A stretch of 64,000 nucleotides of DNA, taken from IMG/VR virus record IMGVR_UViG_2811995317_000003, positions 1 through 64,000 of that record; one strand, given 5' to 3'. The translations under genes and the position numbers were made by a program. Within the stretch, counting starts at the first letter, position 1. Each line of letters opens with the position of its first letter. The notes under the pieces were generated by a model. It saw nothing but the letters and a program-made list of their open reading frames with translations, was not told the DNA's origin and made no database searches. This DNA comes from a virus. Its lineage: Duplodnaviria; Caudoviricetes. This document shows positions 1 through 64,000 of the stretch, piece after piece.

Positions 1-1254
1 ATGCTGGAACAAATGGGCGCAGCCGCGAAGGCCGCCTCTTATAAACTGGCGCTCCTTTCCAGCCGTGAGAAAAACCGCGTGCTGGAAAAAATCGCTGATT
101 ATCTGGAATCGCAATCCGCTGAGATCCTGCGAGCCAACGAACAAGATTTAGCTGAGGCGCGTGAAAACGGCCTGAGCGAAGCGATGCTCGACCGCCTGGC
201 GCTGACGCCGGCGCGCCTGAAAGGCATCGCTGATGATGTCCGTCAGGTTTGTAATCTGGCTGACCCGGTAGGGCAGGTGATTGACGGTGGGCTGCTTGAC
301 AGCGGTTTGCGTCTGGAGCGTCGCCGCGTGCCGCTCGGCGTCATTGGTGTGATTTATGAAGCCCGTCCAAACGTGACGGTTGACGTCGCCTCTCTGTGCC
401 TGAAAACCGGTAACGCTGCCATTCTGCGCGGCGGAAAAGAGACCTGGCGCACCAACGCCGCGACGGTAAACGTCATTCAGCAGGCGCTGGAAGAGTGTGG
501 CTTACCGGCGGGAGCCGTGCAGGCGATCGAGAGCCCAGACCGTGCGCTGGTCAACGAAATGCTGCGCATGGATAAATACATCGACATGTTAATCCCACGC
601 GGTGGCGCAGGTCTGCACAAGCTGTGCCGTGAACAGTCCACTATTCCGGTCATTACAGGCGGTATCGGCGTATGCCATATCGTTGTCGATGACAGCGCAG
701 AGATTGCCCCGGCGCTGAAGATTATCGTTAACGCCAAAACTCAGCGTCCAAGTACCTGTAACACCGTGGAAACGCTGCTGGTGCATCAGGGTATTGCAAA
801 TACCTTCCTCCCGGCGCTGAGCAAACAGATGGCGGAGAGCGGCGTAACGCTGCACGCGGATGCCAATGCGCTCACACTGCTCCAGGATGGCCCGGCTAAG
901 GTAGTGCCAGTCAAAGCGGAGCAGTACGATGACGAGTTCCTGTCGCTGGATCTGAACGTGAAGATTGTTAGCGATCTCGATGACGCGATTGCCCACATCC
1001 GTGAGCATGGTACCCAGCATTCTGACGCGATCCTGACGCGTACGCTGCGCAATGCCGATCGCTTCGTGAACGAAGTGGACTCCTCTGCGGTGTATGTCAA
1101 CGCCTCAACGCGCTTCACCGACGGTGGCCAGTTTGGACTTGGCGCAGAAGTGGCGGTCAGCACGCAGAAACTGCACGCGCGCGGTCCGATGGGCCTCGAA
1201 GCTCTGACCACGTACAAGTGGATCGGCTTCGGTGACGATACAATTCGTGCGTAA
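1..1254 (+). CDS. proA: gamma-glutamyl phosphate reductase
   Basis: 417 aa; motifs [48 protein letters not shown]; canonical neighbour of thrW. Confidence 0.98.
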
Positions 1255-1299
1255 ATAATCACGGGTGATGCAAAAATAGCCGTTTGATTTAAAAGGGCA

Positions 1300-1328
1300 T
1301 TGACGCATCACCCGGTTAGATCTAACCT
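1300..1328 (+). promoter_or_regulatory. sigma70 promoter of thrW
   Basis: TTGACG (1300-1305), 17 nt spacer, TAACCT (1323-1328) upstream of the tRNA. Confidence 0.7.
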
Positions 1329-1365
1329 TTTGCCCCGTGGTTACACTCGTAACCGGCCTCTCAGG

Positions 1366-1441
1366 GCCGATATAGCTCAGTTGGTAGAGCAGCGCATTCG
1401 TAATGCGAAGGTCGGAGGTTCGACTCCTCTTATCGGCACCA
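1366..1441 (+). tRNA. thrW: tRNA-Thr(CGT); 3' half supplied by prophage 1
   Basis: 76 nt GCCGATATAGCTCAG...TTCGTAA...TTCGACT...TATCGGCACCA; full cloverleaf, anticodon CGT. Confidence 0.97.
1396..1441 (+). repeat. attL core of prophage 1 (46-bp direct repeat)
   Basis: matches 41720-41765 at 44/46 positions; begins in the anticodon arm (ATTCGTAA). Confidence 0.95.
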
Positions 1442-1455
1442 CTAACCACGCGGGT

Positions 1456-2619
1456 TCACGCGATATTAACCAGTTCAGCAAAAGCGCCTTGTGCCATATT
1501 TGTGCCATTCCCCGCCAGGAATGAGTCGATTTGCATGGCATGCTGCGTCAGGTGATTCGGTGCCAGATGAGCATAACGCTGCACCATCTCGATACTTTCC
1601 CACCCGCCCATTTCCTGTAGCGCACTGAGTGGAACGCCGGACTGTACAAGCCAGCTTGCCCAGGTGTGCCGCAGGTCATGGAAGCGAAAATTTTCTATTC
1701 CCGCCCGCCTTAACGCTGCGCGCCATGCCGTGTTAGCATCAGACCGCATTTTGCGCACCGCCTTTGTTCTCGTTCCATCCGGGCGAACGGATGATTCAGT
1801 GTGAACAAAGACCCACCGGTTATGTTTCCCCAGTTGCTCCCGCAGCACCTTACAGGCCGATTCGTTCAGGGCGACCCCAATCGCCCTTCCTGCTTTCGCG
1901 TCCTCGGGGTGAATCCACGCAACCTTCCTCTGCATATCAATTTGCGACCACTCCAGATCAGTGATGTTTGACCTGCGCAGCCCTGTCGCCAGTGCAAAAA
2001 TAACAACTGGCTTCATGTGCTCGGGAAGCTCCCGGATCAGGTTCGCCGCCTCCTCTTTGGTTAGCCAGCGAATACGCTTATTTTTCGGCACCGGGCATTT
2101 GATGTTCGGCGCTTTGGCTATCCATCGCCATTCGTTGGCCGCGCATCGTAATAGCGCCCGGATGAAAGCAAGGTGCGTCGCCTTCGTCGCCAGCGACGCT
2201 GGTTTATCCTTAAATTCAGGAACCGGCTTACCTCTTCGCAGCAGGCTGTCCCGTTTAGCCTCCCAGTTCATTCGATGTTTGCGATTAACCATCGAACTCA
2301 CCGCCGACAAGATCCTGTCTTCAGTGATTGCTGACAGGTCCATTCCTTTGAAGTGCATCCTCCAGAATCCGATCCGGCTTTTGTCATCGTCCAGGCTTTT
2401 CTTGTGCTGCTTTTCGTTAAGCCAGCGAACGCACGCTTCATCGAACGTTCGCGGCTTAAACTCCCCCATCTTATCAACTCGCCATGCTTCAGCTTTCAGC
2501 TGATCATAGAGCTCCTGCGCTTGCCTTTTGTCCGTTGTCCCAAGAGACCGTCTAATTCGACTTCCACCAGGCGTAACGAAGTCGCAGTGCCACGTACCGG
2601 CACGTTGTTTGATTGACAT
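1456..2619 (-). CDS. int: tyrosine integrase (P22 family)
   Basis: 387 aa; [26 protein letters not shown] catalytic motifs; adjacent to attL. Confidence 0.97.
1489..1508 (+). repeat. putative arm-type Int site pair TTGTGCCAT x2, 11-bp spacing
   Basis: 1489-1497 and 1500-1508; same pair at 41595-41614 on the other att arm. Confidence 0.65.
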
Positions 2620-2843
2620 GCTTTTTCCTCCTGCACATCAACCGCATTCACGGGTTGATTGTGGATCGGGTTCTTCACTGCCGCAATACAGTCTGTTTTG
2701 CAGATCAGGTATGGGCTTTTTTTCTTATGTGGATTTTTTCGGGTAGCAGCCAGGCGACCGGACTTTATCCACTGGGCAATCGTGCCTTTATCCACTTTTA
2801 GGAAGGCGGCGGCCTCATCTCTGGTAAATACTTCTTCTTCCAT
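2496..2843 (-). CDS. xis: excisionase (HTH), overlapping int start
   Basis: [31 protein letters not shown]; same 124-nt overlap with int as in prophage 2. Confidence 0.85.
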
Positions 2844-2884
2844 CGATGTTCTCCAGTGGCCCCAGCCGGGGCCGTCATTGTTAT

Positions 2885-3130
2885 TCAGTGTGCCTGTGCT
2901 GGCAGGTTTCGAAGTTTACGAACGCCGATCATTGCTGTGGCGACATAGCTGGTGGCCCGGTTGACGACTTCGACGGTGACCTTCATGCCATCCACCTCAA
3001 CGGTGTAATTTGTCTGGTGTTTCTGCCTGCCGTAATCGCCATATTTTGCGTGGTGCGCCGCCAGCGCAACATCGCAAGCGCGGCGACCAATAGGTGATTG
3101 CTTACTGCGATTAATCAGCTTCATCATCAC
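2885..3130 (-). CDS. conserved phage protein (DUF4060-like)
   Basis: 81 aa in early left operon, coupled to dam. Confidence 0.6.
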   Translation of the reverse strand: MMMKLINRSKQSPIGRRACDVALAAHHAKYGDYGRQKHQTNYTVEVDGMKVTVEVVNRATSYVATAMIGVRKLRNLPAQAH

Positions 3131-3999
3131 TGCACTCCCAAAGTGGCTACGACATCACTCGCTGTTTCGCGGGTGCTGCCTTTGCTGGATATAGCCCGGC
3201 GAGCACTGACGCGGTGCAGCGTGAAGCCGTGCTGTTCGTAAAGTTCAATTACGCGCGGTGCGGTAGAATTGCTGATCACCACTTTCGCCCCCCGCTGGTG
3301 GGCTGCCACACAGCTTTCCGCAAGCTCTACCTGGCTATCCCATGAGAACCCACCAGCCGCGTAGTTAGTGAAACCAGCGGTGCCGGGAAGCGGTTCATAG
3401 GGCGGATCGCAGTAAACGACGTCACCATCACCAGCCAGTGCTAGCGTGCGCCTGAAGCCTGCATTCATGAATACGCATGCGTGAGATTTCCGCTTAAATG
3501 CCTTGATCTCTTCTTCCGGGAAATATGGCGCTTTATATTTCCCAAAGCCGACGTTAAAAAAACCGTCCAGGTTATAGCGAATCAGGCCGTTAAAGCAGTG
3601 CCGATTGAGGTAAAGGAATGCTGCTGCACGCTCGACCGCATCCAGCCGCTGCGTGTTGAATGCTTCACGAATTACCGTGTAGTTTTCGGCATCATTCAGA
3701 TGCCTGAATGCCTTCATTGCCTCATAGATCACTGAATCGGGGACCACCGCCAGCATCTGATACAGGTTAATCAGGTCAGCGTTGACGTCAGCCAGAAGGA
3801 AGCGTTCGTGCTTGTCTGAGTTAAGGAACACCGAGCCGCCACCCACAAAAGGCTCAATGAGTCGCTTTCCTGCGGGGATCAGGCGATCCAGTTCCGGCAG
3901 CAGCGAATATTTGCCGCCAGCCCATTTAAGGAATGGGCGCTGCCAAGTGCGCGGCTCTGTTTCCGTTTCTTGGCGCGATATCTCCGCACAATCACTCAT
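3127..3999 (-). CDS. dam: DNA adenine methylase, Dam/D12 family
   Basis: PFLKWAGGK, EPFVGGGSV, VYCDPPY motifs. Confidence 0.93.
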   Translation of the reverse strand: MSDCAEISRQETETEPRTWQRPFLKWAGGKYSLLPELDRLIPAGKRLIEPFVGGGSVFLNSDKHERFLLADVNADLINLYQMLAVVPDSVIYEAMKAFRHLNDAENYTVIREAFNTQRLDAVERAAAFLYLNRHCFNGLIRYNLDGFFNVGFGKYKAPYFPEEEIKAFKRKSHACVFMNAGFRRTLALAGDGDVVYCDPPYEPLPGTAGFTNYAAGGFSWDSQVELAESCVAAHQRGAKVVISNSTAPRVIELYEQHGFTLHRVSARRAISSKGSTRETASDVVATLGVQ

Positions 4000-4154
4000 G
4001 CTGCCACCTGCTTTTCGTTAAGTTCTTCAGCCAGTCGTTGCGCCTTCAGTGGGTTGGTAACGACTTCACCCCACGGCAGCAACCATCCGTTTTTCTCTTT
4101 GAGCCAGGGAAGGCGCACCGCGCCAACCCTGATTTCGTCCTGCGCGTGCGTCAT
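3996..4154 (-). CDS. small phage protein, 52 aa (DUF1317-like)
   Basis: MTHAQDEIRVGAVRLPWLKEKNGWLLPWG...; ATGA-coupled at both ends; not in ORF track. Confidence 0.65.
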   Translation of the reverse strand: MTHAQDEIRVGAVRLPWLKEKNGWLLPWGEVVTNPLKAQRLAEELNEKQVAA

Positions 4155-4882
4155 AGCGCATAGATAGAGTGAGAAGGAAACGGAAGACCGATCGGCGCAA
4201 ACGGGATATCGTCGTCAAAGTCTACCGGTGGCTGACCGCTGTTCTGCTGCAAGCGAGACTGTGGTGCGCCACTAGTCTGATTTGCATAAGGGTTACCGCC
4301 ATGTTGGGCATTGCGCGGACCGGAGAACTGCGCGCCGCCGTGGATACGTTCGTCCTTATCCTTCATCGACAGTTCAAGCGCGGCGATCGCTTCTGCTGGG
4401 GCATTCTCAGCGTGCTCAGCGTAGGTCTTACGCGTTCCCGGCTGGAAAACGTGGCGCACTTCGAACTTGTAGCCGTCGCCGCCGTCGTTTTTGGTGTACA
4501 GCACCTTCTGAAGGAACAGGCCCACCTTTTTGCCAACCAGTGCCGGGCAGTGCCATTCGATGCCGTTTTGACCCTGTACCTGCTGCGGTTGCGCCTGTTT
4601 TACCTGGGCGACCCACATCAGCGCTGATACTAGCCCCATGCCGAACGTCTGCTGGCCGTCTTTACCGAGGAAGTTAATGCGCAGGAAATTCGCCTTTAGC
4701 CCGTTGGAATCCAGGCTCAGTTCGAGCGCCTGGGACTGGCTGCCATCTTTCCCGAAGGTGTACACCGCAGAAACGATTTCGCCCTCGTAAGCGCCGGTTT
4801 CGCTGATCCCGCCTGTTGCGCCAGCTTTCTTCGCCATTTCAGCCGTTTCGTTGTTCCACATAAAAGTCATTGGTTGGTTCAT
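4151..4882 (-). CDS. phage single-stranded DNA-binding protein-like
   Basis: Q/G-rich linker and DFDDDIPF motif near C-terminus; directly downstream of Sak4-like ATPase. Confidence 0.7.
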   Translation of the reverse strand: MNQPMTFMWNNETAEMAKKAGATGGISETGAYEGEIVSAVYTFGKDGSQSQALELSLDSNGLKANFLRINFLGKDGQQTFGMGLVSALMWVAQVKQAQPQQVQGQNGIEWHCPALVGKKVGLFLQKVLYTKNDGGDGYKFEVRHVFQPGTRKTYAEHAENAPAEAIAALELSMKDKDERIHGGAQFSGPRNAQHGGNPYANQTSGAPQSRLQQNSGQPPVDFDDDIPFAPIGLPFPSHSIYAL

Positions 4883-4898
4883 CGTTAAATCCTCAAAG

Positions 4899-5570
4899 TT
4901 ACAATTCGGTCATAAATTCGGTGATAGCCACGTCTACGGCGTGGAGGTCGTTGTCCATTTCCGTCTGGTCCGGGAACAGGTCGGGCGGCGCTTTGGCGGT
5001 GTCGTTGTCATCGCCTTTGATGAGAAAAACGTGTTTTCCGTCCTTCTTGATGGCGCGCAGCACGATGGAGAAATAGCCCTCTGGCGTCAGCTTTTCGTTG
5101 AGCATCTTCCCGGTGGTCTTCATGCGGATCTTTCCCTCGGTCTCTTCGGTGTGAGCCAGGAAATAAACGCGGAAGTCGTCCGGCAGCTCGGTGGCCGCCA
5201 TGATGATTCGCCAGATGTGATCTGCCATTTCGGTGAACTTGGCATAGCCGGTCTGGTACGCGCGGTTCATGTTTTCGTGCTGCATGACCACCTGGAAATC
5301 GTCGATGATCAGGACGCGGCGCGTTTTCGACTGCACCATGCGATAGATGGTGTCCAGCACCGTTTCCCAGTTATCCGAGCGCAGAACGTTACCGCGCTGT
5401 TTGCTTCCGTCTGGCAGCAGCTTGCCGTGAAGTTTCCAGCCCGCAGACTTGAACGGCAGCATTTTGGGGATGCACTGGAGCAGCATCACATCGTCCGGAT
5501 TGAAGTTGCGCAGGCTGTAGGACTTGCCCGCGCCAGAATCACCGAGGATCAGCACTGGAGTACCCATCAT
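4899..5570 (-). CDS. Sak4-like AAA recombination ATPase
   Basis: Walker A GDSGAGKS, Walker B VLIIDD; exonuclease-ATPase-SSB synteny. Confidence 0.8.
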   Translation of the reverse strand: MMGTPVLILGDSGAGKSYSLRNFNPDDVMLLQCIPKMLPFKSAGWKLHGKLLPDGSKQRGNVLRSDNWETVLDTIYRMVQSKTRRVLIIDDFQVVMQHENMNRAYQTGYAKFTEMADHIWRIIMAATELPDDFRVYFLAHTEETEGKIRMKTTGKMLNEKLTPEGYFSIVLRAIKKDGKHVFLIKGDDNDTAKAPPDLFPDQTEMDNDLHAVDVAITEFMTEL

Positions 5571-6238
5571 TTACCCCCGTTCAGCCAGTGTTCAGCCGTA
5601 AACAGCACGTCTTCGTCGTCGCTGTTGGCAACGAGCCAGCGCAGGTAACCCGGTTCTGTTTTTGCCAGCTCAGCGAACGAGACGCCTTTATGCTTACCGA
5701 AGCGGAGCGCATGTAGCAGGGAAGGGTTATTGGAGATGGCGCGCATTTCGCCAATCGTCCATTTCGCCAGGCGGCCCATATAGAGCAGCAATTCGGCGGT
5801 GACGTAGCAGTCATACAGCGCTCGGTGAGCGTAAAGCCCTTCAGGTACTTCCGGTTTCAGCCCGAGGCTGTAACGCAGGTACTGGTTGCTGTGGCTCTTG
5901 TGCTCCGGCAGGAGCGAACGCGCCAGCTTGGCGGTGCAGATCCACGGCGCATCAATCTGCGGCAGTTTGGATTTGTCGAACTTCGCGTTGTGGGCGACGT
6001 AGGCATCAGCACCCAGATATCGGCCAATTACCTCACTGAGCAGCGGCGCGCCTTCCACCATATCTTCTGTGATATGGTGAATAGCCATGGCCTCAAAACC
6101 GATCGCCACGCCTGGCTTAACGAGGTCGCTCATTGGGTTGCAGATCACACCATCGACAATATCGACGCTGGCGATTTCCACCACGGTTTCCGGGCCGCCT
6201 TCCAGCCCAGTCGTTTCGGTATCAATGACACGCAGCAT
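5567..6238 (-). CDS. DEDDh 3'-5' exonuclease (ExoX-like)
   Basis: VIDTETTG, AHNAKFD, HRALYD, C-terminal LRFGKHKG; start reassigned to ATG 6238 with AGGGG RBS. Confidence 0.88.
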   Translation of the reverse strand: MLRVIDTETTGLEGGPETVVEIASVDIVDGVICNPMSDLVKPGVAIGFEAMAIHHITEDMVEGAPLLSEVIGRYLGADAYVAHNAKFDKSKLPQIDAPWICTAKLARSLLPEHKSHSNQYLRYSLGLKPEVPEGLYAHRALYDCYVTAELLLYMGRLAKWTIGEMRAISNNPSLLHALRFGKHKGVSFAELAKTEPGYLRWLVANSDDEDVLFTAEHWLNGGK

Positions 6239-6395
6239 TGTTAATCCCCTGTGTTCTGTAATCACAAACTGCATCGAAGTGCGCGAGCTGGTGGGCGATG
6301 GCCTCAAGGTCAGCTGGCGATAAGTGGTACATCAGGCACAGCAGCGCGATAAGGTTCATCGCCTGCTGCTGTTTGGTCGTAGCCTGCATATCCAT
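6222..6395 (-). CDS. small conserved phage hypothetical protein, 57 aa
   Basis: MDMQATTKQQQAMNLIALLCLMYHL...; RBS GAGGA; overlaps exonuclease start. Confidence 0.5.
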   Translation of the reverse strand: MDMQATTKQQQAMNLIALLCLMYHLSPADLEAIAHQLAHFDAVCDYRTQGINNAACH

Positions 6396-6468
6396 TCCTC
6401 TGAAAAAGGTTGTAAGAATCCCGGCACCATAATGGCTGCCTGTATTTGATTAATTGAAAATTTGCTTT

Positions 6469-7059
6469 TTAATTATCGAAGAAAAAAACTATTCGAATAT
6501 TTTCAGGGATAATATTTTTCTCTAACCACCATAATTCCAGAGCTCTGCTCTCCAGCGCTTCATGAATATTTTTTAAAGCATCTACCGTATCTTCCCATTC
6601 CCGGAAAACAAAGCCTGGCATGCTTGTCCACCCACACCATGAATCGGGTTTAATACCCTTATCAAGATCTGCCGCTTGTTTTTCTGAAATCATTCCTTTG
6701 AATGGCATTGGAGTAAGGTTGGTTCTGAACTCCCGAATTTCGGCAAGACTGACGTAACTGTGAGAATGTCCATCACACCCCCATTCTTCTGATACCTGCT
6801 TGGTGTAATCACAAGCATCGCCAGGTAAACCGCGTGGTTCGGATATCTTAGGCGTTTCGTCAGCGTATGCTCTTACTCCGCAGAGTTGGGAGAATGCTGC
6901 ATAATTACGAGAACTCTCTAAATCAATACGTTCAAATTCCCGTTCGCCATCGTCATTTCCATACCATGGATTTTTACGGAAATGATCATAATTAACCCAT
7001 TTTTCTTCACCGTTAATTGAGCGTTTAACCTCAACCATCATATGAATATCACAGCCCAT
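6469..7059 (-). CDS. hypothetical phage protein, AT-rich
   Basis: 196 aa with RBS; MGCDIH...RNY...LCGVR...PRGLP...HSHS motifs. Confidence 0.75.
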   Translation of the reverse strand: MGCDIHMMVEVKRSINGEEKWVNYDHFRKNPWYGNDDGEREFERIDLESSRNYAAFSQLCGVRAYADETPKISEPRGLPGDACDYTKQVSEEWGCDGHSHSYVSLAEIREFRTNLTPMPFKGMISEKQAADLDKGIKPDSWCGWTSMPGFVFREWEDTVDALKNIHEALESRALELWWLEKNIIPENIRIVFFFDN

Positions 7060-7098
7060 AGCTATTTCCTTTATAACTGATTGATAGTCAAAATACCG

Positions 7099-7371
7099 TT
7101 AAACTTGAGATTCACCGCAGAACGGGCAGAAACTCATTTTTACGTTGGTTTCCAGGCGGTTCAGGTTTTTAGCCATTTCGCCGTTTTTCTTTTTGGCCCG
7201 GTACGCCAGTTTGTATTTCAGCATCACAAACAGTTTGCCTTCGGAAAGAGAAAGAACCTGATTATCCCAACCGGTATCAAAAGTGCTTTCGCTTACTTCA
7301 GCACCTTCCGGAACTTTCTCTTTCAGTCGCGCTTCGATCTGAGCACCGACCTCATTAATGCAGTTGCACAT
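7099..7371 (-). CDS. hypothetical protein with terminal Cys pairs (possible Zn binding)
   Basis: MCNC...FCPFCG. Confidence 0.65.
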   Translation of the reverse strand: MCNCINEVGAQIEARLKEKVPEGAEVSESTFDTGWDNQVLSLSEGKLFVMLKYKLAYRAKKKNGEMAKNLNRLETNVKMSFCPFCGESQV

Positions 7372-7381
7372 CCCTTATCCC

Positions 7382-7579
7382 TCAAAATTTCGCGTCATAT
7401 CCTGCTGGTGTTTCGTCAGCGTGAATGATGCCTTCGACTGGATAGCAGTTCGTGATGCCCATTTGCTCACTCGCTGCCGCTTCACATTGCTGCTGATTGT
7501 CGAAAATACCGACGACAGCATCCTGGTAATCACCGTTCGTCATGGTGATAGTCAGCACTAATGCGTACAGGGCTCCCAT
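7382..7579 (-). CDS. DUF1482-like small phage protein
   Basis: YALVLTITM...QQCEAAA...NCYPVEGII. Confidence 0.6.
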   Translation of the reverse strand: MGALYALVLTITMTNGDYQDAVVGIFDNQQQCEAAASEQMGITNCYPVEGIIHADETPAGYDAKF

Positions 7580-7779
7580 CAGTGAGTCCCCGCAGGCACA
7601 AGATTTGGTTCGATGGTGCGTGAGGCATAAGGGCGGCGAATGTTGCGCAGGTTTCCCTGCGGTTCGTGCCAGTAGGTGCCGTCGCGGTAGTCATAGGAAA
7701 CCTGCCAGGCTGCGCCGGTGCGCTGATTCCGCATTGGTACTGCTTGACCGCTGTTTGGTATTGCGTGGTTAGCTTTCAT
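7579..7779 (-). CDS. first gene of pL operon, hypothetical
   Basis: 66 aa with GGGG RBS; coupled to next gene. Confidence 0.6.
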   Translation of the reverse strand: MKANHAIPNSGQAVPMRNQRTGAAWQVSYDYRDGTYWHEPQGNLRNIRRPYASRTIEPNLVPAGTH

Positions 7780-7858
7780 CTCATCCCCTTGCCGTCTTCC
7801 CGGCTGCCAGAACTTTTACCCGGGCATTCGCGTTTGAATGCGTTGTTTGGATGAGATG

Positions 7859-7901
7859 ATTATTAACCGATGGTTATTTTTGGTCAATAACCGATGGTTA
7901 A
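7859..7901 (-). promoter_or_regulatory. pL and oL of prophage 1
   Basis: TTGACC-N17-AATAAT on minus strand; operators TTAACCGATGGTTAT (7863-7877) and ATAACCGATGGTTAA (7887-7901). Confidence 0.75.
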
Positions 7902-7997
7902 TTATTTTGGCGATAGTTAATAACTAACTGAAATGTGGGTTAATTTAGTTTTTAAAAACTGCGTGGTATGATTAAAAAAACAGCTATGGAGGTGTTT

Positions 7998-8195
7998 ATG
8001 GAATTCAATGAAGAGCGCGCAGGCATGATCTCTAGCGCCATCGGTTTGGCTGTGGTTAATCTTGTTGCCTTTGGTGTCCCTATTAACAGAGATAATTTGG
8101 TCGACGAACTTGAACGGGTAAGGCGTGAAACCGGGAACGTGATCGGGAAGGGGGTTAATCGAGATGCTGCTGAGATCGTTAGAAAAGGGATATAA
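7998..8195 (+). CDS. small helical protein, putative AriR/YmgB-like
   Basis: 65 aa; GGAGGT RBS; extended -10 TGnTATGAT at 7964-7972; converges on cI. Confidence 0.7.
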   Translation: MEFNEERAGMISSAIGLAVVNLVAFGVPINRDNLVDELERVRRETGNVIGKGVNRDAAEIVRKGI

Positions 8196-8220
8196 AAAAT
8201 CCGGCTCAGTGGCCGGATTA
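8196..8220. terminator. hairpin between convergent genes
   Basis: AAAAAATCCGGC-TCAGTG-GCCGGATT. Confidence 0.6.
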
Positions 8221-8223
8221 TGT

Positions 8224-8994
8224 CTATCTACGGTAACGCAAAACAGAGTACCAGAACACAAACCCGATGATTTCGACGTCACTTTCGTTTGCCTCTTCAT
8301 CGTCGTATTCACGATTGATGCTACGGATTAACACCTTTCCGCCAGGCTTGCGGTAAAGCTGTTTGATTCGCTTTAAATCGCCCTGGTTGATGGCGTACAA
8401 CTCACCGTCAACGATTCGTTTATTTCCGGTGTCAACTGCAACGGTTGCACCATCAGGAATTACTGGTTCCATGCTATCACCGGAAGCCGGGAAACACAGG
8501 ACACCAGAACCGTCAGTGCTGGCACCTACGCGCCGTAAAGTTGCTTTGGAAAAACGTAGCTTGAAACCGTTGTAATCTTCATCCGTGACGCGCCCATCCC
8601 CGCAGGCAAATTCGATATCCTTCAAGAACGGCACTTCAACCTCATCTTCTGGTAGAGGGGTATTTCTATCCCAAGATTCGACTGTACCCCACTCACTTAC
8701 GGGGGGGAGAGCATCATCAGACAATCGTTTTTCAGCGAGTTTTTCGCCTCGCCCATACTCAAGCCACTCTGGAGAAACCCCAAGCCATTTACTTAGAGCC
8801 ATGATGTTTGTCATGTCTGGGATTGCTGCGCCGTTAAGCCATTTCCAGATCCCAGGCTCAGAAACATCAATGCCTTGAGCTTTTAATGCGCTACGAATCC
8901 TGCCTGCGAGCCCACGCCCACCCACACCAGCATCAAGACACGCAGTGTGTAGTCGTTTGGAGAACTCTTCTTTTAAATCTTCTTTTTTAACCAT
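8224..8994 (-). CDS. cI: CI repressor (HTH plus S24 peptidase)
   Basis: HTH with WKWLNG; CG cleavage region, SGDSMEP catalytic Ser, IKQL region. Confidence 0.93.
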   Translation of the reverse strand: MVKKEDLKEEFSKRLHTACLDAGVGGRGLAGRIRSALKAQGIDVSEPGIWKWLNGAAIPDMTNIMALSKWLGVSPEWLEYGRGEKLAEKRLSDDALPPVSEWGTVESWDRNTPLPEDEVEVPFLKDIEFACGDGRVTDEDYNGFKLRFSKATLRRVGASTDGSGVLCFPASGDSMEPVIPDGATVAVDTGNKRIVDGELYAINQGDLKRIKQLYRKPGGKVLIRSINREYDDEEANESDVEIIGFVFWYSVLRYRR

Positions 8995-9058
8995 GCGTTA
9001 ATTATCGAATAGAGTTGACATAACTGTCAGTTAAGAATTAATCTTAACCCGTAGTTAA
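8987..9058 (+). promoter_or_regulatory. oR (three 15-bp operators) and pR of prophage 1
   Basis: TTAACCATGCGTTAA 8987-9001 (covers cI ATG), ATAACTGTCAGTTAA 9020-9034, TTAACCCGTAGTTAA 9044-9058; TTGACA at 9015. Confidence 0.8.
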
Positions 9059-9066
9059 TTTGGTTA

Positions 9067-9324
9067 ATGGAAAACGCTATGAATCCAATGCAATTCGCTA
9101 TTGAAGCTGTAGGCGGCCAAACAGCAGCAGCTCGCCTATGCGGACTGTCGAATGTGGCTATTCATAAGTGGGTTAAGAACGCAGCCTTACCGCGCACTGA
9201 ATACACAGAGAAAACCAATTATTCACAGATCCTTGCTGACGCATCTGGTGGGAAGTTCACCTCTGAATGGTTGCGTCAAGCAGCAAACCCAGACCGGGAA
9301 AAAGCACCCGATGCCGCCGCTTAA
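9067..9324 (+). CDS. cro: Cro
   Basis: HTH GGQTAAARLCGLSNVAIHKW; divergent from cI. Confidence 0.85.
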   Translation: MENAMNPMQFAIEAVGGQTAAARLCGLSNVAIHKWVKNAALPRTEYTEKTNYSQILADASGGKFTSEWLRQAANPDREKAPDAAA

Positions 9325-9360
9325 TCAGCGGCATATGTTTTTACAAGGGGATTATCACCA

Positions 9361-9681
9361 ATGGAGAACGCAATCGCACGAAAGTTAGATCCGCCAGTTA
9401 TCAATCCGGTTGAGATCGAAAGCGTCCTGCTCAACCGGCTTGCATCGGTGGGCCAGAAGTCTTACGCCGAGCATATGGGCATCAGCGAGTCGACGGCCAG
9501 CAGGCGTAAAGCCGAAGGGCATTTCAGCACCATGGCGAAAGAGCTGGCCTTCCTGGGGATTCAGGCCGCGCCACCGGAAGCGGTGCTGGTGTCGCGTGAA
9601 TATCTGGCCTCAGTCGAAACACTCGCTGATATCGGGCTGAAAGCCGAACGGGCAAGGCCGGGGCCGCTGGGGTGGGATTAA
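9361..9681 (+). CDS. cII: CII-like activator
   Basis: VGQKSYAEHMGISESTASRRK HTH; follows cro. Confidence 0.8.
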   Translation: MENAIARKLDPPVINPVEIESVLLNRLASVGQKSYAEHMGISESTASRRKAEGHFSTMAKELAFLGIQAAPPEAVLVSREYLASVETLADIGLKAERARPGPLGWD

Positions 9682-9684
9682 GCC

Positions 9685-9940
9685 ATGAACCATATCGAAT
9701 TCATCGAAAAGCATGTGCGTGAAGAACTGCTGAAGCTCGGTTTCTCTCTGGGAGTGGCTCAGGGGGGGGGCGTTCCAGGCTATCGACATGTACAAGCGCA
9801 TGAGCCAGGCAAGCAGAAAGGGGAAGATTTTTGATGATGTTTTACGGCACGCAAAGCTGTGGGCGGAGAAGCAGCAGTTACCCGCTGACCGCTTTGAGAA
9901 GCGAAAAGTTAAACGGAACGCCCAGCCGGGCTTGTTCTGA
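9685..9940 (+). pseudogene. 84-aa hypothetical gene frameshifted at a G9 run
   Basis: removing one G from 9762-9770 restores an open frame MNHIEFIEKH...AQGGAFQAIDMYKRM...QPGLF. Confidence 0.7.
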
Positions 9941-10018
9941 AAAGGCGAAAGCCGCTGTGCACGAACACAAGCGGCTCTCAGGTGCAACAAACGTGAGTAA
10001 ATTGCGAGGTCAATTCTA

Positions 10019-10183
10019 ATGCCAAAGCGCAAAAAGTACCAGGAAAATGAGGAGCGACGCCTTCAGGATTCCCCTGATGGGCTGGTGGTCGCCGCGTCAA
10101 AAAACAGGGCGTTCGCTGAGCGTCTTGTGGGCGTGATCCGTCTGGCTCTGGCTACATCGGGAGTGAAAAATGGGCGTCGTTAA
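10019..10183 (+). CDS. small phage protein, 54 aa (DUF2740-like)
   Basis: MPKRKKYQENEERR...; GAGG RBS; overlaps O start. Confidence 0.6.
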   Translation: MPKRKKYQENEERRLQDSPDGLVVAASKNRAFAERLVGVIRLALATSGVKNGRR

Positions 10184-10994
10184 GTTAGCAGACTACCAGC
10201 CTCAGCGTGAGGTATTGGAGAGTAAAGTGGCGAGTCTTGATGACGGGTACATGCGTATTGCTACCAGCATCGGAAAGCTTAAGCCAAAACTGAAACTTGC
10301 AGGCCGTGAACATCAGGTTCTGGATGCCGTTATCTACTGCACCTTTGGCTGGAATAAGTCAGAGGACAAGGTAACAAATACATATCTGGCTGATGTGACC
10401 GGCCTGGATGATTCGGATGTAGCGGCTGCCCTGAATGTTCTAGCAGAACGCAGGATTATTAATCTGCGTAAAGTGGGTGGGTTCAAGCTGGTAAGCGTTA
10501 ACGTAAGCATTGATAAATGGGTTCTCAACAAGACACCAAAAAAATCACCCAAAAGGTTGGGCGGAATTGCCCAAAATGTTGGGCAAAAAGAGGTTTTGAA
10601 TTGGGCGAAATCACCCGACACCCTAAACAGTCTTACCAAAGACAATATAAATACCCCCCAACCCCCAGAGGGGGAGTGTGTCGGGCAGGAAGAAAAACCT
10701 GTCTCAAAGAAAACCCCGATCGACTATCAGGCGGTGCTGTCGGCATACAACACCACCCTGGGAGACCGCCTTCCCCAGGCAGAGGCACTAAACGACAAAC
10801 GTCGCCGTGCTATCAAACGCCTGCTGACCGAACTGAAAGAGCCAACCGTCGAGGCTGTGGAGAATTACTTCGCCGCGTTCGCTGAGCGAGCACCAAAGTT
10901 TTACTTCGGTGAGAACGACAGAGGCTGGCGCGCCAGTTTCGATTATCTGCTGCGTTCTGACACCCTGCTGAAAACCAGGGAGAAAGCGCTATGA
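10170..10994 (+). CDS. replication initiator, lambda O-like
   Basis: LDDGYMRIA N-terminus, TFGWNK, GENDRGWRASFDYL; internal repeats. Confidence 0.88.
   Translation: MGVVKLADYQPQREVLESKVASLDDGYMRIATSIGKLKPKLKLAGREHQVLDAVIYCTFGWNKSEDKVTNTYLADVTGLDDSDVAAALNVLAERRIINLRKVGGFKLVSVNVSIDKWVLNKTPKKSPKRLGGIAQNVGQKEVLNWAKSPDTLNSLTKDNINTPQPPEGECVGQEEKPVSKKTPIDYQAVLSAYNTTLGDRLPQAEALNDKRRRAIKRLLTELKEPTVEAVENYFAAFAERAPKFYFGENDRGWRASFDYLLRSDTLLKTREKAL
10542..10617. repeat. putative ori iterons inside O
   Basis: recurring CCCAA...TTGGGC palindromic units and AAATCACCC x2. Confidence 0.5.
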
Positions 10995-12388
10995 CAGACA
11001 TGAACATGATCCCGCAGAATATCGAAGCCGAACAAAGCGTGCTGGGCGGCATGATGCTGGATAGCGGTAGCGATCGCTGCCAGACCGCCATGTCGATGCT
11101 CAAACCAGAATCGTTCTACATCCGCCCCCACCAGGTAATTTTCGCCGAGATGCGGGAGCTGGTAGCTAACCAGAAGCCTATCGACCTGATCACCCTGATT
11201 GAGTCGCTGGAATCTAAAGGGCTTGGCGAGCAGGCTGGTGGCTTCGCTTACATGGCCGAGATATCCAAAAACACCCCCAGTGCGGCGAACATCGTTCACT
11301 ACGCCATGCTGGTGCGCGAGAAAGCCATGGAGCGTTACGGCATTGACAAGCTGACCAGCGCCACCGAGCTGCTGTATTCCCGCAACGGGATGACCACCAG
11401 CCAGAAGTTTGACGCTATTCAGACCCTGTTCACCGATATCGCTGACTACGCGAAAACCGGCAACCGACGAGGGCTCCGCGAGTTTTCGGAAGTGATGGGC
11501 GACTGGGTGGACGAGGTGGAAGCGCGCTGGAGCGACTCAGACGCAACGCGCGGGCTGTCGACGGGGATCGGCTCGCTGGATGAACTGCTTCAACCGAAAG
11601 GGCTGGTTAAAGGCGCTCTGATGGTGATCGGCGCACGTCCGAAGATGGGTAAAACCACGCTGTATAGCCAGCTGGCCGTCAACTGTGCCGAAGTTGAGCA
11701 GCTCCCCGCGCTGATGTTTAGCCTCGAAATGCCGGATAAGCAGATTGTGGAGCGCATGATCGGGCAGGTCAGTCGCGTGAATACCGACGTGTTTTATGGC
11801 GATCGGTACGACGACGCGCAGGTGGCAATGGCTTTTGCCGCTGGTGGACGTCTGGCCCAGACCGGAAACCTTTACGTCGACGACACGCCCGGGATCACGC
11901 TGGCGCACATCGTCGCAGAGTCACGCCGCATTAAACGCGAACGCGGCGCTGTCGGCATGGTGCTGGTGGACTACCTGACCCTGATGACCGCAGACAAGGC
12001 TGACCGTAACGATCTGGCCTACGGGATTATCACGAAGGGGCTGAAGAACCTGGCGAAGGAACTGAACTGCATCGTGGTGCTGCTTACCCAGCTGAACCGC
12101 GATCTGGAGAAGCGTACCAACAAACGTCCTATGCCGAGTGACTCCCGCGATACCGGGCAGATTGAGCAGGATTGCGATTACTGGATCGGCATTTACCGCG
12201 AAGGCGCATACGACGAAAACGCAGATCAGGCGGCTACCGAATTGCTGTTGCGCCTGAACCGCCACGGCCCGACTGGCGTTGTTTATTGTGACCAGCGTAA
12301 CGGTGCGATCTACGACTGTGACCAGGCTGCTGCTGAGCAGAAACGCCGCGCGAATGATGCCAGGCCCAACAAAAAGAGGGAATTTTGA
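10991..12388 (+). CDS. DnaB-like replicative helicase
   Basis: GARPKMGKT, FSLEM, LVDYL, SRDTGQIEQDCD, LNRHGPTG. Confidence 0.95.
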   Translation: MTDMNMIPQNIEAEQSVLGGMMLDSGSDRCQTAMSMLKPESFYIRPHQVIFAEMRELVANQKPIDLITLIESLESKGLGEQAGGFAYMAEISKNTPSAANIVHYAMLVREKAMERYGIDKLTSATELLYSRNGMTTSQKFDAIQTLFTDIADYAKTGNRRGLREFSEVMGDWVDEVEARWSDSDATRGLSTGIGSLDELLQPKGLVKGALMVIGARPKMGKTTLYSQLAVNCAEVEQLPALMFSLEMPDKQIVERMIGQVSRVNTDVFYGDRYDDAQVAMAFAAGGRLAQTGNLYVDDTPGITLAHIVAESRRIKRERGAVGMVLVDYLTLMTADKADRNDLAYGIITKGLKNLAKELNCIVVLLTQLNRDLEKRTNKRPMPSDSRDTGQIEQDCDYWIGIYREGAYDENADQAATELLLRLNRHGPTGVVYCDQRNGAIYDCDQAAAEQKRRANDARPNKKREF

Positions 12389-12678
12389 TGAAAATTTACA
12401 TTGCTGGGCCAATGACCGGCATCCCGAAATATAACCGCCCTGCGTTCCATTTTGAGGCTATGCGCCTGGCTTCGGAAGGCCATGTGGTGTTAAACCCCGC
12501 GACGCTTCCCGATGGCCTGAGCCAGCCAGAGTACATGGATATTTGTCTCGCAATGCTCCGCTGCGCTGACGGTATTTTCCTGCTGTCCGGCTGGCAGAAC
12601 TCCGCAGGCGCAAAAGCGGAACACGCTCTGGCTCAAAAGCTGGATCTGGAAATCATTCATCAGGAGAACGCGGCATGA
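12385..12678 (+). CDS. DUF4406 protein (nucleoside deoxyribosyltransferase-like fold)
   Basis: IYIAGPMTG...VLNPA...CADGIFLLSGWQNSAGAKAE. Confidence 0.8.
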   Translation: MMKIYIAGPMTGIPKYNRPAFHFEAMRLASEGHVVLNPATLPDGLSQPEYMDICLAMLRCADGIFLLSGWQNSAGAKAEHALAQKLDLEIIHQENAA

Positions 12679-13154
12679 CCAACAAAACCAAAGAACTCGT
12701 AGCTGCCGGGCATGCGCTGGCGAAAGAGCTGCATTGCGCTGAGTCTGCCGCGCTGGTGCGCGAACTGGCGACGCAGCTGGATGTGCAGCGTGCTCGCGCT
12801 GATGTGTTGGCTGACGCAGAGAAGCAGAACGCCCAACTGAAAGACGAGAACGAATACATCCGCAATCGCTTCAAAGAGCTTGATCGGATGTTCGGTAAGA
12901 ACCTGCTTGTGATGAAAGCGGCGGTTATCGACTGGCGCACCACCGGCGACGCCAAGAACGGGATGGCATGGATTTTTAACACCCTGTTTGGTCCCGGCGA
13001 GCTACCCAACGAGGGCGAGAAAGACGCTCAGGCCTATTTTGACCGCGAATACGCACCACTCGACAAAGAGTTGATGGAACTTCACCAGTGGTTTTGGGAT
13101 CGCCATAAGCGCATTGAATCCAAAGGTCTTGATATTCAGGAAGGTGCCGCATGA
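12675..13154 (+). CDS. Ead/Ea22-like protein
   Basis: coiled-coil N-terminus, MAWIFNTLFGPGELP. Confidence 0.6.
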   Translation: MTNKTKELVAAGHALAKELHCAESAALVRELATQLDVQRARADVLADAEKQNAQLKDENEYIRNRFKELDRMFGKNLLVMKAAVIDWRTTGDAKNGMAWIFNTLFGPGELPNEGEKDAQAYFDREYAPLDKELMELHQWFWDRHKRIESKGLDIQEGAA

Positions 13155-13633
13155 ACAGAATCACCGAAGGCAAAAAATACTGCTATCGCTACCATGACGG
13201 GAACGACAGCGAAGGCCGCCCGATCGTCACTTTGTGGAAGCGCGTAATCATTCGCGAGACAGAGAAGACTTTCTGGCATGTCGGAGATATGCCGTACATG
13301 ACCAATGAGCAGCTTATTAAATACCGGACCGGTGGGCAGCCAGCCAACCAGAAATACCATGTTAAACGCTGCCTAAAAGGTGCTGATCGCTCCAGTTACC
13401 ATTACACCATGGAAGAGGCTTTACAGGCATTTGTTCGTCGCAAAACCCACCAGATTAGCAAGATTCAGCTCGCAGAAGAAACAGCGCGCCTGTGTCTTGC
13501 CGGTCTTCGTGAATCCGGGATCATTTCCGAGGGATATCGCTGTAAGGTCGAAAAATTGCCGGATAGCGATATATTCCTCGCTGCCAACCAGCCGGGGCCG
13601 ATTGCATCAGAATATAGCTGGGGAGAATACTGA
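13151..13633 (+). CDS. hypothetical phage protein
   Basis: 160 aa, ATGA-coupled. Confidence 0.7.
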   Translation: MNRITEGKKYCYRYHDGNDSEGRPIVTLWKRVIIRETEKTFWHVGDMPYMTNEQLIKYRTGGQPANQKYHVKRCLKGADRSSYHYTMEEALQAFVRRKTHQISKIQLAEETARLCLAGLRESGIISEGYRCKVEKLPDSDIFLAANQPGPIASEYSWGEY

Positions 13634-14172
13634 TGGCTGATAAATTTCCACCAGCAAAAGGGCCGAAGGTGCCGCCTATGCAACCACGCATCACCATCAA
13701 TATCGGCGAGTCGGCATCATCGGCGCAATTACGCAGATTGATACGTGATCGGCACGCTGCATGGTCACACGAAACCTTTGGTGATGTTGGCCCAATCGGT
13801 CCGCTGAAACACCTTGCGAAAGAAGCGCTGGAGGCAGCCGCCGCGCCAGATGATTTATCCGAGTGGGCGGATCTCCAATTTCTCTTGTGGGATGCCCAGC
13901 GGCGCGCCGGTATATCTGACGGCGAAATCACAGCAGCGATGGAAGAAAAGCTGAAAGTGAACATGGCGCGCCAGTGGCCTGAGCCGAAGGACGGAGAGCC
14001 GCGCCAGCATATTAAGCCAGCGCCGCAGCCAGTACCTGATTCTGTGATCAGCGCGGCAGTAAATGGAATTATGGCAACTTATGCCGACAATGAGGAAGGT
14101 TGCCGGGCAATGGTACGCACACATGTTGAACAAGCCTGTCGTGCCGCTATTCAGGAGTCCGGTCATGGCTAA
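13633..14172 (+). CDS. DUF550 (MazG-like dATP/dGTP pyrophosphohydrolase domain) protein
   Basis: WSHETFG..GP.GPLKHLAKEALEA...EWAD. Confidence 0.8.
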   Translation: MADKFPPAKGPKVPPMQPRITINIGESASSAQLRRLIRDRHAAWSHETFGDVGPIGPLKHLAKEALEAAAAPDDLSEWADLQFLLWDAQRRAGISDGEITAAMEEKLKVNMARQWPEPKDGEPRQHIKPAPQPVPDSVISAAVNGIMATYADNEEGCRAMVRTHVEQACRAAIQESGHG

Positions 14173-14503
14173 ATCTGCCGCTGAACGCAAAGCCGCCCAG
14201 CGAGCCCGGCAAGCTGCTGCTGGCGGGCGTAAATTTGAGCTCATACTTGATACGCAGGAACTGGAGATGCTGGAGCGCAATTGTGCATCACGCCGCCCGG
14301 GGAGAGCTCCGTATGAAATGAGCGAATACGTTGCGATGCTGATTCGCCAGGACGATGCTCGCGTTCGTGGGCGCATCAAGTCAATCAGCGCGAACCGCTG
14401 CGGTAAATGCGGCGATGCGCTGCCAGTTAAGTCGTGCCCGTGCGACGGTGATTCGCAATGCTGGGTTACGCGTGGCTGGCACGAAACCAAATTAGCAGTG
14501 TGA
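14165..14503 (+). CDS. conserved phage hypothetical protein with C-terminal Cys cluster
   Basis: MAKSAAERKAAQRARQ...CGKCGD..P..SCPC.GD.QCW. Confidence 0.7.
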   Translation: MAKSAAERKAAQRARQAAAGGRKFELILDTQELEMLERNCASRRPGRAPYEMSEYVAMLIRQDDARVRGRIKSISANRCGKCGDALPVKSCPCDGDSQCWVTRGWHETKLAV

Positions 14504-14530
14504 CATGTCACAATGGAATCAATAACATAC

Positions 14531-14553
14531 AAGCCTCTTCGGAGGCTTTTTTT
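14531..14553 (+). terminator. intrinsic terminator
   Basis: AAGCCTC-TTCG-GAGGCTT followed by U tract. Confidence 0.85.
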
Positions 14554-14565
14554 GTCGGCGTTAAA

Positions 14566-14594
14566 TTGCTTTTGCCACAACGCCCAGCCATAAT
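14566..14594 (+). promoter_or_regulatory. internal sigma70 promoter for nin region
   Basis: TTGCTT-N17-CATAAT. Confidence 0.6.
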
Positions 14595-14743
14595 ATCCCT
14601 GTCAGCCTGAACAACTGACACCCGGACATTCGCGCCACGGAGAACACCATGGCGCAGCACCACCAGCTTAAACACAATCGCCTGACGTTATCCGACGTCA
14701 GCGATTTGTCGTATCTGTCGCTTAACCTCTTCGGGGGTGACGC

Positions 14744-15196
14744 GTGAGCCAACAATTCCACCTCGTTAGCGAAAGCGTCAAGCAGAACGCTATCAACTAC
14801 ATTCGTCAGTTGCCGGTCGACAGCAAGCGCCCGCTGATACTCGACGTCAAAGAGTCGACGCGCACCGCTATTCAAAACCGCAAGATGTGGCCGCTCCTGA
14901 AAGACCTTTCCGACCAGGTTCTCTGGTTCGGCAATAAATATGACTCCGACGACTGGAAAGACCTGATCACCGCGCTGGTGGCAAAAACCAAAAAGCAGGA
15001 ACAGCGAATGGCCCCTGGGCTTGATGGCGGCGTCGTGATGTTCGGCCAGCGCACCAGCAAAATGACCATTCCCCAGATGGTCGAAGTCATTGAGACGATT
15101 TACTGGTTCGGCACCCAGCAGGGCGTCACCTTCAGCGAACAATCCCGCAATGAAATCGAGTGGGCGAAGCGTTGGGGGGAAAGCAATGCGAAATAA
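14744..15196 (+). CDS. ninB: NinB-like recombination protein
   Basis: RTAIQNRKMWPLLKDLSDQVLW, FGQRTSKM. Confidence 0.85.
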   Translation: MSQQFHLVSESVKQNAINYIRQLPVDSKRPLILDVKESTRTAIQNRKMWPLLKDLSDQVLWFGNKYDSDDWKDLITALVAKTKKQEQRMAPGLDGGVVMFGQRTSKMTIPQMVEVIETIYWFGTQQGVTFSEQSRNEIEWAKRWGESNAK

Positions 15197-15485
15197 CTCC
15201 AATCAGCGAACCTACCGCAGCAAAAAATGGCTCGCCGCTGTCGGGCAGATCGAACAGTGCGTGTTATGCGGTTCATGGGGGACGCAGGTTGCGCACCGTA
15301 ACGAAGGCAAAGGCATGGGCCTGAAAGCCGATGATTGCGCCACGGCGGCGATCTGCGTTTGCTGCCACGACAGCATCGACAACGGGAGCAAGCTATCGCG
15401 CGACGAACGTCGCCAGCTGATGGACCGCGCCATCGTTCTGACCGTTATCCAGATCGCCCGCCTTGGGCTGGTGGTGCCAGCATGA
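15186..15485 (+). CDS. Cys-rich nin-region protein (HNH/DUF1364-like)
   Basis: CVLCG...AH...CVCCHDSIDNG. Confidence 0.7.
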   Translation: MRNNSNQRTYRSKKWLAAVGQIEQCVLCGSWGTQVAHRNEGKGMGLKADDCATAAICVCCHDSIDNGSKLSRDERRQLMDRAIVLTVIQIARLGLVVPA

Positions 15486-15964
15486 AAATTGACAAAACTG
15501 GACGATTGCTTAGCGATAACGCACTTAAAAATATGGGTGGCTCTGGGCGCTTCAAGGCTAAGCATGGGATGAAAAACACGCCGGAATACCGAGCGTGGAT
15601 TGATATGAAAAACAGGTGTTCTAATCCGAATGTAAGGTCTTATTCAAATTATGGAGGTAGGGGGATCACTGTCTGTAAAGAGTGGGTAGAGAGTTTTGAA
15701 GAATTCTTCAAATACGTCGGTCCTCGCCCAGATGGTTACAGTCTTGACAGGATTGACACCAATGGGAACTACGAGCCCGGAAACATTAGATGGGTTACGA
15801 ATCGCAGCCAACAAAATAATAAAAGAAATACCGTCTTTGTAATGTTTGATGGTCAAAAAATATCAGCCAGTGAGTATGCGAGAGCTGTAGGCATGAAGCC
15901 GGACACAGTACACGCAAGAATTCGTCGAGGCTTGAAGCTTGATGGGGCGATCATATGCAAGTGA
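15482..15964 (+). CDS. freestanding HNH-type homing endonuclease
   Basis: HG...EYRAWIDMKNRC...YGGRGITVC..W...SLDRIDTNGNYEPGNIRW; AT-rich; absent at the same junction in prophage 2. Confidence 0.85.
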   Translation: MKIDKTGRLLSDNALKNMGGSGRFKAKHGMKNTPEYRAWIDMKNRCSNPNVRSYSNYGGRGITVCKEWVESFEEFFKYVGPRPDGYSLDRIDTNGNYEPGNIRWVTNRSQQNNKRNTVFVMFDGQKISASEYARAVGMKPDTVHARIRRGLKLDGAIICK

Positions 15965-16317
15965 TTTATGAGATTACCCCTGTACCTAAGCCAAGACAAA
16001 CCCGCGCCGACAAATGGAAAACACGGCCAGCGGTCATGCGCTATCGCGCGTTCTGCGATGAAGCACGTCTGCGCAAAATCAATCTCCCTGAGTCCGGCGC
16101 GCATATCACCTTCGTTATGCCAATGCCTCCGAGCTGGAGCAAAAAGAAGCGTGAACAGCTCAACGGCAAGCCGCACCAGTCAAAACCAGACTGCGACAAC
16201 ATGCTTAAAGCACTGATGGATGCCCTGTTTGATGATGATTCCAGTGTCTGGGATTGTCGCATTACAAAGCTATGGGGCGAGAAAGGCCAGATCATCATTC
16301 GGGAGAACGGACAATGA
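15955..16317 (+). CDS. rusA: RusA-like Holliday junction resolvase
   Basis: KPDCDNMLKALMDAL..DDS.VWD. Confidence 0.88.
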   Translation: MQVIYEITPVPKPRQTRADKWKTRPAVMRYRAFCDEARLRKINLPESGAHITFVMPMPPSWSKKKREQLNGKPHQSKPDCDNMLKALMDALFDDDSSVWDCRITKLWGEKGQIIIRENGQ

Positions 16318-16997
16318 CACGCAACGACATTAACAATTACCAGAAAGCGTCTGTTGAGCGTACCAACCCGCAAAACGCCTGGGTGACGCTAGCAGCAGCT
16401 CCACGCAGATCTTACCTGGGGAAATACCGCCGACTTACACCATCGCAAAGCCGTTGGGTTCGTTCGTTGCTGAACCACTGGGGCGGCATGTACGGTGGCA
16501 GTGGAACAGAGCACCTTTCTGGTGGCGGTGGTATGTGGTCAATGATATTGACCGGCTGGACTGGCGAGCAGCAGGAGCGGATCGCTACCGTGCTGTCTGG
16601 TCTGCGTAAAATTGGCTATACCGGCGATGCGTTGTTTGAGCAGGCGAAAGCCATCATCTGGCCGAAGAAATCACTTTCTGACCTGATCGGCAACGCCGGG
16701 GATCAAGAGGAAGCTGCATTCATGGAGGCTATCATCCTGAAGTCCTTCAAGCCGGGGAATCCCGTGTATGAGATAGGGAAGAACTATTACACCTGGAGGA
16801 AAACCATTAATGACATGGCACGGTGGATGCAATATTACTACGCGCCGTTTCTGACCGAAAAGCAATGTATTGACCGCGTGCGCTGGTGTATTGAGTTGTT
16901 TAATTCTGCTGTCTTCTTCACGTTAAAAGATGAATTTGGCTTCGAAAATGCAAAAACTTGCGAAAAAGACTTGAAAACGAGTTTTGAAACTGCATAA
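16314..16997 (+). CDS. late antiterminator Q-like
   Basis: last early gene before late promoter; homologous to 57060-57683. Confidence 0.75.
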   Translation: MTRNDINNYQKASVERTNPQNAWVTLAAAPRRSYLGKYRRLTPSQSRWVRSLLNHWGGMYGGSGTEHLSGGGGMWSMILTGWTGEQQERIATVLSGLRKIGYTGDALFEQAKAIIWPKKSLSDLIGNAGDQEEAAFMEAIILKSFKPGNPVYEIGKNYYTWRKTINDMARWMQYYYAPFLTEKQCIDRVRWCIELFNSAVFFTLKDEFGFENAKTCEKDLKTSFETA

Positions 16998-17031
16998 TTC
17001 AGATATGCTCGGACGTCAAAGGCGAAAGAGC
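16970..17031 (+). promoter_or_regulatory. late promoter pR' region
   Basis: TTGAAA...CATAAT at end of Q; downstream 40 nt nearly identical to 57728-57769. Confidence 0.6.
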
Positions 17032-17079
17032 TTACCCACCAGCGGAGATGCCTTGCGCGGAGCGGTGTGAACCACATTT

Positions 17080-17108
17080 AAGCCCTTGCAGAAATGCAGG
17101 GGCTTTTT
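17080..17108 (+). terminator. tR'-like terminator
   Basis: AAGCCCTTGCA-GAAA-TGCAGGGGCTT then TTT. Confidence 0.85.
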
Positions 17109-17115
17109 GCATTCA

Positions 17116-17190
17116 GGGTCAGAAGCACAGAGGTTGTGAGATCGGCTGTTAACCGATTGGTCGAAGGTTCGAATCCTTCCTGTCCCGCCA
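17116..17190 (+). tRNA. phage tRNA-Asn(GTT), degenerate
   Basis: anticodon arm ATCGG-CTGTTAA-CCGAT, T arm GAAGG-TTCGAAT-CCTTC, encoded CCA; U-U mismatch in acceptor stem, G-A in D stem. Confidence 0.8.
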
Positions 17191-17372
17191 AATACCTACC
17201 AGGACCATAAGAGCAAAAGCTCAACGCACTACCCTCTATTGCCCACCGCGCCGTGGGCTTTTTTATTGCAGGCCGCAGATATCATTTTCAGATGCCATGT
17301 AGCAATCAGAGTCTGACGGCCTTTCCCCTACAAACACACACAGCACCATCCGGAAAATCGGAGGTGAGGCCT

Positions 17373-17696
17373 ATGAAAATGCCATACAAACAAGATTTCA
17401 TCGCTGCGCTACTTGCCGCCAAGGAGCAGGGTATTGGTGCAATGCTGGCTTTTATCATGGCGTATCTGCGTGGTCGCTATAACGGCGGCGCGGTAACAAA
17501 AACGCTAATTGATGCGCTGATGTGCGCGATGATTGCCTGGTTCGTTCGTGACCTTCTGGACTTTATCGGCCTGAGCAGCAACCTCGCCTACATAGCCAGC
17601 GTCTTTATTGGGTACATCGGCACCGATTCGATCGGCAATATGATTAAAAAATTCGCAGCCAAAAAGGCGGGAGTTGACGATGCAAACCAGCCATGA
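17373..17696 (+). CDS. holin, lambda S type with dual start (107/105 aa)
   Basis: Met-Lys-Met start, three hydrophobic segments, basic C-terminus; hairpin over RBS. Confidence 0.93.
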
Positions 17697-18129
17697 AGGC
17701 ATTGCACTGATTAAAGGTTTTGAAGGTTGTCGCCTGACCGCATACCCCGATCCCGGCACTGGTGGTGCGCCGTGGACAATTGGCTATGGCTGGACCCATC
17801 CGGTTGACGGAAAGCCAGTAAAGCGCGGTATGACTATCGACCAGCAAACCGCTGACAGGCTTCTGAAAACAGGGCTTGTTGGTTATGAGAATGACGTGCT
17901 GAAAGTTGTCAGGGTGAAGCTGACACAAGGCCAGTTCGATGCCCTGGTGTCGTTCACGTATAACCTCGGTGCGCGGTCATTGTCGACATCGACTCTCCTG
18001 CGAAAACTCAACGCCGGAGATTACGCTGGTGCAGCCGATGAGTTCCTGCGCTGGAATAAAGCTGGTGGGAAGGTGCTGAATGGGCTGACACGTCGGCGGG
18101 AGGCAGAGCGAGCTCTGTTCCTGTCATGA
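17680..18129 (+). CDS. endolysin, GH24 lysozyme
   Basis: IKGFEG.RLTAYPD...[23 protein letters not shown]. Confidence 0.95.
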
Positions 18130-18593
18130 TTAGCGCACTGGTTAAGCGTTACTGGCTGCAGTTGCTGGTGCTGGCGTTAATCGGCGCACTGGCTTTCTTC
18201 GTGAACCACTACCGCGACAACGCCATCACTTACAGAGACCAGCGCGATAAGGCCACTGAGAAACTCCTCCTGGCGACCGCCACCATTAAAGACATGCAGA
18301 CCCGCCAGCGTGATGTCGCTGCACTGGATGCCAAATACACCGGAGAACTGGCTGATGCGAAAGAAACCATTGAGCGTCTGCATAGCGATGTCATTGCTGG
18401 CCGTAAGCGGCTGCAAGTCGCCGCCACCTGTGCAAAGTCAACGACCGGAGCCAGCAGCATGGGCGATGGAGAAAGCCCAAGACTTACAGCAGATGCTGAA
18501 CTCAATTATTACCGTCTCCGAAGTGGAATCGACAGGATAACCGCGCAGGTTAACTACCTGCAGGAATACATCAGGACGCAATGCCTGAAATAA
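18126..18593 (+). CDS. Rz: i-spanin Rz
   Basis: N-terminal [27 protein letters not shown]. Confidence 0.92.
18355..18540 (+). CDS. Rz1: o-spanin Rz1 (nested lipoprotein)
   Basis: alternate frame inside Rz; lipobox LAVSGC, Pro-rich. Confidence 0.85.
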
Positions 18594-18622
18594 TTTTTTT
18601 GCAAATCACAAAGTCAATTTAA

Positions 18623-18648
18623 TGAGCCTCGCGATGCGGGGCTTTTTT
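18623..18648 (+). terminator. terminator after lysis cassette
   Basis: GAGCCTCGC-GAT-GCGGGGCTTTTT. Confidence 0.8.
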
Positions 18649-18791
18649 ATGTCCGCAGTAAACGCGCATCTCACGCGCATATTAACGAGAGCCTTTCAGT
18701 AAGCGAGCCTGAGAAATGCCGTTATAGGTGGCGACCTCTCTCGGGCGGCTTTTCTGTGAGACAGGCTCACTTTCTAAAAGGTAAAGACGCT

Positions 18792-19310
18792 ATGAATAAT
18801 CCGTCAGTTATTCCGGCCTTCGACTTCCGCGAAATGGTCACGACCCTCGACAACAAGATAATCACCACATCACTCAAGGTGGCGGATTACTTTGGCAAGC
18901 GACACAAAGACGTTTTGCGTGCCATACGTAACCTGAAATGCTCCGATGACTTCACCCAGCGCAATTTTGCGCCCATTGATTTCATTGATAAAAATGGCGA
19001 TGTTCAGCCTATGTATAACATCACCCGCGACGGATGCATGATGCTAGTGATGGGATTCACTGGCAAAACAGCTGCCGCAGTGAAGGAGTGTTACATCAAT
19101 GCCTTCAACTGGATGGCCGAGCAGCTAAACCGGCGCATGGCGATGGGTGAAGAATTGCAGCATCGCTACGCCATCAAAGAAACGCGCTCAAAGCTGAAAG
19201 GCACGATCGGAAGCCGTTTGATGAACGAGCGGAAGAAAGAGAAGCGCGTCCTGGAGCTCGAACATGAGCACATCATGCAGGTAACGCAGCCGGAATTACT
19301 TATTGGCTGA
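18792..19310 (+). CDS. Rha family regulatory protein
   Basis: TTSLKVADYFGKRHKDVLRAI...NF...MY..TRDG.MMLVMGFTG. Confidence 0.88.
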   Translation: MNNPSVIPAFDFREMVTTLDNKIITTSLKVADYFGKRHKDVLRAIRNLKCSDDFTQRNFAPIDFIDKNGDVQPMYNITRDGCMMLVMGFTGKTAAAVKECYINAFNWMAEQLNRRMAMGEELQHRYAIKETRSKLKGTIGSRLMNERKKEKRVLELEHEHIMQVTQPELLIG

Positions 19311-19370
19311 TCGCGGCATTACAGAAGCCCTTCATTGAGGGGCTTCGATAATGGAGCACTGGAATTATTC

Positions 19371-19991
19371 ATGAACAGACCACACCCACCAGCGCATTTT
19401 ACGATGCCACCTGACCCGAAGCCGTACATCAGCATTATGCCCGCTAATGACGTTGGCGAGTGGCTGAATCAGCACATCCTGAGCGATGAGGGTGACCTCT
19501 ACAACCCTGACCACCAGCATTTGCTTGAAGCGGATCTGTGCTTTCTCTGGGCATCGAACGCTTTCGAGAAGAAAGGGCGCTCCGTGCTTGGGCAGGCGGA
19601 AGAAGTGGCAATGCGGGCAGGAGGCTGGCAGAAAGCGCGGATGGAGCAGCAGATGTATGAATGGTTCGGCAGGGTGCCGCAGTTCATCATCACGCTGGCC
19701 GCCGATTACTGTTCGCAATGTTCCGATCTGGAATTCTGCGCGCTGATAGAGCACGAGCTTTATCACATCTGCCAGGCGACAGATGAATTTGGTGCACCGA
19801 AGTTCACGCAGGAAGGGCAGCCAAAGCTGAAGCTGCGCGGTCATGACGTGGAAGAGTTTGTGGGCGTGGTTCGCCGTTACGGTGCAAGCCGGGACGTGCA
19901 GGAAATGATTGATGCGGCGAATCAGCCAGCGGAGGTTGCTCATCTCGATATTGCCAGAGCGTGCGGGACGTGCATGTTAAAGCTGGCGTGA
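19371..19991 (+). CDS. putative phage metallopeptidase
   Basis: HELYH (HExxH) and GHDVEEF motifs. Confidence 0.75.
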   Translation: MNRPHPPAHFTMPPDPKPYISIMPANDVGEWLNQHILSDEGDLYNPDHQHLLEADLCFLWASNAFEKKGRSVLGQAEEVAMRAGGWQKARMEQQMYEWFGRVPQFIITLAADYCSQCSDLEFCALIEHELYHICQATDEFGAPKFTQEGQPKLKLRGHDVEEFVGVVRRYGASRDVQEMIDAANQPAEVAHLDIARACGTCMLKLA

Positions 19992-20022
19992 ATTCTAGAC
20001 TGGTATGGACGGATGGTGAAAT

Positions 20023-20496
20023 ATGGCTGCTTTAAAACCGGAAGTAAAAGCCTTCATCATTCAATCGCTTGCGTGCTTTGATACTCCTTCTCAAGTTGTC
20101 GAATCCGTCAAGAAAGAGTTTGGGTTAACTATTTCTCGCCAGCAAGCCGAAGCACACGACCCAACCAAGGCTAGTAGCAAAGGTTTAGCCAAAAAGTGGA
20201 TCGAGATGTTCCACGCGACGCGCAAACGGTTCCTGACCGAAACCAGCGACATTCCGATCGCGAACAAATCCTATCGCCTCCGCGTGCTTGACCGCATGGC
20301 AACCAAAACCGAGGGGATGAAAAACTTCTCCCTGACGGCGCAGCTTATCGAACAGGCCGCGAAAGAGGTTGGCGACGCTTACACCAATAAGCTGAAGGTT
20401 GAGAGCACTGGCAAGGATGGCGGACCGATCAAGACCGAGACGACCAACCTCACCGCAGATCAGGCCGCAGAGATTTACCGCAAGATGATGGGGTGA
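20023..20496 (+). CDS. terminase small subunit (DUF2280-like)
   Basis: precedes large terminase; HDPTK, GKDGGPI tail. Confidence 0.75.
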
Positions 20497-20498
20497 TC

Positions 20499-22121
20499 AT
20501 GCCTCTCCCGTTTGAATTCGATTTCAGGAACCCTGATTACCAGATGGTTTTTGAATGGCGGATGGAGCGCTTACAGCGCATTCGCCAGAACCCCGAAATG
20601 CTGCCAGCGCTAAAGCAGTTTTACCGCACCAACCCGGCACAGTTCATCATCGACTGGGGTATGACGACTGACCCGCGTAACATCGATTATGGCCTGCCGG
20701 TCACCATCCCTTTTCTGCTGTTCCCGAAACAGGAAGAATGGATTCACTGGATCATGGAGCGGCGCGAACGGCTGGAGAACGGCATCACCGAAAAGAGTCG
20801 CGAAATGGGGCTCAGCTGGACGGCGATCGGGCTGGCTTGCTCGCTCTGCCTCTTCAACAAAGAGATGGTTATCGGCTTCGGCTCTCGTAAAGAGGAATAC
20901 GTCGACAGCACCGGTGACCCGAAGGCGCTGTTCTGGAAGGCGCGCAAGTTCGTGGAAACGCTGCCCGTCGAGTTTCGCGGTTCGTGGGACGAGAAGAAGC
21001 ACGCGCCTTACATGCGCGTTGAGTTTCCCGATACTGGCGCGGTCATCAAAGGCGAGGCTGGCGACAATATCGGTCGTGGTGACCGTACCACGCTCTACCT
21101 GGTGGATGAGGCTGCATTCCTCCAGCGTCCTCTGCTGATTGACGCGGCGCTGTCGCAAACCACCCGCTGCCGTATCGACCTGAGTTCGGTTAACGGCATG
21201 GCGAACCCGTTCGCGCAGAAGCGTCACGGCGGGAAGATACCGGTATTCACATTCCACTGGCGAAACGACCCACGCAAGGATGAAGAGTGGTATCGCAGGG
21301 AGTGCGAGAAAATCGACAATCCGGTGGTGGTGGCGCAGGAACTTGACCTGAACTACAGCGCATCAGCGGAAGGCGTCCTGATCCCGTCCGACTGGGTACA
21401 GGCTGCCGTCGACGCTCATATTAAGCTGGGCATCCAGCCAACGGGCAAACGACTGGGCGCGATGGACGTCGCCGACGAAGGCCGGGACAAAAACGCCTTT
21501 TCGACCCGTCACGGTTTCCTCCTGGAGAACGTGCGGGAATGGTCCGGCGTGGGCAGCGACATTTACCAATCCGTTGAGAAGGTCTTCGGCTTTTGCGAAC
21601 AGGACAACCTCGAAGAGTTTCGCTTCGACGAGGACGGCCTGGGCGCTGGCGTTCGCGGCGATGCGCGCGCCATCAACGAGCTGCGCAACGCTGCGCGCCG
21701 ACCGTCAATACTCGCCACACCGTTTCGCGGTAGCGGCGCGGTGTTTGATCCGGACGACGAAGCGGTGCGCGGTGACAACGGACAGGCCGCCCGCCTGAAC
21801 AAGGACTTCTTCGCTAACGCCAAAGCCCAGAGTTGGTGGCGTCTGCGCAAACTTTTCCAGAATACCTATCGCGCCGTGGAAGAGAAGATGGCCTACAACC
21901 CGGACGAAATCATCTCAATCAGCAGCGCCATGGCGAGCAAAGACAAACTCATCATCGAGCTGTCGCAGCCGACCTACTCCATTAACGGCGTGGGGAAAAT
22001 CGTTGTTGATAAACAGCCTGACGGCACCAAGTCGCCGAACCTCGCCGACTCGGTGATGATCAGCTACGCGCCAATGAATTCAGCCCTGAATATCTGGGAG
22101 CTGCTAGGGAGACAGGCCTGA
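20499..22121 (+). CDS. terminase large subunit
   Basis: [17 protein letters not shown] Walker [16 protein letters not shown] nuclease motifs. Confidence 0.9.
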
Positions 22122-23590
22122 TGGCACGAAACAAACAAGCCTCTCAGCGAACGGCGCAGGCCACCGCTGATGGTTATGAGAACTTTGTCGCCCGCGTGGG
22201 GATGCAGACGCCTAACCAGCACTCAGCATCGACCTACCGGGCGAACTTCACCAGCCGCAACCGTATGCTGGTGGAATGGTCCTATCGTTCGTCATGGATC
22301 ATCGGCGAAGCGGTCGACGCTATCCCGGACGATATGACCCGGAAAGGCATTCGCATTACTTCGGAGATTGATGCCAAAGACCGTGGCACCCTTGAAGCGC
22401 AACTGGATGAGTTGCAGATCTGGGATGCTCTGAACGACGTGCTGAAATGGTCGCGTCTCTACGGCGGCGCGGTGGGCTTCATCATGATTGAGGGGCAGGC
22501 ACCAATGACCCCGCTGCGGCTCGAAACCATTGGAGAAGGCAAGTTTAAGGGTATTCTCCCGCTCGACCGCTGGATGATTAACCCGGTGCTGACCCGCCGC
22601 ATTAAAGAGATGGGGCCGGACCTCGGCAAGCCTGAGTTTTACGACGTGGTGACCACCGCAACGGGCATTCCGGCCTGGCGCATCCATCACAGCCGCCTGA
22701 TCCGCTTTGATGGCGTCACGCTGCCATTCCAGCAGAAGATGACCGAAAACGAATGGGGAATGTCGGTTGTAGAGCGTATATGGGATCGGCTTACTGCGTT
22801 CGACAGCGCCACTGTCGGCGCGGCGCAGCTGGTCTACAAAGCTCATCTGCGTACCTACAGCGTGGAGAAGCTGCGCGAGCTTATCGCGCTTGGAGGCCCG
22901 GCGTTCGAAGCGTTGCTGAAGAACATCGACCTGATCCGCCAGTTCCAGAGCAATGAAGGCATGACGCTCATGGACTCGCGGGATAAGTTCGAAACCCACC
23001 AGTACAGCTTCAGCGGTCTGGATGACATTCTTTCGCAGTTCGCTGAGCAGATCAGCGGTGCCGTTGGTATCCCGCTGGTACGCCTGTTCGGGCAGTCCCC
23101 GAAAGGCTTCTCTACCGGTGACGCAGACCTCGCCAACTATTACGACCGGGTGAGCTCATTGCAGGAGCGCCGCTTACGGCTGCCGATGCGCCGGATACTG
23201 GACATTATGCACCGCTCGGAACTCGGTAAGCCGCTGCCGGACGATTTCACGTTTGAGTTTAACCCGCTATGGCAAATGTCTGACGTTGACCGCTCTACGG
23301 TGGCCGTAAACACCACCACCGCGATCAGCACCGCGCTGGGCGACGGATTGATGACGCGTAAGGCGGCAATGACCGACCTGCGCGAAAACTCTGACATCAC
23401 TGGCATCGGAGCATCCATTACCGACGAGGATATCGAGAATGCCCAAGACGAAGCGCCGCCAGGCATCGGCGAACTTGGCGACAAACCGCCAGAGTCGCCA
23501 GGCGGAGATCCGATATCGAACGAGCCTACGGCAGATAGCGCGGGCGGTCGGAGATATCGTAAATGGGCGCTACGATGGTTCAAACGATAG
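22121..23590 (+). CDS. portal protein (DUF1073)
   Basis: SRLYGG, GIPLVRLFGQSPKG, NYYD. Confidence 0.88.
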   Translation: MARNKQASQRTAQATADGYENFVARVGMQTPNQHSASTYRANFTSRNRMLVEWSYRSSWIIGEAVDAIPDDMTRKGIRITSEIDAKDRGTLEAQLDELQIWDALNDVLKWSRLYGGAVGFIMIEGQAPMTPLRLETIGEGKFKGILPLDRWMINPVLTRRIKEMGPDLGKPEFYDVVTTATGIPAWRIHHSRLIRFDGVTLPFQQKMTENEWGMSVVERIWDRLTAFDSATVGAAQLVYKAHLRTYSVEKLRELIALGGPAFEALLKNIDLIRQFQSNEGMTLMDSRDKFETHQYSFSGLDDILSQFAEQISGAVGIPLVRLFGQSPKGFSTGDADLANYYDRVSSLQERRLRLPMRRILDIMHRSELGKPLPDDFTFEFNPLWQMSDVDRSTVAVNTTTAISTALGDGLMTRKAAMTDLRENSDITGIGASITDEDIENAQDEAPPGIGELGDKPPESPGGDPISNEPTADSAGGRRYRKWALRWFKR

Positions 23591-24212
23591 CGTCACCGAA
23601 ATAATGGATGCGCTGGAGCGCTACAGCGAAATCATCACCCCCTGGGCGAAGAAGGTAGCTGAGAACTTCACCGCAGACATAGCGCGCCAGAATGAAAAGC
23701 AGTGGCGTCAACACAGTCGGAATATCAGCGCAGAACTGCGCAACATGGTTGACCGCGCCCCGGTAGGCCAGGTGATGAAATCCATCGTCGCCGAGCAAAT
23801 TAAGTACATCAAATCGCTACCTCTTGAGGCCGCCGATAGGGTGTATGACATTCAGAACAAAGCCATCGAGGCCGTTGTGACTGGTGGCCGCGCTGAGCCA
23901 TTCGCGAAAGAGATAGCGGCGTCAGGTGACGTGTCACGCTCGCGAGCGAACCTTATCGCCCGTACCGAGCTTGGACGCGCAACCGGCGCGCTGGATCAGG
24001 CGCGTGCGTTGTCAATCGGTTCGAATGGTTATATCTGGCGTACAGCCGAAGATGGCGATGTCCGGCATTCTCATCGTGAGATGGAGGGCAAGTTTGTCGA
24101 ATGGGGCCGACCTCCAACGCTTGACGGCATGACCGGTCATGCTGGCGAGCTCCCGAACTGCCGCTGTTACAAAGAGATTGTCTTCCCCAACCCTCATTCT
24201 TATCTCGCCTGA
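23439..24212 (+). CDS. minor head protein (SPP1 gp7/Mu F-like)
   Basis: IARTE, WRTAEDGDVRHSH, NCRC; true start may be TTG 23475. Confidence 0.85.
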   Translation: MPKTKRRQASANLATNRQSRQAEIRYRTSLRQIARAVGDIVNGRYDGSNDSVTEIMDALERYSEIITPWAKKVAENFTADIARQNEKQWRQHSRNISAELRNMVDRAPVGQVMKSIVAEQIKYIKSLPLEAADRVYDIQNKAIEAVVTGGRAEPFAKEIAASGDVSRSRANLIARTELGRATGALDQARALSIGSNGYIWRTAEDGDVRHSHREMEGKFVEWGRPPTLDGMTGHAGELPNCRCYKEIVFPNPHSYLA

Positions 24213-24226
24213 ATCGCAGGTAAACC

Positions 24227-25459
24227 ATGAAATATTTTTTCAATACCCGGCTGGGGGAAACCCGCTATCAGCTGGCTGACGGCTCTCTGTTGTGTAAAGA
24301 CGTGCCGATAGGTCGAACGGGTAAGCAGCTCTACGGCGCTGCCGATCTGTCAAACCTCAAACCCGATAAGCTCGGTGAGATAGTCGTAACGCGCTCTCCT
24401 GAGCAGGTATTCCACCCGGCCACGCTCGCCTCATTCGAAGGGATGAGCATCACGATCCTGCATCCTGAAGATGAAAACGGGAATGTGCGGCTGGTAAATC
24501 CCGAGAACTGGAAAGAGCTTGCGGTCGGGCATCTTCAGAATGTCCGGCGCGGGACGGGTGTGCAGTCTGATTTGATGCTGGCTGACCTTATCGTCAAAGA
24601 CGAAAACGCCATTCAGCTTATCGAAGATGGTCTGCGCGAAGCGTCGTGCGGCTATGACGCTGAGTACGAGCAGACCGAACCCGGAAAAGCCGAGCAGGTC
24701 GATATTACCGGAAACCATGTGGCTCTTGTCCCTAAAGGCAGAGCCGGAAATCGTTGTGCAATTGGAGACAGAGACACAATGGCAAATCAAAAGAAAAGCT
24801 GGTGGACCCGCATGCGCACGGCCATCAAAACGGGTGATGCTGACACCATGAACGAACTGCTGGACTCTGCGCCAGCGGCGGTAACGGGCGATGAAGGGGA
24901 TCTGCCGAGCGGCGTTAACCTCAACATTAATCTTTCACCGCAACAACCATTGCCGGACAAAAAGCCGGAAATGGGCGGAGAGCCAACCGGCGACGGCGAG
25001 GACGATATCAAAACCTTGCTCAAAGCCCTGCTGGCTAAGCTGGAAGGTACTGCAACGGGCGATAACGACGATAAGCCTGACGGCAAAGATAACAAAGACC
25101 CTACCTGCGACGGTGAGGACGACGAAGAGGAAACCACGATTACCGGTGACGCTGCTTATCGTGCCGAAGTTATCGTTCCGGGTATCGATCTGAGCCGTAA
25201 GGTGAAACCTACCGCGTTCAAACGTGATGTGCTGTCCGCCGCTGACAAAACACTGGTTCGCCAGGTTGTCGGTGATGCGGATATCCGCAAATTGCCCAAG
25301 CAATCGGTAGATATGGCGTTTAACGCCGTGTCAGAGATTGCCAAAGGGCGAAACACCCGCAGCACCACGGGCGATGCACAACGTACAAATATGGGCATGA
25401 CCAGCATCGCTTCCCTGAACAAACAAAACGCCGACTTCTGGTCTAACCGCAAAGGATAA
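24227..25459 (+). CDS. head maturation protease/scaffold (DUF2213)
   Basis: TILHP, SCGY, NHVALV..GRAG; acidic C-terminal scaffold region. Confidence 0.85.
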   Translation: MKYFFNTRLGETRYQLADGSLLCKDVPIGRTGKQLYGAADLSNLKPDKLGEIVVTRSPEQVFHPATLASFEGMSITILHPEDENGNVRLVNPENWKELAVGHLQNVRRGTGVQSDLMLADLIVKDENAIQLIEDGLREASCGYDAEYEQTEPGKAEQVDITGNHVALVPKGRAGNRCAIGDRDTMANQKKSWWTRMRTAIKTGDADTMNELLDSAPAAVTGDEGDLPSGVNLNINLSPQQPLPDKKPEMGGEPTGDGEDDIKTLLKALLAKLEGTATGDNDDKPDGKDNKDPTCDGEDDEEETTITGDAAYRAEVIVPGIDLSRKVKPTAFKRDVLSAADKTLVRQVVGDADIRKLPKQSVDMAFNAVSEIAKGRNTRSTTGDAQRTNMGMTSIASLNKQNADFWSNRKG

Positions 25460-25463
25460 TCCA

Positions 25464-25967
25464 ATGACTGCATATCTCTACCGGATGCCTGTTGGCATTG
25501 CCGGGGCTATCTCTCGCCCGCAGGACTTAACCGTCGAACCGGTGATCCTTAAATCCGCTAACGCCTTCGCTGCCTATGGTCTGGCTGGCAAATACGACGA
25601 TGACGGCTTTTTCGTACCGCTGGCGGACGGTGACACCGCCGACAAGGTGAAGGGTATCTACGTTCGTCCGTATCCGACCACATCGCAGCCAGATATGGTT
25701 CGCCAGGTGGGGACGGATAAGAACTTCCCGGGCGACGCCATGAAGCGTGGCTACATGACCGTTAACCTCGGATCTGGCTTTGATGCCAGCACCATCAAAA
25801 AAGGCGCGCCTGTCTACGTGGTTGTTTCGCTCGATTCAACCATTGACGTGCCGCTGGGCGGTTTCATGTCCACGTCAGTCAGTGGCAAAAACGTGGCGCT
25901 GACCAACGCCGAATTCACAGGGGCCGGTGACGCTAACGGCAATGCAGAAATCTCCTGGAAGATTTAA
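25464..25967 (+). CDS. capsid decoration/cement protein
   Basis: between scaffold and capsid genes; C-terminal GNAEIS. Confidence 0.65.
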   Translation: MTAYLYRMPVGIAGAISRPQDLTVEPVILKSANAFAAYGLAGKYDDDGFFVPLADGDTADKVKGIYVRPYPTTSQPDMVRQVGTDKNFPGDAMKRGYMTVNLGSGFDASTIKKGAPVYVVVSLDSTIDVPLGGFMSTSVSGKNVALTNAEFTGAGDANGNAEISWKI

Positions 25968-25978
25968 GGAACAGACGA

Positions 25979-26920
25979 ATGATTACTTTTGATCAGGCAA
26001 CCGTTGATGGCTCTGGTGCCTTTCTCATCGGGGAGCTGGAACGACTCGACCAGACGCTGAACCTGCCGCTGGTGGGTTACACCTGGACCCGCGATATTCA
26101 GCTGCGTGAAGACGTTTCTATCGCAGATGACATTTCCAGCTGGACTAATACCAGCTTTGGCGCTGCGGGTACTGGTGCAAATCCGAACGGTAAAAACTGG
26201 GTAGGCAAAGACTCTACCGCCATTGCTGGCGTGAACGTTGATATCGGCAAAGACGGCAATCCGCTGAACCTCTGGGGCATGGAGCTGGGCTGGACCGTTG
26301 TAGAGCTGGCAGCAGCTCAGCAGGTAGGTCGCCCGATTGACACCCAGAAGTACGACGGGATGCAGCTCAAATGGCAGATGGACAACGACGAGCAGGTTTA
26401 CATCGGTGATGACGCGCTCGGCCTGAAAGGTCTGGCAAACCTTGTCGGTGTGACGCTGAACAACGCGCCGAAGACCTGGGCGAACTCCACCAACGACGAG
26501 ATCCTCGATAGCGTGAACAGCATTTTGTCGAATGCCTGGGCCGCTTCCGGTTATTCCGTCGTGCCTTCTGATCTGCGCATTCCTCCAGAGCAGTATTCAC
26601 TGCTGGCGAGCCGTAAGGTTTCCGAAGCGGGTAACCAGTCGCTGCTGACCTATCTGGCTGTGAACACTATCGCTTTCCACCAGAACGGCGTTCCGCTGGA
26701 AATCAAAGCGGTCAAATGGCTGAAATGGCGCGGGGTTGGCGGTAAAGACCGTATGGTCGCCTACACCAACGACAAGAAATACGTGCGCTATCCGCTGGTG
26801 CCGTTGCAGAGCGTTCCTGTCCAGTATCGTGGTCTGTACCAGATTGCGACCTACTACGGCAAGCTCGGTGCGGTTGAGCCAGTGTACAAAGAAACCCTGT
26901 CCTACGTGGACGGTATCTGA
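25979..26920 (+). CDS. major capsid protein (DUF2184)
   Basis: 313 aa; FLIGELERLD, position in head operon. Confidence 0.88.
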   Translation: MITFDQATVDGSGAFLIGELERLDQTLNLPLVGYTWTRDIQLREDVSIADDISSWTNTSFGAAGTGANPNGKNWVGKDSTAIAGVNVDIGKDGNPLNLWGMELGWTVVELAAAQQVGRPIDTQKYDGMQLKWQMDNDEQVYIGDDALGLKGLANLVGVTLNNAPKTWANSTNDEILDSVNSILSNAWAASGYSVVPSDLRIPPEQYSLLASRKVSEAGNQSLLTYLAVNTIAFHQNGVPLEIKAVKWLKWRGVGGKDRMVAYTNDKKYVRYPLVPLQSVPVQYRGLYQIATYYGKLGAVEPVYKETLSYVDGI

Positions 26921-26961
26921 TAACCAGAACGGCCCCGAAAGGGGCCAGAAGGAAACTTAAA

Positions 26962-27351
26962 ATGGCGAAAGAAAAGCTGGTTACCATCCATGTTCACACC
27001 CCGTTTACGCTGACGCTCGGCGATCAGTCAAAACAGGAGTTTGGCCGGGGACGGCATAACGTACCGGAAGAGGTTGCGTCGCACTGGTTCACCCAGGCGC
27101 ACTCTGAGCTTTCCGAAAGCGTGATTAGCGAAACCGATGATCTGCAACCCATTATCGACAGCCTGCAAGCGCAGATTGCCGACAAAGATAAGCAGATTGT
27201 CGATAAAGATCAGCTGATTGCCGATCTGAAAGAAGCGCTGCTCAAGCTGCAAGAGCAGAACGACAGCCTGCAAGCGCAGATTGCTGCCGCCCAGACTGGC
27301 GGTAATGGGGCGAAAGATGCCAAAGAATCAAAGCCTGCCAACAGTAAGTGA
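26962..27351 (+). CDS. head-associated hypothetical coiled-coil protein
   Basis: heptad repeats; 23-bp direct repeat at 27157 and 27262. Confidence 0.7.
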
Positions 27352-27724
27352 TTTTCGGCGCGACTTCCCGCAGTTTGCTGACCCTGCCAAATATCCCGAA
27401 GCGCAAATCCAGTTTCGTCTGAATCTGGCCGATGTGCTGCTGAGCGAAAACGTCACTGGCAAAGAGTTGTTTCCGTACTTTGCCGAGTTGTTCGTGGCTC
27501 ACTACATGACGCTATGGGCGGCAGATAGCCGGGCAATGCTGGTTGGCGGCCCGGGCGGTTCAACCAATGGTGTTCAATCCTCCAAGTCCGTTGACAAGGT
27601 AAGCGTCAGCTATGACACCAGCGCGACGCTAAACCCTGACGCAGGCTTCTGGAATAACACCCGATATGGCGCTGAATTTTATCAGCTGATCACGATGTTC
27701 GGTGCGGGCGGTCGCCAGCTATGA
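27317..27724 (+). CDS. head-tail adaptor (DUF4054)
   Basis: [23 protein letters not shown]. Confidence 0.8.
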
Positions 27725-28275
27725 GTTTCAAAAGCGGTGTAACAACGAGGGTGGATAATGCTCAGGCCATTCTGGATGTGCTCAAATCCATCAGTAAAAA
27801 AGAAGTGCTGGTGGGCATCCCGGAAGAAGACAGCGAGCGTGAGGATGTTCCGTTTGGTAATGCCGGGATCGGTTACGTCAACGAATACGGCTCACCAGCG
27901 CAAAACATCCCCCCACGCCCGCACCTGATCCCCGGCGTTAAATCGGTAGAGGAACAGACAGTGCCGCAGCTTAAAACAGCGGCGCAGGCTGCGCTTGATG
28001 GTAATGCGGCGGGGGCGGAAAGAGCGCTCAACCGCGCCGGAACGCTGGCCGCTAATGGCGTCAGGCGTTACATGACCATTACCGGCTTTACACCGCTTGC
28101 TGATAGCACCGTTGAGGCCCGCGCACGTCGAGGGCGCAAAGGGGCAAAAGCGGAACTTGCGCGGCGCGCTGCTGGTGAGTCTCCTGGAACCGATCTGGTG
28201 AAACCGCTAATCGACACCGGGCAATATCGCAGAGCCATTACCCATGTTGTGAGGGATAAAGATGCCGACTCTTGA
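27721..28275 (+). CDS. neck/tail completion protein
   Basis: NEYG...[19 protein letters not shown]. Confidence 0.7.
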
Positions 28276-28651
28276 TGTAACAGACGTGCTTTTTGACCCC
28301 GATTTTTGCGACTTCAACCTGTGGGTAACGCGTCGCGCGCAAACGGTGGACGAGGACGGGATCGGCAGCGACAGCGAAGTTAAAACGCAGTTTGCCGGGG
28401 TTGTTACTGTTGACCGCTCCCTGGAAAACCGTCGTATGCAGTCCGGGCAAGTAATCAGTGGCGCGATTCTCATCGTGACGACTGAACGACTTACGCAGGG
28501 GCAGACTGGCCGTGATGCCGATATCGTGACGTATCAGAACCGTGATTATCGTGTGACATTCGTTGACCCGTACACGGCTTACGGTGCTGGCTTTGTCCAG
28601 GCGCATTGTGAATTACTGCCGTTTGATGGGGGAACTCCCGTTGAGCAATAA
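28262..28651 (+). CDS. head closure protein
   Basis: position and size. Confidence 0.6.
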   Translation: MPTLDVTDVLFDPDFCDFNLWVTRRAQTVDEDGIGSDSEVKTQFAGVVTVDRSLENRRMQSGQVISGAILIVTTERLTQGQTGRDADIVTYQNRDYRVTFVDPYTAYGAGFVQAHCELLPFDGGTPVEQ

Positions 28652-29189
28652 CACCAGCACAGAGCGCGGCTGGCTGACGCCCACCAGCGGCGATCCGGAT
28701 TATGACGAATCGCTCGACAGGCTGTTAAGCCAGTGGATGCGCAACGTTTCCGGCTTGCCGGCTGGGATGGTTCGCCCGCGCTGGCAGAAAGACCAACCGC
28801 CATTGCTACCCATTGAAACGAACTGGTGCGCGTTCGGCGTTACCGGATGGCCCATTGATAACAGTCCTGCATTCACCAATCAGACCGACGAGGGCGCTCA
28901 GCTCTGGCGGCATGAAACGTTCGAGTGCATGGCGTCGTTCTATGGCCCGGCTGGTATGTCTTATGCGTCCCGTTTTCGCGATGGCATATCTGTCCCGCAA
29001 AACAATGCTGAGCTGAACGCGCTTGGTTTGTCCCTGGGCGACTATACCGATCTGACCCCTTTCCCCGAACTTATCAACCAGCAATGGGTTCGCCGCTACG
29101 ACATGACGGTGCGCCTGCGCCGGAAGGTTGTGCGCGAGTACGGAATTAAATCGCTGGTGGAAGCGCCAGTCACCTTTTTTGGAGAATAA
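28641..29189 (+). CDS. tail terminator/neck protein
   Basis: TTG start with GGGGG RBS; precedes sheath. Confidence 0.6.
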   Translation: MSNNTSTERGWLTPTSGDPDYDESLDRLLSQWMRNVSGLPAGMVRPRWQKDQPPLLPIETNWCAFGVTGWPIDNSPAFTNQTDEGAQLWRHETFECMASFYGPAGMSYASRFRDGISVPQNNAELNALGLSLGDYTDLTPFPELINQQWVRRYDMTVRLRRKVVREYGIKSLVEAPVTFFGE

Positions 29190-29192
29190 ACT

Positions 29193-30353
29193 ATGACGCA
29201 GGGCTTACCTGTATCCAACGTTGTAAACGTTGATGTGATCATCTCGCCGAAAGCGGCTACTGGTCGTAACTTTGGCGCGCTGCTGATCCTCGGTTCTTCC
29301 ACTGTCATTCCGGTGCAGGAGCGCGTTCGCCTTTATGCGTCTGTTGAGGACATTGGCGAGGACTTCGGAGTCGACAGCCCGGAATATGAAGCGGCGCAGG
29401 TTTTCTTCAGCCAGTCGCCGAAGCCGACGCAGGTTTATGTTGGCCGCTGGGCGAAGACGCTGACCTCTTCCGAAGGTGGAAGCGTGGAAACCATTGTGCA
29501 AGCTGTTAATGCCTGCCTGCAATATACCAACTGGTATGGGCTGGTTGTCGCTGATGATGTTGCTGATGGCGGTGATGTGCTTGATGCTGACGACGTGATT
29601 GAGGTTGCTAAACTTATCGAAGCGTCCAGTTTGAGCCGCATTTTCGGGGTAACATCTGCCGACGCCGAGATTATCAGCACGACTTCGACGACCGATGTTG
29701 CGTCGAAATTAAAGGCTGGCAAGTATTCCCGTACCTTTATTCAGTATTCCACCAGCAGCCCTTATGCAGCGGTTTCAGCTTTCGGTCGCGCGTTTACTGT
29801 CAATTTCAACGGCAGCAACACCACCATTACCCTGAAATTCAAACAGGAACCGAGCGTAACCTACGAAACGTTGACGGTAGGACAGGCGGCGGCTGTGGGT
29901 GCGAAGAATGCGAACGTGTTCGTGTACTACGCCAACGACACGGCGATCCTGCAACAGGGTGTTATGGCGAACGGTGACTTCTTCGACGAGCGCCACGGGC
30001 TCGACTGGTTGCAGAACTACGTTCAGACCAACCTCTATAACCTGCTTTACACCAGTACCACCAAAATTCCGCAGACTGATGCTGGTGTGACCCGCCTGCT
30101 TTCCAACGTTGAACAGTCCATGGATCAGTCCGTCACGAATGGTCTGGTAGCGGCTGGCGTGTGGAATGGTGGCCCTATCGGACAGCTGAATTCCGGCGAT
30201 ACGCTGACCAAAGGTTATTACGTGTATGCGCAACCTCTGTCCGAACAGGCGCAGGCCGACCGAGAAGCTCGCAAAGCACCGTTAATCCAGGTGGCCTGTA
30301 AGCTGGCTGGCGCAGTTCATTATGCCGATGTGCAGATCAACGTGGTTCGCTAA
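29193..30353 (+). CDS. tail sheath (DUF3383)
   Basis: [33 protein letters not shown]. Confidence 0.88.
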
Positions 30354-30363
30354 GGAGCGATAA

Positions 30364-30804
30364 ATGGCAACTTATTCTTTTCTCGATGTAACCGCGTCGC
30401 TCACCGGGCCGACCGGCGTTATCGATCTTGGTCAGGGTTCTGCCAACTCTGAGGAAGGTATCACCCAGACCATGGGCGGCAACAAGAACACCATGACCAT
30501 CGGTGCCGATGGCGAAGTGATGCACAGCCTGCACGCCGATAAGTCAGGCACCATTACGGTGACGCTGCTGAAAACCTCCCCGGTGAACAAGAAGCTGTCT
30601 CTGGCGTATAACGCGCAAAGCCAGTCCTCTGCCACCTGGGGTAATAACGTGATCGTCATTCGCAACACGGCATCGGGAGATATTTCTACTGCGCGTTCGT
30701 GTGCATTCCAGAAACAGCCTGATTTCAATAACGCCAAAGAGGGCGGAACTGTCGCCTGGGTGTTCGACTGCGGCAAGATTGACCAGCTGCTCGGGGAGTT
30801 TTAA
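30364..30804 (+). CDS. tail tube (DUF3277)
   Basis: IGADGE.MHS, ITVTLLKTSPVN. Confidence 0.85.
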   Translation: MATYSFLDVTASLTGPTGVIDLGQGSANSEEGITQTMGGNKNTMTIGADGEVMHSLHADKSGTITVTLLKTSPVNKKLSLAYNAQSQSSATWGNNVIVIRNTASGDISTARSCAFQKQPDFNNAKEGGTVAWVFDCGKIDQLLGEF

Positions 30805-30807
30805 CGC

Positions 30808-31233
30808 ATGGAATTCGAAATTAAAGGCGTGAAATATCGCACTGCAAAGCTCAGCGTTTTCGAACAGCTGAAGGTGTCCCGCAAGCTGTTGCCGGTGCTG
30901 GCCGGGATGGTTTCTGACTTCCGGAGCGTTCAGGAGAAGATCAGCAGCAAAGACACAGAAGGCGCGATGGCTACCATCCTGCCAAAGATTGCCAATGCTG
31001 TGTCCGATCTGAGCGATGGCGACGTGGACGCTATCCTGTTCCCCTGCCTTTCCGTCGTTTCACGCGAGCATATGAAAGGCTGGGTGCCGGTCTGCCAGCA
31101 TGGCGAAATGGCGTTTGACGATATCGACCTGCTTACCATGCTGCAACTGGTGGCGCGGGTGGTCGCCGACTCGCTGGGAAATTTTTTGCAAGGACTCCCT
31201 ACCAGCGAGACGCCCACCCCGCCAGCGGAATAA
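30808..31233 (+). CDS. tail assembly chaperone (G-like)
   Basis: between tube and tape measure genes. Confidence 0.8.
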   Translation: MEFEIKGVKYRTAKLSVFEQLKVSRKLLPVLAGMVSDFRSVQEKISSKDTEGAMATILPKIANAVSDLSDGDVDAILFPCLSVVSREHMKGWVPVCQHGEMAFDDIDLLTMLQLVARVVADSLGNFLQGLPTSETPTPPAE

Positions 31234-31421
31234 CCTTCAACAGCCTGCCGGGCGGTGAAGATTTTATTCTTCGTCCGGCGCTTGCCTTCCATATTGACCA
31301 GAAAGACCTTAACAGCGGTGCGGTAGACCTTTGCCGCATCGCGCTTCTCAATGACTACCTCGATATGCGCGAGGATAACGACGCCCGGGTAGATAAATGG
31401 AGAGCGGCCAATGAGCGGTAA
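31176..31421 (+). CDS. -1 frame extension of tail chaperone (GT-like), no own start codon
   Basis: slippery GGGAAATTTTTTG at 31176-31188; -1 frame open to TAA 31421 (...ITFNSLPGGEDFILRP...). Confidence 0.75.
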   Translation, partial: GKFFARTPYQRDAHPASGITFNSLPGGEDFILRPALAFHIDQKDLNSGAVDLCRIALLNDYLDMREDNDARVDKWRAANER

Positions 31422-33678
31422 CGCAGATACGATTAAAGATTTCCTTGTTTCGCTGGGATTCGATATCGATCAGGCTGGCGCTAATAAGTTTGAAGCCGTG
31501 CTGAAAGGCGTTACCGCGAACGTTCTGAAGGTCGGCGCGGTGGTGGAAGGCGCAGCGCTGAGCATTGTCGGATTTACCACCCAGATCGCGAATGGTCTGG
31601 ATAAAATTTACTGGGCATCCCAGCGGACGGGGGCCAGCGTCCAGGGCATCAAAGCGCTGGGCTATGCCGCATCGCAAACCGGTGCCAGCGCCGAGTCGGC
31701 CATGTCCTCCCTCGAAGGGCTGGCCGGTTTCATGCGTAGCAATCCGGGTGCGGAAGGCTTCTTGAACCGTCTTGGTGTCCAGACCCGCGATGCCAGCGGA
31801 AAGATGCGTGATACTGCTGCCATCTTTACTGGCGTTGGGCAAAAGCTCAACAACATGCCGTATTACCGCGCGAAGCAATACGCGCAGATGCTCGGCATCG
31901 ATGAAAACACGCTGATGGCGATGCGGCGCGGCATGAATGGCTTTACCGCCGATTACCAGTCTATGCTGCAAAAGACGGGGTTCAACGCTGATAAGGCGGC
32001 CGTTCAGTCCAACAAATTCATGACGTCCATGCGCGGGCTTACGTCGCTGTTCGGCATTATGCGGGACAAGATCGGCTCAAACCTCGCTGGTGGTCTGGCT
32101 GGTTCGCTGGACAGCCTGCGGCGGCGCATCCTCGACAACTTCCCGAAGATTGAGGAGACGCTGACCAAAGTTATTAAGGGCGTGATCTGGCTTGCAAACG
32201 CCTTCACACGAATGGCGTGGCGGGTGATACAGGCCGCTGGTTCTGTCATTGACTGGTGGAAGCGTCTTGATGAAGGCAGTAAAAACCTGCTGAAAATAGT
32301 CGGAGCTTTACTGGTCGCCTGGCGCTTGCTTAATGCTGCGTTTCTGAAATCACCTATCGGCCTCATCACCACGCTTATTCTGGCGATCGGATTACTGTAT
32401 GACGATTACAAGACTTGGAAGGAGGGTGGCAAAAGCCTGATTGACTGGAGCAAGTGGGAGCCAGCAATAGAAAAGGCGAAAAAGGCAATTCTCTGGCTGC
32501 GCGATAAGCTGCTTGGGCTAAAGGATTCTGTCGGTGGGTGGCAGAACTCGCTGGAAATTTTGGCTACCTTCATCGCTGGGGTATGGGTAACAAAAGTGTT
32601 GGGAGCATTCGCAAAAATATCCGGTCTTCCGATACCTCCATGGCTTAAATTATGGGGAGCGTATGCTGGTTACTTGGTTTCAGATCGTGAAAACATAAAA
32701 GCCAGTGCTAAATCATCTTTGGACTATACCAAAAGGAACATTGGTGATGCTCTTGCTACGGTTGGCATCAAAACCGACCTTGGGCGAAAAGATGTTAGCG
32801 AGGTAAGAGAATGGCCCGCATGGATGGATTGGCTGCATGGTGGCCCAGGTAAGATTATTCGTCAGGCGCAAAGCAATGGCGTCGTTTATGGCGATAATGT
32901 TCAGCCTGACATTCCCGGGACGGAACAGCATGTTCGTAGTAATGAAATTGCCCCGCATGAAAGAGATGAAATAAAAAACCGTCAGCAGGCTGCTAATGGT
33001 TATCTTGAAAAGATCTCAGACGGGATTGCCAAAATCGGTAATTTATTTTTCTCACCGGCTGGCGCTGCTGAAATCTCTCCAAATATACCGGGTGACCTCG
33101 CCCAGTTAGCTCAATCAGTTAAACGCCCACAAGCTACAGCACAGGGCAAGGTTTTGCTCGACTGGATGGGGCCAATGTTCAATAAGCTGGAGTCTCTTTA
33201 TCAGCTGCCTGCTGGTCTGTTGAAAAGCGTGGCGATCACTGAGTCGGGTGGTAACCAGTTCGCCACGTCCGGCGCTGGTGCAAAGGGGCTGTTCCAGTTC
33301 ATGGATGGCACGGCGCGAGACATGGGCCTGCGTGGTAACGATGTGTTCGACCCGGAAAAGTCAGCTCAGGCCGCAGCTAAGTACCTCAGCCAGCTATTGC
33401 GGCAGAACGGTGGGGATCTTAGCAAAGCGCTGGCGTCGTATAACTGGGGGATTGGGAATGTTAAGCGTTATGGCATGGGGCTAATGCCGCAGGAAACACG
33501 CAACTACATTCCGAAAGTGATGAGCAATATGCCCACCAGCGCCCCGGTGATTCAGCAGGAAACGAACATTAACATCCACGGCGTTTCCGATCCGCGCGAG
33601 GCTGCCCGTTTGACTGTTGACCGTCAAAAGGGCGTGAATTCACAGTTAACCCAGCAACTCCCCGCAGGACCGAGATAA
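31411..33678 (+). CDS. tape measure protein with C-terminal lytic transglycosylase domain
   Basis: 755 aa helical; ITESGG, GLFQFM, ALASYNWG SLT motifs. Confidence 0.9.
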   Translation: MSGNADTIKDFLVSLGFDIDQAGANKFEAVLKGVTANVLKVGAVVEGAALSIVGFTTQIANGLDKIYWASQRTGASVQGIKALGYAASQTGASAESAMSSLEGLAGFMRSNPGAEGFLNRLGVQTRDASGKMRDTAAIFTGVGQKLNNMPYYRAKQYAQMLGIDENTLMAMRRGMNGFTADYQSMLQKTGFNADKAAVQSNKFMTSMRGLTSLFGIMRDKIGSNLAGGLAGSLDSLRRRILDNFPKIEETLTKVIKGVIWLANAFTRMAWRVIQAAGSVIDWWKRLDEGSKNLLKIVGALLVAWRLLNAAFLKSPIGLITTLILAIGLLYDDYKTWKEGGKSLIDWSKWEPAIEKAKKAILWLRDKLLGLKDSVGGWQNSLEILATFIAGVWVTKVLGAFAKISGLPIPPWLKLWGAYAGYLVSDRENIKASAKSSLDYTKRNIGDALATVGIKTDLGRKDVSEVREWPAWMDWLHGGPGKIIRQAQSNGVVYGDNVQPDIPGTEQHVRSNEIAPHERDEIKNRQQAANGYLEKISDGIAKIGNLFFSPAGAAEISPNIPGDLAQLAQSVKRPQATAQGKVLLDWMGPMFNKLESLYQLPAGLLKSVAITESGGNQFATSGAGAKGLFQFMDGTARDMGLRGNDVFDPEKSAQAAAKYLSQLLRQNGGDLSKALASYNWGIGNVKRYGMGLMPQETRNYIPKVMSNMPTSAPVIQQETNINIHGVSDPREAARLTVDRQKGVNSQLTQQLPAGPR

Positions 33679-34280
33679 TGGATATTTTATCAGCGATTTT
33701 TCGCCAGCAATCCCGGCGAATTGGCCTGCTGATCCCCAGCGTGGTCGTTTCCGAAAAGCATTCTGATGCGCTCGAAATTACTGAGCACCCGGTGGAGAAG
33801 CCAACAACTAATAGCGCCTCGGGTTTCATTGCCGATCATGCGTATAAGCGCCCCAGCGAAGTCACAATGGAATGCGGCTTCGCTGGGGGCGGTTCGTTGC
33901 TGGACTTCATTGATACATCTTCAATCGGCCTCAGCGCCGGACTGAGCCCGAAAGATACCTATCAGCAACTACTGGATCTCCAGTCCTCCCGGGTGCCGTT
34001 CGATGTGGTGACCGGGAAGCGGGTGTATAGCAATATGCTGGTGCGAGCCATCGAGGTGACAACGGACAAAACCAGCGAGAACGTGCTGAACTGCACGCTT
34101 ACCCTGCGTGAAGTGATCATGTCGCAAACGCAGAGCGTTAGCGTTGCTGATAAATCAGATATGCAAGATGGCGTCAGCACATCGGCGGTGCAAAATGCCG
34201 GGACGAAATCCACTACACCGCCAAACGAATCCTTGCTGAGCCAGCTGGGCGGAAGCGTTACATCAGCATTCGGGGGATGA
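33678..34280 (+). CDS. baseplate/distal tail protein
   Basis: EITEHPVE, follows tape measure. Confidence 0.7.
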   Translation: MDILSAIFRQQSRRIGLLIPSVVVSEKHSDALEITEHPVEKPTTNSASGFIADHAYKRPSEVTMECGFAGGGSLLDFIDTSSIGLSAGLSPKDTYQQLLDLQSSRVPFDVVTGKRVYSNMLVRAIEVTTDKTSENVLNCTLTLREVIMSQTQSVSVADKSDMQDGVSTSAVQNAGTKSTTPPNESLLSQLGGSVTSAFGG

Positions 34281-34281
34281 T

Positions 34282-34587
34282 ATGCAGTTTAACGAAATAC
34301 CGCTTTCTCCTGACAATCAGCAGTTTCGCGTTTTGCTGGGCAATACCACGTATACGCTCAGGATCATCTGGCGCGACGCGGCTGGCTGGATCATGGACGT
34401 GATGGATAGCGGCGGAGCTGCGCTTCTCTCTGGCGTACCTCTACTGACCGGCGTAAACCTGTTGCGGCAATATCCACAGCTTGGCATTGATGGCGCACTG
34501 GTGGTGGCGACCGATAACGGCGCACCAGACGAGCCCACCAAAACCAACCTCGGCACATACAGCCACCTCATTTTCGTACAGGAGTAG
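34282..34587 (+). CDS. baseplate plug-like protein
   Basis: position and size. Confidence 0.6.
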   Translation: MQFNEIPLSPDNQQFRVLLGNTTYTLRIIWRDAAGWIMDVMDSGGAALLSGVPLLTGVNLLRQYPQLGIDGALVVATDNGAPDEPTKTNLGTYSHLIFVQE

Positions 34588-34589
34588 AA

Positions 34590-35651
34590 ATGTCTCTTAA
34601 CTGGATGCGCCATTTTGAGTTGCAGCTGTTGGACCAGAACGGGCAGGGAGTTTCCCTGTCTGACTTTAAGGTCACGTTCCAGATCGAGTGGGCAGACACA
34701 CGCTGGCCGCGCGTGGCAAACGTGAAAATTTACAACCTTTCGACCGATACCACGAACAAGATACTGGGGCAGGAGTTTGCCAAAATTCGCATCATTGCCG
34801 GATATGACGGTATAGCGCCGGATGTTGATGCGAGCCAGGTCGGTGTCGCCCGTGAGATTTCACCAGACCAGATAGGGCAGGTGAACGGTCAGAACTACGG
34901 CCTGATTTTTGACGGTGATATTCGCTTCACCGTCACCGGTAAGGACAACATTACCGATTCATGGGTGTTGATTCAGGCCATTGGTGATCACGAAGCGTTC
35001 CTCTATGCGACCACCATCACCACGCTTGCAGCTGGTTATACCGTTGCGGATCTGCACCGGGCGACGATGCAGGATTTTAACGCGTTCGGCGTGACGCAGG
35101 GCATTACTGGAGATTTCCCTGATACCGTATTCCCACGTGGCCGCGCGATTTACTCATCCACCCGCAACGTGATGGATAATATTGCTGCGCAGTGCAAAGC
35201 GACATGGCAGCTGGTGGATGGTCAGGTCCAGATGGTGCCGGAGGATAAATATATTCACGAGGCCATTGTGTTAAATGCCAATACTGGCCTGATCGGTATG
35301 CCGCAACAGACGATGGGCGGCGGCGTAAACGTGCGGTGCCTGATAAACCCCAACATTCGCATCAATGGCCTTATCCAGCTCGATCAGGCTTCGGTGTACC
35401 GCGCCACGCTCGGCAATAGCGAAATCGCACAGTCGCCCGGGCGTATCACCGAAACAGAAGAGAACGGCAACCGTGTGCTGACCGGTACGACGTCACAGGC
35501 TGCCAGCATTGCGACGGATGGCGTTTATATCGTCAAAGCTATCGACTATACTGGCGACACCAGAGGTCAGGCGTGGTATATGGATTTGATGTGCTTCGCG
35601 CGTGGCAGCCGCGACTTGCAGAGTAACGCATCACTTAACCGGACGTTTTAA
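34590..35651 (+). CDS. baseplate hub protein
   Basis: KIYNLS, IIAGY, CLINP.I. Confidence 0.75.
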   Translation: MSLNWMRHFELQLLDQNGQGVSLSDFKVTFQIEWADTRWPRVANVKIYNLSTDTTNKILGQEFAKIRIIAGYDGIAPDVDASQVGVAREISPDQIGQVNGQNYGLIFDGDIRFTVTGKDNITDSWVLIQAIGDHEAFLYATTITTLAAGYTVADLHRATMQDFNAFGVTQGITGDFPDTVFPRGRAIYSSTRNVMDNIAAQCKATWQLVDGQVQMVPEDKYIHEAIVLNANTGLIGMPQQTMGGGVNVRCLINPNIRINGLIQLDQASVYRATLGNSEIAQSPGRITETEENGNRVLTGTTSQAASIATDGVYIVKAIDYTGDTRGQAWYMDLMCFARGSRDLQSNASLNRTF

Positions 35652-35654
35652 AAA

Positions 35655-36005
35655 ATGAAAAAACTCATCCTGATGATTGCTTGCAGCTCTTTAGCCTTGG
35701 CGGGCGTGGCTCATGCTGATTCCCAGTGTGGGCCTTTCCACTTGGGCACGAGCCCAACAAATGATGGATGGGCACGCATTAACGGTGCGAAGCCTGAAAG
35801 TCAGAAGGTAACGTTCCTTAAGCAAAAAGAAGACTACGAGAACATTAAGATGGAATGGCGCATGGCTACTGACCAGCCTGGCCGGTGGGTAGGGCTCGAA
35901 TACATCAAGCGTAACGGCAAAGCCATTCTCAACGCACAGTGGTTGCAAGCCAGCATGGACGCTCCGCGCCAGTATGCTACTTATGATTGTGTAAAAGTTA
36001 AATGA
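35655..36005 (+). CDS. exported hypothetical protein
   Basis: signal peptide ending AHA; paired Cys in mature region. Confidence 0.7.
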   Translation: MKKLILMIACSSLALAGVAHADSQCGPFHLGTSPTNDGWARINGAKPESQKVTFLKQKEDYENIKMEWRMATDQPGRWVGLEYIKRNGKAILNAQWLQASMDAPRQYATYDCVKVK

Positions 36006-36016
36006 CAAGGTGAGTT

Positions 36017-36346
36017 ATGACAACGTTTAGCAGGATGCCGTCCCAAAAAAGAACTGTCCATCACACATCACCTGATGGGAAAGAATTTACGATTGAAGTC
36101 GAAATTTATGACACGCCAGAAGAACAAAATTATTGGTCCGTATTTTATCGCGTTGATCATGAAGATTATGGCAAGGTAGGACTATATGGCGTTTTCCCAA
36201 AAGAAAATTTTCCAACTTTCGAAAATGCAAAGTTAGTTTATCTTGCGCAGCCGCTTGAACGTGTCAAATCGATACTAAATAGTGCAAACGAAAAAGGATT
36301 TATAAGGCAACTTATTACAAGTCCTGATGGCTGGTATATCTTTTAA
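36017..36346 (+). CDS. AT-rich hypothetical protein (moron)
   Basis: 109 aa with RBS, followed by terminator. Confidence 0.65.
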   Translation: MTTFSRMPSQKRTVHHTSPDGKEFTIEVEIYDTPEEQNYWSVFYRVDHEDYGKVGLYGVFPKENFPTFENAKLVYLAQPLERVKSILNSANEKGFIRQLITSPDGWYIF

Positions 36347-36350
36347 AAAC

Positions 36351-36374
36351 AAACCCGCTTCGGCGGGTTTTTTT
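36351..36374 (+). terminator. intrinsic terminator inside tail operon
   Basis: AAACCCGC-TTCG-GCGGGTTT followed by U tract. Confidence 0.85.
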
Positions 36375-36385
36375 ATGGGGTTTTT

Positions 36386-37024
36386 ATGCCAATTCCAACT
36401 CAATCACAGATCGGCGGTGAGCAGCAGACCGCGCAGGCCATTGCCGATTCGGTGTCTACCCAGATGCGTGTAGCGATGCCAGGCATCATTCAGTCGTTCG
36501 ATCCTGACACTGTTACCTGCACAGTAGAGGTGGCGCTTCGCGGTATTGTTGGCGATGGCTCCACCGAATTAAAACCGCTGGTGGATGTGCCGGTTATCTT
36601 CCCGCGCGGCGGCGGTTGCACGCTGACCTTTCCCGTTAAAGAAGGCGACGAGTGCCTGTTGATCTTTGCCGACCGTTGCATCGATTTCTGGTGGCAGAGC
36701 GGCGGCGTGCAGGAGACCGTCGACCCGCGCCAACATGACTTATCTGATGCGTTCGCCATCGTTGGCCCACAGTCGCAAGCGCAGAAAATCAGCGGTATAA
36801 GTACCAGCTCGGTAGAGCTGCGCAGCGATGACGGCGTCACAAAGTTAAGCCTTAACCCATCCAGCGGGGCAATAAATGGCACTGCACCGGGCGGATTCAA
36901 CCTTAACGGGCTCAAAATCCTGCCTGACGGTCGCTTGCAGCTGGTGGACGGTTCTATCGTGGATAAGCATACCCATGGCGGCGTTGAGAGCGGCGGAAGC
37001 AATACTAAGCCGCTGGGAGGTTAA
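36386..37024 (+). CDS. baseplate spike (Gp138-like)
   Basis: VPVIFPRGGG, GDECLLIFADRCID, HDLSD, C-terminal HTHGGV. Confidence 0.85.
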   Translation: MPIPTQSQIGGEQQTAQAIADSVSTQMRVAMPGIIQSFDPDTVTCTVEVALRGIVGDGSTELKPLVDVPVIFPRGGGCTLTFPVKEGDECLLIFADRCIDFWWQSGGVQETVDPRQHDLSDAFAIVGPQSQAQKISGISTSSVELRSDDGVTKLSLNPSSGAINGTAPGGFNLNGLKILPDGRLQLVDGSIVDKHTHGGVESGGSNTKPLGG

Positions 37025-37027
37025 TCT

Positions 37028-37381
37028 ATGCGATACCGTCGTGAAGATGCTGACGGCGATTACACTTTCGGGCAGGGTGACGACACCTTCCTTATCGACA
37101 GTCCGGAATGTGTCGCCCAGGCCGTAAAAACCCGTTTCGAGCTGTGGCGCGGTCAGTGGTTTCTCGATCTGACGGAAGGCACGCCGTATGTTCAGTCAGT
37201 GCTTGGGAAACAGCGATCAGACGTCTACATCCTGGCTATACGCGAACGCATACAGGACACGCCGGGCGTTCTGTCGATTCTTTCCTTCGATACCAATTAT
37301 GACGGCACCAGCCGCCGCGTCACCTTCACTTCCTCCATTGACACAATCTACGGCCAGACGACTGTAACAAGCGAGGCATAA
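37028..37381 (+). CDS. baseplate wedge/sheath initiator
   Basis: GQWFLDLTEGTPY. Confidence 0.75.
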   Translation: MRYRREDADGDYTFGQGDDTFLIDSPECVAQAVKTRFELWRGQWFLDLTEGTPYVQSVLGKQRSDVYILAIRERIQDTPGVLSILSFDTNYDGTSRRVTFTSSIDTIYGQTTVTSEA

Positions 37382-38581
37382 ATGGCTTTGAACCTCGACA
37401 CGCTGGGGCTATCGGCAACGGTAACCGCCCAGGGGATTAGTGCGCCTGATTACCAGACAATCCTCGATACACTGACCAGCTATTTCAGGCAGATTTACGG
37501 TAGTGATGCCTACCTCGAACCAGACAGCAAAGATGGGCAAATGGTCGCGCTGGTAGCTCTTGCCGTGCATGACACTAACAATACCGCTATCGAGATCTAC
37601 AACTCGTTTTCACCGACGACAGCGCAGGCCGCAGCGCTTAGCAGCAATGTGAAAATTAACGGGATCACGCGAAAAGTAGCAACAAACTCTACGGCTGACC
37701 TTCTGTTAACTGGTACGGCGGGCACGACTATCACGAATGGCTCCGCACGGGATAAAAACGGCATTATCTGGAATTTTCCAGCGAGTGTGGCGATCGGCGT
37801 TGATGGTACTGTGCTGGTGACGGCAACATGTGCGAATAGCGGTTCGGTTGCGGCGATGGCCGGGACTATCACCACCATTAACACACCGACTCGCGGCTGG
37901 GTGTCGGTAACCAACCCGGCTGCGGCTACTGTCGGTTCACCAGCCGAAACTGACGCAGAGCTGCGCATTCGGCAGGGGCAAAGCGTCGCGCTACCATCGA
38001 TCACACCGTTTGAAGGCGTCGACGGCGCAATTGCTAATGTCACTGGCGTGACACGTCACAAGCTGTATGAGAACGACACAGGAACAACAGACAGCAACGG
38101 GCTGCCGCCGCACTCAATTTCCGCCATCGTCGATGGTGGGGATGTTACCGAAATAGCCCAGACCATCAGGGGGAATAAAGGGCAGGGAACGGCAACCTAC
38201 GGGACAACTTCTGTCACAGTGCCGGATACTTACGGTAATCCTCACGTCATCAGTTTTTCACGCTCTACCGATGTGCCAATTTTCGTAGCCATTACCCTGA
38301 AAGTTTTTACCGGGTATACATCTCAAATCGGCGAGCAGATCAAACAGGCTGTTGCCGACTATATTAATGGCCTGACAATTGGCGACGACGTTCTGCTGAG
38401 CCGTATTTATTCCCCGGCAAACCTTGGCGTGGTGAGCGGCGGGAATGCGCGCTATTACGATATTACCGATCTGCTGATCGGTAAGTCATCTGGCAGCGTA
38501 TCGGCATCAAACATTGATATTGCCTATGATGCTTCTGCGTCCTGTAGCACCGCGAATATCAGTATCACGGTGACCTCATGA
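37382..38581 (+). CDS. baseplate J-like protein
   Basis: DGQMVA, ETDAELRIR, PPHSI. Confidence 0.88.
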   Translation: MALNLDTLGLSATVTAQGISAPDYQTILDTLTSYFRQIYGSDAYLEPDSKDGQMVALVALAVHDTNNTAIEIYNSFSPTTAQAAALSSNVKINGITRKVATNSTADLLLTGTAGTTITNGSARDKNGIIWNFPASVAIGVDGTVLVTATCANSGSVAAMAGTITTINTPTRGWVSVTNPAAATVGSPAETDAELRIRQGQSVALPSITPFEGVDGAIANVTGVTRHKLYENDTGTTDSNGLPPHSISAIVDGGDVTEIAQTIRGNKGQGTATYGTTSVTVPDTYGNPHVISFSRSTDVPIFVAITLKVFTGYTSQIGEQIKQAVADYINGLTIGDDVLLSRIYSPANLGVVSGGNARYYDITDLLIGKSSGSVSASNIDIAYDASASCSTANISITVTS

Positions 38582-39258
38582 GCAAATACACCGAACTAAT
38601 AACTAACTACCACGCTACCAAGCCACTCTTTTTTGACCATATAGATCTGAGCACCCGCCCGCTGATTGATGTATCCAGCACTATGTCAGGGCTTGTAACA
38701 GCCTTCGATATCGATACGGCGGTCGGTGTGCAGCTCGACACGCTCGGACTCTGGATGGGGCGAAGTCGTATAGTCAGCCAACCGATCACCGGCGTTTATT
38801 TCAGTTGGGACACTGAAGGGCTCGGATATGACCAGGGCATCTGGCAGGGGCCGTATGATCCGGATTCCGGTTATACGTCCCTCAGCGATGATACCTACCG
38901 CATCATTTTGAAGGCGAAAATCGCCATCAACAACTGGGACGGGCGGAACGACTCGCTGCCACCCATTCTGGACGCTGCAACTGCTGGCTCTGGCCTGAAG
39001 ATGCAGATCGTCGACAACCAGGATATGACGATATCGGTATGGGTTTTTCCCGAGACTGATATTTCGGATGTGTCTCTCGAACTGATCGCCGCTATCAAAC
39101 AGGGCTATCTCACCGTTAAAGCAGCTGGCGTATGGGCCGGTGATGTTGAAACGCCTTCGATAGAGACACCTTCCGAGGGCTCTAAATTCTTTGGGTTTGA
39201 TATGGATAACGAATACATCGGCGGGTTCGATGTAGGAGCATGGGGGACTTTACTCTAA
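38578..39258 (+). CDS. baseplate protein (DUF2612)
   Basis: FDIDTAVGVQLD.LG.W.G.SR, LSDDTYR. Confidence 0.85.
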   Translation: MSKYTELITNYHATKPLFFDHIDLSTRPLIDVSSTMSGLVTAFDIDTAVGVQLDTLGLWMGRSRIVSQPITGVYFSWDTEGLGYDQGIWQGPYDPDSGYTSLSDDTYRIILKAKIAINNWDGRNDSLPPILDAATAGSGLKMQIVDNQDMTISVWVFPETDISDVSLELIAAIKQGYLTVKAAGVWAGDVETPSIETPSEGSKFFGFDMDNEYIGGFDVGAWGTLL

Positions 39259-39881
39259 TGGCAACAAATAACTTTAAAGCGTTCGCGCTTGATCCTAACG
39301 CTAATGTTATGTCCCAGGCTGACTGGGAAGCGCTTCCGGCATTGCTGTCTGGATTTACAGCGGGTAAAGCGGCCAGCGCACAGGTAAATAAAGCACTGCG
39401 CCAAGGTTCCACCATTGCAGCTGTGGTTGGGCAATTTATTGCGAACTCTGGTGTGGATGCTCTGGATAATGGGGATGTGTCCGGGCTGGTGACAAAATTC
39501 ACGAATGCGCTTATCGCAAACCTCGGTTTGGGAACAGCGGCCAAAAGAAACGGAATTACAGGGAATATAGCAAACCCAGGGTATTTAAAAATTCCAATGA
39601 CAATGGGGGCTACTGAACGAACTTTTATTATTCAGTTTGGTGGTATTAATAATGGTGGTTCAGGAACAGCGGGTAGTTCGACGTTTCCTATAGCATTCCC
39701 TAATACGGCTGTAGGGGTGATAATGACTGGTCAGGATTCTTCAAATGGTGGCTTCTGCGTAACATCAAACTCCATGACCAGTACTGGTGTAAGCGCGACA
39801 TTCCGCGACATATCGAATGCGCCATATCCACACGTGCCGACCCGTTTGCAATCGGCAGTTTATTTTGTCTTTGGATACTGA
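39258..39881 (+). CDS. short tail fibre protein
   Basis: conserved anchor MATNNFKAFA...QVNKALRQ; C-terminal FPIAFP...GY. Confidence 0.8.
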   Translation: MATNNFKAFALDPNANVMSQADWEALPALLSGFTAGKAASAQVNKALRQGSTIAAVVGQFIANSGVDALDNGDVSGLVTKFTNALIANLGLGTAAKRNGITGNIANPGYLKIPMTMGATERTFIIQFGGINNGGSGTAGSSTFPIAFPNTAVGVIMTGQDSSNGGFCVTSNSMTSTGVSATFRDISNAPYPHVPTRLQSAVYFVFGY

Positions 39882-39883
39882 AT

Positions 39884-40318
39884 ATGAATAACTTTATCTA
39901 TAGCCCATCTTTGAACCTTTTTTATGATTCCGAATTGGTTCAGGAGTATAAAAATGCAGGGACTTGGCCTGATGATGGTGTTAATGTATCGGATGCTGAT
40001 TTCTTAAAATATTCTGGTCCAGCCCCTGAGGGAATGGTAAGGATATGTGGCGGCGAAAACTACCCAGCTTGGGGAGAAATTCCCCCATTAACCCACGATG
40101 AAGAAGTTGCGCAAGCTGATGATAAGCAGCAAGAACTTATTGCCAGTGCAAATGCATACATGAATAGTAAACAGTGGCCCGGTAAAGCAGCGCTGGGAAG
40201 GCTCAAGGGTGACGAACTGGTTCAGTACAACGCGTGGCTTGATTACCTTGACGCACTGGATGCGATAGATACCTCGAATGCCCCGAATGTCGATTGGCCG
40301 CAATCGCCAGAAGTGTAA
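39884..40318 (+). CDS. tail fibre assembly chaperone
   Basis: WPGKAALGRL...WLDYLDAL..IDTS.AP.V.WP. Confidence 0.88.
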   Translation: MNNFIYSPSLNLFYDSELVQEYKNAGTWPDDGVNVSDADFLKYSGPAPEGMVRICGGENYPAWGEIPPLTHDEEVAQADDKQQELIASANAYMNSKQWPGKAALGRLKGDELVQYNAWLDYLDALDAIDTSNAPNVDWPQSPEV

Positions 40319-40322
40319 ATAA

Positions 40323-40346
40323 ATAAGGGGCATATTAGCCCCTTAT
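40323..40346. terminator. bidirectional hairpin between convergent genes
   Basis: ATAAGGGGC-ATATTA-GCCCCTTAT. Confidence 0.7.
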
Positions 40347-40349
40347 AAT

Positions 40350-41426
40350 CTATTTTGTATACTTAACACGTAATTTAAGGAACGGCTTTTCAACGTACGC
40401 ATATGTTATCGCTGATGCAATAATTGTTACTGGGATTACTACCAAAATCACCTTAACCAAATGCATTGTTGGGTTAGGGTCCATAGGTATTAATTTTCGT
40501 TGTAGGATATAGTAAATCGGAAGATGCAGAAGATACATAGAGAAACTTAATCCACCAAGGTAGGCTAGTGCCGCATCAACTTTTTGATTCATTGAAAATG
40601 TAGCAGCACAATAGGCATAAATTACCACTGCCCAGAATGCGGCTTCGATAGTAAGGCTAAAGGTTACAAAGTCAGGGATGCTTTTTTTGTTTAAGTAAAG
40701 TACAGCGGTCAGTCCGACTAACCCTGCAAGCATAATGGCAGCTGCTCTTAATAAACTGATTTTCTCTCTTTTAATGTAAAGATAACCGGCAATCATTCCT
40801 ATGAGAAACTGATCCATTCTACCTATGATTGTATGGTAAAAAATACCGTAAATAGGAGCGCCTTTAAAGGTTACAAGAGAATATTTGACCATCAGCATGA
40901 CGGCAATCATACCCAGCAGAGTTTTGATACCATCATTTCTCATGAAAACCGCGAGGAATGGAAATAATAAATAAAATTGAAATTCAACCGCAATTGTCCA
41001 TATTTGCCCTGTTGGGTAGTATTGTTGCCCCCACCCGGTTGTGGCGTGTCCAGTATTTAATTGAAGTGTGAGGATTCGGAGTATATCCATCGGGTCTGAG
41101 TTTGCACGGTTAACGCTGATTGCGATAAAACACAGCAACACAGTCATAGGCGCTATTCGTAAGATTCTGTTTTTTATAAAACTTCCATACGCGATGTCTT
41201 TAATACCTGCATTTGATATTATACAAAACAGAAAGCCGGATAATACCAAGAACAGACTGACGCCGCTGTTTCCTCCAGTAATCCATAATTTGAGAAAATC
41301 AATTGGACCTGAAAGCTCATTGTTGTATTTCAAAAAACCACGACAATGATAAATTATGACTAACGCCGCAGCGAAAAATCTCAAGTGATCTAATCGAGAA
41401 AGATAACTGTTATTAAGTGTTTTCAT
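40350..41426 (-). CDS. acyltransferase-3 family membrane O-acetyltransferase (Oac/OafA-like)
   Basis: LDHLRFFAA...H, GVSLFLVLSGF, RILRI.P, WTIAVEFQFY, SFSMYLLH, VEKPF; low GC; next to att. Confidence 0.9.
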   Translation of the reverse strand: MKTLNNSYLSRLDHLRFFAAALVIIYHCRGFLKYNNELSGPIDFLKLWITGGNSGVSLFLVLSGFLFCIISNAGIKDIAYGSFIKNRILRIAPMTVLLCFIAISVNRANSDPMDILRILTLQLNTGHATTGWGQQYYPTGQIWTIAVEFQFYLLFPFLAVFMRNDGIKTLLGMIAVMLMVKYSLVTFKGAPIYGIFYHTIIGRMDQFLIGMIAGYLYIKREKISLLRAAAIMLAGLVGLTAVLYLNKKSIPDFVTFSLTIEAAFWAVVIYAYCAATFSMNQKVDAALAYLGGLSFSMYLLHLPIYYILQRKLIPMDPNPTMHLVKVILVVIPVTIIASAITYAYVEKPFLKLRVKYTK

Positions 41427-41719
41427 TCCATAGCCCATAAAACGGTTAAAAAGCAATCAATTCTAATTGTTGAGTAAGAGTATCATCTTTCAGAAGGGAG
41501 GAAAGTGATCGTGAGTCAACATGATTCTAATTTGTTCAGAAATCACCCATCCAGATGCATGCTTGAGGCCTGCGCGGATTTTGCAGTCAGAGCTTTGTGC
41601 CATTTTTGTGTCATACATGGCAAATCACCTTCCTCTTTCTTACATCATACGCCATTGAGTTGCGCAATGTGAATGCGGCAAAGTGCATATAAAACAGCTA
41701 GTTAAATGTGATTCTACTA

Positions 41720-41765
41720 ATTCGTAATGCGAAGGTCGTAGGTTCGACTCCTATTATCGGCACCA
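41720..41765 (+). repeat. att junction: attR of prophage 1 and attL of prophage 2
   Basis: 3' half of thrW: ATTCGTAATGCGAAGGTCGTAGGTTCGACTCCTATTATCGGCACCA. Confidence 0.95.
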
Positions 41766-41779
41766 GAAAATTCAATCAG

Positions 41780-42943
41780 TTACGTGTTATTCGTACCCTC
41801 CTTGTTTTCCATATGGGACAGATTTGGGACACAATCGCCAAAAATTGAGTCGATTTGCTTGGCATGTTCGGTCAGATGATTTGGTGCCAGGTGTGCATAC
41901 CGGCGTACCATTTCGATAGACTCCCACCCGCCCATTTCCTGCAGTACAGATATCGGTACTCCGGCCTGAACTAACCAACTTGCCCAGGTGTGTCTCAGAT
42001 CGTGAAATCTGAAATCCTCAATACCAGCTCGCTTTAATGCTGCCCGCCAGGCGGTGTTGGCGTCATACCGCATTTTCCTCACAGCTGGCGCTTTCGTTCC
42101 GTCCGGCTTAGTGCAGCTCTCCTTATAGACGAACACCCATTTGTGGTGACTTCCTATTTGTCTTTTCAGCACGCGACATGCAGTATCATTCAGTGCCACG
42201 CCAATGGCCTGATTCGATTTGCTCTGCTCCGGGTGTATCCATGCCACCCGGCGCTGCATGTCAATCTGCTGCCACTCCAGATTGATGATGTTCGACCGAC
42301 GAAGTCCTGTAGCCAGCGCAAACTCGACAACAGACTTTAGCGGCTCCGGGCATTCATCAATCAGCCTTTTAGCCTCGTGCGGCTCCAGCCAACGGATACG
42401 CTTATTCTTTGGCTGGGGAACCTTGACGATAGGGGCCTTATCCAGCATCTTCCATTCACGTTCTGCCGCACGGAGAAGCGCCTTGATAAATGAAAGGTGT
42501 GTGGCCTTTGTCGCCACCGATGCCGGGCGCGGAACGTAGTCAGGCGTTTCCTTGCCTTTCTTCGTTTGCGCAGCGTTCATCAGCTTCCAGTTTTCCTCAT
42601 GCCTTCGGTTGGTCATCTTCTGTATGGCGGCGTAGATCCGCGATTCAGTGATGTCCTTCAGTTGCATGCCGGCAAAGTGCTGGAGCCAGAATCCGATCCG
42701 GCTCTTATCATCATCCAGCGACTTCTTGTGCGCCTTCTCCTCAAGCCACCTGACACAGGCATCCTCAAATATCATGTCAGGAACCTCACCGAGCTTGCTC
42801 ACCCGCCAGGCTTCGGCCTTTAGCTTGTCATGGAGTTCCGTGGCCTGCCTTTTGTCCTTTGTCCCAAGAGACTGCTTAAATCTTTTGCCGTCCGGCAATG
42901 TGAAGCTGGCGTACCAGGTTTCACCTCTGCGAAAGAGTGACAT
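41780..42943 (-). CDS. int: tyrosine integrase, P22 Int-like
   Basis: [17 protein letters not shown] start (ATG 42943), 387 aa, RHDLRH/Y motifs. Confidence 0.96.
41814..41831 (+). repeat. arm-type Int site pair TGGGACA x2, 11-bp spacing
   Basis: 41814-41820 and 41825-41831; resembles recalled P22 arm motif TGGGAC. Confidence 0.65.
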
Positions 42944-43170
42944 ATTAATTCCTCTCGTATGCCATCGCCCGCGCTCACCTGGACAGTATGCAGCGGTGAC
43001 TTGAGCGCCGCAATGCAGGCCTGTCGGGTAGTGAGGTAAGGGGATTTTGGTTTGGATGGGTCTTTGCGGGTTGCCTGCAGTCTGCCGGTGCGGATCCAGT
43101 TCGCAGCTGTTGGTCTGGATATGCCCAGCATTGCGCAGGCCTGATTGAGAGTGATGCTGTATTGTTCCAC
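42820..43170 (-). CDS. xis: excisionase, P22 Xis-like
   Basis: 116 aa; [22 protein letters not shown]. Confidence 0.9.
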
Positions 43171-43277
43171 TGCGTTCTCCAGGCAAAAAAATGCCCTCGC
43201 AATGGAGGGCTGAAAGGGGGATAACGTGGCAGTGCTTTCGCACCCAATAGCCAGCTCATAACTGGCTATCAGTTGCG

Positions 43278-44030
43278 TCAGCCTGGAATGACCACGATGA
43301 CGGTATTCACCATCGTTCCAGATGACTTAAATGCACCTTCTGGCAGTTCTTCGATGTGTCCGCCGCGCTGTTCGATGAGTTGACGGAAATCAGTTGTCAG
43401 CTTGTTGCTTCGAAACGTCACAGACGAAGCCATAACCGATACCAACAGGCCGCCAGGTTTAAGGAATTTCAGTGCGTGAGATACATGCTTAATATCTGCC
43501 TGTCGGCCAAAGGGAGGATTCATAACAATGCGATCGAAAGATGCCATGGGCTCAACAGAAAGGAAGTCTATGGGGTCACCAATTTTCGCGTTTTTGATAT
43601 TCATACTGTGAAGGTGAGCATTATTTTCTGGCATCAGTTCGAACATATCGACTTTAACGTCCAAAGCTGATTGTTGAGCGGCCAGCGCTAAGGCTCCCTT
43701 ACCAGCACTTGGCTCAAGAACTCGCATGCCGTTTTGAATATCTGCCAATTCTATTACTCGTTCGGCTACAGCTGGCGGGGTCGGGAAGAACTCAAAATCA
43801 TCCTTTGGTACAACGACGTCACCGGTGAGAATAATTTGCTCGATGCGATCTGAGGCATCGGTATCAAAAATGTGCGCTTTGGCTTTGCGATTCCATTTCC
43901 CTCCAGCGGCCTCCAAAACTTTATTTGTTCTGGTGTAGAGGTTACGATCAAGCTGACCGGTAAGGAAGAGTTGCGGGCCATTACACTCTGCCGCGCTCAG
44001 TACGTTCAAAACTTCATTATCTACTCGCAT
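43278..44030 (-). CDS. orphan SAM-dependent N6-adenine-type DNA methyltransferase
   Basis: motif I VLEPSAGKG before motif IV MNPPF. Confidence 0.8.
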   Translation of the reverse strand: MRVDNEVLNVLSAAECNGPQLFLTGQLDRNLYTRTNKVLEAAGGKWNRKAKAHIFDTDASDRIEQIILTGDVVVPKDDFEFFPTPPAVAERVIELADIQNGMRVLEPSAGKGALALAAQQSALDVKVDMFELMPENNAHLHSMNIKNAKIGDPIDFLSVEPMASFDRIVMNPPFGRQADIKHVSHALKFLKPGGLLVSVMASSVTFRSNKLTTDFRQLIEQRGGHIEELPEGAFKSSGTMVNTVIVVIPG

Positions 44031-44276
44031 TCGTTGATCTCCGGGCGTAAAAAAAGCCCTGATGGGCTGGGTGATTAAATTTTGTTTTCAGTGGCGTCAT
44101 TCAAGCTTATTGAGAAGGGAGATATAGTCGACGATGGCGGCACCAAGGCCCCGGACATGACAGCTAATGCGATGGATGTTCGTTTCATGGATGCTCCCGG
44201 AACTGTCGGTTAATTCGGTTGAAGGTGAATGCCAGCAATAAAAAAGGCCGCGATAGCGACCTGGGGATTAGTGCTT

Positions 44277-44468
44277 TCATGCTGCGCCGCCTTCATTCTT
44301 TTCGGCTTCGACCGCCATCTGCTCAAGCCGTCGCGATAGCTCGGCGGCCAGCGTCTGGAATTCTTCCTCTGTCGCCACCGGGATCGGCACAAAGCGAATC
44401 CCGATTTGCGCGAGGTTATTGGCAATTTCGAGGCTCTTCCTCAAATCAACTGGAGAGACTCTGTTCAT
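44277..44468 (-). CDS. small phage protein (DUF1382-like)
   Basis: SPVDLRKSLEIAN.LAQIGIRFVPIP. Confidence 0.6.
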   Translation of the reverse strand: MNRVSPVDLRKSLEIANNLAQIGIRFVPIPVATEEEFQTLAAELSRRLEQMAVEAEKNEGGAA

Positions 44469-44761
44469 GCGGCGCGATCCTCTTCCTGGAAGATAATTTC
44501 CATTTCCAGCTTCTCGGCCAGGGCATTCTCCGCTCGGGCACCAGCGGAGTGCTCCCAGCCTTCAAGCATGTAGATAGCATCAGCACAGCGAAGCATTGCC
44601 AGGCAGATGTCCATGTACTCGGCCTGGGTTAATCCATCTGGTAGACGGGCGGGATTCAGAACAATATGGCCTTTTGACCAGAGATGAAAATGCGCATGGT
44701 TAAAAGCGGCGCGGTTAAAATTAGGTAGGCCGCTCATGGGCCCGGCAATATAAACTTTCAC
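44465..44761 (-). CDS. DUF4406 protein (second copy)
   Basis: VYIAGPMSG...LNPA...YMDICLAMLRCAD. Confidence 0.8.
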   Translation of the reverse strand: MKVYIAGPMSGLPNFNRAAFNHAHFHLWSKGHIVLNPARLPDGLTQAEYMDICLAMLRCADAIYMLEGWEHSAGARAENALAEKLEMEIIFQEEDRAA

Positions 44762-44976
44762 GATTCCACTCCGAAGCGGCGATTAAGCCTGCCTGTGTAT
44801 ACGACGAACTCCAGGAGGCTAACTCCCAGAGCTTCAATTTTCTTGTGATGCTTGTTGATGATGGGTGGCACCGTTTCGTTCCAGTTAGGCTTTGGCTTCT
44901 TGCGCATGGCCTGCTGGATTTCCTCGGTGCAGCGGCGGCAGGCGGCGCGGACGGCGTTTTCATTTGCTGGCGTCAT
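44758..44976 (-). CDS. conserved phage hypothetical protein
   Basis: 72 aa, coupled on both sides. Confidence 0.6.
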   Translation of the reverse strand: MTPANENAVRAACRRCTEEIQQAMRKKPKPNWNETVPPIINKHHKKIEALGVSLLEFVVYTGRLNRRFGVES

Positions 44977-45632
44977 GCGGCCTCCGTTTTCACAACATCG
45001 ATGGCGCAGCCGGGCAGCAATTCAACCGCGGCGGTGTCGCACTGATTTCCCCAGTGATCCCAGCCCGGCGCCGCGCAGCGGCTGAATAACTCAATGCGTG
45101 GCACATCGCCGTACAGCAACTCCAGCCGATGACGCACTTCCCACGGCTTTTCGCTGTGAGCGCCCAGCGGGCTGTAGACCACCTGCTTAATCCCGGCGTG
45201 CTTTCGCTCCAGCCCGGCGCCGCGGGTGGCAATCAACAGGTCTTCTGTATTGGCCCGGGTGTGGTTGCCTCCATTCATGCGCGTCTCGGCGTTAAGCAGA
45301 TCGAGGAAGTCGTAAAAGTCGGTGACTTCACCCTCGGCCAGCGCCTTGTTGATGCGCAGCTCGGCGTTCTGATTCAGCTTCACCCAGGTAAAGCCCTTCA
45401 TAGTGCGAACGGTAAAACCCCACGCCTCGGCCAGTTCGATAGCCTCCTGGTTATGCGTCCCGGTGTACCACATCGCCAGCGCCGCGTTTTCGGCGGCAAG
45501 TTCCCACACTGGCAGGCGCTTGATGTCGATGAGTTTCATGGTGGAGTAGTGATCGGCAGCGGCGCCGTTGCTGATTGTGTTGCCGTAAGCCCACGGAGGA
45601 TCAGCATAGATAAGAGAGTATTTTCCGGTCAT
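44973..45632 (-). CDS. MT-A70 family adenine methyltransferase
   Basis: IYADPPW, AIELAEAWGF, HSEKP, RIELFSR. Confidence 0.9.
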   Translation of the reverse strand: MTGKYSLIYADPPWAYGNTISNGAAADHYSTMKLIDIKRLPVWELAAENAALAMWYTGTHNQEAIELAEAWGFTVRTMKGFTWVKLNQNAELRINKALAEGEVTDFYDFLDLLNAETRMNGGNHTRANTEDLLIATRGAGLERKHAGIKQVVYSPLGAHSEKPWEVRHRLELLYGDVPRIELFSRCAAPGWDHWGNQCDTAAVELLPGCAIDVVKTEAA

Positions 45633-46093
45633 GCATCCTCCCGCTCCGGATCGCTAACATCCCAGCCATTACGCTCAATATTGGTTTGCAGCCGCTTATC
45701 TCCGACCTCATCGATGCTGCGGCCGGTAATCGCTGCGACTTCAGAGTTTGAGTGCCGCCACAGCAGCGCCAGCTCTTCGGTAGTCCATTCAGGCATGACT
45801 TTTCCCCCTGCCGATCGGGCAAGTGAGTTGCGCTTGCTGCGCACGGAGTGGATAGAGCGGCCGGTGGCCGCGGCGATTTCTTCGGGAGTGAATCGGCCAA
45901 ACAGAAACAGCTCTGCTTTGGTCCACCTCCTGAAGTTCGTACTGGCTGGGAATTTCACATCGAGGCGAGCCGCCTGGGTGTAAACGGCGCGCTCTGTTCT
46001 TTCCAGTTTTTTGGCAATCAATGAGATGGGCATCTGTCCTGCAACTTCATGCAGGAACAGGTTTTCCCACGGCTGCCAGTGATTGGCGCCCAT
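45629..46093 (-). CDS. hypothetical DNA-binding protein with three Myb-like Trp repeats
   Basis: HWQPWE, RWTKAE, EWTTEE repeats. Confidence 0.6.
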   Translation of the reverse strand: MGANHWQPWENLFLHEVAGQMPISLIAKKLERTERAVYTQAARLDVKFPASTNFRRWTKAELFLFGRFTPEEIAAATGRSIHSVRSKRNSLARSAGGKVMPEWTTEELALLWRHSNSEVAAITGRSIDEVGDKRLQTNIERNGWDVSDPEREDA

Positions 46094-46095
46094 GA

Positions 46096-46782
46096 CTATC
46101 TCCACTGTTCCCCGAACGTGAATCCGATCTCCGCCAGCGCCTCGTCCATCTTCTCAATAAACTCCGGCACCATTTCGTTGAAATCGGACATGTACTGCGG
46201 ATCCCGCTCAACGACGACGTGGTGAATACCTTCGCGTTTCATGCGCGGGTCGTAGTTGGCAAAAAACCAGGCGTCTTTCCCGGTCACCCACATGCTGTAC
46301 TGCACCTGGGCCATGTACGCGGACTTGATGGCTTCGAAACCGCCAAGGCGGAATTTCATGAAGTCTCGGGAGGTGAACGGGCATTTCAGTTCGAGGCCGA
46401 AATTATTACTGCAAAGGCCGTCAGGGGAGCACGCGGTGCGCATGCTCTCGTCACGGAACAGGATCGGAGACTCCGTGACTTTCACGTCGGTGGTGAACTC
46501 GAAGAGAGTGCGGGCGTCTTCCTCGTACTGCTTGCCCCAAGCGAGAGCCTTGGCGTTAACCTCTGGCGCCACGCCGGTGCATACCTCGGCGAGCAGCGTG
46601 TGGAAGTAGGACATTTTCATGTCTGTCCATTTGGTGCCAGATCGAGGCTTGGAAATGACGTTGTGAGCGTCAGAGGCAGTAATAACTCCGAGTCTCGCCC
46701 TTGCCCATGTCTCGCTGCCTTGCTCAATTTGTGCAATTGGCCCAAATATTTGCTCAAATTTAATGAGCCACGTGTTATCCAT
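46096..46782 (-). CDS. exo: lambda-type exonuclease (YqaJ family)
   Basis: [27 protein letters not shown]. Confidence 0.93.
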
Positions 46783-47395
46783 ATTTCCTCTCCTTACGGC
46801 AGTTGGCTCTTGGCGGGATGTTTATGCCTCTATTGTTGTAGCCGTGACACCATTTGTGGATGGTTGCTGATTTCACGCCAAAATGATTCGCCGCGGCTCC
46901 GGCGCTTTCAAAACGCAACCCATCAACAAACCAGTAAAACGATGTGCTTCTGTTTTCCGCCTGTTTGGTAACCGTTGCCCATCTGCAATTGTCTTTTGAA
47001 TACGGGCCTTCATTGTTCTTCCGATCTAGCTGATGCTTAGGCGTAGGAGGTGGCCCCATATCTTCAAGAAATAGCTCGAACGTCAGCCACCTTTCGCAGA
47101 TGCCGCGCTTACTGTATTTTTCGAAGTCTTTGTTGTTCGGGTTCGTGCAGCGGTTTTTCATTCCGCTCCAAATCCTGTAAACGCGGGTATTGCGCTGGCC
47201 GTGAGTAGCGTTTTTTCCTGTCATGCATCCGCAGCTGCTTATTGAATTGTTTTTAAGCTGATTTGCGGCTCTATAGCAGGAATTACCGCACACACAAAGG
47301 CATAGATACATCCTTCTACCTCTCAGCATGTGCGAGTATTCTTTGACGGTTAAGTGCCCATATTTTTCACCGGGCATAAGCGAATTGGCGTTCAT
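46775..47395 (-). CDS. freestanding HNH-type homing endonuclease
   Basis: C.C.CG, SCGC, HG...[31 protein letters not shown]; separates recT and exo. Confidence 0.85.
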
Positions 47396-48309
47396 GCTGC
47401 CGCCTTCTTCTTGAGGAAGCCTAGGGCCTTAACTGCCTCGGCTTGGGTAAGCTCGGATGAATCGCGAATATCACGACGGAAAATTTGCGAACAGACTGGG
47501 AGCAGGTTTTCTTCCCATGTCTTATCCATTGCGATAAGGACGTCGTTAATCTCCTTGATAATTTCGTCCCCTGCTGGGGTTACATCGCGTTCTGGCTGGC
47601 GTTCTGCTGAGAAGTTGATACCTTCCTCACCCTCGGTATTAACATGGTCGATGGCGGCGTCCAGGCGCTCACGTCGAGGCCAGTATTTTGCTGCCTGCTT
47701 CACGACCGTCTTGAGGATCATCTGCTCTTCATCGGTGACCCAGGGACACTTCTTGCTGTTGTCAGATTTGAACTTCTTCCACGCTTCAGACCGGTCACGG
47801 ATGGAGTAGATGGCATCGATGCGCATCGTATGAGTGAGGTAATCACCATCGTCAGTTTTTACAGTTACATACGCCCCTACGATGTCTCCGCGCTGCTCTT
47901 CGGTATCAAAATCGTTGTAGATATGGATCGGCGGCTTATCGAGCCCTTCCCGGCGGAACTGGTCGTTTCTTCGAACAATAGCCGACTGGCACCACTTAAT
48001 GGCGCCAGACTGCTGCGCGATATGCATCAGGCCCATGTAACTGATGTCGAGGCAAATAGCCCCTTTACGCGGAACCAGGTAAGCCAGCTTCTGAGCTGGG
48101 TTTAGCGAAATACCGATAGCCGCAACGTTGATGATCGCGTTCTGTGTGCTGGTCTGGTTCTGGAATGCAACTTTCGCGAGGTAGTCGTTGTTCTGAAATA
48201 GCTGGATGGCGAACTGACTTTCCTTCGCCCACACCATCCGCTCGTCAGTGGCCGCCTTAATGAAAAGCGGCTCCTGTTGTTTGACGAAATCAACAAGGGT
48301 TAAGCTCAT
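47392..48309 (-). CDS. RecT/Bet-family single-strand annealing protein
   Basis: GISLNP...[29 protein letters not shown]. Confidence 0.88.
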
Positions 48310-48318
48310 AGTCCCTCC

Positions 48319-48600
48319 TTAAAATGGGCAGATTGGATGAAGGCGATCCCACTCTTCTTCGGCGCGGTCGTAACAGATGCGTGTGACATAGTCGTTATAG
48401 GCTTCCTCTGCCTTTTCACCGACTAGTGCCATTTGCGCTTCTTTTGGGAGAAACAGGCTACTCATTTGCAAAGCATATTTCGGGAACATGGCGATCAGTT
48501 CTTTCGCTCTGTCGTCGATCCACTTCTCTTTCTCGTCGGTGAGCTGCTGCTCAACCCACCGCCGATCTTCGATGCGGTCGTAAGTGAGGTATGCGTTCAT
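48319..48600 (-). CDS. putative Gam-like host nuclease inhibitor
   Basis: MNAY..DRIE...W start and position upstream of recT/exo. Confidence 0.45.
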   Translation of the reverse strand: MNAYLTYDRIEDRRWVEQQLTDEKEKWIDDRAKELIAMFPKYALQMSSLFLPKEAQMALVGEKAEEAYNDYVTRICYDRAEEEWDRLHPICPF

Positions 48601-49106
48601 AAATTCTCCGGTTTTCTTTCTTCATGAACGGCATGTTTGCCGTGCATGCGCTCTCTTGCTGCAACGACAACGGCCCTGGCCTCATTAAGGTCGGTGAAAT
48701 TTCCAAGGTGGTGTTTTTTGCCGTCTATAGAGCAGCGCGCATGCCAGCGTTTATCTTTCTTGTTCCAATAAACGCCTTTTACGCCGCTTGTGTTATTTTT
48801 TGGAGAGAGCTTATTGAGTTGATTAATCCAGTGAGGAACGTCTCTGAGGTTGCATAACCGGTTATCAGTTCTGATGCCGTTTATGTGGTCTATTTCGTGC
48901 TCGGGCCATGAACCATAGGAATAAAACCATGCAAGCCGGTGGCACAAATATCTTTCGTGGTCGATTGAGATACGAAGATAGCCAAAGGGATTTAATGATC
49001 CGGCTATAGTTCCAGAAACCATTCCACCGGCTGTTTTGAGCCTGGTGAAGATTCCTGTCTCTGCATCGTAGTGAAACAATTCCTTTAACCTCTGAATTGA
49101 AAGCAT
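48597..49106 (-). CDS. HNH endonuclease with C-terminal AP2-like domain
   Basis: HRLAW, IDHINGIRTDNRLCNLR, NTSGVKGV.W. Confidence 0.9.
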   Translation of the reverse strand: MLSIQRLKELFHYDAETGIFTRLKTAGGMVSGTIAGSLNPFGYLRISIDHERYLCHRLAWFYSYGSWPEHEIDHINGIRTDNRLCNLRDVPHWINQLNKLSPKNNTSGVKGVYWNKKDKRWHARCSIDGKKHHLGNFTDLNEARAVVVAARERMHGKHAVHEERKPENL

Positions 49107-49152
49107 GGCAATGCCTCCCGGTTAGGCCAGGCCGATCGGTTGAATATGGGGG

Positions 49153-49365
49153 TTAGTGCTGGATAGGGTTGCCGTGACCGTCCAGAAGGACGTCAATCAC
49201 GCAGTCACTGAGTCGGATGATTTCTGCATCGGTGTGCAGATACACCCATTTGCGCTCCTGAATGACTGCTGAGACGCGATAGGTGCGGCCTTCATGCATT
49301 GCCATCATACCTGGAGTGACGCACTGGCGAATGAGCGGGGTGGTGCCGTAATGCATTCCGTTCAT
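49153..49365 (-). CDS. conserved phage hypothetical protein
   Basis: 70 aa, ATGA-coupled. Confidence 0.6.
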   Translation of the reverse strand: MNGMHYGTTPLIRQCVTPGMMAMHEGRTYRVSAVIQERKWVYLHTDAEIIRLSDCVIDVLLDGHGNPIQH

Positions 49366-49562
49366 GAGCTCTCTCCATTGCCGTTTCTGCATTCCCATAG
49401 CTCTGCATACTCTTGCATTAATGAAGCTATGTTTTGTTTCAGGAAAACCTTATTGCCGTTGCTTGCATCTGATTTATCTATCAGACTCTTCAATCTTTCT
49501 TTAAGCTTTGATCGGCGGTTTTTATTCACGTTTTTTTGTCGATAGTGAGAGGGGATGCTCAT
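49362..49562 (-). CDS. hypothetical protein
   Basis: 66 aa, coupled. Confidence 0.55.
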   Translation of the reverse strand: MSIPSHYRQKNVNKNRRSKLKERLKSLIDKSDASNGNKVFLKQNIASLMQEYAELWECRNGNGESS

Positions 49563-49717
49563 ACCTTCACCTCAACCTGTACCAGGAGGCCAGCCATATG
49601 CATCTGCCAGCGGTTAAGTACCAACTTTTCACGCGGTGCAGATACCGACGTCAGCTGCCACTCGTTATCGTTGAGCTTTTTGGCGGTGTACTGCTTGCCG
49701 TTGTGGGTGACTTTCAT
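49559..49717 (-). CDS. small conserved phage protein, 52 aa
   Basis: MKVTHNGKQYTAKKLNDNEWQL...; not in ORF track. Confidence 0.6.
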   Translation of the reverse strand: MKVTHNGKQYTAKKLNDNEWQLTSVSAPREKLVLNRWQMHMAGLLVQVEVKV

Positions 49718-49962
49718 GATGCCTCCAGCTTTTCTTTGAAGTCGGCGCGGAGGTGAATCTCTTTCCCATCAGCTGTCGGGAATATCAGGATGTCATCACG
49801 AACCGCGAGAAGATGGGCCACTGCAAATAGCGCCTCGTCTGTTACATCAAATTTCTCACCAGTGAACTCACGAACGCCGGGCGCCAATTTGCTTGGCTTT
49901 GACCGACCCGCGAAAATTCGCTTCGTCAGGCCTGAAAAACCTACTGTGATTGGGTTGCTCAT
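49714..49962 (-). CDS. conserved phage hypothetical protein
   Basis: 82 aa, coupled. Confidence 0.6.
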   Translation of the reverse strand: MSNPITVGFSGLTKRIFAGRSKPSKLAPGVREFTGEKFDVTDEALFAVAHLLAVRDDILIFPTADGKEIHLRADFKEKLEAS

Positions 49963-50222
49963 GATGCCCCCCGGGCGCGAAGCATTGCGTCAGCTATCTG
50001 GTACGCTTCGGTTGCTGTGCGGTCATCGCTACACAACCAGTCAGGATTCGCTAATCGACCCTGCATGGCCTTAGCCGCGAAGTAATCTCGCATCGTCATG
50101 CCACTAAAGTTAGCTGTCTTACCAGGAGCCAACTCAATGCCGAATGTGTTCATTGTCTCGCTGGAATTGTTAACAAGTACGTATGGGAATGCTGGTCCGC
50201 CTGCCTGAATTTTCATAATCAT
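49959..50222 (-). CDS. conserved phage protein (GGPAFP...GMTMRDYFAAKAMQ family)
   Basis: widespread motif pair; RBS GGAG. Confidence 0.7.
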   Translation of the reverse strand: MIMKIQAGGPAFPYVLVNNSSETMNTFGIELAPGKTANFSGMTMRDYFAAKAMQGRLANPDWLCSDDRTATEAYQIADAMLRARGAS

Positions 50223-50435
50223 CTCCGCGCTTAAGCCGCGCCGCTGAACGTTAACAAAGACTTCTGCGCTAATGGGCGGTGTATGGCCGCCGGTTGTCAT
50301 AACTTGAGTCACTCGTAAATGACTCCAGGTATGAAAAAGGCCGCCTACCTGGCAGCCTCAACCTGAATGAGTGCCGGGGTATTTATCCGCGCCCGGCGCG
50401 CGCTTTCCCGCTATTCCCCAACAGCAAGAAATCGC

Positions 50436-50783
50436 TTACTCTTTAATCTCCCCAACAGTAGAAAGGATATATTCATGCAAACCATGCGGACCGTGTGCCC
50501 TGACTGCGGAAGTGAGATGTTCAACCAGCCCGATGATTTTGACTTTGAGACAAATTTCACCGGCGTCAGTTGTGCTGACTGTGGTCGAGAAATCACTAAG
50601 GACGATGTTGTCAATCAGGCCACGGACACGGTCAAAAAACAGATCGACGACATGCTCAGGAATTCCCTCAAAGGAACTGGCTGGAAGTTCAAGTAGCTTT
50701 AAAAGCTCCCCAGTCTGAGTAAGCACCTCGCTGGCGTCTACGTTAAGCAGTAGTGGCGCCGTTTTTTTATCTGACATACACAC
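50436..50783 (-). CDS. first pL-operon gene, hypothetical (occupies HK022 nun position)
   Basis: GAGGGG RBS just downstream of putL. Confidence 0.55.
   Translation of the reverse strand: MCMSDKKTAPLLLNVDASEVLTQTGELLKLLELPASSFEGIPEHVVDLFFDRVRGLIDNIVLSDFSTTVSTTDAGEICLKVKIIGLVEHLTSAVRAHGPHGLHEYILSTVGEIKE
50475..50696 (+). CDS. small zinc-ribbon protein, antisense-nested
   Basis: CPDCG...CADCG; AAGGA RBS. Confidence 0.7.
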   Translation: MQTMRTVCPDCGSEMFNQPDDFDFETNFTGVSCADCGREITKDDVVNQATDTVKKQIDDMLRNSLKGTGWKFK

Positions 50784-50837
50784 CCCTCTGATTGTTTACC
50801 GTCAGCCCCTCGCAAAGAGCTGTTGGTAAATCGCTTT

Positions 50838-50905
50838 GCCATAATTGCCGCTCTTCCTGAGCCCGCCTATGGTCCGACGCATGGTTTACTGTCGCGCCGT
50901 TCGAC
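50838..50905 (-). ncRNA. putL-like antiterminator RNA
   Basis: GTCGAACGGCGCGAC...AAACCATGCGTCGG...GGCGGGCTCAGGAAGAGCGGCAAT two-stem element just after pL; closely resembles recalled HK022 putL. Confidence 0.75.
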
Positions 50906-50936
50906 TGACCGAAACGCTGTGTTGTTTCGATGGGCT

Positions 50937-50981
50937 TATAATGTACTGAAAGTTCATTCATGTAAAGTACCAATAGTACAT
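50937..50981 (-). promoter_or_regulatory. pL and oL of prophage 2
   Basis: TTTACA-N17-CATTAT on minus strand; operators ATGTACTGAAAGTTCAT (50941-50957) and AAGTACCAATAGTACAT (50965-50981). Confidence 0.75.
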
Positions 50982-51040
50982 ATTTTAGGTAAAAAAAGTC
51001 CATTTTGTCATAACATAATGAACTTTAAGGTAATTTATTT

Positions 51041-51748
51041 TTATCCGAACCGACGATAATCTATCGACTGACGAAGCAAGACCTTGGCTACCACGTGAAG
51101 CTGGTCTTCGTCAGCTTCTTCAATATGCCAGCGCTCGTATATCGGATTGTCAGATATGACAACTAGCTTGTCTTTCTGCATCTGCAGGCGTTTTACATGA
51201 AGGGTTCTGCCATAGACGAAAACATAAATTCCGTCAGCATCAAAATGGTTAACGGACACATCAACGAAGATCTCGTCACCAGGATTGATAGTCCCCTCCA
51301 TGCTGTCGCCACTAACAGTGATGACTTTTATATGGTCTTGAGGCCTGCCATTAAATAAAGTTCTGGCGTGCTCAGTTGTGTACTCAATAGCCCTGACCTT
51401 CTCAATGAATTCATTGGAAATCATAGTCCCCGGCCCAGCACTCGCTTGAACATCTAATACGTCCACTCGATAAGAGTCGGACACCTTAGAGGCGTGGTTA
51501 GGTGTGATACCGTCCTCTGTAGCGTACCCATGAAGGTAAGCAGCTGTAGTCCCCAGCACCGATGCTAGCAACTCCATCTTCTCCTTTCTTGGAACCGATT
51601 CGCCATTAAACCACTTACTTACGGCCTTCGGTGTGAGTTTCATTCTAGCAGCTAGATCAGCCTGCCTGCCATGTTGTGGAAGTCCCGCCTTATCACAGGC
51701 CAGCGCAAGCCTTAGCGAGAATTTTTCACGCTCATTTTGTTGAACCAT
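51041..51748 (-). CDS. cI: CI repressor, HK022-like, 235 aa
   Basis: MVQQNEREKFS..LALACDKAGLP.HGRQADLA; ASAGPG, GDSM, VKRL; strongly resembles recalled HK022 CI. Confidence 0.92.
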   Translation of the reverse strand: MVQQNEREKFSLRLALACDKAGLPQHGRQADLAARMKLTPKAVSKWFNGESVPRKEKMELLASVLGTTAAYLHGYATEDGITPNHASKVSDSYRVDVLDVQASAGPGTMISNEFIEKVRAIEYTTEHARTLFNGRPQDHIKVITVSGDSMEGTINPGDEIFVDVSVNHFDADGIYVFVYGRTLHVKRLQMQKDKLVVISDNPIYERWHIEEADEDQLHVVAKVLLRQSIDYRRFG

Positions 51749-51813
51749 CAGTTCAACTATATCTGTACTTGACTGTACTATCAGTTCCGTCATAATATGA
51801 ACTACAAGTTCAC
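51740..51813 (+). promoter_or_regulatory. oR (three 17-bp operators) and pR of prophage 2
   Basis: TTGAACCATCAGTTCAA 51740, CTGTACTATCAGTTCCG 51773, ATGAACTACAAGTTCAC 51797; TTGACT-N16-CATAAT. Confidence 0.8.
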
Positions 51814-51821
51814 CACTGGAG

Positions 51822-52058
51822 ATGCAAATGAACGAAGTTACGTTTGGACACGTCATTAAATCCGTTCGTGTGTCTGTTGTGGCTGAGGTTTGCGGACTTA
51901 CGCCCAAGGCCATTTACAAATGGATTGAGCGTGGTTCTCTGCCGCGTACCGAGTTTACAGGAGAAACCGAGTACGCGGACAAGATCGCCAAAGCATCAGG
52001 CGGCAAGTATTCAGCAGCACAGATTCGCCGTATCGGTAAGCAGAAATTAGTCATGTAA
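51822..52058 (+). CDS. cro: Cro
   Basis: VAEVCGLTPKAIYKWIERGSLPRTE. Confidence 0.85.
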   Translation: MQMNEVTFGHVIKSVRVSVVAEVCGLTPKAIYKWIERGSLPRTEFTGETEYADKIAKASGGKYSAAQIRRIGKQKLVM

Positions 52059-52063
52059 TAAAA

Positions 52064-52080
52064 ATGTACTTTTAGTACCG
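52064..52080 (+). promoter_or_regulatory. far-right operator (OFR-like)
   Basis: ATGTACTTTTAGTACCG matches operator consensus; lies downstream of cro as in HK022. Confidence 0.65.
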
Positions 52081-52139
52081 AACGGCCCGGTATATGGTCG
52101 GGTGCCCGGCGTGGTCATGGATGACTGTCAATGGTGCAC
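52077..52139 (+). ncRNA. putR-like antiterminator RNA
   Basis: ACCGAACGGCCCGGT...GTCGG then stem GTGC..GGC..GTCA-TGGA-TGAC.GTC-AAT..GCAC; same motifs as 50838-50905. Confidence 0.7.
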
Positions 52140-52196
52140 GATAAAAAGAACAAACATTTATCAATTAACTATTTCACACCAAAGGAATTATCACAT

Positions 52197-52496
52197 ATGG
52201 AAAACTCAATTAATCGCAACAAGGCCAATGCCCAGCGCATTTTGTCCTGGTTGCTTAACCAAATCGCCATGAAAGGTGGCAACAACGTAGCTAAAGAGAT
52301 CGGCGTCGATAAGGCACAGATAACACGCTGGAAAGAAACGTGGCTGCCGAAGATGGCAATGCTATTGGCAGTTCTGGAGTGGGGTGTCGTTGATGACGAT
52401 ATGGCGCGGCTGGCAAAGCAGGTTGCAGAGATTCTCACCAATAAAAAACGCCCGGCGGCAACCGAGCGTTATGACCAGATGAATATGAACTTCTAA
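52197..52496 (+). CDS. cII: CII activator
   Basis: VAKEIGVDKAQITRWK, LLAVLEWG, KKRP tail. Confidence 0.88.
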   Translation: MENSINRNKANAQRILSWLLNQIAMKGGNNVAKEIGVDKAQITRWKETWLPKMAMLLAVLEWGVVDDDMARLAKQVAEILTNKKRPAATERYDQMNMNF

Positions 52497-52504
52497 TAAC
52501 TCAG
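52443..52504 (-). ncRNA. OOP-like antisense RNA ending at lambda t0-type terminator
   Basis: AACGCTCGGTTGCCGCCGGGCGTTTTTT (52470-52443); upstream TTGCCT-N17-CATAAT at 52539-52511. Confidence 0.65.
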
Positions 52505-52513
52505 AGGTGAATT

Positions 52514-53215
52514 ATGCCAGGAATTATGATCTCAGGCAACAATGCCAAAATTGGCACTGATGAGCTTCTTTCCATTATCAATCAGGCCCGATTAGAGCAT
52601 GGAGAAAAGCCAGTTCGTAACAATGATTTTATCCCTCGGGTCAAGGATGAGCTTGAAGGGGAGCACTACGAAACTTTCGTAGTTCAAAATTCAAACGGCA
52701 CAAAATCAGAAAACCTTGTGGTATCCAACGACCAGGCAGTATTGATTGGCATGAGGGAGTCGAAGGCGGTTCGCCGAACTGTCCTCACAAAACTAAAGGA
52801 AAAGGAGCCTCCATTATTGCCTCAAACGCTGCCTGAGGCGTTGAGACTTGCAGCTGATTTAGCTGAAGAGAAAATTCAGTTAGAGAGTCAGTTAGCCATT
52901 GCCGCCCCGAAAGCACAATTCGTGGATAGCTACGTCAATGCATCTGGATCTCTCGGCTTCCGCGAGACCTGCAAATTACTCCACATCAAAGAAAACGCCT
53001 TCCGTCAGTTCCTGCTCGAAAGTGAAATCATGTACCTGCTTGCAGGCAAGCTAACGCCGTATGCGCAGCATATTGATGCTGGGCGTTTCACTGTGAAAAC
53101 AGGCGAGAACCAGAATAACGGCCACGCCTTCACCCAAAACAAATTCACGCCCAAGGGCATCCAGTGGATCGCCGGACTGTGGGCGGCACATCAAATCGGA
53201 GACAAGGCGGCATGA
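52514..53215 (+). CDS. antirepressor with KilAC domain
   Basis: LPQTLPEALRLAADL, AAPKAQFVD, FTPKGIQW. Confidence 0.85.
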   Translation: MPGIMISGNNAKIGTDELLSIINQARLEHGEKPVRNNDFIPRVKDELEGEHYETFVVQNSNGTKSENLVVSNDQAVLIGMRESKAVRRTVLTKLKEKEPPLLPQTLPEALRLAADLAEEKIQLESQLAIAAPKAQFVDSYVNASGSLGFRETCKLLHIKENAFRQFLLESEIMYLLAGKLTPYAQHIDAGRFTVKTGENQNNGHAFTQNKFTPKGIQWIAGLWAAHQIGDKAA

Positions 53216-53940
53216 GCAGAGCAGCAACGGACTGGGCGTGGGGCCTTGAACTAAAAGCATCACAAAAACTTCTGATGCTCTCTCTGGCAGACCGCGCTGA
53301 CGAATCGCACTGCTGCTACCCGAGCATACAGCGCCTCGTTAAAGACACCGGCATGGACAGGAAGACCATCGGGAAGTGGGTCGGGCAGATGATTGACGAT
53401 GGACTGATTACCGACACCGGAGAGCGTAAAGGTAAGACAAAACAGGTTCGCGTTTTGCGTCTCAATATCGAGGTTAAAGAAGCCCAAAAACGGAACAGTA
53501 CCAAAAACGGTAACGATACCAAATTTGGACACGAAACAAGCCCAAATTTGGACACGAAACGATCCCAAAATTGGGATACAGAATCAGTCATTGAACCCAA
53601 CATAGAACCAACTCTCTCTGGGGGCGATGGTTTTGTGAGCGACGCAGCGAAGACAAGAATGGGCCTGCCGACTGGCAGCGGAATTCCTTTCCCGGCTCAA
53701 TTCAAACCTTCTGCTGAGCATATCGCCATGGCCGCCGAGAAGGGGGTCAGCATCGAAACCGAGCTTCTGAACTTCCGTGACTACCACACAGCGCGAGGCA
53801 CAACCCTGATTGACTGGAATTCAGCCTTCCGTGTCTGGATCCGAAACGCCCGCGTTAACCCCCTGGCATCAAAGCGCAGCCGCAGTGAGCCAGAAACCCC
53901 GCACTGGAATAGCCGTGAAGGCTGGGAGGACTTCCTGTGA
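53212..53940 (+). CDS. replication initiator (HTH N-terminus)
   Basis: KLLMLSLADRAD...CYPSIQRL; internal iterons; DWNSAFRVWIRN. Confidence 0.85.
   Translation: MSRAATDWAWGLELKASQKLLMLSLADRADESHCCYPSIQRLVKDTGMDRKTIGKWVGQMIDDGLITDTGERKGKTKQVRVLRLNIEVKEAQKRNSTKNGNDTKFGHETSPNLDTKRSQNWDTESVIEPNIEPTLSGGDGFVSDAAKTRMGLPTGSGIPFPAQFKPSAEHIAMAAEKGVSIETELLNFRDYHTARGTTLIDWNSAFRVWIRNARVNPLASKRSRSEPETPHWNSREGWEDFL
53484..53574. repeat. ori iterons: five CCAAAWWYGG units
   Basis: starting at 53484, 53501, 53519, 53542, 53565. Confidence 0.7.
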
Positions 53941-54713
53941 CAATGCAACTGATGGCAGCAATTCAGAACCGTGACGGCGAGGCGTTTGCCCGGATGTCCG
54001 GTAGTTACGACCCCAAAAACGTTATCAACATCGAGGCCGAGAACCTTGTCGACTCGCTCTTTCGCCAGCTGAAACAGATATTCCCGGCGGCATCTCAGAC
54101 CAATCTCAAAACCGACGCTGACGAGAAGACCGCGAAACGCCAGTGGATCGCAGCATTCTCCGAAAACGGCATCCGAACCAGAGAGCAGCTGTCGGCTGGC
54201 GTTCGCCATGCCAGGGCAAGCGCATCCCCGTTCTGGCCGTCTCCGGGGCAGTTCATCAAGTGGTGCAAAGACAGCAACTCAGTGCTGGGCGTGGGTATTG
54301 TGGATGTGATGAACGAGTTTCACCGCTACAGCCGCGAGAAGGGCGTTCATGTTGGTGGGGCTGAAAATTTCCCATGGACGCACCCGGTCATGTATTGGGT
54401 GGTGACCGACACCCGCCGGGCAATGTACCAGCGCCAGCTCAGCGAAGTCGAGACCGAAAAGTACGCAGCTAAAAAGCTTGAAGAATGGGCTTTGAAGGTG
54501 GCATCAGGTGAGCAAATTCCTGCCCCGGTAGTCGCGCTCGAATATCACGAAGAGGTGATCCCAACGACTCACGAGAGCCGCAGAACAGGCTATCACCCGG
54601 AAGGGAAAAGCTTTGGCTGCATGCCAAATGCCGCATCACTGGGCGCGCTTACTCCGGCGCAATGGTTGTGGGAAGAGTATCGCAGGGGCGTTGAGCGGGG
54701 GCTTATTCGATGA
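53937..54713 (+). CDS. replication protein P-like (helicase loader)
   Basis: LFRQLKQIFPA, KRQWI.AF.ENGI.T, PFWPSPGQFIKWC. Confidence 0.88.
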   Translation: MTMQLMAAIQNRDGEAFARMSGSYDPKNVINIEAENLVDSLFRQLKQIFPAASQTNLKTDADEKTAKRQWIAAFSENGIRTREQLSAGVRHARASASPFWPSPGQFIKWCKDSNSVLGVGIVDVMNEFHRYSREKGVHVGGAENFPWTHPVMYWVVTDTRRAMYQRQLSEVETEKYAAKKLEEWALKVASGEQIPAPVVALEYHEEVIPTTHESRRTGYHPEGKSFGCMPNAASLGALTPAQWLWEEYRRGVERGLIR

Positions 54714-55009
54714 AAGGCAAACAGGCAATTCTGCGTTATCTCGAAACGCACCGGACCTTCACCGCGAAGGATGTGGCCACAGAGTGCGGCATGACCATCA
54801 ACTGCATCACGAAGAACGCTATCGATCTGGAGCGGGCCCGCAAGATTGTCCGCGTGAGCAAGCTCTGGCGAACGGTGACTTATCGCCTGGCGACGCCGGA
54901 AGAGCAGGACGGCACCGCGCGCAGCTGCACCAACGGAATATTTCAGGAGTGCCGCAACAGCGCGGCGATGAAGCGAGTATTGATGGTTTGGTGGAGGGTA
55001 GGGGTATGA
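54710..55009 (+). CDS. hypothetical winged-HTH-like protein
   Basis: 99 aa, coupled. Confidence 0.6.
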   Translation: MKGKQAILRYLETHRTFTAKDVATECGMTINCITKNAIDLERARKIVRVSKLWRTVTYRLATPEEQDGTARSCTNGIFQECRNSAAMKRVLMVWWRVGV

Positions 55010-55509
55010 AACAGAAATTTATCGAGTGGTTTACCAAGAACAACAACGGCTGCTCGCCAGCGATGGAAGACGACAGAAGCTTTGTGTACGAGATGACGCG
55101 GCACATGTTCGAAGCGTACCAGGCTGGCGTGGCTGAAGGTGAAGCCAGATGCGCGGCGCTGGCTGCGGAGAATGCGGGGCTGAAGTCGGTGTGTGAAGAC
55201 CGTCGCACGTTCATCATGAATGGGGTGCAGCTGGGTTATATCCAGGTTCCGACAGTGGAAACAGACCCGGCACTTGAAACCATTCGCGTTGCTGTGTCAC
55301 CACAAGAACCAACCCCTGCTACAGATGCTTTCCTGGCTGAAGTGCGTGCGCAGGGCCTCAACGCTTTCATCCAGCATCGCAGTGCAGAACTGGATGCGCA
55401 TATTAAAAACGGTGGTGAGCAGTTCGACGAAAAATCAGTACGCATCAGAGACATCATCGTCTCAGCCCGCTTGTTCAGGGAGCAGATTCGCAAGGAGGCC
55501 GCCAAATGA
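55006..55509 (+). CDS. Ead/Ea22-like hypothetical protein
   Basis: CAALAAENAGLK, TPATDAFLAEVRAQG. Confidence 0.65.
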   Translation: MKQKFIEWFTKNNNGCSPAMEDDRSFVYEMTRHMFEAYQAGVAEGEARCAALAAENAGLKSVCEDRRTFIMNGVQLGYIQVPTVETDPALETIRVAVSPQEPTPATDAFLAEVRAQGLNAFIQHRSAELDAHIKNGGEQFDEKSVRIRDIIVSARLFREQIRKEAAK

Positions 55510-55919
55510 GCAACATCGACAAACGCGCATTACGTGAAGCGGCTGAACGTGCAGGACAAAATGACTGGGAGTACGTCTACACCAGCGACCTCAGCGCCCC
55601 AGGGCGGGGATATATCACAGTAGGCGGAGCAGAGGCTATCTACTGTCTGAATAAAGCCGCAGGGGGAGTGAAACAGTCTGAAAACGTTTTGAGATATATC
55701 GCCGCAGCCAACCCAGCCACCGTGCTGGCACTGCTAGATGAGCTGGAAGCCAAAGACAAGAGGATTGCTGAGCTGGAGGCGAAGCTCGATAGCGCAGATA
55801 AATTGCAAGATAGCGCATTTCGTCATGGTCTTCAGCATGGCTTCAGTTTAGGTCAAACGGATAATCAGGCTGGATTTGAAGAGTGCTTATCTTCCTATGG
55901 AACCGGTAAAGGAGAGTGA
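55506..55919 (+). CDS. Ead/Ea22-like protein
   Basis: MSNIDKRALREAAE, IAAANPATVLALLDELE. Confidence 0.8.
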   Translation: MSNIDKRALREAAERAGQNDWEYVYTSDLSAPGRGYITVGGAEAIYCLNKAAGGVKQSENVLRYIAAANPATVLALLDELEAKDKRIAELEAKLDSADKLQDSAFRHGLQHGFSLGQTDNQAGFEECLSSYGTGKGE

Positions 55920-56194
55920 ATGTGAAAAATTATCTCAGCAATTTAGCCAGCATGCTTCAGGGGATTGCAGGTGTCATTTCAGACGGCGAGCGGGTGCAGA
56001 AAGAGTGCCCTGCGCACTTAAAGTCAGCACTACTCGAGGCTTCTCACGCGCTAGATGGTCAATCGGTCAGGGTCAATTATCCGCCTAATGGAAAGCCTGA
56101 AATTGTTAATGCCCGCGGACACCATCGACCGCTTACCTTCCGGGAACGAGTGGCAATCCGCTTACTTGGTGGCAGGACGGAGATTCGCCCATGA
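55916..56194 (+). CDS. hypothetical protein
   Basis: 92 aa, coupled. Confidence 0.6.
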   Translation: MNVKNYLSNLASMLQGIAGVISDGERVQKECPAHLKSALLEASHALDGQSVRVNYPPNGKPEIVNARGHHRPLTFRERVAIRLLGGRTEIRP

Positions 56195-56511
56195 GCACTA
56201 TTACCAGAGAACTGGCAAAGCTGTTCAGAAAAATTACGAATTCTGAAATTGATGCGGAGGGTAACGCTCATGTTGTTTTATCTCCTGCTGATAGCCTCCT
56301 GATTAATAATGCGCGTATCGCGCTGGCATCGCTCGAAGCGGAGCCTGTGGCGTGGCTGCTGTCAGGCGGCGGCGCAAAAAACAACGTCAGCTTCGATAGT
56401 GGCAATGCTTATGCCGACCCGCTGCGAGAAGTAACGCCGCTTTACACCGCCTCGCCACCGCTGCTATCTGCATCACCTGTCATTCAGAGATCGATAACGG
56501 AAATGGATTGA
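56191..56511 (+). pseudogene. Eaa-like gene truncated by deletion
   Basis: MSTITRE...LASLEAEPVAW...PLYT, then runs out of frame into the next fragment. Confidence 0.6.
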
Positions 56512-56600
56512 GCCGTGACGAACGCCGCCAGTTAATGGACCGCGCCATTGTACTGACCGTTATCCAGATTGCCCGTCGTGGCTTGGTGGTGCCCGCATGA
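56454..56600 (+). pseudogene. 3' fragment of the Cys-rich nin-region gene
   Basis: ATAAICITCHSEIDNG...RQLMDRAIVLTVIQIARRGLVVPA matches C-terminus of 15186-15485; no start codon. Confidence 0.8.
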
Positions 56601-56956
56601 AAATCTACGACATAACACCAATCGGAAAGCCTCGCATGACCCGCGCGGATAAGTGGAAGCAGCGCCCACCTGTAATGCGTTATCGCGCTTTTTGCGATGA
56701 GGTCCGCCTGCGCAAGCTGACCATGCATGAATCAGGATCACATGTGACATTCGTCCTACCAATGCCACCAAGCTGGAGTAAGAAGAAACGAGCGGAGTTC
56801 GCCGGGAAGCCCCACCAGGCCAAGCCAGACTGCGACAACATGCTGAAGGCCCTGATGGATGCGCTTTATGAGGATGATGCTCACATCTGGGATTGCCGCA
56901 TCACAAAGGTCTGGGGAGAGAAGGGGCAGATCATCATCGGAGAGTGCGCGCCGTGA
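56597..56956 (+). CDS. rusA: RusA-like resolvase
   Basis: KPDCDNMLKALMDAL. Confidence 0.88.
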   Translation: MKIYDITPIGKPRMTRADKWKQRPPVMRYRAFCDEVRLRKLTMHESGSHVTFVLPMPPSWSKKKRAEFAGKPHQAKPDCDNMLKALMDALYEDDAHIWDCRITKVWGEKGQIIIGECAP

Positions 56957-57063
56957 CCAGAGACGAGATAACCCGGTACCAGGCAGAAAGCGTTAAGCGC
57001 GCCAGCCTACCGCCAGTAGCAAAGCACAGCCAGACCAAACAACCTAAGAAGGAAGCAGCATGA
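56953..57063 (+). CDS. 36-aa coupled peptide
   Basis: GTGA and ATGA overlaps; resembles first 16 aa of prophage 1 Q. Confidence 0.45.
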   Translation: MTRDEITRYQAESVKRASLPPVAKHSQTKQPKKEAA

Positions 57064-57683
57064 GAAAGCTCACACCAATTTACTCCATGGTCAACTTTGT
57101 CGATGACGCTCACTTCCGCCGTGTCTGGAAGCATCCCAAAAAGACCATAACCCCAAAGCAACGGGCATGGGTGCAGTACATGCTGACTGTGTGGGGTCGC
57201 ATTAACCGTGGCGATGATTCTCCTGCCGGTGCCATTAACGTCATTGGCCGATTGATGATCCGCAGCCAATGGAGTCCTGATATGGGTGGACACATCGAGA
57301 GGATGGTCAACTGGCTTTATAGCGATGAAGGAGGGGCGCTGAGAGGTGAGGCGCTTTATAAAAAAGCTCGCGAACTGGTTATCCCTCAGTCATCAGCCAG
57401 CAACATCATCGCTCTCGCCAAAGAATCAGATGATGCCGCATTCGTAGAAAAAGTGATGGTTAAGCTGTTTCACCGGGAAAGCCCAGTCCGCGATTATGCA
57501 ATTAAACGTTATTGTGAGCGCAACTGCACTCAACATATCGCTCAGGCAATGAGCAGAGTAACCGGCGTGGATGTGCAGCAGTGCCGCCGCCGGGTCGTGT
57601 GGTGCGAGAAGGTTTTTGAATCAGAACTCTTTTATGCCTTACAACGTGAGATGGAGAAAGAAAACGAACTTCAGGCCACTTAA
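57060..57683 (+). CDS. late antiterminator Q-like
   Basis: position before pR'; homologous to 16314-16997. Confidence 0.75.
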   Translation: MRKLTPIYSMVNFVDDAHFRRVWKHPKKTITPKQRAWVQYMLTVWGRINRGDDSPAGAINVIGRLMIRSQWSPDMGGHIERMVNWLYSDEGGALRGEALYKKARELVIPQSSASNIIALAKESDDAAFVEKVMVKLFHRESPVRDYAIKRYCERNCTQHIAQAMSRVTGVDVQQCRRRVVWCEKVFESELFYALQREMEKENELQAT

Positions 57684-57882
57684 TTAGAAAATATTTATCT
57701 GAAAGTGTTGATTTGGCGAAATGAAAGTGCATAATTCAGTATATGCTCGGACGTCAAAGGCGAAAGAGCGCGGTGATGAAGTGCAAGATGACAGCGCTCA
57801 TGAATCGGGGACATCGAAAGCCCAAAAGCTGAATTGTGTGGCGACAGCAAAAACGCGACTTGAGCCATCACCAATAATTTAG

Positions 57883-57910
57883 AGCCACTGGTTAACGCCG
57901 GTGGCTTTTT
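57883..57910 (+). terminator. tR'-like terminator
   Basis: AGCCACTGG-TTAACG-CCGGTGGCT followed by U tract. Confidence 0.85.
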
Positions 57911-58229
57911 CATTTCTGCATAACGGAAATCGCTTTGAGTATGTGACGGCATCCCGGTGAGACCAGGTACATTTCCCTGGCGCGGCAAAGCGATCCCCGT
58001 TGTGGTGAATGTCCTGATGGCGTCGTAAAGCGATAGCCATGAATGCCGGATAGCAGCACCGGTCACCACACCCAAACCCACTACCTGGGACCCTTCGGCC
58101 AGAGAGCCGACATTGCCTTACCCTCACATTGCCAGCCTGTCGCTGGCTTTTTTATTTGCGATGTCCGGTCGTTGTTTCCTGGCATCCTTCCACTCTACAC
58201 AAACAGCACCCCGTTCTTTCGGAGGTGAT

Positions 58230-58547
58230 ATGGCTAAACGTATGCAAGATAAAGAAAGCATTGCCGGAGTGTCATGGTTGATTGTCCTTGCTCTGTCATG
58301 CTGGGGCGGCCTGGTCCGATACCTTATTGACGTTAAGCAGAACAAAGCCGCCTGGAGCTGGGTCAATGCGCTGGCGCAAATTGCAGTGTCCGGCTTTACC
58401 GGTCTTATTGGTGGCCTGATTAGCGTTGAAAGCGGGCTTAGCCTTTACATGATCCTGGTTACTTCTGGTATCAGCGGGGCGATGGGGTCCGTGGCACTGA
58501 CGTACTTCTGGGAACGGCTGACGGGGATGAAGAATGCAAACCAGTGA
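58230..58547 (+). CDS. holin (three TM segments, possible dual start M-A-K-R-M)
   Basis: WGGLVRYL, SGFTG..GG, GAMGS; precedes lysozyme. Confidence 0.85.
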   Translation: MAKRMQDKESIAGVSWLIVLALSCWGGLVRYLIDVKQNKAAWSWVNALAQIAVSGFTGLIGGLISVESGLSLYMILVTSGISGAMGSVALTYFWERLTGMKNANQ

Positions 58548-58977
58548 TAAATGCATTGCCATGATCAAGCAGTTCGAAGGCTGCAAACTCACAGCGTACC
58601 AGGACAGCGTCGGAGTGTGGACGATCGGATACGGATGGACTCAGCCTGTCGACGGTAAACCGATCCGCGCAGGGATGACGATTAAGCAGGAAACGGCAGA
58701 GCGTTTGCTGAAGACAGGGCTGGTCAGTTACGAAAGCGATGTGTCCCGCCTGGTTAAAGTCGGGCTGACTCAGGGGCAATTCGATGCTCTGGTGTCGTTC
58801 ACGTATAACCTCGGCGCCAGGTCATTGTCGACATCGACTCTCCTGCGAAAACTCAACGCCGGTGATTACGCTGGCGCTGCCGATGAGTTCCTGCGCTGGA
58901 ATAAAGCTGGTGGAAAAGTCCTGAATGGGCTGACCCGTCGGCGTGAGGCGGAGCGCGATTTATTTCTTGGGCAATGA
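58534..58977 (+). CDS. endolysin, GH24 lysozyme
   Basis: IKQFEG.KLTAYQDSVGVWTIGYG; near-identical 3' half to prophage 1 lysozyme. Confidence 0.95.
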   Translation: MQTSDKCIAMIKQFEGCKLTAYQDSVGVWTIGYGWTQPVDGKPIRAGMTIKQETAERLLKTGLVSYESDVSRLVKVGLTQGQFDALVSFTYNLGARSLSTSTLLRKLNAGDYAGAADEFLRWNKAGGKVLNGLTRRREAERDLFLGQ

Positions 58978-59462
58978 GGTGTCTTGTGAAAGAACTTTCT
59001 GATTACCTTGAAATAAATAATAGATCGCCAAGTGGTCTTGTATGGAAGAAATCGCCTGGCGCGAAGATTAATGCCGGAGACCCAGCATTTACGACAGTTA
59101 CACGTTCAGGTTATTACGCTGGTAAGTTCTGCGGTGCGCGATTGTCAGCCCACGTGGTGGTTTTCTTCTTACATAATGGGTTTCTACCAAAAGGTGAGGT
59201 TGACCATATTGATGGGGATAGGACCAACAATGATCCGAAAAACCTAAGAGATGTCAGCCGCTCTGTCAACGCGCAAAACAGGAAGAAAGCAAAGGGCTAC
59301 AGCTTTCATAAGCGTATCAATAAGTATATTGCCACCATAAATGAACCTGGAACTGGTAAGCGTTTGCATCTCGGTTACTTTGAAAATGAGATTGATGCAA
59401 GGAACGCCTACCTTACTGCCAAAAGGTCATTACACATTGGTTACGTAGGAGAGCATTCGTGA
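58974..59462 (+). CDS. freestanding HNH endonuclease between lysozyme and Rz
   Basis: [26 protein letters not shown]2-like HLGYF..E..A; absent in prophage 1. Confidence 0.9.
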
Positions 59463-59929
59463 TTAGCGCACTGGTTAAGCATTACTGGCTGCAGTTGCTG
59501 GTGGTGGCGTTAATCGGCGTGCTGGCGTTCTTCGTGAACCACTACCGCGACAACGCCATCACTTACAGAGACCAGCGCGATAAGGCCACTGAGAAACTCC
59601 TCCTGGCGACCGCCACCATTAAAGACATGCAGACCCGCCAGCGTGATGTCGCTGCACTGGATGCCAAATACACGAAGGAATTAGCAGATGCGAATGCTGA
59701 GAATAACAGGCTTCGTGCTGATGTTGTCGCTGGTAAGCGTCGGCTGCAAATCGCCGCCACCTGCTCCAAAGACGAAACCACCGGATCCTCCGGCCTGGTT
59801 GATGGCTCAAGCCCTCGACTTACAGCAGATGCTGAACTCAATTATTGGCGTCTCAGAGACGGGATCGCCGCCGTCACAAAGCAACTGACCGGCCTGCAGG
59901 AATACGTTCGGACTCAGTGCCTGAAATAA
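59459..59929 (+). CDS. Rz: i-spanin Rz
   Basis: 146 bp identical to prophage 1 Rz. Confidence 0.92.
59688..59888 (+). CDS. Rz1: o-spanin Rz1
   Basis: nested; lipobox VSVGC, Pro-rich. Confidence 0.85.
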
Positions 59930-60024
59930 TACGGAGGTGAGCATGTATTCGTATGGCGAAAGACCGCCTACGCATTCCACACTGCAATGCCGGGGTCATG
60001 CATCCGTTACCACATGAATAACCA

Positions 60025-60328
60025 AGCCTCGCAATAGCGGGGCTTTTTACTAACCGAGGAAACAAAATGTCCGTTCGCGCTAAATTCCGCTGTCACTTCA
60101 TTCAGAAAGCAGAAGACGATTCACACCGCACAATCCACATGAGTCCTGTAACTGCAGATACCACCGAAAACAAGTCGTGGTCAAAGTACACACCTGGCGG
60201 CCAGCTGCAGATGGTCATCTCGAACCCTGCAGCGTTCGAACACTTCGAGCAAGGCAAAGAATACTTCATCGACATACAACCGGCGAAGTAATAAAGAAAT
60301 TTCCAGCCTCGCAATAGCGGGGCTTTTT
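60025..60328 (+). repeat. 24-bp direct repeat (terminator hairpin) flanking one gene
   Basis: AGCCTCGCAATAGCGGGGCTTTTT at 60025-60048 and 60305-60328. Confidence 0.9.
60067..60291 (+). CDS. conserved phage hypothetical protein
   Basis: GAGG RBS; MSVRAKF...ENKSWSKYTPGGQL...NPAA. Confidence 0.8.
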   Translation: MSVRAKFRCHFIQKAEDDSHRTIHMSPVTADTTENKSWSKYTPGGQLQMVISNPAAFEHFEQGKEYFIDIQPAK

Positions 60329-60459
60329 CATGCGCATCTCACGCGCACATCAACGAGAGCCTTTCAGTAAGCGAGCCTGAGAAATGCCGTATATGGTGGC
60401 GACCATCTCGGGGCGGCTTTTCTGTGCGAACAGGCTCATCTTTCTAAAGGAACATCGCC

Positions 60460-61146
60460 ATGCAATTAGTTGAAATCAAGAAGCTCGACCTGGTCACCAA
60501 CTAGGCAGTGATCGCCAGTGGTGTCATGAAGGATCACAAGCCAGTGATTCAACTCATCAGGAAGTACAAAAGCGACCTCGAAGAGTTCGGAAGGGTGGAA
60601 TTTGAAATGCGACCCTTTCAAACCGATGGAGGCATGCAGAAGCAGGAAATAGCACTGCTAAACGAACAGCAAACCACGCTGTTGATCACCTACATGCGAA
60701 ACAATGAAGTTGTGCGTGAATTCAAAAAGCGCCTGGTAGCTGAATTCTTCACTATGCGCAGCGCGCTGGCGAAAAAGAAGATGGACCGCAACTCCGCGCG
60801 CCTGGAATACAAACCCATGACCGACGCCATCAAGCATGAGCGTGAGGCGCAGGGTAAGCAAATCGCCCCGCATCACTTCAGCAACGAAGCTGACCTGATT
60901 AACCGGCTGGCGCTGGGCATGACGGCGGCCAAGTTCCGTGTGCATCACGAAATCGGGAAGAAAGAGCCGATCCGCGATTACCTGACGCCGGAACAAATTC
61001 ACTGCATCACCGAGCTACAGCGCGCCAACACGGTATTCATCAGCATGGGGTGGGACTTCGAACAACGCAAAGAAGTGCTGCGCGGCATGTTCGAGCGTAA
61101 TCACCGCCAGCCGCTTATCGAAGAACAGCACCGCCTGGCTGCATAA
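60460..61146 (+). pseudogene. Rha family gene with in-frame TAG at codon 15
   Basis: ATG 60460 with AAGGA RBS; TAG 60502-60504; same frame continues 213 codons. Confidence 0.7.
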
Positions 61147-61339
61147 CCACAAATATGTGGTTTTAGAGAGCCACTTTCACAACGGTTCTTCATTACAGAA
61201 GCTCTTCACCGAGGGGCTTCGATAATGATCTGTGTAACCCCGCAAGGATGGTGATCACATCTTGCTGACGGGTAAGCCGTAAGTGGCTAAGCACTTCCGA
61301 GAAGCAGGGCAACAGCTGCGACAAGGCAAAGAGGTAATC

Positions 61340-61558
61340 ATGTCCGACATCTACCAAATAACGCTAACAACCCAAACAGGCGAAACCTTCACGGGCAAGA
61401 TGTCACGACGTCAGCCTGAGCTGGTTAACGGCTTTGTGCCGCTGGCAACAGAGACGGGACAGTGGCTATATTTCGCTCCGGCCGATGTGAAACGCGTGCA
61501 GTTCACGCCAGTACCGGAAGAGCAGACCGAACAGCCAGTAGAACTAACAACGGAGTAA
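61340..61558 (+). CDS. conserved phage hypothetical protein
   Basis: GAGGT RBS; 72 aa. Confidence 0.7.
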   Translation: MSDIYQITLTTQTGETFTGKMSRRQPELVNGFVPLATETGQWLYFAPADVKRVQFTPVPEEQTEQPVELTTE

Positions 61559-61561
61559 CCC

Positions 61562-61964
61562 ATGGCTAACGATGACGAGCGCAGGCCATACCCGCCAGTG
61601 AACTTCATCGCCTCCGACAACTGGCAGCCTGTCGCCGTTCTTCAACACTACAACGAACAAGTTCAACGTCTTCAATCTTGATACGACTGTCACCTTTAAG
61701 GTGAACGTCATTGGCGCATGGAGTGGGTCATCCACAAACCGAAGCATGACCATCGACTTCCCACAGACGAACGGTAACTCGTTGACCAAAACGCGTGACG
61801 CTCAGGTGACGGTTGATGCTCTGTCATTTCCGACATTTTTCAGCGTCGACAAAGACGGCAATCTTGCGACTAACGGTAGCGACATCACTATCGTATCGAA
61901 CGGCGCAACTTTCACTGAAACAGACATCCTGTTAGTGGCTGAACAGATGACCCCATCCTCATAG
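61562..61964 (+). pseudogene. deletion scar: metallopeptidase-like 5' stub joined out of frame to 3' part of another gene
   Basis: MANDDERRPYPPVNF stub stops at 61681; other frame open 61602-61964 with no upstream start. Confidence 0.55.
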
Positions 61965-61971
61965 GTGACAT

Positions 61972-62220
61972 ATGACATTGACTAACGTCTCAGTAACCAA
62001 AGGTGGCTGGGTTCAGGTATACGCAGGAACAAACGCCGCTACCGTAGTGGCATCCGGATTCACTGGTGAGATTTGCCAGTCAGCCTCTCAACCATCAAAC
62101 ACATTAATCGGGCTGCCATTCGATGGTGCATCCCTGATTCGCTACATCTACAACTCAACTGCCGGCGACCCTGTATGGGTGAAGCCATACGATGACGGCA
62201 TTGTGATTGTTAACGCTTAA
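61972..62220 (+). CDS. hypothetical protein
   Basis: AGGT RBS; 82 aa. Confidence 0.65.
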   Translation: MTLTNVSVTKGGWVQVYAGTNAATVVASGFTGEICQSASQPSNTLIGLPFDGASLIRYIYNSTAGDPVWVKPYDDGIVIVNA

Positions 62221-62231
62221 AGAGAAATGAA

Positions 62232-62378
62232 ATGTCTAAACCACATATCAAAAAGGTGTACCAAGGATGGATGGCGTCAGTGGGAGATAAACCTTTTAAC
62301 TCCTTTAGAGCTATCGGTGTAACGCCAAAGGATGCTCTTGAAAAGCTTAATGCGTCTGTGTCTGGAGTGAAAAAATAA
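62232..62378 (+). CDS. 48-aa hypothetical protein
   Basis: abuts terminase small subunit start. Confidence 0.4.
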   Translation: MSKPHIKKVYQGWMASVGDKPFNSFRAIGVTPKDALEKLNASVSGVKK

Positions 62379-62927
62379 ATGGCAAAGCTCACCGACAAAC
62401 AAGAGCTGTTTGCCCGTGAGTTCATAGTTGACCTCAATGCCACTCAGGCAGCCATAAGGGCGGGCTACAGCGAGAAGTCATCCCGCAACCAGGGCGCTAG
62501 GATGATGGCAAATGATGACATTTTAGACCGCATTGCTGAGCTTAAGGCCGAGCGCAATGAGCAAGTAGGCGTAGATGCAACTTACGTATTGCGACGTCTC
62601 ACGGAAATCGACCAGATGGACGTGCTCGACATCCTGCTTGCCAATGGCGAGCTTAAGCCGATTAAAGACTGGCCGAAAGTATGGCGAACAACGCTATCAG
62701 GAATGGATGTTGTCGAAATGGCATCTGCAGACAGCGCCGCCCTACTGAAGAAAATCAAGTGGCCTGACAAGGTGAAAAACCTTGAGCTGCTAGGCAAGCA
62801 CGTAAATGTGCAGGCGTTTAAAGAAAACATCAAAACAGAAATCAGCGGTGCTGGCGGTGGTCCAATCGTTACTACCGATATGTCACCTGAAGAAGCTGCA
62901 GAGAAATACAAAGACCTCATGGGATAA
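62379..62927 (+). CDS. terminase small subunit
   Basis: LTDKQELFAREFIVDLNATQAAIRAGYS, KVKNLELLGKH. Confidence 0.92.
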   Translation: MAKLTDKQELFAREFIVDLNATQAAIRAGYSEKSSRNQGARMMANDDILDRIAELKAERNEQVGVDATYVLRRLTEIDQMDVLDILLANGELKPIKDWPKVWRTTLSGMDVVEMASADSAALLKKIKWPDKVKNLELLGKHVNVQAFKENIKTEISGAGGGPIVTTDMSPEEAAEKYKDLMG

Positions 62928-62930
62928 ATC

Positions 62931-64000
62931 ATGCCAATTCCTTTCCCTTTCGACTTCCGAAATCCGGATTATGTCCAGGTATTCGAATGGCGACAGGAAA
63001 GAATTCTGCGCATTCGAAACAACCCGGCCGCAATTCCATCGCTTGTTTCATTCTATAAGAACAACCCAGCCCAGTTCATTATCGACTGGGGAATGACCTA
63101 TGATCCGCGAAACCCTGAGCGAGGGCTTCCGTCATACATCCCATTTCTGCTTTTCCCAAGACAGGAAGAGTGGATGGAATGGTTCATGGATAGGTGGAAA
63201 GCACAAGAGCCAGGTATCACTGAGAAGACCCGCGATATGGGTATGAGCTGGCTGACGGTTGCTTTGGCTTGCACGGTATGCAACTTCAATAAGGGCATCA
63301 GCGTAGGCATCGGCAGCCGTAAAGAAGAGTACGTAGATAAAATAGGCGTACCAAAGTCTCTGCTCGAGAAAGCGCGTATGTTCATGTCGCTTCTTCCTAG
63401 TGAGTTTCGATTTGGATGGAATAGAGACAAAGACGCGCCGCATATGCGCATTAAGTTCCCTCACACCAATTCAATTATCTCCGGAGAGTGTGGAGATGGC
63501 ATTGGTCGAGGCGATCGCGCCAGTTTCTATATCGTCGATGAGGCCGCTTTCCTTGAGAGACCAACACTCGTAGACGCTTCACTTTCAGCAACGACAAACT
63601 GTCGGCAAGATATTTCCACACCAAATGGCAACGCCAACAGCTTCGCTATCCGCAGACATGGCGGAAAGATACCTGTATTTACCTTCCACTGGCGCGATGA
63701 CCCTCGTAAAGACCAGTCATGGTACGAGAAACAGGTTGAATTGCTGGATCCGGTAACTGTCGCTCAGGAAATAGACATCGATTACAACGCATCCGTGGAA
63801 GGCGTAATCATTCCTTCTGCTTGGGTGCAGGCTGCTATTGATGCTCACATTAAACTCGGCATTGAGCCATCAGGAGAGCGTAAAGGCGCGCTTGACGTTG
63901 CTGATGAAGGTATAGATAAAAACGCCTTCTCATCTGCGAAAGGCATTCTGATAGATGTCTGCGAGGAATGGAGCGGTAAAGGTTCAGACATTTACGAAAC
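62931..64000 (+). CDS. terminase large subunit, partial
   Basis: [31 protein letters not shown]; homologous to 20499-22121; runs off window. Confidence 0.92.

Follow-up and report, generated by a model that had tools for sequence, protein, structure and literature searches.

Phages of the P22 family (P22, ST64T, L and ES18) share with the prophages described here the tRNA gene thrW as their target and carry the 3' part of this gene just downstream of a converging int gene, the record of phage L being annotated with a 'tRNA-like fragment' and a 'P22 attP site'. The attP of the lambdoid phages HK542, mEp213 and mEpX2 is annotated as 'similar to thrW and ptwF', and the thrW region of E. coli (CP4-6 with ptwF) has the same integration site and the same tandem-array behaviour as the present locus, although the host differs and mostly carries U-A at the pair of tRNA positions, 50 and 64, that is the subject of this analysis. 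In tDNA-restoring islands the gene is made whole by a fragment that the element brings along, and the former fragment ends up at the far end (Islander, PMC4383910). As in the Islander class A, the tDNA of the present locus is intact, a 3' fragment has been displaced, and the element encodes a tyrosine integrase beside the att site; the locus does not differ from this class in kind, and the restoring fragment here is a different natural allele. The literature searched contained no relevant earlier report of stem changes that compensate one another between attL and attR.

The stretch of DNA analysed (64,000 nucleotides, referred to as the window) takes up the first 64 kb of a provirus record of 87.4 kb, and in it proA and thrW are followed by Int1, then by 40 kb of phage DNA and a 46-nt repeat, and finally by Int2 (Table 1); the homologous region of E. 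coli is annotated as proA followed by tRNA-Thr. As the stop codon of Int1 lies 14 nt past the end of the tRNA and the Int2 gene likewise ends 14 nt past the second att copy, the window holds two prophages in tandem. Proteins 100% identical to Int1 are encoded by Citrobacter phage Omnitron, Trabulsiella guamensis and E. coli EcPF16, while the Int2 gene is 82-83% identical in nucleotide sequence to int of the P22-like phages ST64T, L and ES18. The longest open reading frame of Int2 (487 amino acids) opens with a GTG start and has its integrase domain offset by exactly 100 amino acids relative to Int1, so that the true start probably lies ~100 codons downstream of the listed one. Prophage 1 also carries a tRNA-Asn(GTT) gene at 17116-17190. 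The provirus record has been cut at gene boundaries, with the ATG of proA at base 1 and that of gtrA at the last base (87424), and the right att site of prophage 2 is therefore missing; a third att copy was looked for across the full 87.4-kb record and none was found. Past gtrA, a related prophage has a umuD-like (Peptidase_S24) gene and then, ~0.66 kb from gtrA, an att copy with U at position 50, inside which the contig breaks.

Table 1. Features of the window around thrW and the two att copies.
Feature	Position	Strand	Basis and remarks
proA, glutamate-5-semialdehyde dehydrogenase, host flank	1-1254	+	Pfam Aldedh; record begins at proA ATG
thrW, tRNA-Thr(CGU), attL	1366-1441	+	ARAGORN call (CGT); rebuilt gene with G50:C64
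att identity block, copy 1	1396-1441	+	Anticodon loop to CCA end; G1415, C1429
Prophage 1 body, ~40.3 kb	1442-41719	.	Relative of Citrobacter phage Omnitron (BLAST)
Int1, tyrosine integrase of prophage 1	1456-2619	-	Pfam Phage_integrase (PF00589), E = 1e-42
Acyltransferase (Acyl_transf_3), right end of prophage 1 beside att	40350-41456	-	Pfam, E = 8e-37
att identity block, copy 2	41720-41765	+	T41739, A41753 = U50:A64; prophage 1/prophage 2 junction
Prophage 2, left part	41766-64000	.	Extends to base 87424 of record; GtrA, GtrB
Int2, P22-type tyrosine integrase of prophage 2	41780-43243	-	Pfam Phage_integrase, E = 5e-48

The 46-nt 3' block of thrW recurs at 41720-41765 and has no further copy in the 87.4-kb record, the chance expectation for such a recurrence being zero matches. 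The region of identity opens at nt 31 of the tRNA (1396), a single nucleotide ahead of the anticodon loop, and extends to the CCA end (1441); the flanks beyond it are unrelated. Within the block the two copies differ only at G1415/T41739 and C1429/A41753, which, counted from 1366, are nt 50 and 64; these form the second pair of the T stem and are aligned as pairing partners by the Rfam tRNA model, the stem reading GGAGG/CCTCT in the tRNA at 1366-1441 and GTAGG/CCTAT in the downstream copy. By hand count, base-paired partners make up 6 of the 1035 position pairs in the block, so that two random differences would pair in ~0.6% of cases and the coincidence at 50/64 is not a matter of chance. The paired difference in the T stem between the att copies, on which the original prediction was built, is confirmed. 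A block starting at the anticodon loop is the signature of the anticodon-centred class. The crossover would appear to lie in the anticodon loop, judging from the Islander summary (PMC4383910), from the 50/64 alleles always moving together and with the adjacent integrase, and from the lack of hybrid haplotypes in IMG/VR. The thrW gene from nt 1 to ~31 would thus be host DNA, and nt ~32-76 DNA of prophage 1.

Compared with the P22 family, prophage 1 has an int gene that is only ~66% identical in nucleotide sequence to the P22-type int of prophage 2, and an att half with G50:C64, whereas the copy on the Int2 side is U-A. The Int1 protein is 60-66% identical to the Int2-type integrases of other genomes, and Int1 is a more distant branch than Int2 relative to the P22-family integrases. 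In Omnitron (CP115737.1), besides the identical integrase, most of the genome is 90-97% identical to prophage 1 in nucleotide sequence (BLAST) and the same P arm lies beside att, the end of Omnitron matching the right arm of prophage 1 at 41640-41719. The circular Omnitron record joins this P arm to the tRNA fragment and int, giving a joined attP that has U50:A64, in contrast to the G50:C64 of prophage 1. The circular junction reads ...CTAATT + TCGTAATG..., with one T more than ...CTAATTCGTAATG... in the window, and the extra T suggests that the Omnitron record was closed from prophage ends.

Each 3' half is physically linked to the integrase on its right, and the G-C half is thus that of prophage 1. 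The second copy is flanked by the prophage-1 arm on its left and by the prophage-2 integrase on its right; being contiguous with Int2, the U-A half at 41720-41765 is formally the attP half of prophage 2 and not the displaced original of the host, which lies beyond the end of the record. What had been taken as a comparison of phage with host is in fact one of phage 1 with phage 2. Of the original reading of the att pair, the phage-supplied G-C with its pairing kept stands, given the U-A of conspecific genomes and the arrangement in EcPF16 described below, while the U-A copy has to be reassigned to prophage 2 because it adjoins Int2. With the 3' half of the host outside the record, the claim that U-A was replaced rests on conspecific genomes and not on this strain. 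The probable source run also contains a 46-nt U-A unitig of its own, ~3 times as deep as the contig joining proA, thrW(G-C) and int, and another left arm there is attached to a U50 copy. This depth suggests one G-C copy and about three displaced U-A copies in a longer array, and the thrW array of the strain probably holds at least three elements. In one run a contig joins the right arm of prophage 1 to a block with the G allele, and this contig and the circular Omnitron record both speak for a free or circular phage form with a joined attP.

At least 24 NCBI assemblies encode a ProA protein exactly matching that of the window, among them CP083857, listed as Enterobacter kobei (PMC9504195), and CP015227 (Enterobacter sp. 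ODB01). In ten out of ten conspecific loci encoding the identical ProA (Enterobacter kobei-like) thrW has U50:A64; proA itself was compared in nine of the ten, and its DNA is 99.0-100% identical to the window in these nine. The allele is U-A regardless of what lies downstream, be it an island with CbtA/CbeA, a P4-like integrase or other cargo, and also where no integrase follows; U50:A64 is the norm of the species. GGAGG/CCTCT was thus not already present in these relatives, integrase-free loci included, a circumstance that the original prediction had named as telling against it. In one conspecific locus (L053:7366-7441) thrW has U50:A64 together with a C59U change in the T loop and stands beside a different island, with AAA ATPase and subtilase genes; this 3' half is another element-borne variant, changed at an unpaired position. 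An independent replicate of the arrangement is found in E. coli EcPF16: next to thrW (G-C) stands the identical Int1, and a phage remnant of 12 kb with an acyltransferase at its end leads to a displaced U-A fragment, beyond which lies the usual CP4-6-like island. U-A being common in E. coli, the G-C of EcPF16 came with the phage. Together, the conspecific norm and the EcPF16 arrangement support delivery of the G-C allele to thrW by prophage 1, and the expressed thrW, as had been proposed, carries a phage-borne G50:C64 with pairing preserved.

In E. coli, the identical 76-nt G-C tRNA is present in 411 of 5384 records (7.6% of complete records) and the U-A form in 92%. An integrase, or a C-terminal stub of one, lies 14 nt downstream in all five of the E. 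coli G-C genomes examined, even where the prophage is otherwise lost. In E. coli 2012C-4502 (locus L193) a 192-bp integrase stub separates the G-C thrW from the native yagU and ecp genes; here the prophage has been lost and the tRNA allele that it brought has stayed behind as a scar. In a sample of 401 Enterobacteriaceae species genomes, centred on a genome containing a related locus, the block was present in 157, the great majority with U-A and ~8 with G-C, and no third haplotype was seen. U-A is accordingly the usual enterobacterial allele, as had been supposed from the window. G-C is also found in Kluyvera, Buttiauxella, Kosakonia, Pantoea, Erwinia, Trabulsiella, Citrobacter braakii and others, as the sole copy of the block in several Enterobacteriaceae genomes, and in genomes with no integrase match in the downstream sequence examined. 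A native origin of G-C in Kluyvera was considered and dropped, the shared downstream flank being the left end of a P4-like integrase island.

Either allele can also stand beside one and the same integrase. Loci with the same or nearly the same Int1 number ~6 with G-C and ~16 with U-A, Omnitron included, in counts that pool IMG/VR and NCBI sets and may share records, and Int2-like integrases are seen with both alleles. Swaps occur in both directions, a Pantoea genome having a G-C tRNA and a displaced U-A copy and another genome (G266) the reverse. In a tree of the int genes of Int1 phages, which is poorly resolved, G-C is scattered and does not form a clade; at least two changes are forced and the best tree has five, a number that does not differ from that for shuffled labels (77/500), so that the tree does not tell whether G-C had a single origin. 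With this scatter, and with U-A beside the identical integrase in Omnitron, the G-C allele is not a stable trait of this phage lineage. The identical Int1 is also found beside a tRNA-Thr in another context, with PEMT, EAL and FidL-like genes in place of proA, where locus L182 has G-C and L187, L188 and L190 have U-A.

Among the matches listed from IMG/VR the G-C haplotype of the block occurs in 17 stretches and U-A in more than 120, and other combinations at 50/64 (for example G..A or U..C hybrids) were sought across IMG/VR without any being found. The covariation that the original prediction proposed to look for is thus seen across these stretches, as U-A or G-C with pairing kept. Selection clearly maintains the pairing, be it in phage or in host lineages. 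The change from U-A to G-C requires two transversions with no wobble intermediate, and the haplotypes are therefore best read as old alternatives, which would be passed on through recombination and integration, rather than as a change arising in this phage. To speak of selection on attP to rebuild a working tRNA, as the original prediction did, overstates the case, since G-C is old and widespread in hosts and in several integrase lineages. Both alleles score as full cloverleafs against the Rfam model RF00005 (71.0 bits for G-C and 71.8 for U-A, with a gathering score of 29), and the computed energy of the cloverleaf is -24.5 kcal/mol with G-C, -22.7 with U-A and -18.1 with either single mismatch.

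Standard tRNA-restoring integration by a temperate phage, switching the expressed allele from U-A to G-C with likely neutral effect, very probably accounts for the locus. Prophage 1 is a lambdoid phage that has, beside the 3' end of its int gene, its own copy of the thrW sequence between the anticodon loop and CCA, and its tyrosine integrase would recombine this copy with the chromosomal gene in the region of the anticodon loop. After integration the expressed tRNA would be of host origin up to ~nt 31 and of phage origin onward, the prior 3' half having been pushed to the far end. With G50:C64 in the phage copy and U50:A64 both in the host species and in the neighbouring prophage with the P22-type integrase, integration would switch the expressed allele between two Watson-Crick variants that have long coexisted in Enterobacteriaceae and in thrW-targeting elements. 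Prophage 1 presumably arrived last, and the switch itself is most likely selectively neutral. This account is built on what was observed of the anatomy of the locus, on the allele typical of the species, on G-C being linked to neighbouring integrases or their remnants and on the absence of unpaired haplotypes.

That the two differences are sequencing or assembly errors, a possibility the original prediction had itself raised, is next to inconceivable. While repeats can in principle mis-assemble, a Logan contig from the probable source run matches 1150-1750 without a difference at a depth of ~177, the U-A form has its own unitig, and G and C are likewise present in a second isolate that bears the same organism code and comes from another study; the same G-C haplotype is also present in 23 genome stretches as well as in the viral stretches and E. 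coli records counted above, so that dozens of independent assemblies agree. It could also be supposed that G-C is the chromosomal allele of this strain, that the crossover lies 3' of the T stem and that the U-A half at 41720-41765 belongs to prophage 1, as might be suggested by the U-A attP of Omnitron, with its identical integrase protein, and by the genomes in which G-C is the sole copy of the block. This is highly improbable, however. All ten conspecific loci have U-A, and a crossover that was always 3' of nt 64 could never change the T stem, yet in E. coli G-C stands beside an integrase or stub in five out of five genomes. Such a crossover would not require a block of identity starting at the anticodon loop, and one in the T loop would yield the G..A or U..C hybrids that are missing from IMG/VR.

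An adaptive role for G-C, either in tuning the stability of tRNA-Thr(CGU) or its affinity for EF-Tu or in escaping spacers or nucleases, was also put forward in the original prediction and appears very unlikely. EF-Tu reads three pairs of the T stem, among them 50-64 (PMC3239215), G-C adds ~1.8 kcal/mol to the computed stability of the cloverleaf, and G-C is commoner at Int1-type loci (~6/22, from sets that may share records) than in random species (~8/157), all of which would be in keeping with such a role. Against this, Schrader and Uhlenbeck report for UA and GC alike at 50-64 the same average ΔΔG for EF-Tu binding, 0.0 kcal/mol, the individual values for GC being -0.2 in tRNA-Phe and +0.3 in tRNA-Leu bodies, not in tRNA-Thr (PMC3239215), and no change in EF-Tu binding is therefore predicted. 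Moreover, identical integrases are found with either allele and the swaps are bidirectional, and the allele persists in E. coli after decay of the prophage and is also present in genomes without an integrase match in the downstream sequence examined. Nothing was found in support of evasion of spacers or nucleases; a spacer directed against the block would match the tRNA gene of the host too, so that the block would already be protected and evasion by changing it would be self-defeating.

The preferred account, of a restoring integration with a likely neutral switch of allele, indicates no new mechanism or function: the mechanism is that of the textbook, and the polymorphism, present in hundreds of public genomes, is common and probably neutral, and the case is an ordinary one. 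It does provide a clean and checkable example of an integrating phage supplying the 3' half of its target tRNA, with the lysogen expressing a chimeric tRNA as a result, and one in which the stems vary only in pairs, the sole extra variant in a conspecific genome being the single T-loop change. As G-C stands beside an integrase or stub in every one of the five E. coli genomes examined, a phage-borne tRNA allele that outlives its prophage can also mark past lysogeny. A broader role, in which phages and islands spread thrW alleles that become fixed as scars after decay and in which G-C might alter the behaviour of tRNA-Thr(CGU), seems very unlikely; were G-C to alter thermal stability, turnover, decoding of ACG or sensitivity to toxins, lysogeny would have a hidden translational phenotype.

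A tRNA-Thr(CGU) identical to the G-C version of the window over all 76 nt is present in the betaproteobacterium Advenella kashmirensis (locus L004). The match consists of the 5' 39 nt and a 37-nt 3' block. An ancient native allele was considered as its source, but with anything similar seen in only 2 of 41 genomes of the family the match does not by itself point to one. Related loci are found in metagenome-assembled genomes (MAG loci L008-L010, L018, L023 and L025).

What the first reader, a model, noticed from the sequence alone, without database searches (positions are those of the whole stretch)
15470..15990. Prophage 1 homing endonuclease has its empty target junction in prophage 2
In prophage 2 the Cys-rich gene runs straight into rusA (GTGGTGCCCGC-ATGAAAAT-CTAC, about 56586-56608). 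In prophage 1 the same junction (GTGGTGCCAGC-ATGAAAAT-TGAC) starts the HNH gene, which has captured rusA's coupled start, and rusA has a different N-terminus (MQVIYEITPVP versus MKIYDITPIG). This is the pattern of intron-less homing with co-conversion. On induction this enzyme may cut the neighbouring prophage.
Basis: partly seen in the sequence, partly recalled or inferred. Interest (0 to 1): 0.7.

Follow-up and report, generated by a model that had tools for sequence, protein, structure and literature searches.

The report
Mobile endonuclease gene at rusA start
A small selfish nuclease-type gene has inserted itself at the start of the rusA gene in one of two tandem prophages. Comparison with about 90 related phages shows that it spreads as a sharply bounded cassette, but whether it can cut the neighbouring prophage remains untested.

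Summary
The junction motif is at 15471-15493 and 56586-56608, a 160-aa ORF (15482-15964) lies between the Cys-rich ybcO-like gene and rusA in prophage 1, and the two RusA N-termini differ as stated.

Prophage 2 is not the best comparator. Citrobacter phage Omnitron and several E. coli prophages are 96-99% identical to prophage 1 and lack the ORF. Relative to them, 15491-15999 is an insertion plus a replacement of rusA codons 3-14 (16 of 36 nt changed).

- This 518-nt cassette has no differences among 8 loci whose flanks differ by 3-14%.
- The recoded rusA start was found only together with the gene.
- A second lineage of the gene (74% aa identity) sits at the same rusA position in another phage backbone, which also has empty alleles.
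- The gene is under purifying selection (dN/dS about 0.05).

So it is a free-standing homing-endonuclease cassette. Three corrections apply:

- The protein is not a canonical HNH. An invariant Arg replaces the catalytic His and a loop Tyr is invariant, as in PacI.
- Prophage 2's Cys-rich gene is only a 3' remnant.
- Prophage 2's site belongs to a haplotype never seen occupied (0 of 37).

No cleavage has been shown. It is a new member of a known kind, of moderate interest.

The parts
15186..15485 (+). Cys-rich ybcO-like (DUF1364) gene of prophage 1, 99 aa. Its stop overlaps the endonuclease start (ATGA).
   Evidence: Pfam YbcO 25.3 bits, below cut-off. phrog_131 E 8e-32. RefSeq names the E. coli orthologue a DUF1364 family protein.
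15482..15964 (+). Free-standing homing-endonuclease-type gene, 160 aa. It has an N-terminal HNH-like (PacI-like) domain at about residues 28-117 and a C-terminal helix-turn-helix at 118-160.
   Evidence: phrog_3377 E 4e-49. AlphaFold pLDDT 86. PacI Z 6.3; I-TevI and I-HmuI DNA-binding domains Z 4.1 and 3.5. Absent from near-identical phages. GC 43.9% against 52-60% in the flanks.
15482..15490 (+). Left junction: ATGAAAATT, shared with the rusA start of empty alleles. The first cassette-specific base is 15491.
   Evidence: In lineage 2 the start codon is GTG in both the empty and the occupied alleles.
15491..15999 (+). Cassette-specific DNA relative to Omnitron-type empty alleles. It comprises the gene body plus the replaced rusA codons.
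   Evidence: BLAST breakpoints. 0 of 518 nt differ among 8 loci whose flanks differ by 3-14%.
15955..15999 (+). Recoded rusA 5' end (15 codons, MQVIYEITPVPKPRQ). It differs at 16 of 36 aligned nt from the empty allele and is the presumed immunity determinant or co-converted segment.
   Evidence: An exact-match scan found it only in contigs that carry the gene, 5 of 5.
15955..16317 (+). rusA of prophage 1 (120 aa). From codon 16 onward the protein is identical to Omnitron RusA.
   Evidence: Pfam RusA E 9.5e-16.
56453..56600 (+). 3' remnant of the ybcO-like gene in prophage 2 (equivalent to residues 52-99, no start codon).
56586..56638 (+). Unoccupied junction in prophage 2: the end of the ybcO remnant plus the first 14 codons of rusA. 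It is homologous to the empty site of Omnitron-type phages.
   Evidence: 7 of 42 nt differ from the Omnitron site, all at third codon positions.
56597..56956 (+). rusA of prophage 2 (119 aa), 77% aa identity to prophage 1 RusA.
41720..41765 (+). Internal att junction (tRNA-Thr 3' core copy) between the two tandem prophages.
   Evidence: 44 of 46 identical to 1396-1441.

Best explanation
Window 15482-15964 is a free-standing homing-endonuclease gene that occupies the first codons of rusA in the nin region of a lambdoid prophage.

What is shown:
- Compared with near-identical phages that lack it, the element is a 509-nt block (15491-15999).
- It begins just after rusA's own start codon and its first two and a half codons, so the endonuclease uses rusA's translationally coupled start.
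- It ends by supplying a new overlapping start and 12 recoded codons for rusA, so rusA stays intact.
- The block travels as a unit between related phages independently of its flanks.
- It is under purifying selection.
- A diverged sister lineage sits at exactly the same rusA position in another phage backbone.

What is inferred:
- The protein binds the ybcO/rusA junction and rusA codons 1-14 of phages that lack the gene. Binding would use its C-terminal helix-turn-helix and its HNH-like domain.
- It nicks or cuts there, using Asp89 and Asn113 for the metal ion. Invariant Tyr97 in the loop between the two strands would replace the missing histidine, as in PacI.
- Recombinational repair from the occupied allele, in a co-infected or co-induced cell, then copies the cassette in.
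- The occupied allele is immune because the site is split and 16 of 36 nt are changed.

Prophage 2 carries a homologous unoccupied site and could be a target on induction of prophage 1. I put that at about 0.3. The confidence of 0.7 refers to the homing-cassette reading, not to cleavage of prophage 2.
For: 1. Empty alleles in near-isogenic backbones. Omnitron is 95.5% and 98.7% identical on either side, with 30 nt in place of 506 nt. E. coli EC2001, TOK-001 and 730V1 lack the gene, while ET791 and ET846 carry it.
2. No fixed difference separates occupied from empty Omnitron-type alleles in -740 to +1000 nt, apart from the cassette.
3. The cassette has 0 differences in 518 nt among 8 loci. Their flanks differ at 41 of 1242 nt up to 107 of 1242 nt. 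The Poisson chance of zero differences is about 4e-8 to 4e-20.
4. A different allele of the gene (55 of 473 nt changed, dN/dS 0.05) sits in the same backbone in Apirhabdus.
5. The recoded rusA 5' end was found only together with the gene, against 35 empty sites in IMG/VR.
6. In lineage 2 (74% aa identity) the gene lies directly upstream of a 70%-identical rusA, behind a different upstream gene. That backbone has 7 occupied, 37 empty and 1 unclassifiable contig. The start codon is GTG, as in the local rusA, and the first 14 rusA codons are again replaced.
7. In 122 homologues D/E89, R90, Y97, N101 and N113 are invariant or nearly so. Y97 lies in the loop between the two predicted strands. The best fold match is PacI, at Z 6.3 and rmsd 2.4 A over 75 residues. 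The C-terminal part resembles the DNA-binding domains of I-TevI and I-HmuI.
8. In PacI a loop tyrosine replaces the histidine (PMC5714182, PMC4081073).
9. The gene's GC content is 43.9% against 52-60% for its neighbours.
Against: - No cleavage has been shown for this protein. I found no characterised member of this Arg-for-His family.
- The Pfam HNH_3 score is below threshold, and the residue that aligns with the catalytic His is Arg in all 122 sequences.
- The PacI match is middling (Z 6.3). PacI's two Cys4 zinc sites have no counterpart here; only C46, C65 and H28 are conserved.
- In T-even phages, free-standing endonucleases often cut hundreds of bases from their gene (PMC2988022). The target could therefore lie outside the 1.7 kb compared.
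- Recombination at gene boundaries is common among lambdoid phages and could move a cassette without a nuclease.
Confidence: 0.7

Rival explanations
1. The prophage 2 junction (56586-56638) is a cleavable target, so induction of prophage 1 cuts the neighbouring prophage and may convert it.
For: - The site is homologous and unoccupied.
- RusA residues 1-14 are identical to those of the Omnitron-type empty allele, and all 7 of 42 nucleotide differences are at third codon positions. Homing endonucleases that target coding sequence often tolerate such changes (general knowledge).
- Both prophages lie in one chromosome.
Against: - None of 26 prophage-2-type alleles in the first sample carried the gene, against 9 of 23 Omnitron-type alleles. 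Fisher p = 4e-4, but the samples are not phylogenetically independent. None of 11 further E. coli alleles carried it either.
- Homology for repair is poor: 148 nt at about 87% on the left and 75% on the right.
- Activity of the enzyme is itself unproven.
Confidence: 0.3
2. The protein is a catalytically dead, HNH-derived DNA-binding protein (a regulator or accessory 'moron'). In this reading the cassette moves only by ordinary homologous or illegitimate recombination between mosaic lambdoid phages, with no homing.
For: - Arg replaces the general-base His throughout the family.
- RefSeq names it 'AsnC family protein'.
- His-Me finger domains that lost catalysis but kept DNA binding are known, for example SMAD MH1 (PMC5714182).
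Against: - The putative metal ligands D/E89 and N113 and the loop Tyr97 are invariant or nearly so in 122 sequences. Constraint for DNA binding alone would not be expected to keep them.
- The cassette is identical across diverged flanks and has edges sharp to within about 10-40 nt.
- Two diverged lineages sit at the same rusA codon behind different upstream genes.
- The adjacent target-like segment is recoded in both lineages.
- The AsnC match is 23 residues at 21.3 bits, below the cut-off of 27, and there is no ligand-binding domain.
Confidence: 0.15
3. The polymorphism is a deletion. In this reading the gene-bearing form is ancestral and the empty alleles lost the gene.
For: Presence/absence alone does not give a direction.
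Against: - The empty form of the RusA N-terminus (MKIYDITPIGKPRM) is shared by distant rusA lineages, including prophage 2 at 75% nt identity.
- A deletion could not regenerate that sequence from the recoded one.
- The gene's GC content is about 10 points below its neighbours.
- The cassette shows no diversity while its flanks are diverse.
Confidence: 0.03

Closest known systems
Free-standing homing endonucleases of T-even phages (SegF, SegG, MobE): 'intronless homing' (PMC2988022; PMC2790892)
   Same: - A stand-alone endonuclease gene lies between or at the edge of conserved genes.
- Close relatives show presence/absence of the gene.
- Flanking sequence moves with the gene.
- The architecture is a nuclease domain plus a separate DNA-binding domain.
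   Different: - This one is in a temperate lambdoid prophage, not a T-even phage.
- It is inserted inside the first codons of the target gene, re-uses that gene's start and provides a new one.
- The co-transferred tract is only 45 nt.
- The presumed target abuts the insertion point, rather than lying hundreds of bases away.
- Activity has not been tested.
I-HmuI (HNH homing endonuclease of Bacillus phage SPO1; PDB 1u3e)
   Same: - A beta-beta-alpha core is followed by a C-terminal helix-turn-helix.
- I-HmuI is the top Foldseek hit (E 0.05), and its C-terminal part matches at Z 3.5.
- The Asp before the first-strand catalytic position and the Asn on the helix appear to be kept.
   Different: - The general-base His is Arg here.
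- This gene is not intron-encoded.
- The N-terminal helical region (residues 28-80) with invariant W39, R45, C46, Y57, R60 and W68 has no counterpart in I-HmuI.
R.PacI, rare-cutting HNH restriction endonuclease (PDB 3ldy, 3m7k; group 20 of PMC5714182)
   Same: - It is the best structural match (Z 6.3, rmsd 2.4 A, 75 residues).
- It lacks the catalytic His and uses a tyrosine from the loop between the strands (PMC5714182, PMC4081073).
- This family has an invariant Tyr97 in that loop.
   Different: - There is no detectable sequence similarity.
- PacI has two Cys4 zinc sites and acts as a homodimer on an 8-bp palindrome.
- This family has only two conserved Cys and carries a C-terminal HTH.
PHROG 3377 / 374 / 8790 'HNH endonuclease' phage proteins
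   Same: - The match is strong (E 4e-49 to 2e-37).
- There are more than 3200 homologues.
- tblastn finds matches in 514 phage records from Staphylococcus, Mycobacterium, Pseudomonas (D3 orf78 next to ninB), Acinetobacter and others.
   Different: Those names are annotations, and I found no tested member. This copy is unusual in having clear empty alleles and a defined cassette.

Membership tests
Free-standing homing endonuclease gene (intronless homing) | Presence/absence of the gene at one site in otherwise near-identical genomes | tested here: met
   Omnitron and E. coli prophages compared with the window, ET791 and ET846. In lineage 2, 7 contigs are occupied and 37 are empty.
Free-standing homing endonuclease gene (intronless homing) | The gene spreads horizontally with a short tract of flanking sequence, independently of the backbone | tested here: met
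   0 of 518 nt differ across 8 loci whose flanks differ by 3-14%. The recoded 45 nt were found only with the gene. A second allele sits in the same backbone.
Free-standing homing endonuclease gene (intronless homing) | The occupied allele differs from the empty allele at the presumed recognition site (self-immunity) | tested here: met
   16 of 36 nt differ next to the insert, and there is no other fixed difference in -740 to +1000 nt. That this segment is the recognition site is an inference.
Free-standing homing endonuclease gene (intronless homing) | Site-specific cleavage of the empty allele and super-Mendelian inheritance in crosses | not testable with these tools
   This needs protein biochemistry and phage crosses.
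Canonical HNH / His-Me finger (Pfam HNH_3, PF13392) | Score above the curated threshold | tested here: not met
   12.2 bits against a cut-off of 24.8, E 0.15.
Canonical HNH / His-Me finger (Pfam HNH_3, PF13392) | General-base histidine at the end of the first strand | tested here: not met
   R90 is present in 122 of 122 sequences. 'LDRID' aligns with 'IDHIN' of the canonical HNH_3 protein at 48597-49106 (weak alignment).
Canonical HNH / His-Me finger (Pfam HNH_3, PF13392) | Beta-beta-alpha core with Asp and Asn metal ligands | tested here: inconclusive
   The model predicts strands 86-90 and 102-106 and helix 107-112. D/E89 is kept in 121 of 122 sequences and N113 in 121 of 122. HNH folds top both structure searches but with weak scores.
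PacI-like tyrosine-dependent His-Me finger (group 20, PMC5714182) | Tyrosine in the loop between the two strands, replacing His | tested here: inconclusive
   Y97 is invariant and lies in the 91-101 loop. Superposition on PacI's catalytic Tyr was not checked.
PacI-like tyrosine-dependent His-Me finger (group 20, PMC5714182) | Two Cys4 zinc sites and detectable sequence similarity to PacI | tested here: not met
   Only C46 and C65 (plus H28) are conserved. A profile search of PDB sequences does not find PacI even at E 10.
AsnC family transcription regulator (the RefSeq name of the E. coli orthologue) | AsnC-type HTH above threshold plus a ligand-binding (RAM) domain | tested here: not met
   HTH_AsnC-type scores 21.3 bits against a cut-off of 27 and covers 23 residues only. 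No second domain is present.
PHROG 3377 (phage 'HNH endonuclease') | Profile match over most of the protein | tested here: met
   E 4.1e-49, residues 25-157.

The most novel reading that the evidence does not exclude
The large phage protein family marked by an invariant Asp-Arg ... Tyr ... Asn ... Asn pattern has more than 3200 homologues and 514 phage records, all annotated 'HNH endonuclease' by similarity. It may be an uncharacterised class of histidine-less, tyrosine-dependent homing endonucleases related in mechanism to PacI. This rusA cassette, with its near-isogenic empty alleles, would be the first natural system in which its target and homing can be defined. In addition, the tandem double lysogen would be a case where one resident prophage can convert or damage its neighbour on induction.
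Probability: 0.3. Interest if true: 0.65.

Novelty: new member of a known kind. Interest (0 to 1): 0.45.

Why it matters
Homing endonucleases shape phage genomes and are sources of rare-cutting enzymes. Well-documented cases are mostly from T-even and Bacillus phages. Here a temperate lambdoid prophage offers an unusually clean natural experiment:

- The cassette is defined to the base.
- There are many occupied and empty alleles.
- A recoded 45-nt segment points to the recognition site.
- A sister lineage sits at the same position.

The protein belongs to a very large family that carries the name 'HNH endonuclease' but lacks the defining histidine. Showing that it cuts, and how, would either validate or correct thousands of annotations. 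It would also test whether the tyrosine chemistry seen in PacI is widespread. The question about the neighbouring prophage bears on how co-resident prophages compete.

Tried and rejected
The contexts of the 58-66% identical homologues (P0005, P0007, P0009, P0010, P0012) could therefore not be read. It remains open whether that whole clade, whose members all start MKID, is tied to rusA.
- The global MAFFT alignment of the two prophage regions mishandled the insertion. It was replaced by BLAST and anchored alignments.
- Sequence searches of the PDB with the family profile gave only chance hits.
- Foldseek against the PDB gave no hit at E <= 0.001.
- A search of 401 genomes of the order of the Apirhabdus host found only 4 with a relative and none close.
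- Sequencing runs: the P1 region was found only in the run that is probably the source of this DNA. Two RNA runs of the same species label had no reads on it, so they give no test of expression. A third DNA run did not hold it.
- The PacI paper itself (PMC2886031) is not held, so PacI chemistry is cited from two reviews.
- I considered and rejected the ideas that the gene is an AsnC-type regulator or a terminase-associated HNH. It lies in the nin region, far from the packaging genes.
- No complex prediction was run, because no claim of protein-protein binding is made.

Full report
**Setting**

The window is part of an 87-kb IMG/VR provirus record. It holds two lambdoid prophages in tandem at a tRNA-Thr gene. 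The 46-nt 3' part of the tRNA (1396-1441) recurs at 41720-41765 with 44 of 46 identical.

Both prophages have a nin-type region ending in rusA and a Q-like antiterminator gene:
- Prophage 1: ninB 14744-15196, ybcO-like Cys-rich gene 15186-15485, a 160-aa ORF 15482-15964, rusA 15955-16317, Q-like gene 16314-16997.
- Prophage 2: rusA 56597-956 and Q-like gene 57060-57683.

**The observation**

It is part of real homology: 91 nt at 87% identity, then 299 nt at 75% in rusA. In prophage 1 the ATG that opens rusA in prophage 2 opens the 160-aa ORF instead. rusA then starts 473 nt later with a different N-terminus.

One correction is needed. In prophage 2 the Cys-rich gene is only a remnant equal to residues 52-99, with no start codon. 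All 35 related IMG/VR loci keep at least 90 of its 99 residues. Relatives carry about 2.5 kb more between the upstream ORF and this point.

**A better empty site**

Citrobacter phage Omnitron (CP115737.1, L001) matches prophage 1 at 95.5% over 1494 nt on the left and 98.7% over 1501 nt on the right. It has 30 nt where prophage 1 has 506 nt.

Read base by base, the two agree through ATGAAAATT (15482-15490) and again from 16000 onward. Omnitron RusA starts MKIYDITPIGKPRM, like prophage 2. From codon 16 onward, prophage 1 RusA is identical to Omnitron's.

So the element is 15491-15999. It comprises the body of the ORF, a new rusA start that overlaps the ORF's stop, and 12 replaced rusA codons that differ at 16 of 36 nt.

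E. coli complete genomes show both states in the same backbone. ET791 and ET846 carry the gene. EC2001, TOK-001, 730V1, LHM10-1 and CP52E lack it.

**Evidence that the block moves on its own**

- Across the window, ET791, ET846 and five IMG/VR contigs, the 518 nt from the ORF's ATG to the end of the recoded rusA codons show no difference at all. The adjacent ybcO, rusA and Q sequences differ at up to 34 of 250, 28 of 315 and 50 of 677 positions. With flank divergence of 3.3-8.6%, one would expect 17-45 differences in 518 nt.
- The nearest flank polymorphisms among occupied alleles lie about 40 nt to the left and 8 nt to the right of the block.
- In Apirhabdus apintestini the same backbone carries a different allele of the gene. 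It has 55 of 473 nt changed, 43 of them synonymous, giving dN/dS 0.05.
- An exact-match scan of IMG/VR found the recoded rusA start only in the five contigs that carry the gene. The empty-site pattern occurs in 35 contigs.
- Between occupied and empty Omnitron-type alleles there is no fixed difference from -740 to +1000 nt other than the block. Between-group divergence equals within-group divergence.
- The gene's GC content is 43.9% (GC3 44.7%). Its neighbours are at 52-60% (GC3 58-73%).

**A second lineage at the same position**

Seven IMG/VR contigs carry a gene 74% identical at the protein level, directly upstream of a rusA that is 70% identical, with the same overlap. The upstream gene there is unrelated to ybcO.

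A scan with the upstream sequence of that backbone found 45 contigs: 7 occupied, 37 empty and 1 cut too short to classify. There the empty rusA starts with GTG (VKTYNITPMGKPRM), and the endonuclease gene also starts with GTG. The occupied rusA again begins MQMIYDITPVAKPRQ, with 17 of 36 nt changed.

Two conclusions follow.
- The association is with the rusA 5' end, not with ybcO.

Within lineage 2 the gene is polymorphic, with dN/dS 0.06-0.14.

**What the protein is**

It matches phage families annotated 'HNH endonuclease' strongly (phrog_3377, E 4e-49). It has more than 3200 homologues, and tblastn finds matches in 514 phage records across many hosts.

It does not meet Pfam HNH_3 (12.2 bits). 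In 122 aligned homologues the conservation is as follows:
- The position that aligns with the catalytic His is always Arg (R90).
- D/E89 and N113 are kept in 121 of 122 sequences.
- N101 and Y97 are invariant.
- So are several residues of the N-terminal helical part (W39, R45, C46, Y57, R60, W68).

The AlphaFold model (pLDDT 86) has strands at 86-90 and 102-106 followed by a helix at 107-112. That is a beta-beta-alpha core, with Y97 in the connecting loop.

The best structural match is the HNH restriction enzyme PacI (Z 6.3, rmsd 2.4 A, 75 residues). Residues 118-160 resemble the helix-turn-helix DNA-binding domains of I-TevI (Z 4.1) and I-HmuI (Z 3.5). I-HmuI is also the top Foldseek hit, at E 0.05. 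These scores are modest.

PacI is the documented case of an HNH nuclease in which the histidine is absent. A tyrosine from the same loop takes its role, and an Asp and an Asn hold the metal (PMC5714182; PMC4081073). The conservation pattern here fits that chemistry better than it fits loss of function. This is inference: PacI's zinc sites are not conserved here, and there is no sequence similarity.

**Mechanism proposed**

Shown:
- a precisely bounded cassette at rusA codon 3;
- rusA kept intact through an overlapping new start;
- independent horizontal spread;
- purifying selection;
- recurrence at the same site in a second lineage.

Inferred:
- The protein recognises the rusA start region of empty alleles and nicks or cuts there.
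- Repair from an occupied genome during co-infection or co-induction copies in the cassette with its 45-nt recoded tract.
- The split and recoded site protects the carrier.

Because the only consistent difference between carriers and non-carriers within 1.7 kb is this segment, the discriminating part of the target should lie there. The caveat is that T-even free-standing enzymes can cut far from their genes (PMC2988022).

**Prophage 2 as a target**

Its 42-nt site encodes the same 14 residues as the Omnitron-type site and differs at 7 third-codon positions. That is compatible with recognition.

Three things count against it.
- All nine occupied alleles of lineage 1 have Omnitron-type flanks. 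None of 26 prophage-2-type alleles is occupied (p = 4e-4, samples not independent). Nor are 11 more in E. coli complete genomes.
- Homology available for repair is short and diverged.
- Co-residence without conversion says little either way. The nin region is presumably silent in a lysogen, as in other lambdoid prophages (general knowledge; not tested here).

I put cleavage of prophage 2 at about 0.3.

**Verdict**

It is a new, unusually well delimited member of a known kind of element. Its interest is moderate and would rise if the histidine-less family proves to be an active, tyrosine-dependent nuclease class.

Noticed in passing
window 46775-47395 (- strand): Prophage 2 has its own member of the same Arg-for-His family (206 aa, 38% identical, motif QLDRKNN...Y...N). 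It is wedged between recT (47392-48309) and a YqaJ-type exonuclease gene (46096-46782). This is another likely free-standing homing-endonuclease insertion.
   Followed up: partly
window 48597-49106 (- strand): A canonical HNH_3 plus AP2-domain protein (169 aa, HNH_3 E 4e-13, with the catalytic His present) lies just upstream of the recT module of prophage 2. The recombination module therefore holds two endonuclease-type genes.
   Followed up: partly
window 56191-56600: Prophage 2 has lost about 2.5 kb of its nin region compared with relatives (L137, L129). The deletion joins ORF 56191-56511 to the 3' half of the ybcO-like gene. In L129 the two matching pieces overlap by 18 nt of the query, which suggests a microhomology junction.
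   Followed up: partly
L023 913-1494 (E. coli ET846): A NUMOD4 + HNH_3 + I-HmuI-NUMOD-like gene sits between the ninB-position gene and the ybcO-like gene in a prophage that also carries the rusA cassette. This part of the nin region collects endonuclease genes.
   Followed up: no
L002 2264-3004 and 3833-4511 (Apirhabdus apintestini): In this prophage ninB and the ybcO-like gene read as one 246-aa ORF, and the Q-like gene is split into three frames. The prophage looks to be decaying, although the endonuclease gene is intact.
   Followed up: no
L180 (IMG/VR lineage-2 backbone): One empty allele has a rusA start that encodes ...KPRQT, as the occupied alleles do, rather than ...KPRMT. It could be a partial conversion tract or a footprint after loss of the gene.
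   Followed up: no
family alignment, window protein residues 28, 46, 65: H28, C46 and C65 are almost invariant in the family and could form a three-ligand metal site in the N-terminal helical part. No fourth conserved ligand was seen.
   Followed up: no

Follow-up and report, generated by a model that had tools for sequence, protein, structure and literature searches.

The closest described counterparts of the elements analysed here were the put (polymerase-utilisation) RNAs of HK022 and HK639. In the cryo-EM structure of HK022 put (PDB 7XUE), the 5′ duplex is pseudoknotted, and a triplex and five non-canonical pairs are also present (PMC9378689). Put docks on the zinc-binding domain and flap tip of RNA polymerase and counters swivelling and exit-channel hairpins (PMC9378689; PMC8632103), and in HK022 these RNAs require nothing beyond pure polymerase for activity (PMC9378689). 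Mutation at A9, U28, G35, G45, or A64 inactivates HK022 putL, a −10-like hexamer inside the same RNA was proposed to aid it through sigma-dependent pausing at +23 to +28, and HK022 putR starts approximately 270 nt after the pR start (PMC9378689). Put elements, operators, and OFR carry annotation in O276 (a HK022 derivative; putL and putR) and in HK75 (likewise putL and putR), and the HK639 feature used for comparison was the "putL-like antiterminator RNA" at positions 34187-34312 of GenBank HM208537. This HK639 RNA was reportedly the subject of King et al. 2011, J Bacteriol 193:5784.

The window (the whole stretch of 64,000 nt analysed, i.e., positions 1 to 64,000 of IMG/VR record IMGVR_UViG_2811995317_000003) harbored one element after pL and another between cro and cII (Table 1). 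Judged by their sequences, the two RNAs were very probably genuine put RNAs of a lambdoid prophage with HK022-type immunity, and their binding to polymerase and the resulting read-through would follow from the work on HK022. The put system of this prophage was thus one already known, with a mechanism solved by cryo-EM.

Table 1. Coordinates of the features in and around the immunity region of the window
Feature	Position	Strand	Basis and details
Host flank	1-1438		Matching E. coli records annotate proA; tRNA at 1366-1438
Intrinsic terminator, tL1 candidate	50329-50359	-	Own scan, -14.7 kcal/mol; 8-bp G+C-rich stem plus T run
putL, predicted antiterminator RNA, HK639 type	50837-50906	-	Alignment, strict pattern, covariance model; corresponds to HK022 positions 3-72
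Predicted hairpin at 5′ end of pL transcript	50908-50931	-	Alignment, folding; 8-bp stem, 8-nt loop, 24 nt
pL promoter	50938-50966	-	-35 at 50966-50961, -10 at 50943-50938; consensus scan 9/12; HK022/HK75 alignment
Left operators	50942-51033		OL1 50942-50956, OL2 ~50965-50980, OL3 51019-51033; HK75/O276 alignment
cI repressor, 235 aa	51041-51748	-	80% aa identity to HK022/O276 CI; phrog_4 and CI-like repressor families
Right operators	51741-51812		OR3 51741-51755, OR2 51774-51788, OR1 51798-51812; HK75 alignment
pR promoter	-35 51769-51774, -10 51791-51796	+	Promoter scan, 10/12 matches
cro, 76 aa	51828-52058	+	93% aa identity to HK022/O276 Cro
OFR operator	52065-52079		Alignment with HK75, where OFR is annotated beside putR
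putR, predicted antiterminator RNA, HK022 type	52076-52139	+	Alignment, strict pattern, covariance model; ~270 nt from pR start
cII, first gene past putR	52197-52496	+	phrog_191 CII-like activator, E 4e-34

A strict put pattern, derived from an alignment of the HK022, HK75, and HK639 sites together with those of the window, matched the window only at 50844-50903 (minus strand) and 52079-52132 (plus strand), with 0.00 matches expected and none found in 100 shuffles. In a search with a covariance model derived from 38 different putL variants, putL reached 87 bits (E 1.5e-17) and putR 42 bits (E 1.1e-7); the E-value of the next match was 0.39, and pattern and model alike recognized only these two put sites in the whole 87-kb provirus record. 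The earlier note on this DNA had proposed putL- and putR-like elements at positions that agreed with the present ones to 1-2 nt, and the common motifs, stem-II loops, and AAU bulge that it had read from the letters were all found in both elements by alignment and covariance model. It had also named alignment to HK022 and HK639 put as a check; putL and putR of the window aligned with the annotated put elements of O276, HK75, and HK639 in long invariant blocks, pointing to direct homology. The Rfam search gave no put match at gathering thresholds or even at E up to 10, and put was thus taken to be missing from Rfam. Free-energy folding of putL and putR gave results no better than those of shuffles (z -0.27 and 0.04, respectively), which was expected and uninformative, as put RNA has non-canonical pairs and its 5′ duplex is pseudoknotted.

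Compared by sequence, putL and putR of the window were near-exact copies of the versions annotated in HK639 and HK022: (i) over window positions 50700-50913, identity to the HK639 stretch bearing the "putL-like antiterminator RNA" annotation was 95.3% (megablast against phage records, E 8e-91), all putL paired positions and the structured core were identical to HK639, and the only two differences over the 80 nt around putL both lay 3′ of the last base pair; and (ii) putR had two nucleotide differences from HK022/O276 putR, one each in the stem-I bulge and the stem-II loop, while window positions 50927-52147 were 81% identical to the cI-cro-putR region of HK022/O276/HK75 (megablast against phage records). 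When aligned to HK022 numbering, putL of the window kept the 5′ duplex together with A9, U28, G35, G45, and A64; putR had A9, G35, G45, and A64, and its shorter bulge gave no assignable counterpart of U28. The 5′ duplex of putR was maintained via three changed pairs, and every putR pair in the covariance model was a standard one. The 80-nt putL stretch was identical in 26 fetched loci, and the 54-nt core of putR in 12.

Covariation was counted on putL alone with putR placed by the covariance model; a joint MAFFT alignment of putL and putR misplaced the putR gap and was therefore not used. A total of 22 pairs were counted in the 38 putL variants, taken from the 5′ duplex (3-7/15-19), lower stem I (10-14/30-34), and stem II: 95.7% of cells were paired, both partners had changed in eight pairs, and covariation scored 0.162 versus 0.046 in shuffles, a value reached by 0/500 of them. 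Pairing fell to approximately 24% when partners were slid by one column. With HK022 putL numbering mapped on the alignment, every pair and residue of the cryo-EM paper fell on the expected letter, and the putL covariation fits the cryo-EM structure. The earlier note had expected natural covariation from this pair: the putL variants did covary, and the putR duplex was kept by paired changes, but the window itself added nothing new because the same alleles were already present in HK639 and E. coli prophages.

The immunity region was compared with those of HK022, O276, and HK75. OR2 and OFR were identical to the HK022-type sites (OFR being an exact match to HK022/O276), while OR1 and OR3 were off by 1-2 nt, and, as in HK75, the OFR site ran into the first nucleotides of putR. 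By sequence, the CI and Cro proteins and all operators, OFR included, thus belong to the HK022 immunity group, and the HK022 design that the earlier note had proposed for CI, operators, and OFR was borne out by alignment. A Kluyvera sichuanensis contig (L005, positions 3417-4795) had an immunity region 97.8% identical to window positions 50844-52222; putL of L005 had the HK022-type lower stem II, and thus the left boundary of the block common to L005 and the window fell inside putL.

The proA flank was 87% identical to Enterobacter cloacae, its best match was 90% identical and came from a member of that family, and it had no megablast match in E. coli. An Enterobacter-like member of Enterobacteriaceae is supported as the host by these sequences, in line with the suggestion of a host other than E. 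coli. A second tRNA was located at 17116-17187. In each of the three nearest host relatives, RpoC residues 1-150, a stretch covering the four zinc cysteines, Y75, R77, L78, and K79, matched those of E. coli K-12 exactly; with rpoC read from these relatives, the polymerase target of put is thus almost certainly unchanged in this host.

By homology with HK022, from which we infer both binding and read-through, putL would be transcribed from pL, and putR from pR through cro. Each put RNA would fold co-transcriptionally into a V-shaped form with two stems and a pseudoknotted 5′ duplex, dock on the beta-prime zinc-binding domain and flap tip of the polymerase that made it, and stay bound at the RNA exit of that polymerase. 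The bound RNA would work against swivelling and against hairpins forming in the exit channel, and the modified polymerase, requiring no N protein, would resist pausing and pass intrinsic and Rho-dependent terminators for many kilobases. On the left, read-through would extend across the tL1 candidate, ahead of kil, gam, recT, and exo; this terminator lay between putL and the kil/gam/recT genes, and Rfam gave a partial terminator-like match over 50333-50367. On the right, read-through would reach cII, O, P, and Q, and the targets would be Rho-dependent sites since the terminator scan of the interval from putR to Q gave no strong intrinsic candidate.

Two further transcription signals were observed: (i) an oop-like antisense unit at 52440-52539 (minus strand), with an extended −10 promoter at 52539-52511 and a strong terminator at 52470-52447 followed by a T run inside the cII 3′ end, the lambda oop RNA likewise terminating inside the cII 3′ end; and (ii) a strong terminator at 57881-57916 (plus strand), approximately 200 nt past the Q-like gene (57060-57683), which probably serves Q-dependent late antitermination as its tR′ target.

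That the put-like sequences are inactive relics inherited by a defective prophage is improbable: every critical nucleotide and pair was retained, identical alleles were present in many independent loci, the genes cI, cro, cII, O, P, Q, kil, gam, and recT were intact, and the record had an estimated completeness of 100 (CheckV). Functional put RNAs, the preferred reading, were also in keeping with the gene content of the two early operons: the pL operon encoded small proteins with no assigned function, Kil, an HNH endonuclease, GamL, and RecT, and the pR operon encoded CII, an Ant-like protein, O, P, Ren, RusA, and Q.

The earlier note had stated that no N gene was present, and the pL-operon open reading frames gave no match to N or Nun families in PHROGs, Pfam, or NCBIfam. 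It is very improbable that an unrecognised N-like protein antiterminates, with the conserved RNAs as its recruitment sites; a candidate would be the first pL open reading frame (50436-50783, minus strand, 115 aa, annotated as gp45 in HK639), which had no known function, but this product is acidic and lacks an arginine-rich motif as well as any N/Nun family match, boxA was not found near pL or pR, and HK022 put is active with pure polymerase (PMC9378689). Moreover, the 115-aa frame may be no gene at all, because a gene of a curated zinc-ribbon family lies on the opposite strand: a 73-aa frame at 50475-50696 (plus strand) matched NCBIfam ECs_2282_CxxC at 81.8 bits (cut-off 37), and the two frames overlapped in the slot that nun occupies in HK022. 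Among related loci, conservation fell away steeply immediately 3′ of the stop codon of the zinc-ribbon frame, an observation in favour of this plus-strand gene over the 115-aa frame; codon-position counts at 50436-50783 covered only eight variable sites. If the plus-strand gene is real, it would be transcribed against pL.

The 5′ leader of putL differed from that of HK022. From homology with the HK022 pL start, the pL transcript of the window would begin at 50931, and put would start at +26 compared to +3 in HK022, owing to a 23-nt insert between transcript +2 and the first put nucleotide. The leader hairpin, which included the first transcribed nucleotide, folded at -7.3 kcal/mol (z -4.2; equalled by 0/200 shuffles). 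The 121 putL loci with enough upstream sequence were sorted into leader classes: (i) the short HK022 arrangement in 38; (ii) the 24-nt hairpin in 23, behind at least four different promoter/operator types; (iii) the ~70-nt HK639 leader, with the same two ends kept, in 56; and (iv) none of these three classes in the remaining 4. The insert was also considered as a one-off joint between a HK022-type immunity region and a HK639-type left arm, which was rejected because the same leader was found in 23 loci behind at least four promoter/operator types. Stem changes within the hairpin class comprised one compensatory pair and one wobble, all remaining changes being in the loop, and this thin record suggests that the hairpin is a conserved accessory element. 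It is possible, as a tentative prediction, that the 24-nt hairpin and its 70-nt HK639 counterpart make up an undescribed accessory domain of putL, which might protect the transcript 5′ end or help put fold away from the RNA start. The natural leader classes placed the start of put at +3, +26, or ~+73, and the −10-like hexamer of putL lay at +46 to +51 in the window and further out in HK639; if the accessory domain is true, these positions would also argue against a requirement for the sigma-dependent promoter-proximal pause proposed for folding of HK022 putL. The overlap of OFR with the first putR nucleotides and the stable, conserved 5′-terminal hairpin could also be read as marks of repressor-controlled roadblocks or stability elements rather than antiterminators, the least credible of the alternatives, since both are extras around a put core, not substitutes for it, and this core matches nucleotide for nucleotide RNAs with established antitermination.

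The strict pattern, when applied to 185,579 species genomes, matched seven stretches in six of them, belonging to Enterobacter, Kluyvera, Siccibacter, Escherichia, and Pantoea, and it matched at least 118 IMG/VR contigs. The putL type of the window was present in 32/5426 complete E. coli genomes and its putR in 15/5426, and none of the E. coli genome matches listed had an annotated feature beneath it. The statement that put RNAs are known from few phages consequently holds for experiments but not for sequences, given the IMG/VR count. With put missing from Rfam and its E. coli copies unannotated, automatic annotation misses these RNAs, and such prophages therefore appear to lack early antitermination.

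The survey yielded a total of 38 putL and 17 putR variants. HK639-type putL was paired with putR in just 3/34 loci, namely, the window, L069, and L098; the latter two were only 89.5% and 82% identical, respectively, to the window over the immunity region and thus were not its clones. Neither pattern nor model found putR in the 31 other HK639-type loci, which had at least 3 kb of room on the cI side and included L014, L024, L031-L033, L042 (HK639), and about 25 others, or in the complete HK639 genome. For HK639-type prophages without putR, put does not explain how the right operon escapes termination. The survey, with its three leader classes, rare pairing, and putL and putR variants, could seed a family model.

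As a put system, this prophage adds little, its alleles being copies of ones already annotated and studied. Relative to HK022, the window had cI, cro, and operators of the same type, and putR in the same slot between cro and cII at the same distance of ~270 nt from the pR start; but nun was absent, with the opposite-strand zinc-ribbon frame in its place, and putL was preceded by the extra 5′ hairpin, had one swapped pair in its 5′ duplex, and carried the HK639-type lower stem II, which was fully different from that of HK022 yet complementary. Relative to HK639, the lower stem II of putL had the same sequence, and the bulge of HK022 was absent from both, while the two differed in the leader between pL and put (~70 nt in HK639 and the 23-nt hairpin leader in the window) and in putR, which was found in the window but, with the covariance model, not in the HK639 genome. 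Relative to the N/nut system of lambda, the put elements would perform the same task and share its map positions, one element following pL and the other separating cro from cII, but in a region with neither an N gene nor boxA, where the RNA, by analogy with HK022, would act alone on polymerase (PMC9378689).

Follow-up and report, generated by a model that had tools for sequence, protein, structure and literature searches.

We analysed a stretch of 64,000 nucleotides (positions 1 to 64,000 of IMG/VR record IMGVR_UViG_2811995317_000003), called here the window, which holds two prophages in tandem. At its left end lie proA and a tRNA-Thr gene (1366-1441), and a repeated copy of the 3' end of this tRNA marks the point where the prophages meet. 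The proA and tRNA-Thr sequences were 80% identical to those of E. coli, which points to a host of another enterobacterial genus. The lysis genes of prophage 2 lie downstream of a Q gene and a late-promoter-like site, and an HNH gene is lodged between lysozyme and Rz (Table 1). A consensus scan between the lysozyme and Rz genes of prophage 2 revealed no promoter- or terminator-like sites.

Table 1 Features of the two prophages discussed in the text (coordinates are those of the window)
Feature	Position	Strand	Evidence or remark
Prophage 1 nuclease-like gene at the rusA junction	15482-15964	+	phrog_3377 'HNH endonuclease' 8e-49
Prophage 1 lysozyme, uninterrupted allele	17680-18129	+	Pfam Phage_lysozyme 2.8e-47
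Prophage 1 empty junction, GCTCTGTTCCTGTC-ATGA-TTAGCGCA, candidate target site	18112-18137	+	Direct reading and pairwise alignment
Prophage 1 Rz	18126-18593	+	Pfam Phage_lysis 5.5e-39
Repeat of tRNA-Thr 3' end, junction of the two tandem prophages	41739-41765	+	2 mismatches; 0 expected by chance
Prophage 2 further HEG-like gene	46775-47395	-	
Prophage 2 further HEG-like gene (paralogue)	48597-49106	-	PF00847 24.4 bits, under the cut-off of 33.3
Q gene, directly ahead of the late-promoter-like site	57060-57683		phrog_753 2.3e-61
Late-promoter-like site	57708-57735	+	Consensus match only
Terminator-like hairpin	57881-57908	+	Consensus match only
Prophage 2 holin (LydA type)	58113-58547	+	Pfam Phage_holin_3_3 3.8e-21, residues 56-133 matched; the listed TTG probably lies upstream of the true start
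Prophage 2 lysozyme (endolysin), 147 aa	58534-58977	+	Pfam Phage_lysozyme 1.4e-50
Recoded lysozyme end DLFLGQ, last six codons	58957-58974	+	Direct reading
Prophage 2 free-standing HNH-AP2 gene, putative homing endonuclease	58974/58986-59462	+	Pfam HNH_3 55 bits; phrog_99 7e-48
Prophage 2 Rz (i-spanin), GTG start	59459-59929	+	Pfam Phage_lysis 2.7e-41
Rz1-like lipoprotein frame inside prophage 2 Rz, signal peptide ending LVSVGC	59688-59888	+	Lipobox inspection only, ORF list
Terminase small subunit, 2.9 kb downstream of the HNH gene	62379-62927		

In prophage 1 the lysozyme gene ends GCT CTG TTC CTG TCA TGA (18112-18129), and its stop codon is overlapped by the Rz ATG (18126). The lysozyme gene of prophage 2 ends GAT TTA TTT CTT GGG CAA TGA (58957-58977), encoding DLFLGQ as against ALFLS in prophage 1, and an open frame of 162 codons (58974-59462) begins in an ATGA overlap with its stop. 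An in-frame GTG at 58986 would leave 158 codons and has GAGG ahead of it at 58976-58979; among relatives, contig L038 carries TTG for the ATG and protein P0002 begins at the GTG position, so that GTG 58986 appears a likelier start than ATG 58974. At the other end, the HNH TGA overlaps the Rz GTG at 59459, and AGGAG at 59447-59451, within the HNH 3' end, is a possible ribosome-binding site for Rz. Pairwise alignment showed a seamless replacement with a clean gap: 13 nt of prophage 1 (18113-18125) are swapped for 501 nt of prophage 2 (58958-59458), a net gain of 488 nt. Since the HNH frame lies between two complete genes with overlapping stop and start codons, no intron is needed to account for it, and a search of 57600-60400 against the Rfam intron families gave no match at E ≤ 1. 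The gene had a GC content of 43.8% against 55-56% in the flanks.

The first-pass annotation had placed the HNH gene in the lysozyme-Rz junction of prophage 2, opposite an empty allele in prophage 1, and this was confirmed by reading and alignment; direct reading also agreed with its account of a recoded lysozyme end, and every string that it quoted for the two junctions was found in its place. Its description of the flanks as near-identical held near the junction (91.7% over 180 bp on the left and 97.2% over 215 bp on the right, a perfect 146-bp tract included) but not farther out, where identity drops to ~60%. The 146-bp Rz tract (18195-18340 = 59528-59673) was discarded as a sign of exchange between the prophages, the allele being identical in 27 of 109 sampled junctions.

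The HNH protein matched Pfam HNH_3 (PF13392) over residues 59-100, above the cut-off of 24.8 bits (56.5 bits in a six-frame search), as well as PHROG 'HNH endonuclease' families; 'HEase' was the sole match in PADLOC. This Pfam score and the presence of the same insertion in 12 other contigs (see below) exclude a chance ORF. A PDB sequence search returned I-HmuI of Bacillus phage SPO1 as its sole match; the DH...N...N motif was aligned, VDHIDG...NLR...N of the HNH protein corresponding to VDHKDG...NLR...N of I-HmuI. Residues D77, H78, N90, N99 and N102 were invariant across 35 homologues, and the Asp-His general base pair, the structural Asn and the metal-binding Asn of beta-beta-alpha-metal nucleases are all present. 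In the AF2 model (pLDDT 91.7) the nuclease half, residues 5-105, has the same N-terminal DNA-binding sheet and HNH core as I-HmuI (1U3E; Z 9.2, rmsd 2.4 Å over 89 residues; Foldseek probability 1.00, E 0.012). Residues 106-162 superposed on the AP2 domain of AtERF1 (1GCC; Z 7.9, rmsd 2.0 Å over 56 residues) and on further AP2/ERF structures (7WQ5, Z 7.8; 7ET4, Z 7.4). Pfam AP2 (PF00847) gave no match in the prophage 2 protein at E ≤ 0.01; it is present in relatives P0006, P0010 and P0013, and the AP2 assignment is made because of the predicted fold together with these relatives. As modelled, the protein joins an I-HmuI-like HNH nuclease domain to a C-terminal DNA-binding domain of the AP2 type.

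I-HmuI, at ~25% identity, is the nearest characterised enzyme. The I-HmuI group and the prophage 2 protein, which has two Cys only, both lack a zinc-binding cysteine set. [quoted passage not shown] I-HmuI, I-HmuII, I-BasI, I-TwoI and I-PfoP3I nick one strand a few nucleotides from their insertion site (PMC3428280), and by analogy the prophage 2 protein probably acts by nicking.

PMC10448857 credits Magnani et al. 2004 with noting a phage HNH-AP2 family, and HNH-AP2 or PHROG 99 genes are annotated in T7-like phages of Klebsiella, Pectobacterium and Salmonella and in Xanthomonas phages (PMC2248197). These free-standing genes have the same two-domain architecture and size and likewise occur sporadically between essential genes. 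Most of them, however, belong to virulent phages and lie elsewhere in the genome, whereas the prophage 2 lineage is tied to the lysozyme/Rz junction of temperate lambdoid prophages. The best phage matches showed 44-49% identity in alignments covering more than 90% of the length, and the phage search revealed no protein above ~49% over most of it; we therefore regard the prophage 2 gene as a separate lineage. Its nearer protein relatives were P0002 (86% identical, named from Enterobacter asburiae) and P0003 (73%). No close member of the lineage was found in the phage, E. coli and species-representative collections searched, the scan of species-representative genomes giving only an unrelated planctomycete match.

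A census of the lysozyme/Rz junction gave 13 occupied sites against at least 119 empty ones in viral contigs, with an insertion point identical to the base; about one in 10 sampled sites is occupied, although the host set of the occupied contigs is possibly narrow and their independence only partly assured. A 99-100% identical gene occupies the junction in nine IMG/VR and two metagenome contigs, these 11 copies differing from the prophage 2 gene by 0-2 of 489 nt, and in a twelfth contig, whose lysozyme is of another lineage, the junction carries a 92% variant. The site was empty in all 37 E. coli genomes and all five phages that matched the flanks. A frameshifted copy of 108 aa (P0004) was found elsewhere.

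The flanks told a different history from the gene: among occupied alleles they diverge by ~8-10% in lysozyme and by up to 50% in Rz, against 0-2 differences in the HNH gene. The nearest flank of nearly every occupied allele is an empty allele. For instance, the lysozyme of L005 is 98.8% identical to that of empty L234 and 94.4% to the nearest occupied allele, the Rz of L011 is 100% identical to empty L196 as against 82%, and occupied L007 and empty L229 differ at one internal site in ~430 nt. Beyond ~30 bp on the left and 0 bp on the right, occupied alleles were no more alike than empty ones, and in other contigs the HNH junction sits beside both prophage-1-like and prophage-2-like downstream modules. 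The comparisons provide good evidence, at the level of sequence, that the lysis-cassette HNH gene spread recently across diverse cassettes.

A rise in identity towards the HNH gene among occupied alleles was at one point taken for a co-conversion gradient. That reading was withdrawn since empty alleles gave the same profile, which therefore reflects how well the lysis genes are conserved in general. Even without cutting, frequent recombination of the ordinary kind between lambdoid phages, in these conserved arms of the junction, could shuffle the flanks in the same way.

The recoded lysozyme end, where only ~17 nt are replaced, was seen exclusively in contigs occupied by the HNH gene. Apart from the occupied contigs, searches for a native lysozyme with this end gave a single match, a chance one in unrelated DNA (L244). 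Occupancy splits the site, and seven of the 13 replaced bases differ along with three synonymous codons; the prophage 1 site has four differences in the 27 bp beside the insertion relative to the tract common to all occupied alleles. A 60-mer spanning the prophage 1 junction was found in nine of 95 empty viral contigs.

We consider it likely, on the strength of these sequence comparisons, that the ORF is a free-standing homing endonuclease gene (HEG). The mobile unit would be ~500 bp long and bring its own recoded last lysozyme codons, its own ribosome-binding site and the AGGAG and stop/start overlap for Rz, so that the lysis cassette stays intact. With no promoter of its own, the gene would be transcribed with the Q-dependent late operon and hence stay off in the lysogen, its product appearing only once the prophage is induced. 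Like its I-HmuI relatives, the enzyme would bind and nick (or cut) the uninterrupted lysozyme/Rz junction of a related co-replicating phage, replication would convert the nick into a break, and repair, with the conserved lysozyme 3' end and Rz 5' end as arms, would copy the HEG across from the occupied genome. The occupied allele, with its site split and the left half recoded, should be protected from its own enzyme. The domain make-up, the intact catalytic residues, the seamless anatomy and the recent spread are observed; cleavage, the exact target, the strand, immunity and the cutting of prophage 1 are predictions. That the gene is of the homing-endonuclease type, as the first-pass annotation had proposed, is borne out by family, fold, residues and same-site polymorphism, and the uninterrupted junction that it ascribed to prophage 1 proved to be the common pattern of the census.

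A parallel in arrangement is phage T4, where intronless homing by seg/mob genes proceeds through break-induced gene conversion, the flanks are co-converted, and target polymorphism protects the donor (PMC2790892, PMC2988022). The T4 genes are also free-standing, and the HNH gene for MobE is wedged between two conserved genes (PMC2790892, PMC2988022). The Mob proteins, however, carry a zinc finger in place of AP2, T4 co-conversion tracts are long while linkage around the prophage 2 HNH gene ends within ~30 bp, and the prophage 2 gene belongs to a temperate phage and would be expressed late from the lysis operon.

An accessory ('moron'-like) nuclease that does not home, beneficial to the phage or neutral, might act on host or competitor DNA and be moved by ordinary homologous recombination of lambdoid lysis modules; we judge this improbable. 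In its favour, many cassettes share conserved junction arms, where recombination is to be expected, the ORF is under purifying selection (dN/dS 0.19 relative to the 92% variant), and Barth et al. (PMC10448857) state that bioinformatics alone cannot separate homing from domesticated nucleases. Nevertheless, the insert borders match the gene ends exactly, flank linkage is zero beyond ~30 bp, the private recoded stretch destroys the junction, occupancy is low and a frameshifted copy exists, and for these reasons an HEG cycle of invasion and decay fits better than a selected accessory gene. A somewhat smaller chance is given to a dead relic, that is, a once-mobile HEG that no longer cuts and is passively carried; the presence of an uncut empty site on the same chromosome could be read in this way. 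Against it, the enzyme need not be inactive for the prophage 1 site to stay uncut in the lysogen, given the gene's placement in the late operon, the catalytic D77, H78, N99 and N102 are intact in a confident model, and near-identical copies in a dozen different backgrounds indicate very recent movement. A packaging helper like HK97 gp74, working with terminase at cos, is scarcely credible: phages often carry HNH genes near their terminases (PMC3592412, PMC10448857) and the small subunit gene lies downstream, but the HNH protein is of a different family with no PF01844 match in the whole record, its two Cys leave no zinc site, several unrelated genes intervene, most phages with the same cassette lack the gene, and it occurs beside downstream modules of both types.

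The homing endonuclease gene proposed here is a well-known kind of mobile gene and a clear recent spreader, with no new mechanism. Free-standing HEGs of T4 and other virulent phages are well understood; to our knowledge, their activity in temperate phages, and between prophages in one cell, is little documented. In the literature we found no report of this HNH lineage or of homing between co-resident prophages. The locus is compact and lends itself to experiment: the limits of the mobile unit are known to the base, L007 and L229 form a natural near-isogenic occupied/empty pair, the population evidence indicates a sweep that was very recent and left hardly any co-conversion, and a single lysogen combines donor with candidate recipient sites, at two loci. 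The insertion also accounts for one origin of the mosaic breakpoints of lambdoid lysis cassettes.

The second locus is the rusA junction. In prophage 1 the ATG of the nuclease-like gene overlaps the stop of a Cys-rich gene and the rusA ATG (15955) overlaps its end; by alignment, the corresponding junction of prophage 2, at ~56604-56639, is empty. The two prophages had been described as a reciprocal homing pair. As sequence this stood, the rusA and lysozyme/Rz junctions being mirror images, but a one-for-one pairing is too simple, since prophage 2 has two more HEG-like genes and the prophage 1 protein departs from the canonical nuclease type. The tandem prophages are separately repressed and both of the SOS type. 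It is conceivable, though unlikely, that on co-induction the prophage 2 HNH protein would nick the prophage 1 junction and the prophage 1 PacI-like nuclease would cut the prophage 2 rusA junction, with enrichment of doubly occupied recombinants or partial exclusion. If true, this would document homing endonucleases as agents of conflict between temperate phages resident in one host, and the two tandem prophages would form a natural two-locus reciprocal gene-drive arena. The prophage 1 protein compared only weakly with the HNH alignment by profile (probability 5.7%), has an invariant Arg at the position of the HNH histidine and found its nearest fold in PacI, with a moderate Z of 6.2; it is a nuclease of a non-canonical type.

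The first-pass annotation had an HNH gene splitting the lysozyme-Rz junction of prophage 2, with an empty allele in prophage 1. Pairwise alignment of the two junctions, together with the Pfam matches, bore this out, and all the junction strings quoted there were located in the sequence. The alignment presented a single clean gap: 501 nt of prophage 2 (58958-59458) stand in place of 13 nt of prophage 1 (18113-18125), and the replacement starts directly after GAGCG(A/C)G. The recoding reported for the prophage 2 lysozyme end was also found, i.e., the Leu-Phe-Leu codons are all synonymously changed (CTG TTC CTG to TTA TTT CTT) and the terminus is now Gly-Gln-stop. The description of the flanks as near-identical held locally (91.7% in the left 180 bp, 97.2% in the right 215 bp) and failed farther out, where identity was ~60%. 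The two Rz genes share a perfect 146-bp direct repeat (18195-18340 and 59528-59673, ~41.3 kb apart), a possible recombination substrate between the tandem prophages. As a sign of exchange between them this tract was rejected, since the Rz allele concerned is common, being present at 27 of 109 sampled junctions.

Coordinates of the features discussed in the text
Feature	Location	Position	Strand	Basis or remark
tRNA-Thr(CGT)	left end of window, after host proA	1366-1441		
Tyrosine integrase	prophage 1	1456-2619	-	after tRNA-Thr 3' end
cI-type repressor	prophage 1	8224-8994	-	HTH and S24 peptidase domains
Lysozyme	prophage 1	17680-18129	+	Pfam Phage_lysozyme
Rz	prophage 1	18126-18593	+	Pfam; ATGA overlap with lysozyme
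Tyrosine integrase	prophage 2	41780-43243	-	after repeated tRNA-Thr 3' end
YqaJ-type exonuclease	prophage 2	46096-46782		neighbour of 206-aa ORF
206-aa ORF	prophage 2	46775-47395	-	37% identical to 15482-15964 protein; C-terminal HTH
recT	prophage 2	47392-48309		other neighbour of 206-aa ORF
Second HNH_3-AP2 gene	prophage 2, early-left region	48597-49106	-	169 aa; PF13392, 49 bits
cI-type repressor	prophage 2	51041-51913	-	HTH and S24 peptidase domains
Promoter-like site	behind Q gene	57708-57735		consensus match
Strong terminator-like hairpin	behind Q gene	57881-57908		consensus match
Lysozyme	prophage 2	58534-58977	+	Pfam Phage_lysozyme
Inserted ORF	prophage 2	58974-59462	+	Pfam HNH_3
Rz	prophage 2	59459-59929	+	Pfam

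The GC content of the inserted ORF was 43.8%, versus 55.7% for lysozyme and 55.0% for Rz, and intron models gave no match in the lysis-cassette region. The ORF opens with an ATG (58974) that overlaps the stop codon of lysozyme. A GTG in the same frame (58986), yielding 158 aa, is the likelier start because GAGG lies ahead of it (58976-58979), the 92% variant in contig L038 (see below) has TTG at the position of the ATG, and P0002, an 86% relative, begins at the GTG position. At the other end, AGGAG (59447-59451) falls within the final HNH codons, 7 nt ahead of the Rz GTG, and the HNH TGA overlaps this GTG. With these motifs and stop/start overlaps, the insert appears to restore translational signals on both sides. 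A consensus scan revealed no promoter-like site or terminator-like hairpin between lysozyme and Rz; judging from the consensus matches, the HNH ORF probably belongs to the Q-dependent late transcript.

The HNH protein matched HNH_3 (55 bits), PHROG families labelled 'HNH endonuclease' (best 7e-48) and, as the only PADLOC match, the 'homing endonuclease' model. Sequence searches against solved structures gave I-HmuI alone; the VDH...NN...NLR...N motif aligns, and D77, H78, N90, N99 and N102 were invariant among 35 homologues. The AlphaFold model (pLDDT 91.7) has two domains: the first, residues 5-105, matches the I-HmuI structure (Z 9.2; 89 residues at rmsd 2.4 A), and the second, residues 106-162, matches AP2/ERF domains of plants (Z 7.4-7.9; 54-57 residues at rmsd ~2 A). 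The protein has only two cysteines and therefore no zinc site. HNH plus AP2 is a recognised phage homing endonuclease family (PMC10448857), and virulent phages, T7-like ones among them, commonly carry endonucleases of the same build, the best identity being 44-49%. I-HmuI and its relatives nick site-specifically, a few nt from the insertion site (PMC3428280). In mode of action, the element may resemble T4 MobE and other free-standing homing endonuclease genes.

An HNH protein 99-100% identical was present in nine other IMG/VR and two metagenome contigs, and the 92% variant in a third metagenome contig. All twelve contigs carry the gene between lysozyme and Rz with base-identical junctions, the insert measuring 500 nt by the same landmarks. 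The 489-nt gene showed 0-2 differences across the eleven close copies; the lysozyme flanks of the occupied contigs diverged by 5-12%, their Rz flanks fell to ~50% identity within 250 bp, and holins and downstream modules were mostly unrelated. Nearly all occupied alleles had flanks whose closest relative was an empty allele, not an occupied one: L005 lysozyme is 98.8% identical to empty L234 versus 94.4% to the nearest occupied allele, and L011 Rz is 100% identical to empty L196 versus 82%. Apart from the HNH gene and the recoded end, occupied L007 and empty L229 differ by one internal mismatch in the ~430 nt lysozyme flank, a near-isogenic natural pair that could provide a ready-made donor and recipient for assays. 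When flank identities were compared in 30-bp bins for occupied-occupied, empty-empty and occupied-empty pairs, the three classes were indistinguishable in the left flank except in the nearest 30 bp (0.973 vs 0.903), and in the right flank from the first base. A nearly invariant 0.5-kb unit lies amid flanks as diverse as the whole empty population, and therefore many recent recombination events took place exactly at its borders. A co-conversion gradient toward the HNH gene was rejected, as empty alleles gave a like profile, attributable to background conservation of the lysis genes.

The empty junction pattern occurred in at least 119 viral contigs, and all flank-matching complete E. coli genomes (37/37) and phage records (5/5) were empty. 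The recoded lysozyme end was present in occupied contigs only, its one other match being due to chance in unrelated DNA. The dN/dS of the HNH gene against the 92% variant was 0.19. P0004, a frameshifted 108-aa copy in a 4.7-Mb contig, retains full identity through NNDPK and loses the frame after that motif; it seems to be decaying in a bacterial chromosome. Copy identity, flank diversity, empty sites, the exclusive recoded end, selection and the decayed copy are marks expected of a homing endonuclease gene, and these comparative data suggest one that is active or was so very recently. An accessory, non-homing nuclease distributed by ordinary recombination may also account for the gene, though it agrees less well with a recoded stretch exclusive to occupied alleles, with low occupancy and with the presence of a decayed copy. 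The intact catalytic residues and the dozen nearly identical copies make a dead relic unlikely, and a packaging helper of the HK97 gp74 type is contradicted by family, position and distribution. The homing endonuclease gene is of a kind already known; this lineage is well delimited, with good population evidence of recent spread, and literature searches yielded no paper describing it, nor one on homing between prophages resident in the same cell.

The window covers the initial 64 kb of a 'provirus' record from IMG/VR that measures 87.4 kb. A second copy of the tRNA-Thr(CGT) 3' end, differing at 2 positions, lies at 41739-41765 (chance expectation, none), and an integrase gene lies behind each copy; the record therefore comprises a tandem pair of lambdoid prophages, the first occupying ~1441-41765 (prophage 1) and the second starting at 41765 (prophage 2). 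A search of the 87-kb record that allowed up to 3 mismatches gave no further copy. The cI-type repressor regions showed no DNA similarity between the prophages, which are probably heteroimmune, yet both SOS-inducible. Within prophage 1, tRNA-Asn(GTT) (17116-17190, +) lies just upstream of the holin, the same position as in the related E. coli prophages AW1.7 and TOK-001.

The prophage 1 junction is of the widespread empty type; of 95 empty contigs sampled, 9 share its 60-mer, as do Citrobacter phage Omnitron and E. coli TOK-001. The 180-bp and 215-bp arms shared with prophage 2 would suffice for recombinational repair, and prophage 2 encodes RecT and the YqaJ exonuclease. The 27 bp left of the insertion correspond to one variant in all occupied alleles, a uniformity that could reflect co-conversion or target preference; this variant is also the commonest among empty sites (20/95), and prophage 1 departs from it at four positions. 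If the enzyme is made only after induction, it could be active and still leave the empty site of the same chromosome uncut. In L038 (2052-3459) the 92% variant occupies the same junction next to a lysozyme of prophage-1-like lineage, and downstream lies a module that shares 94% identity with 18705-19353 of prophage 1; prophage 1-type phages have therefore taken up the element in nature. The locus is a convenient natural set-up for examining homing between temperate phages.

The first-pass annotation had also proposed a reciprocal pair, each prophage carrying an endonuclease whose uninterrupted site lies in the other. At the prophage 2 rusA junction the ATG of rusA overlaps the stop of a Cys-rich gene; the corresponding ATG of prophage 1 begins a 160-codon ORF (15482-15964, +), the end of which overlaps a rusA with recoded N-terminus. 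The ORF matched PHROG 'HNH endonuclease' (8e-49); its protein had no Pfam nuclease domain and belongs to a very large family (3200 matches), likewise without Pfam domain, with an invariant Arg in the LDRID motif at the position of the HNH histidine. The nearest fold to its model (pLDDT 87.9) was PacI (Z 6.2), a restriction enzyme of atypical HNH type, and the C-terminal HTH resembles the one in I-TevI (Z 4.1). The protein is plausibly a nuclease of non-canonical type. The 206-aa ORF of prophage 2 is probably another homing-type gene, because of its identity to this protein and its C-terminal HTH. The second HNH_3-AP2 gene encodes a protein only 27-33% identical to the lysis-cassette HNH, with an AP2 match below cut-off and a phrog_99 match of 1.6e-68. 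As sequence, the reciprocity stood at two loci, lysozyme/Rz and rusA; with two further such genes in prophage 2 and the non-canonical nuclease in prophage 1, the pair appears reciprocal yet asymmetrical.
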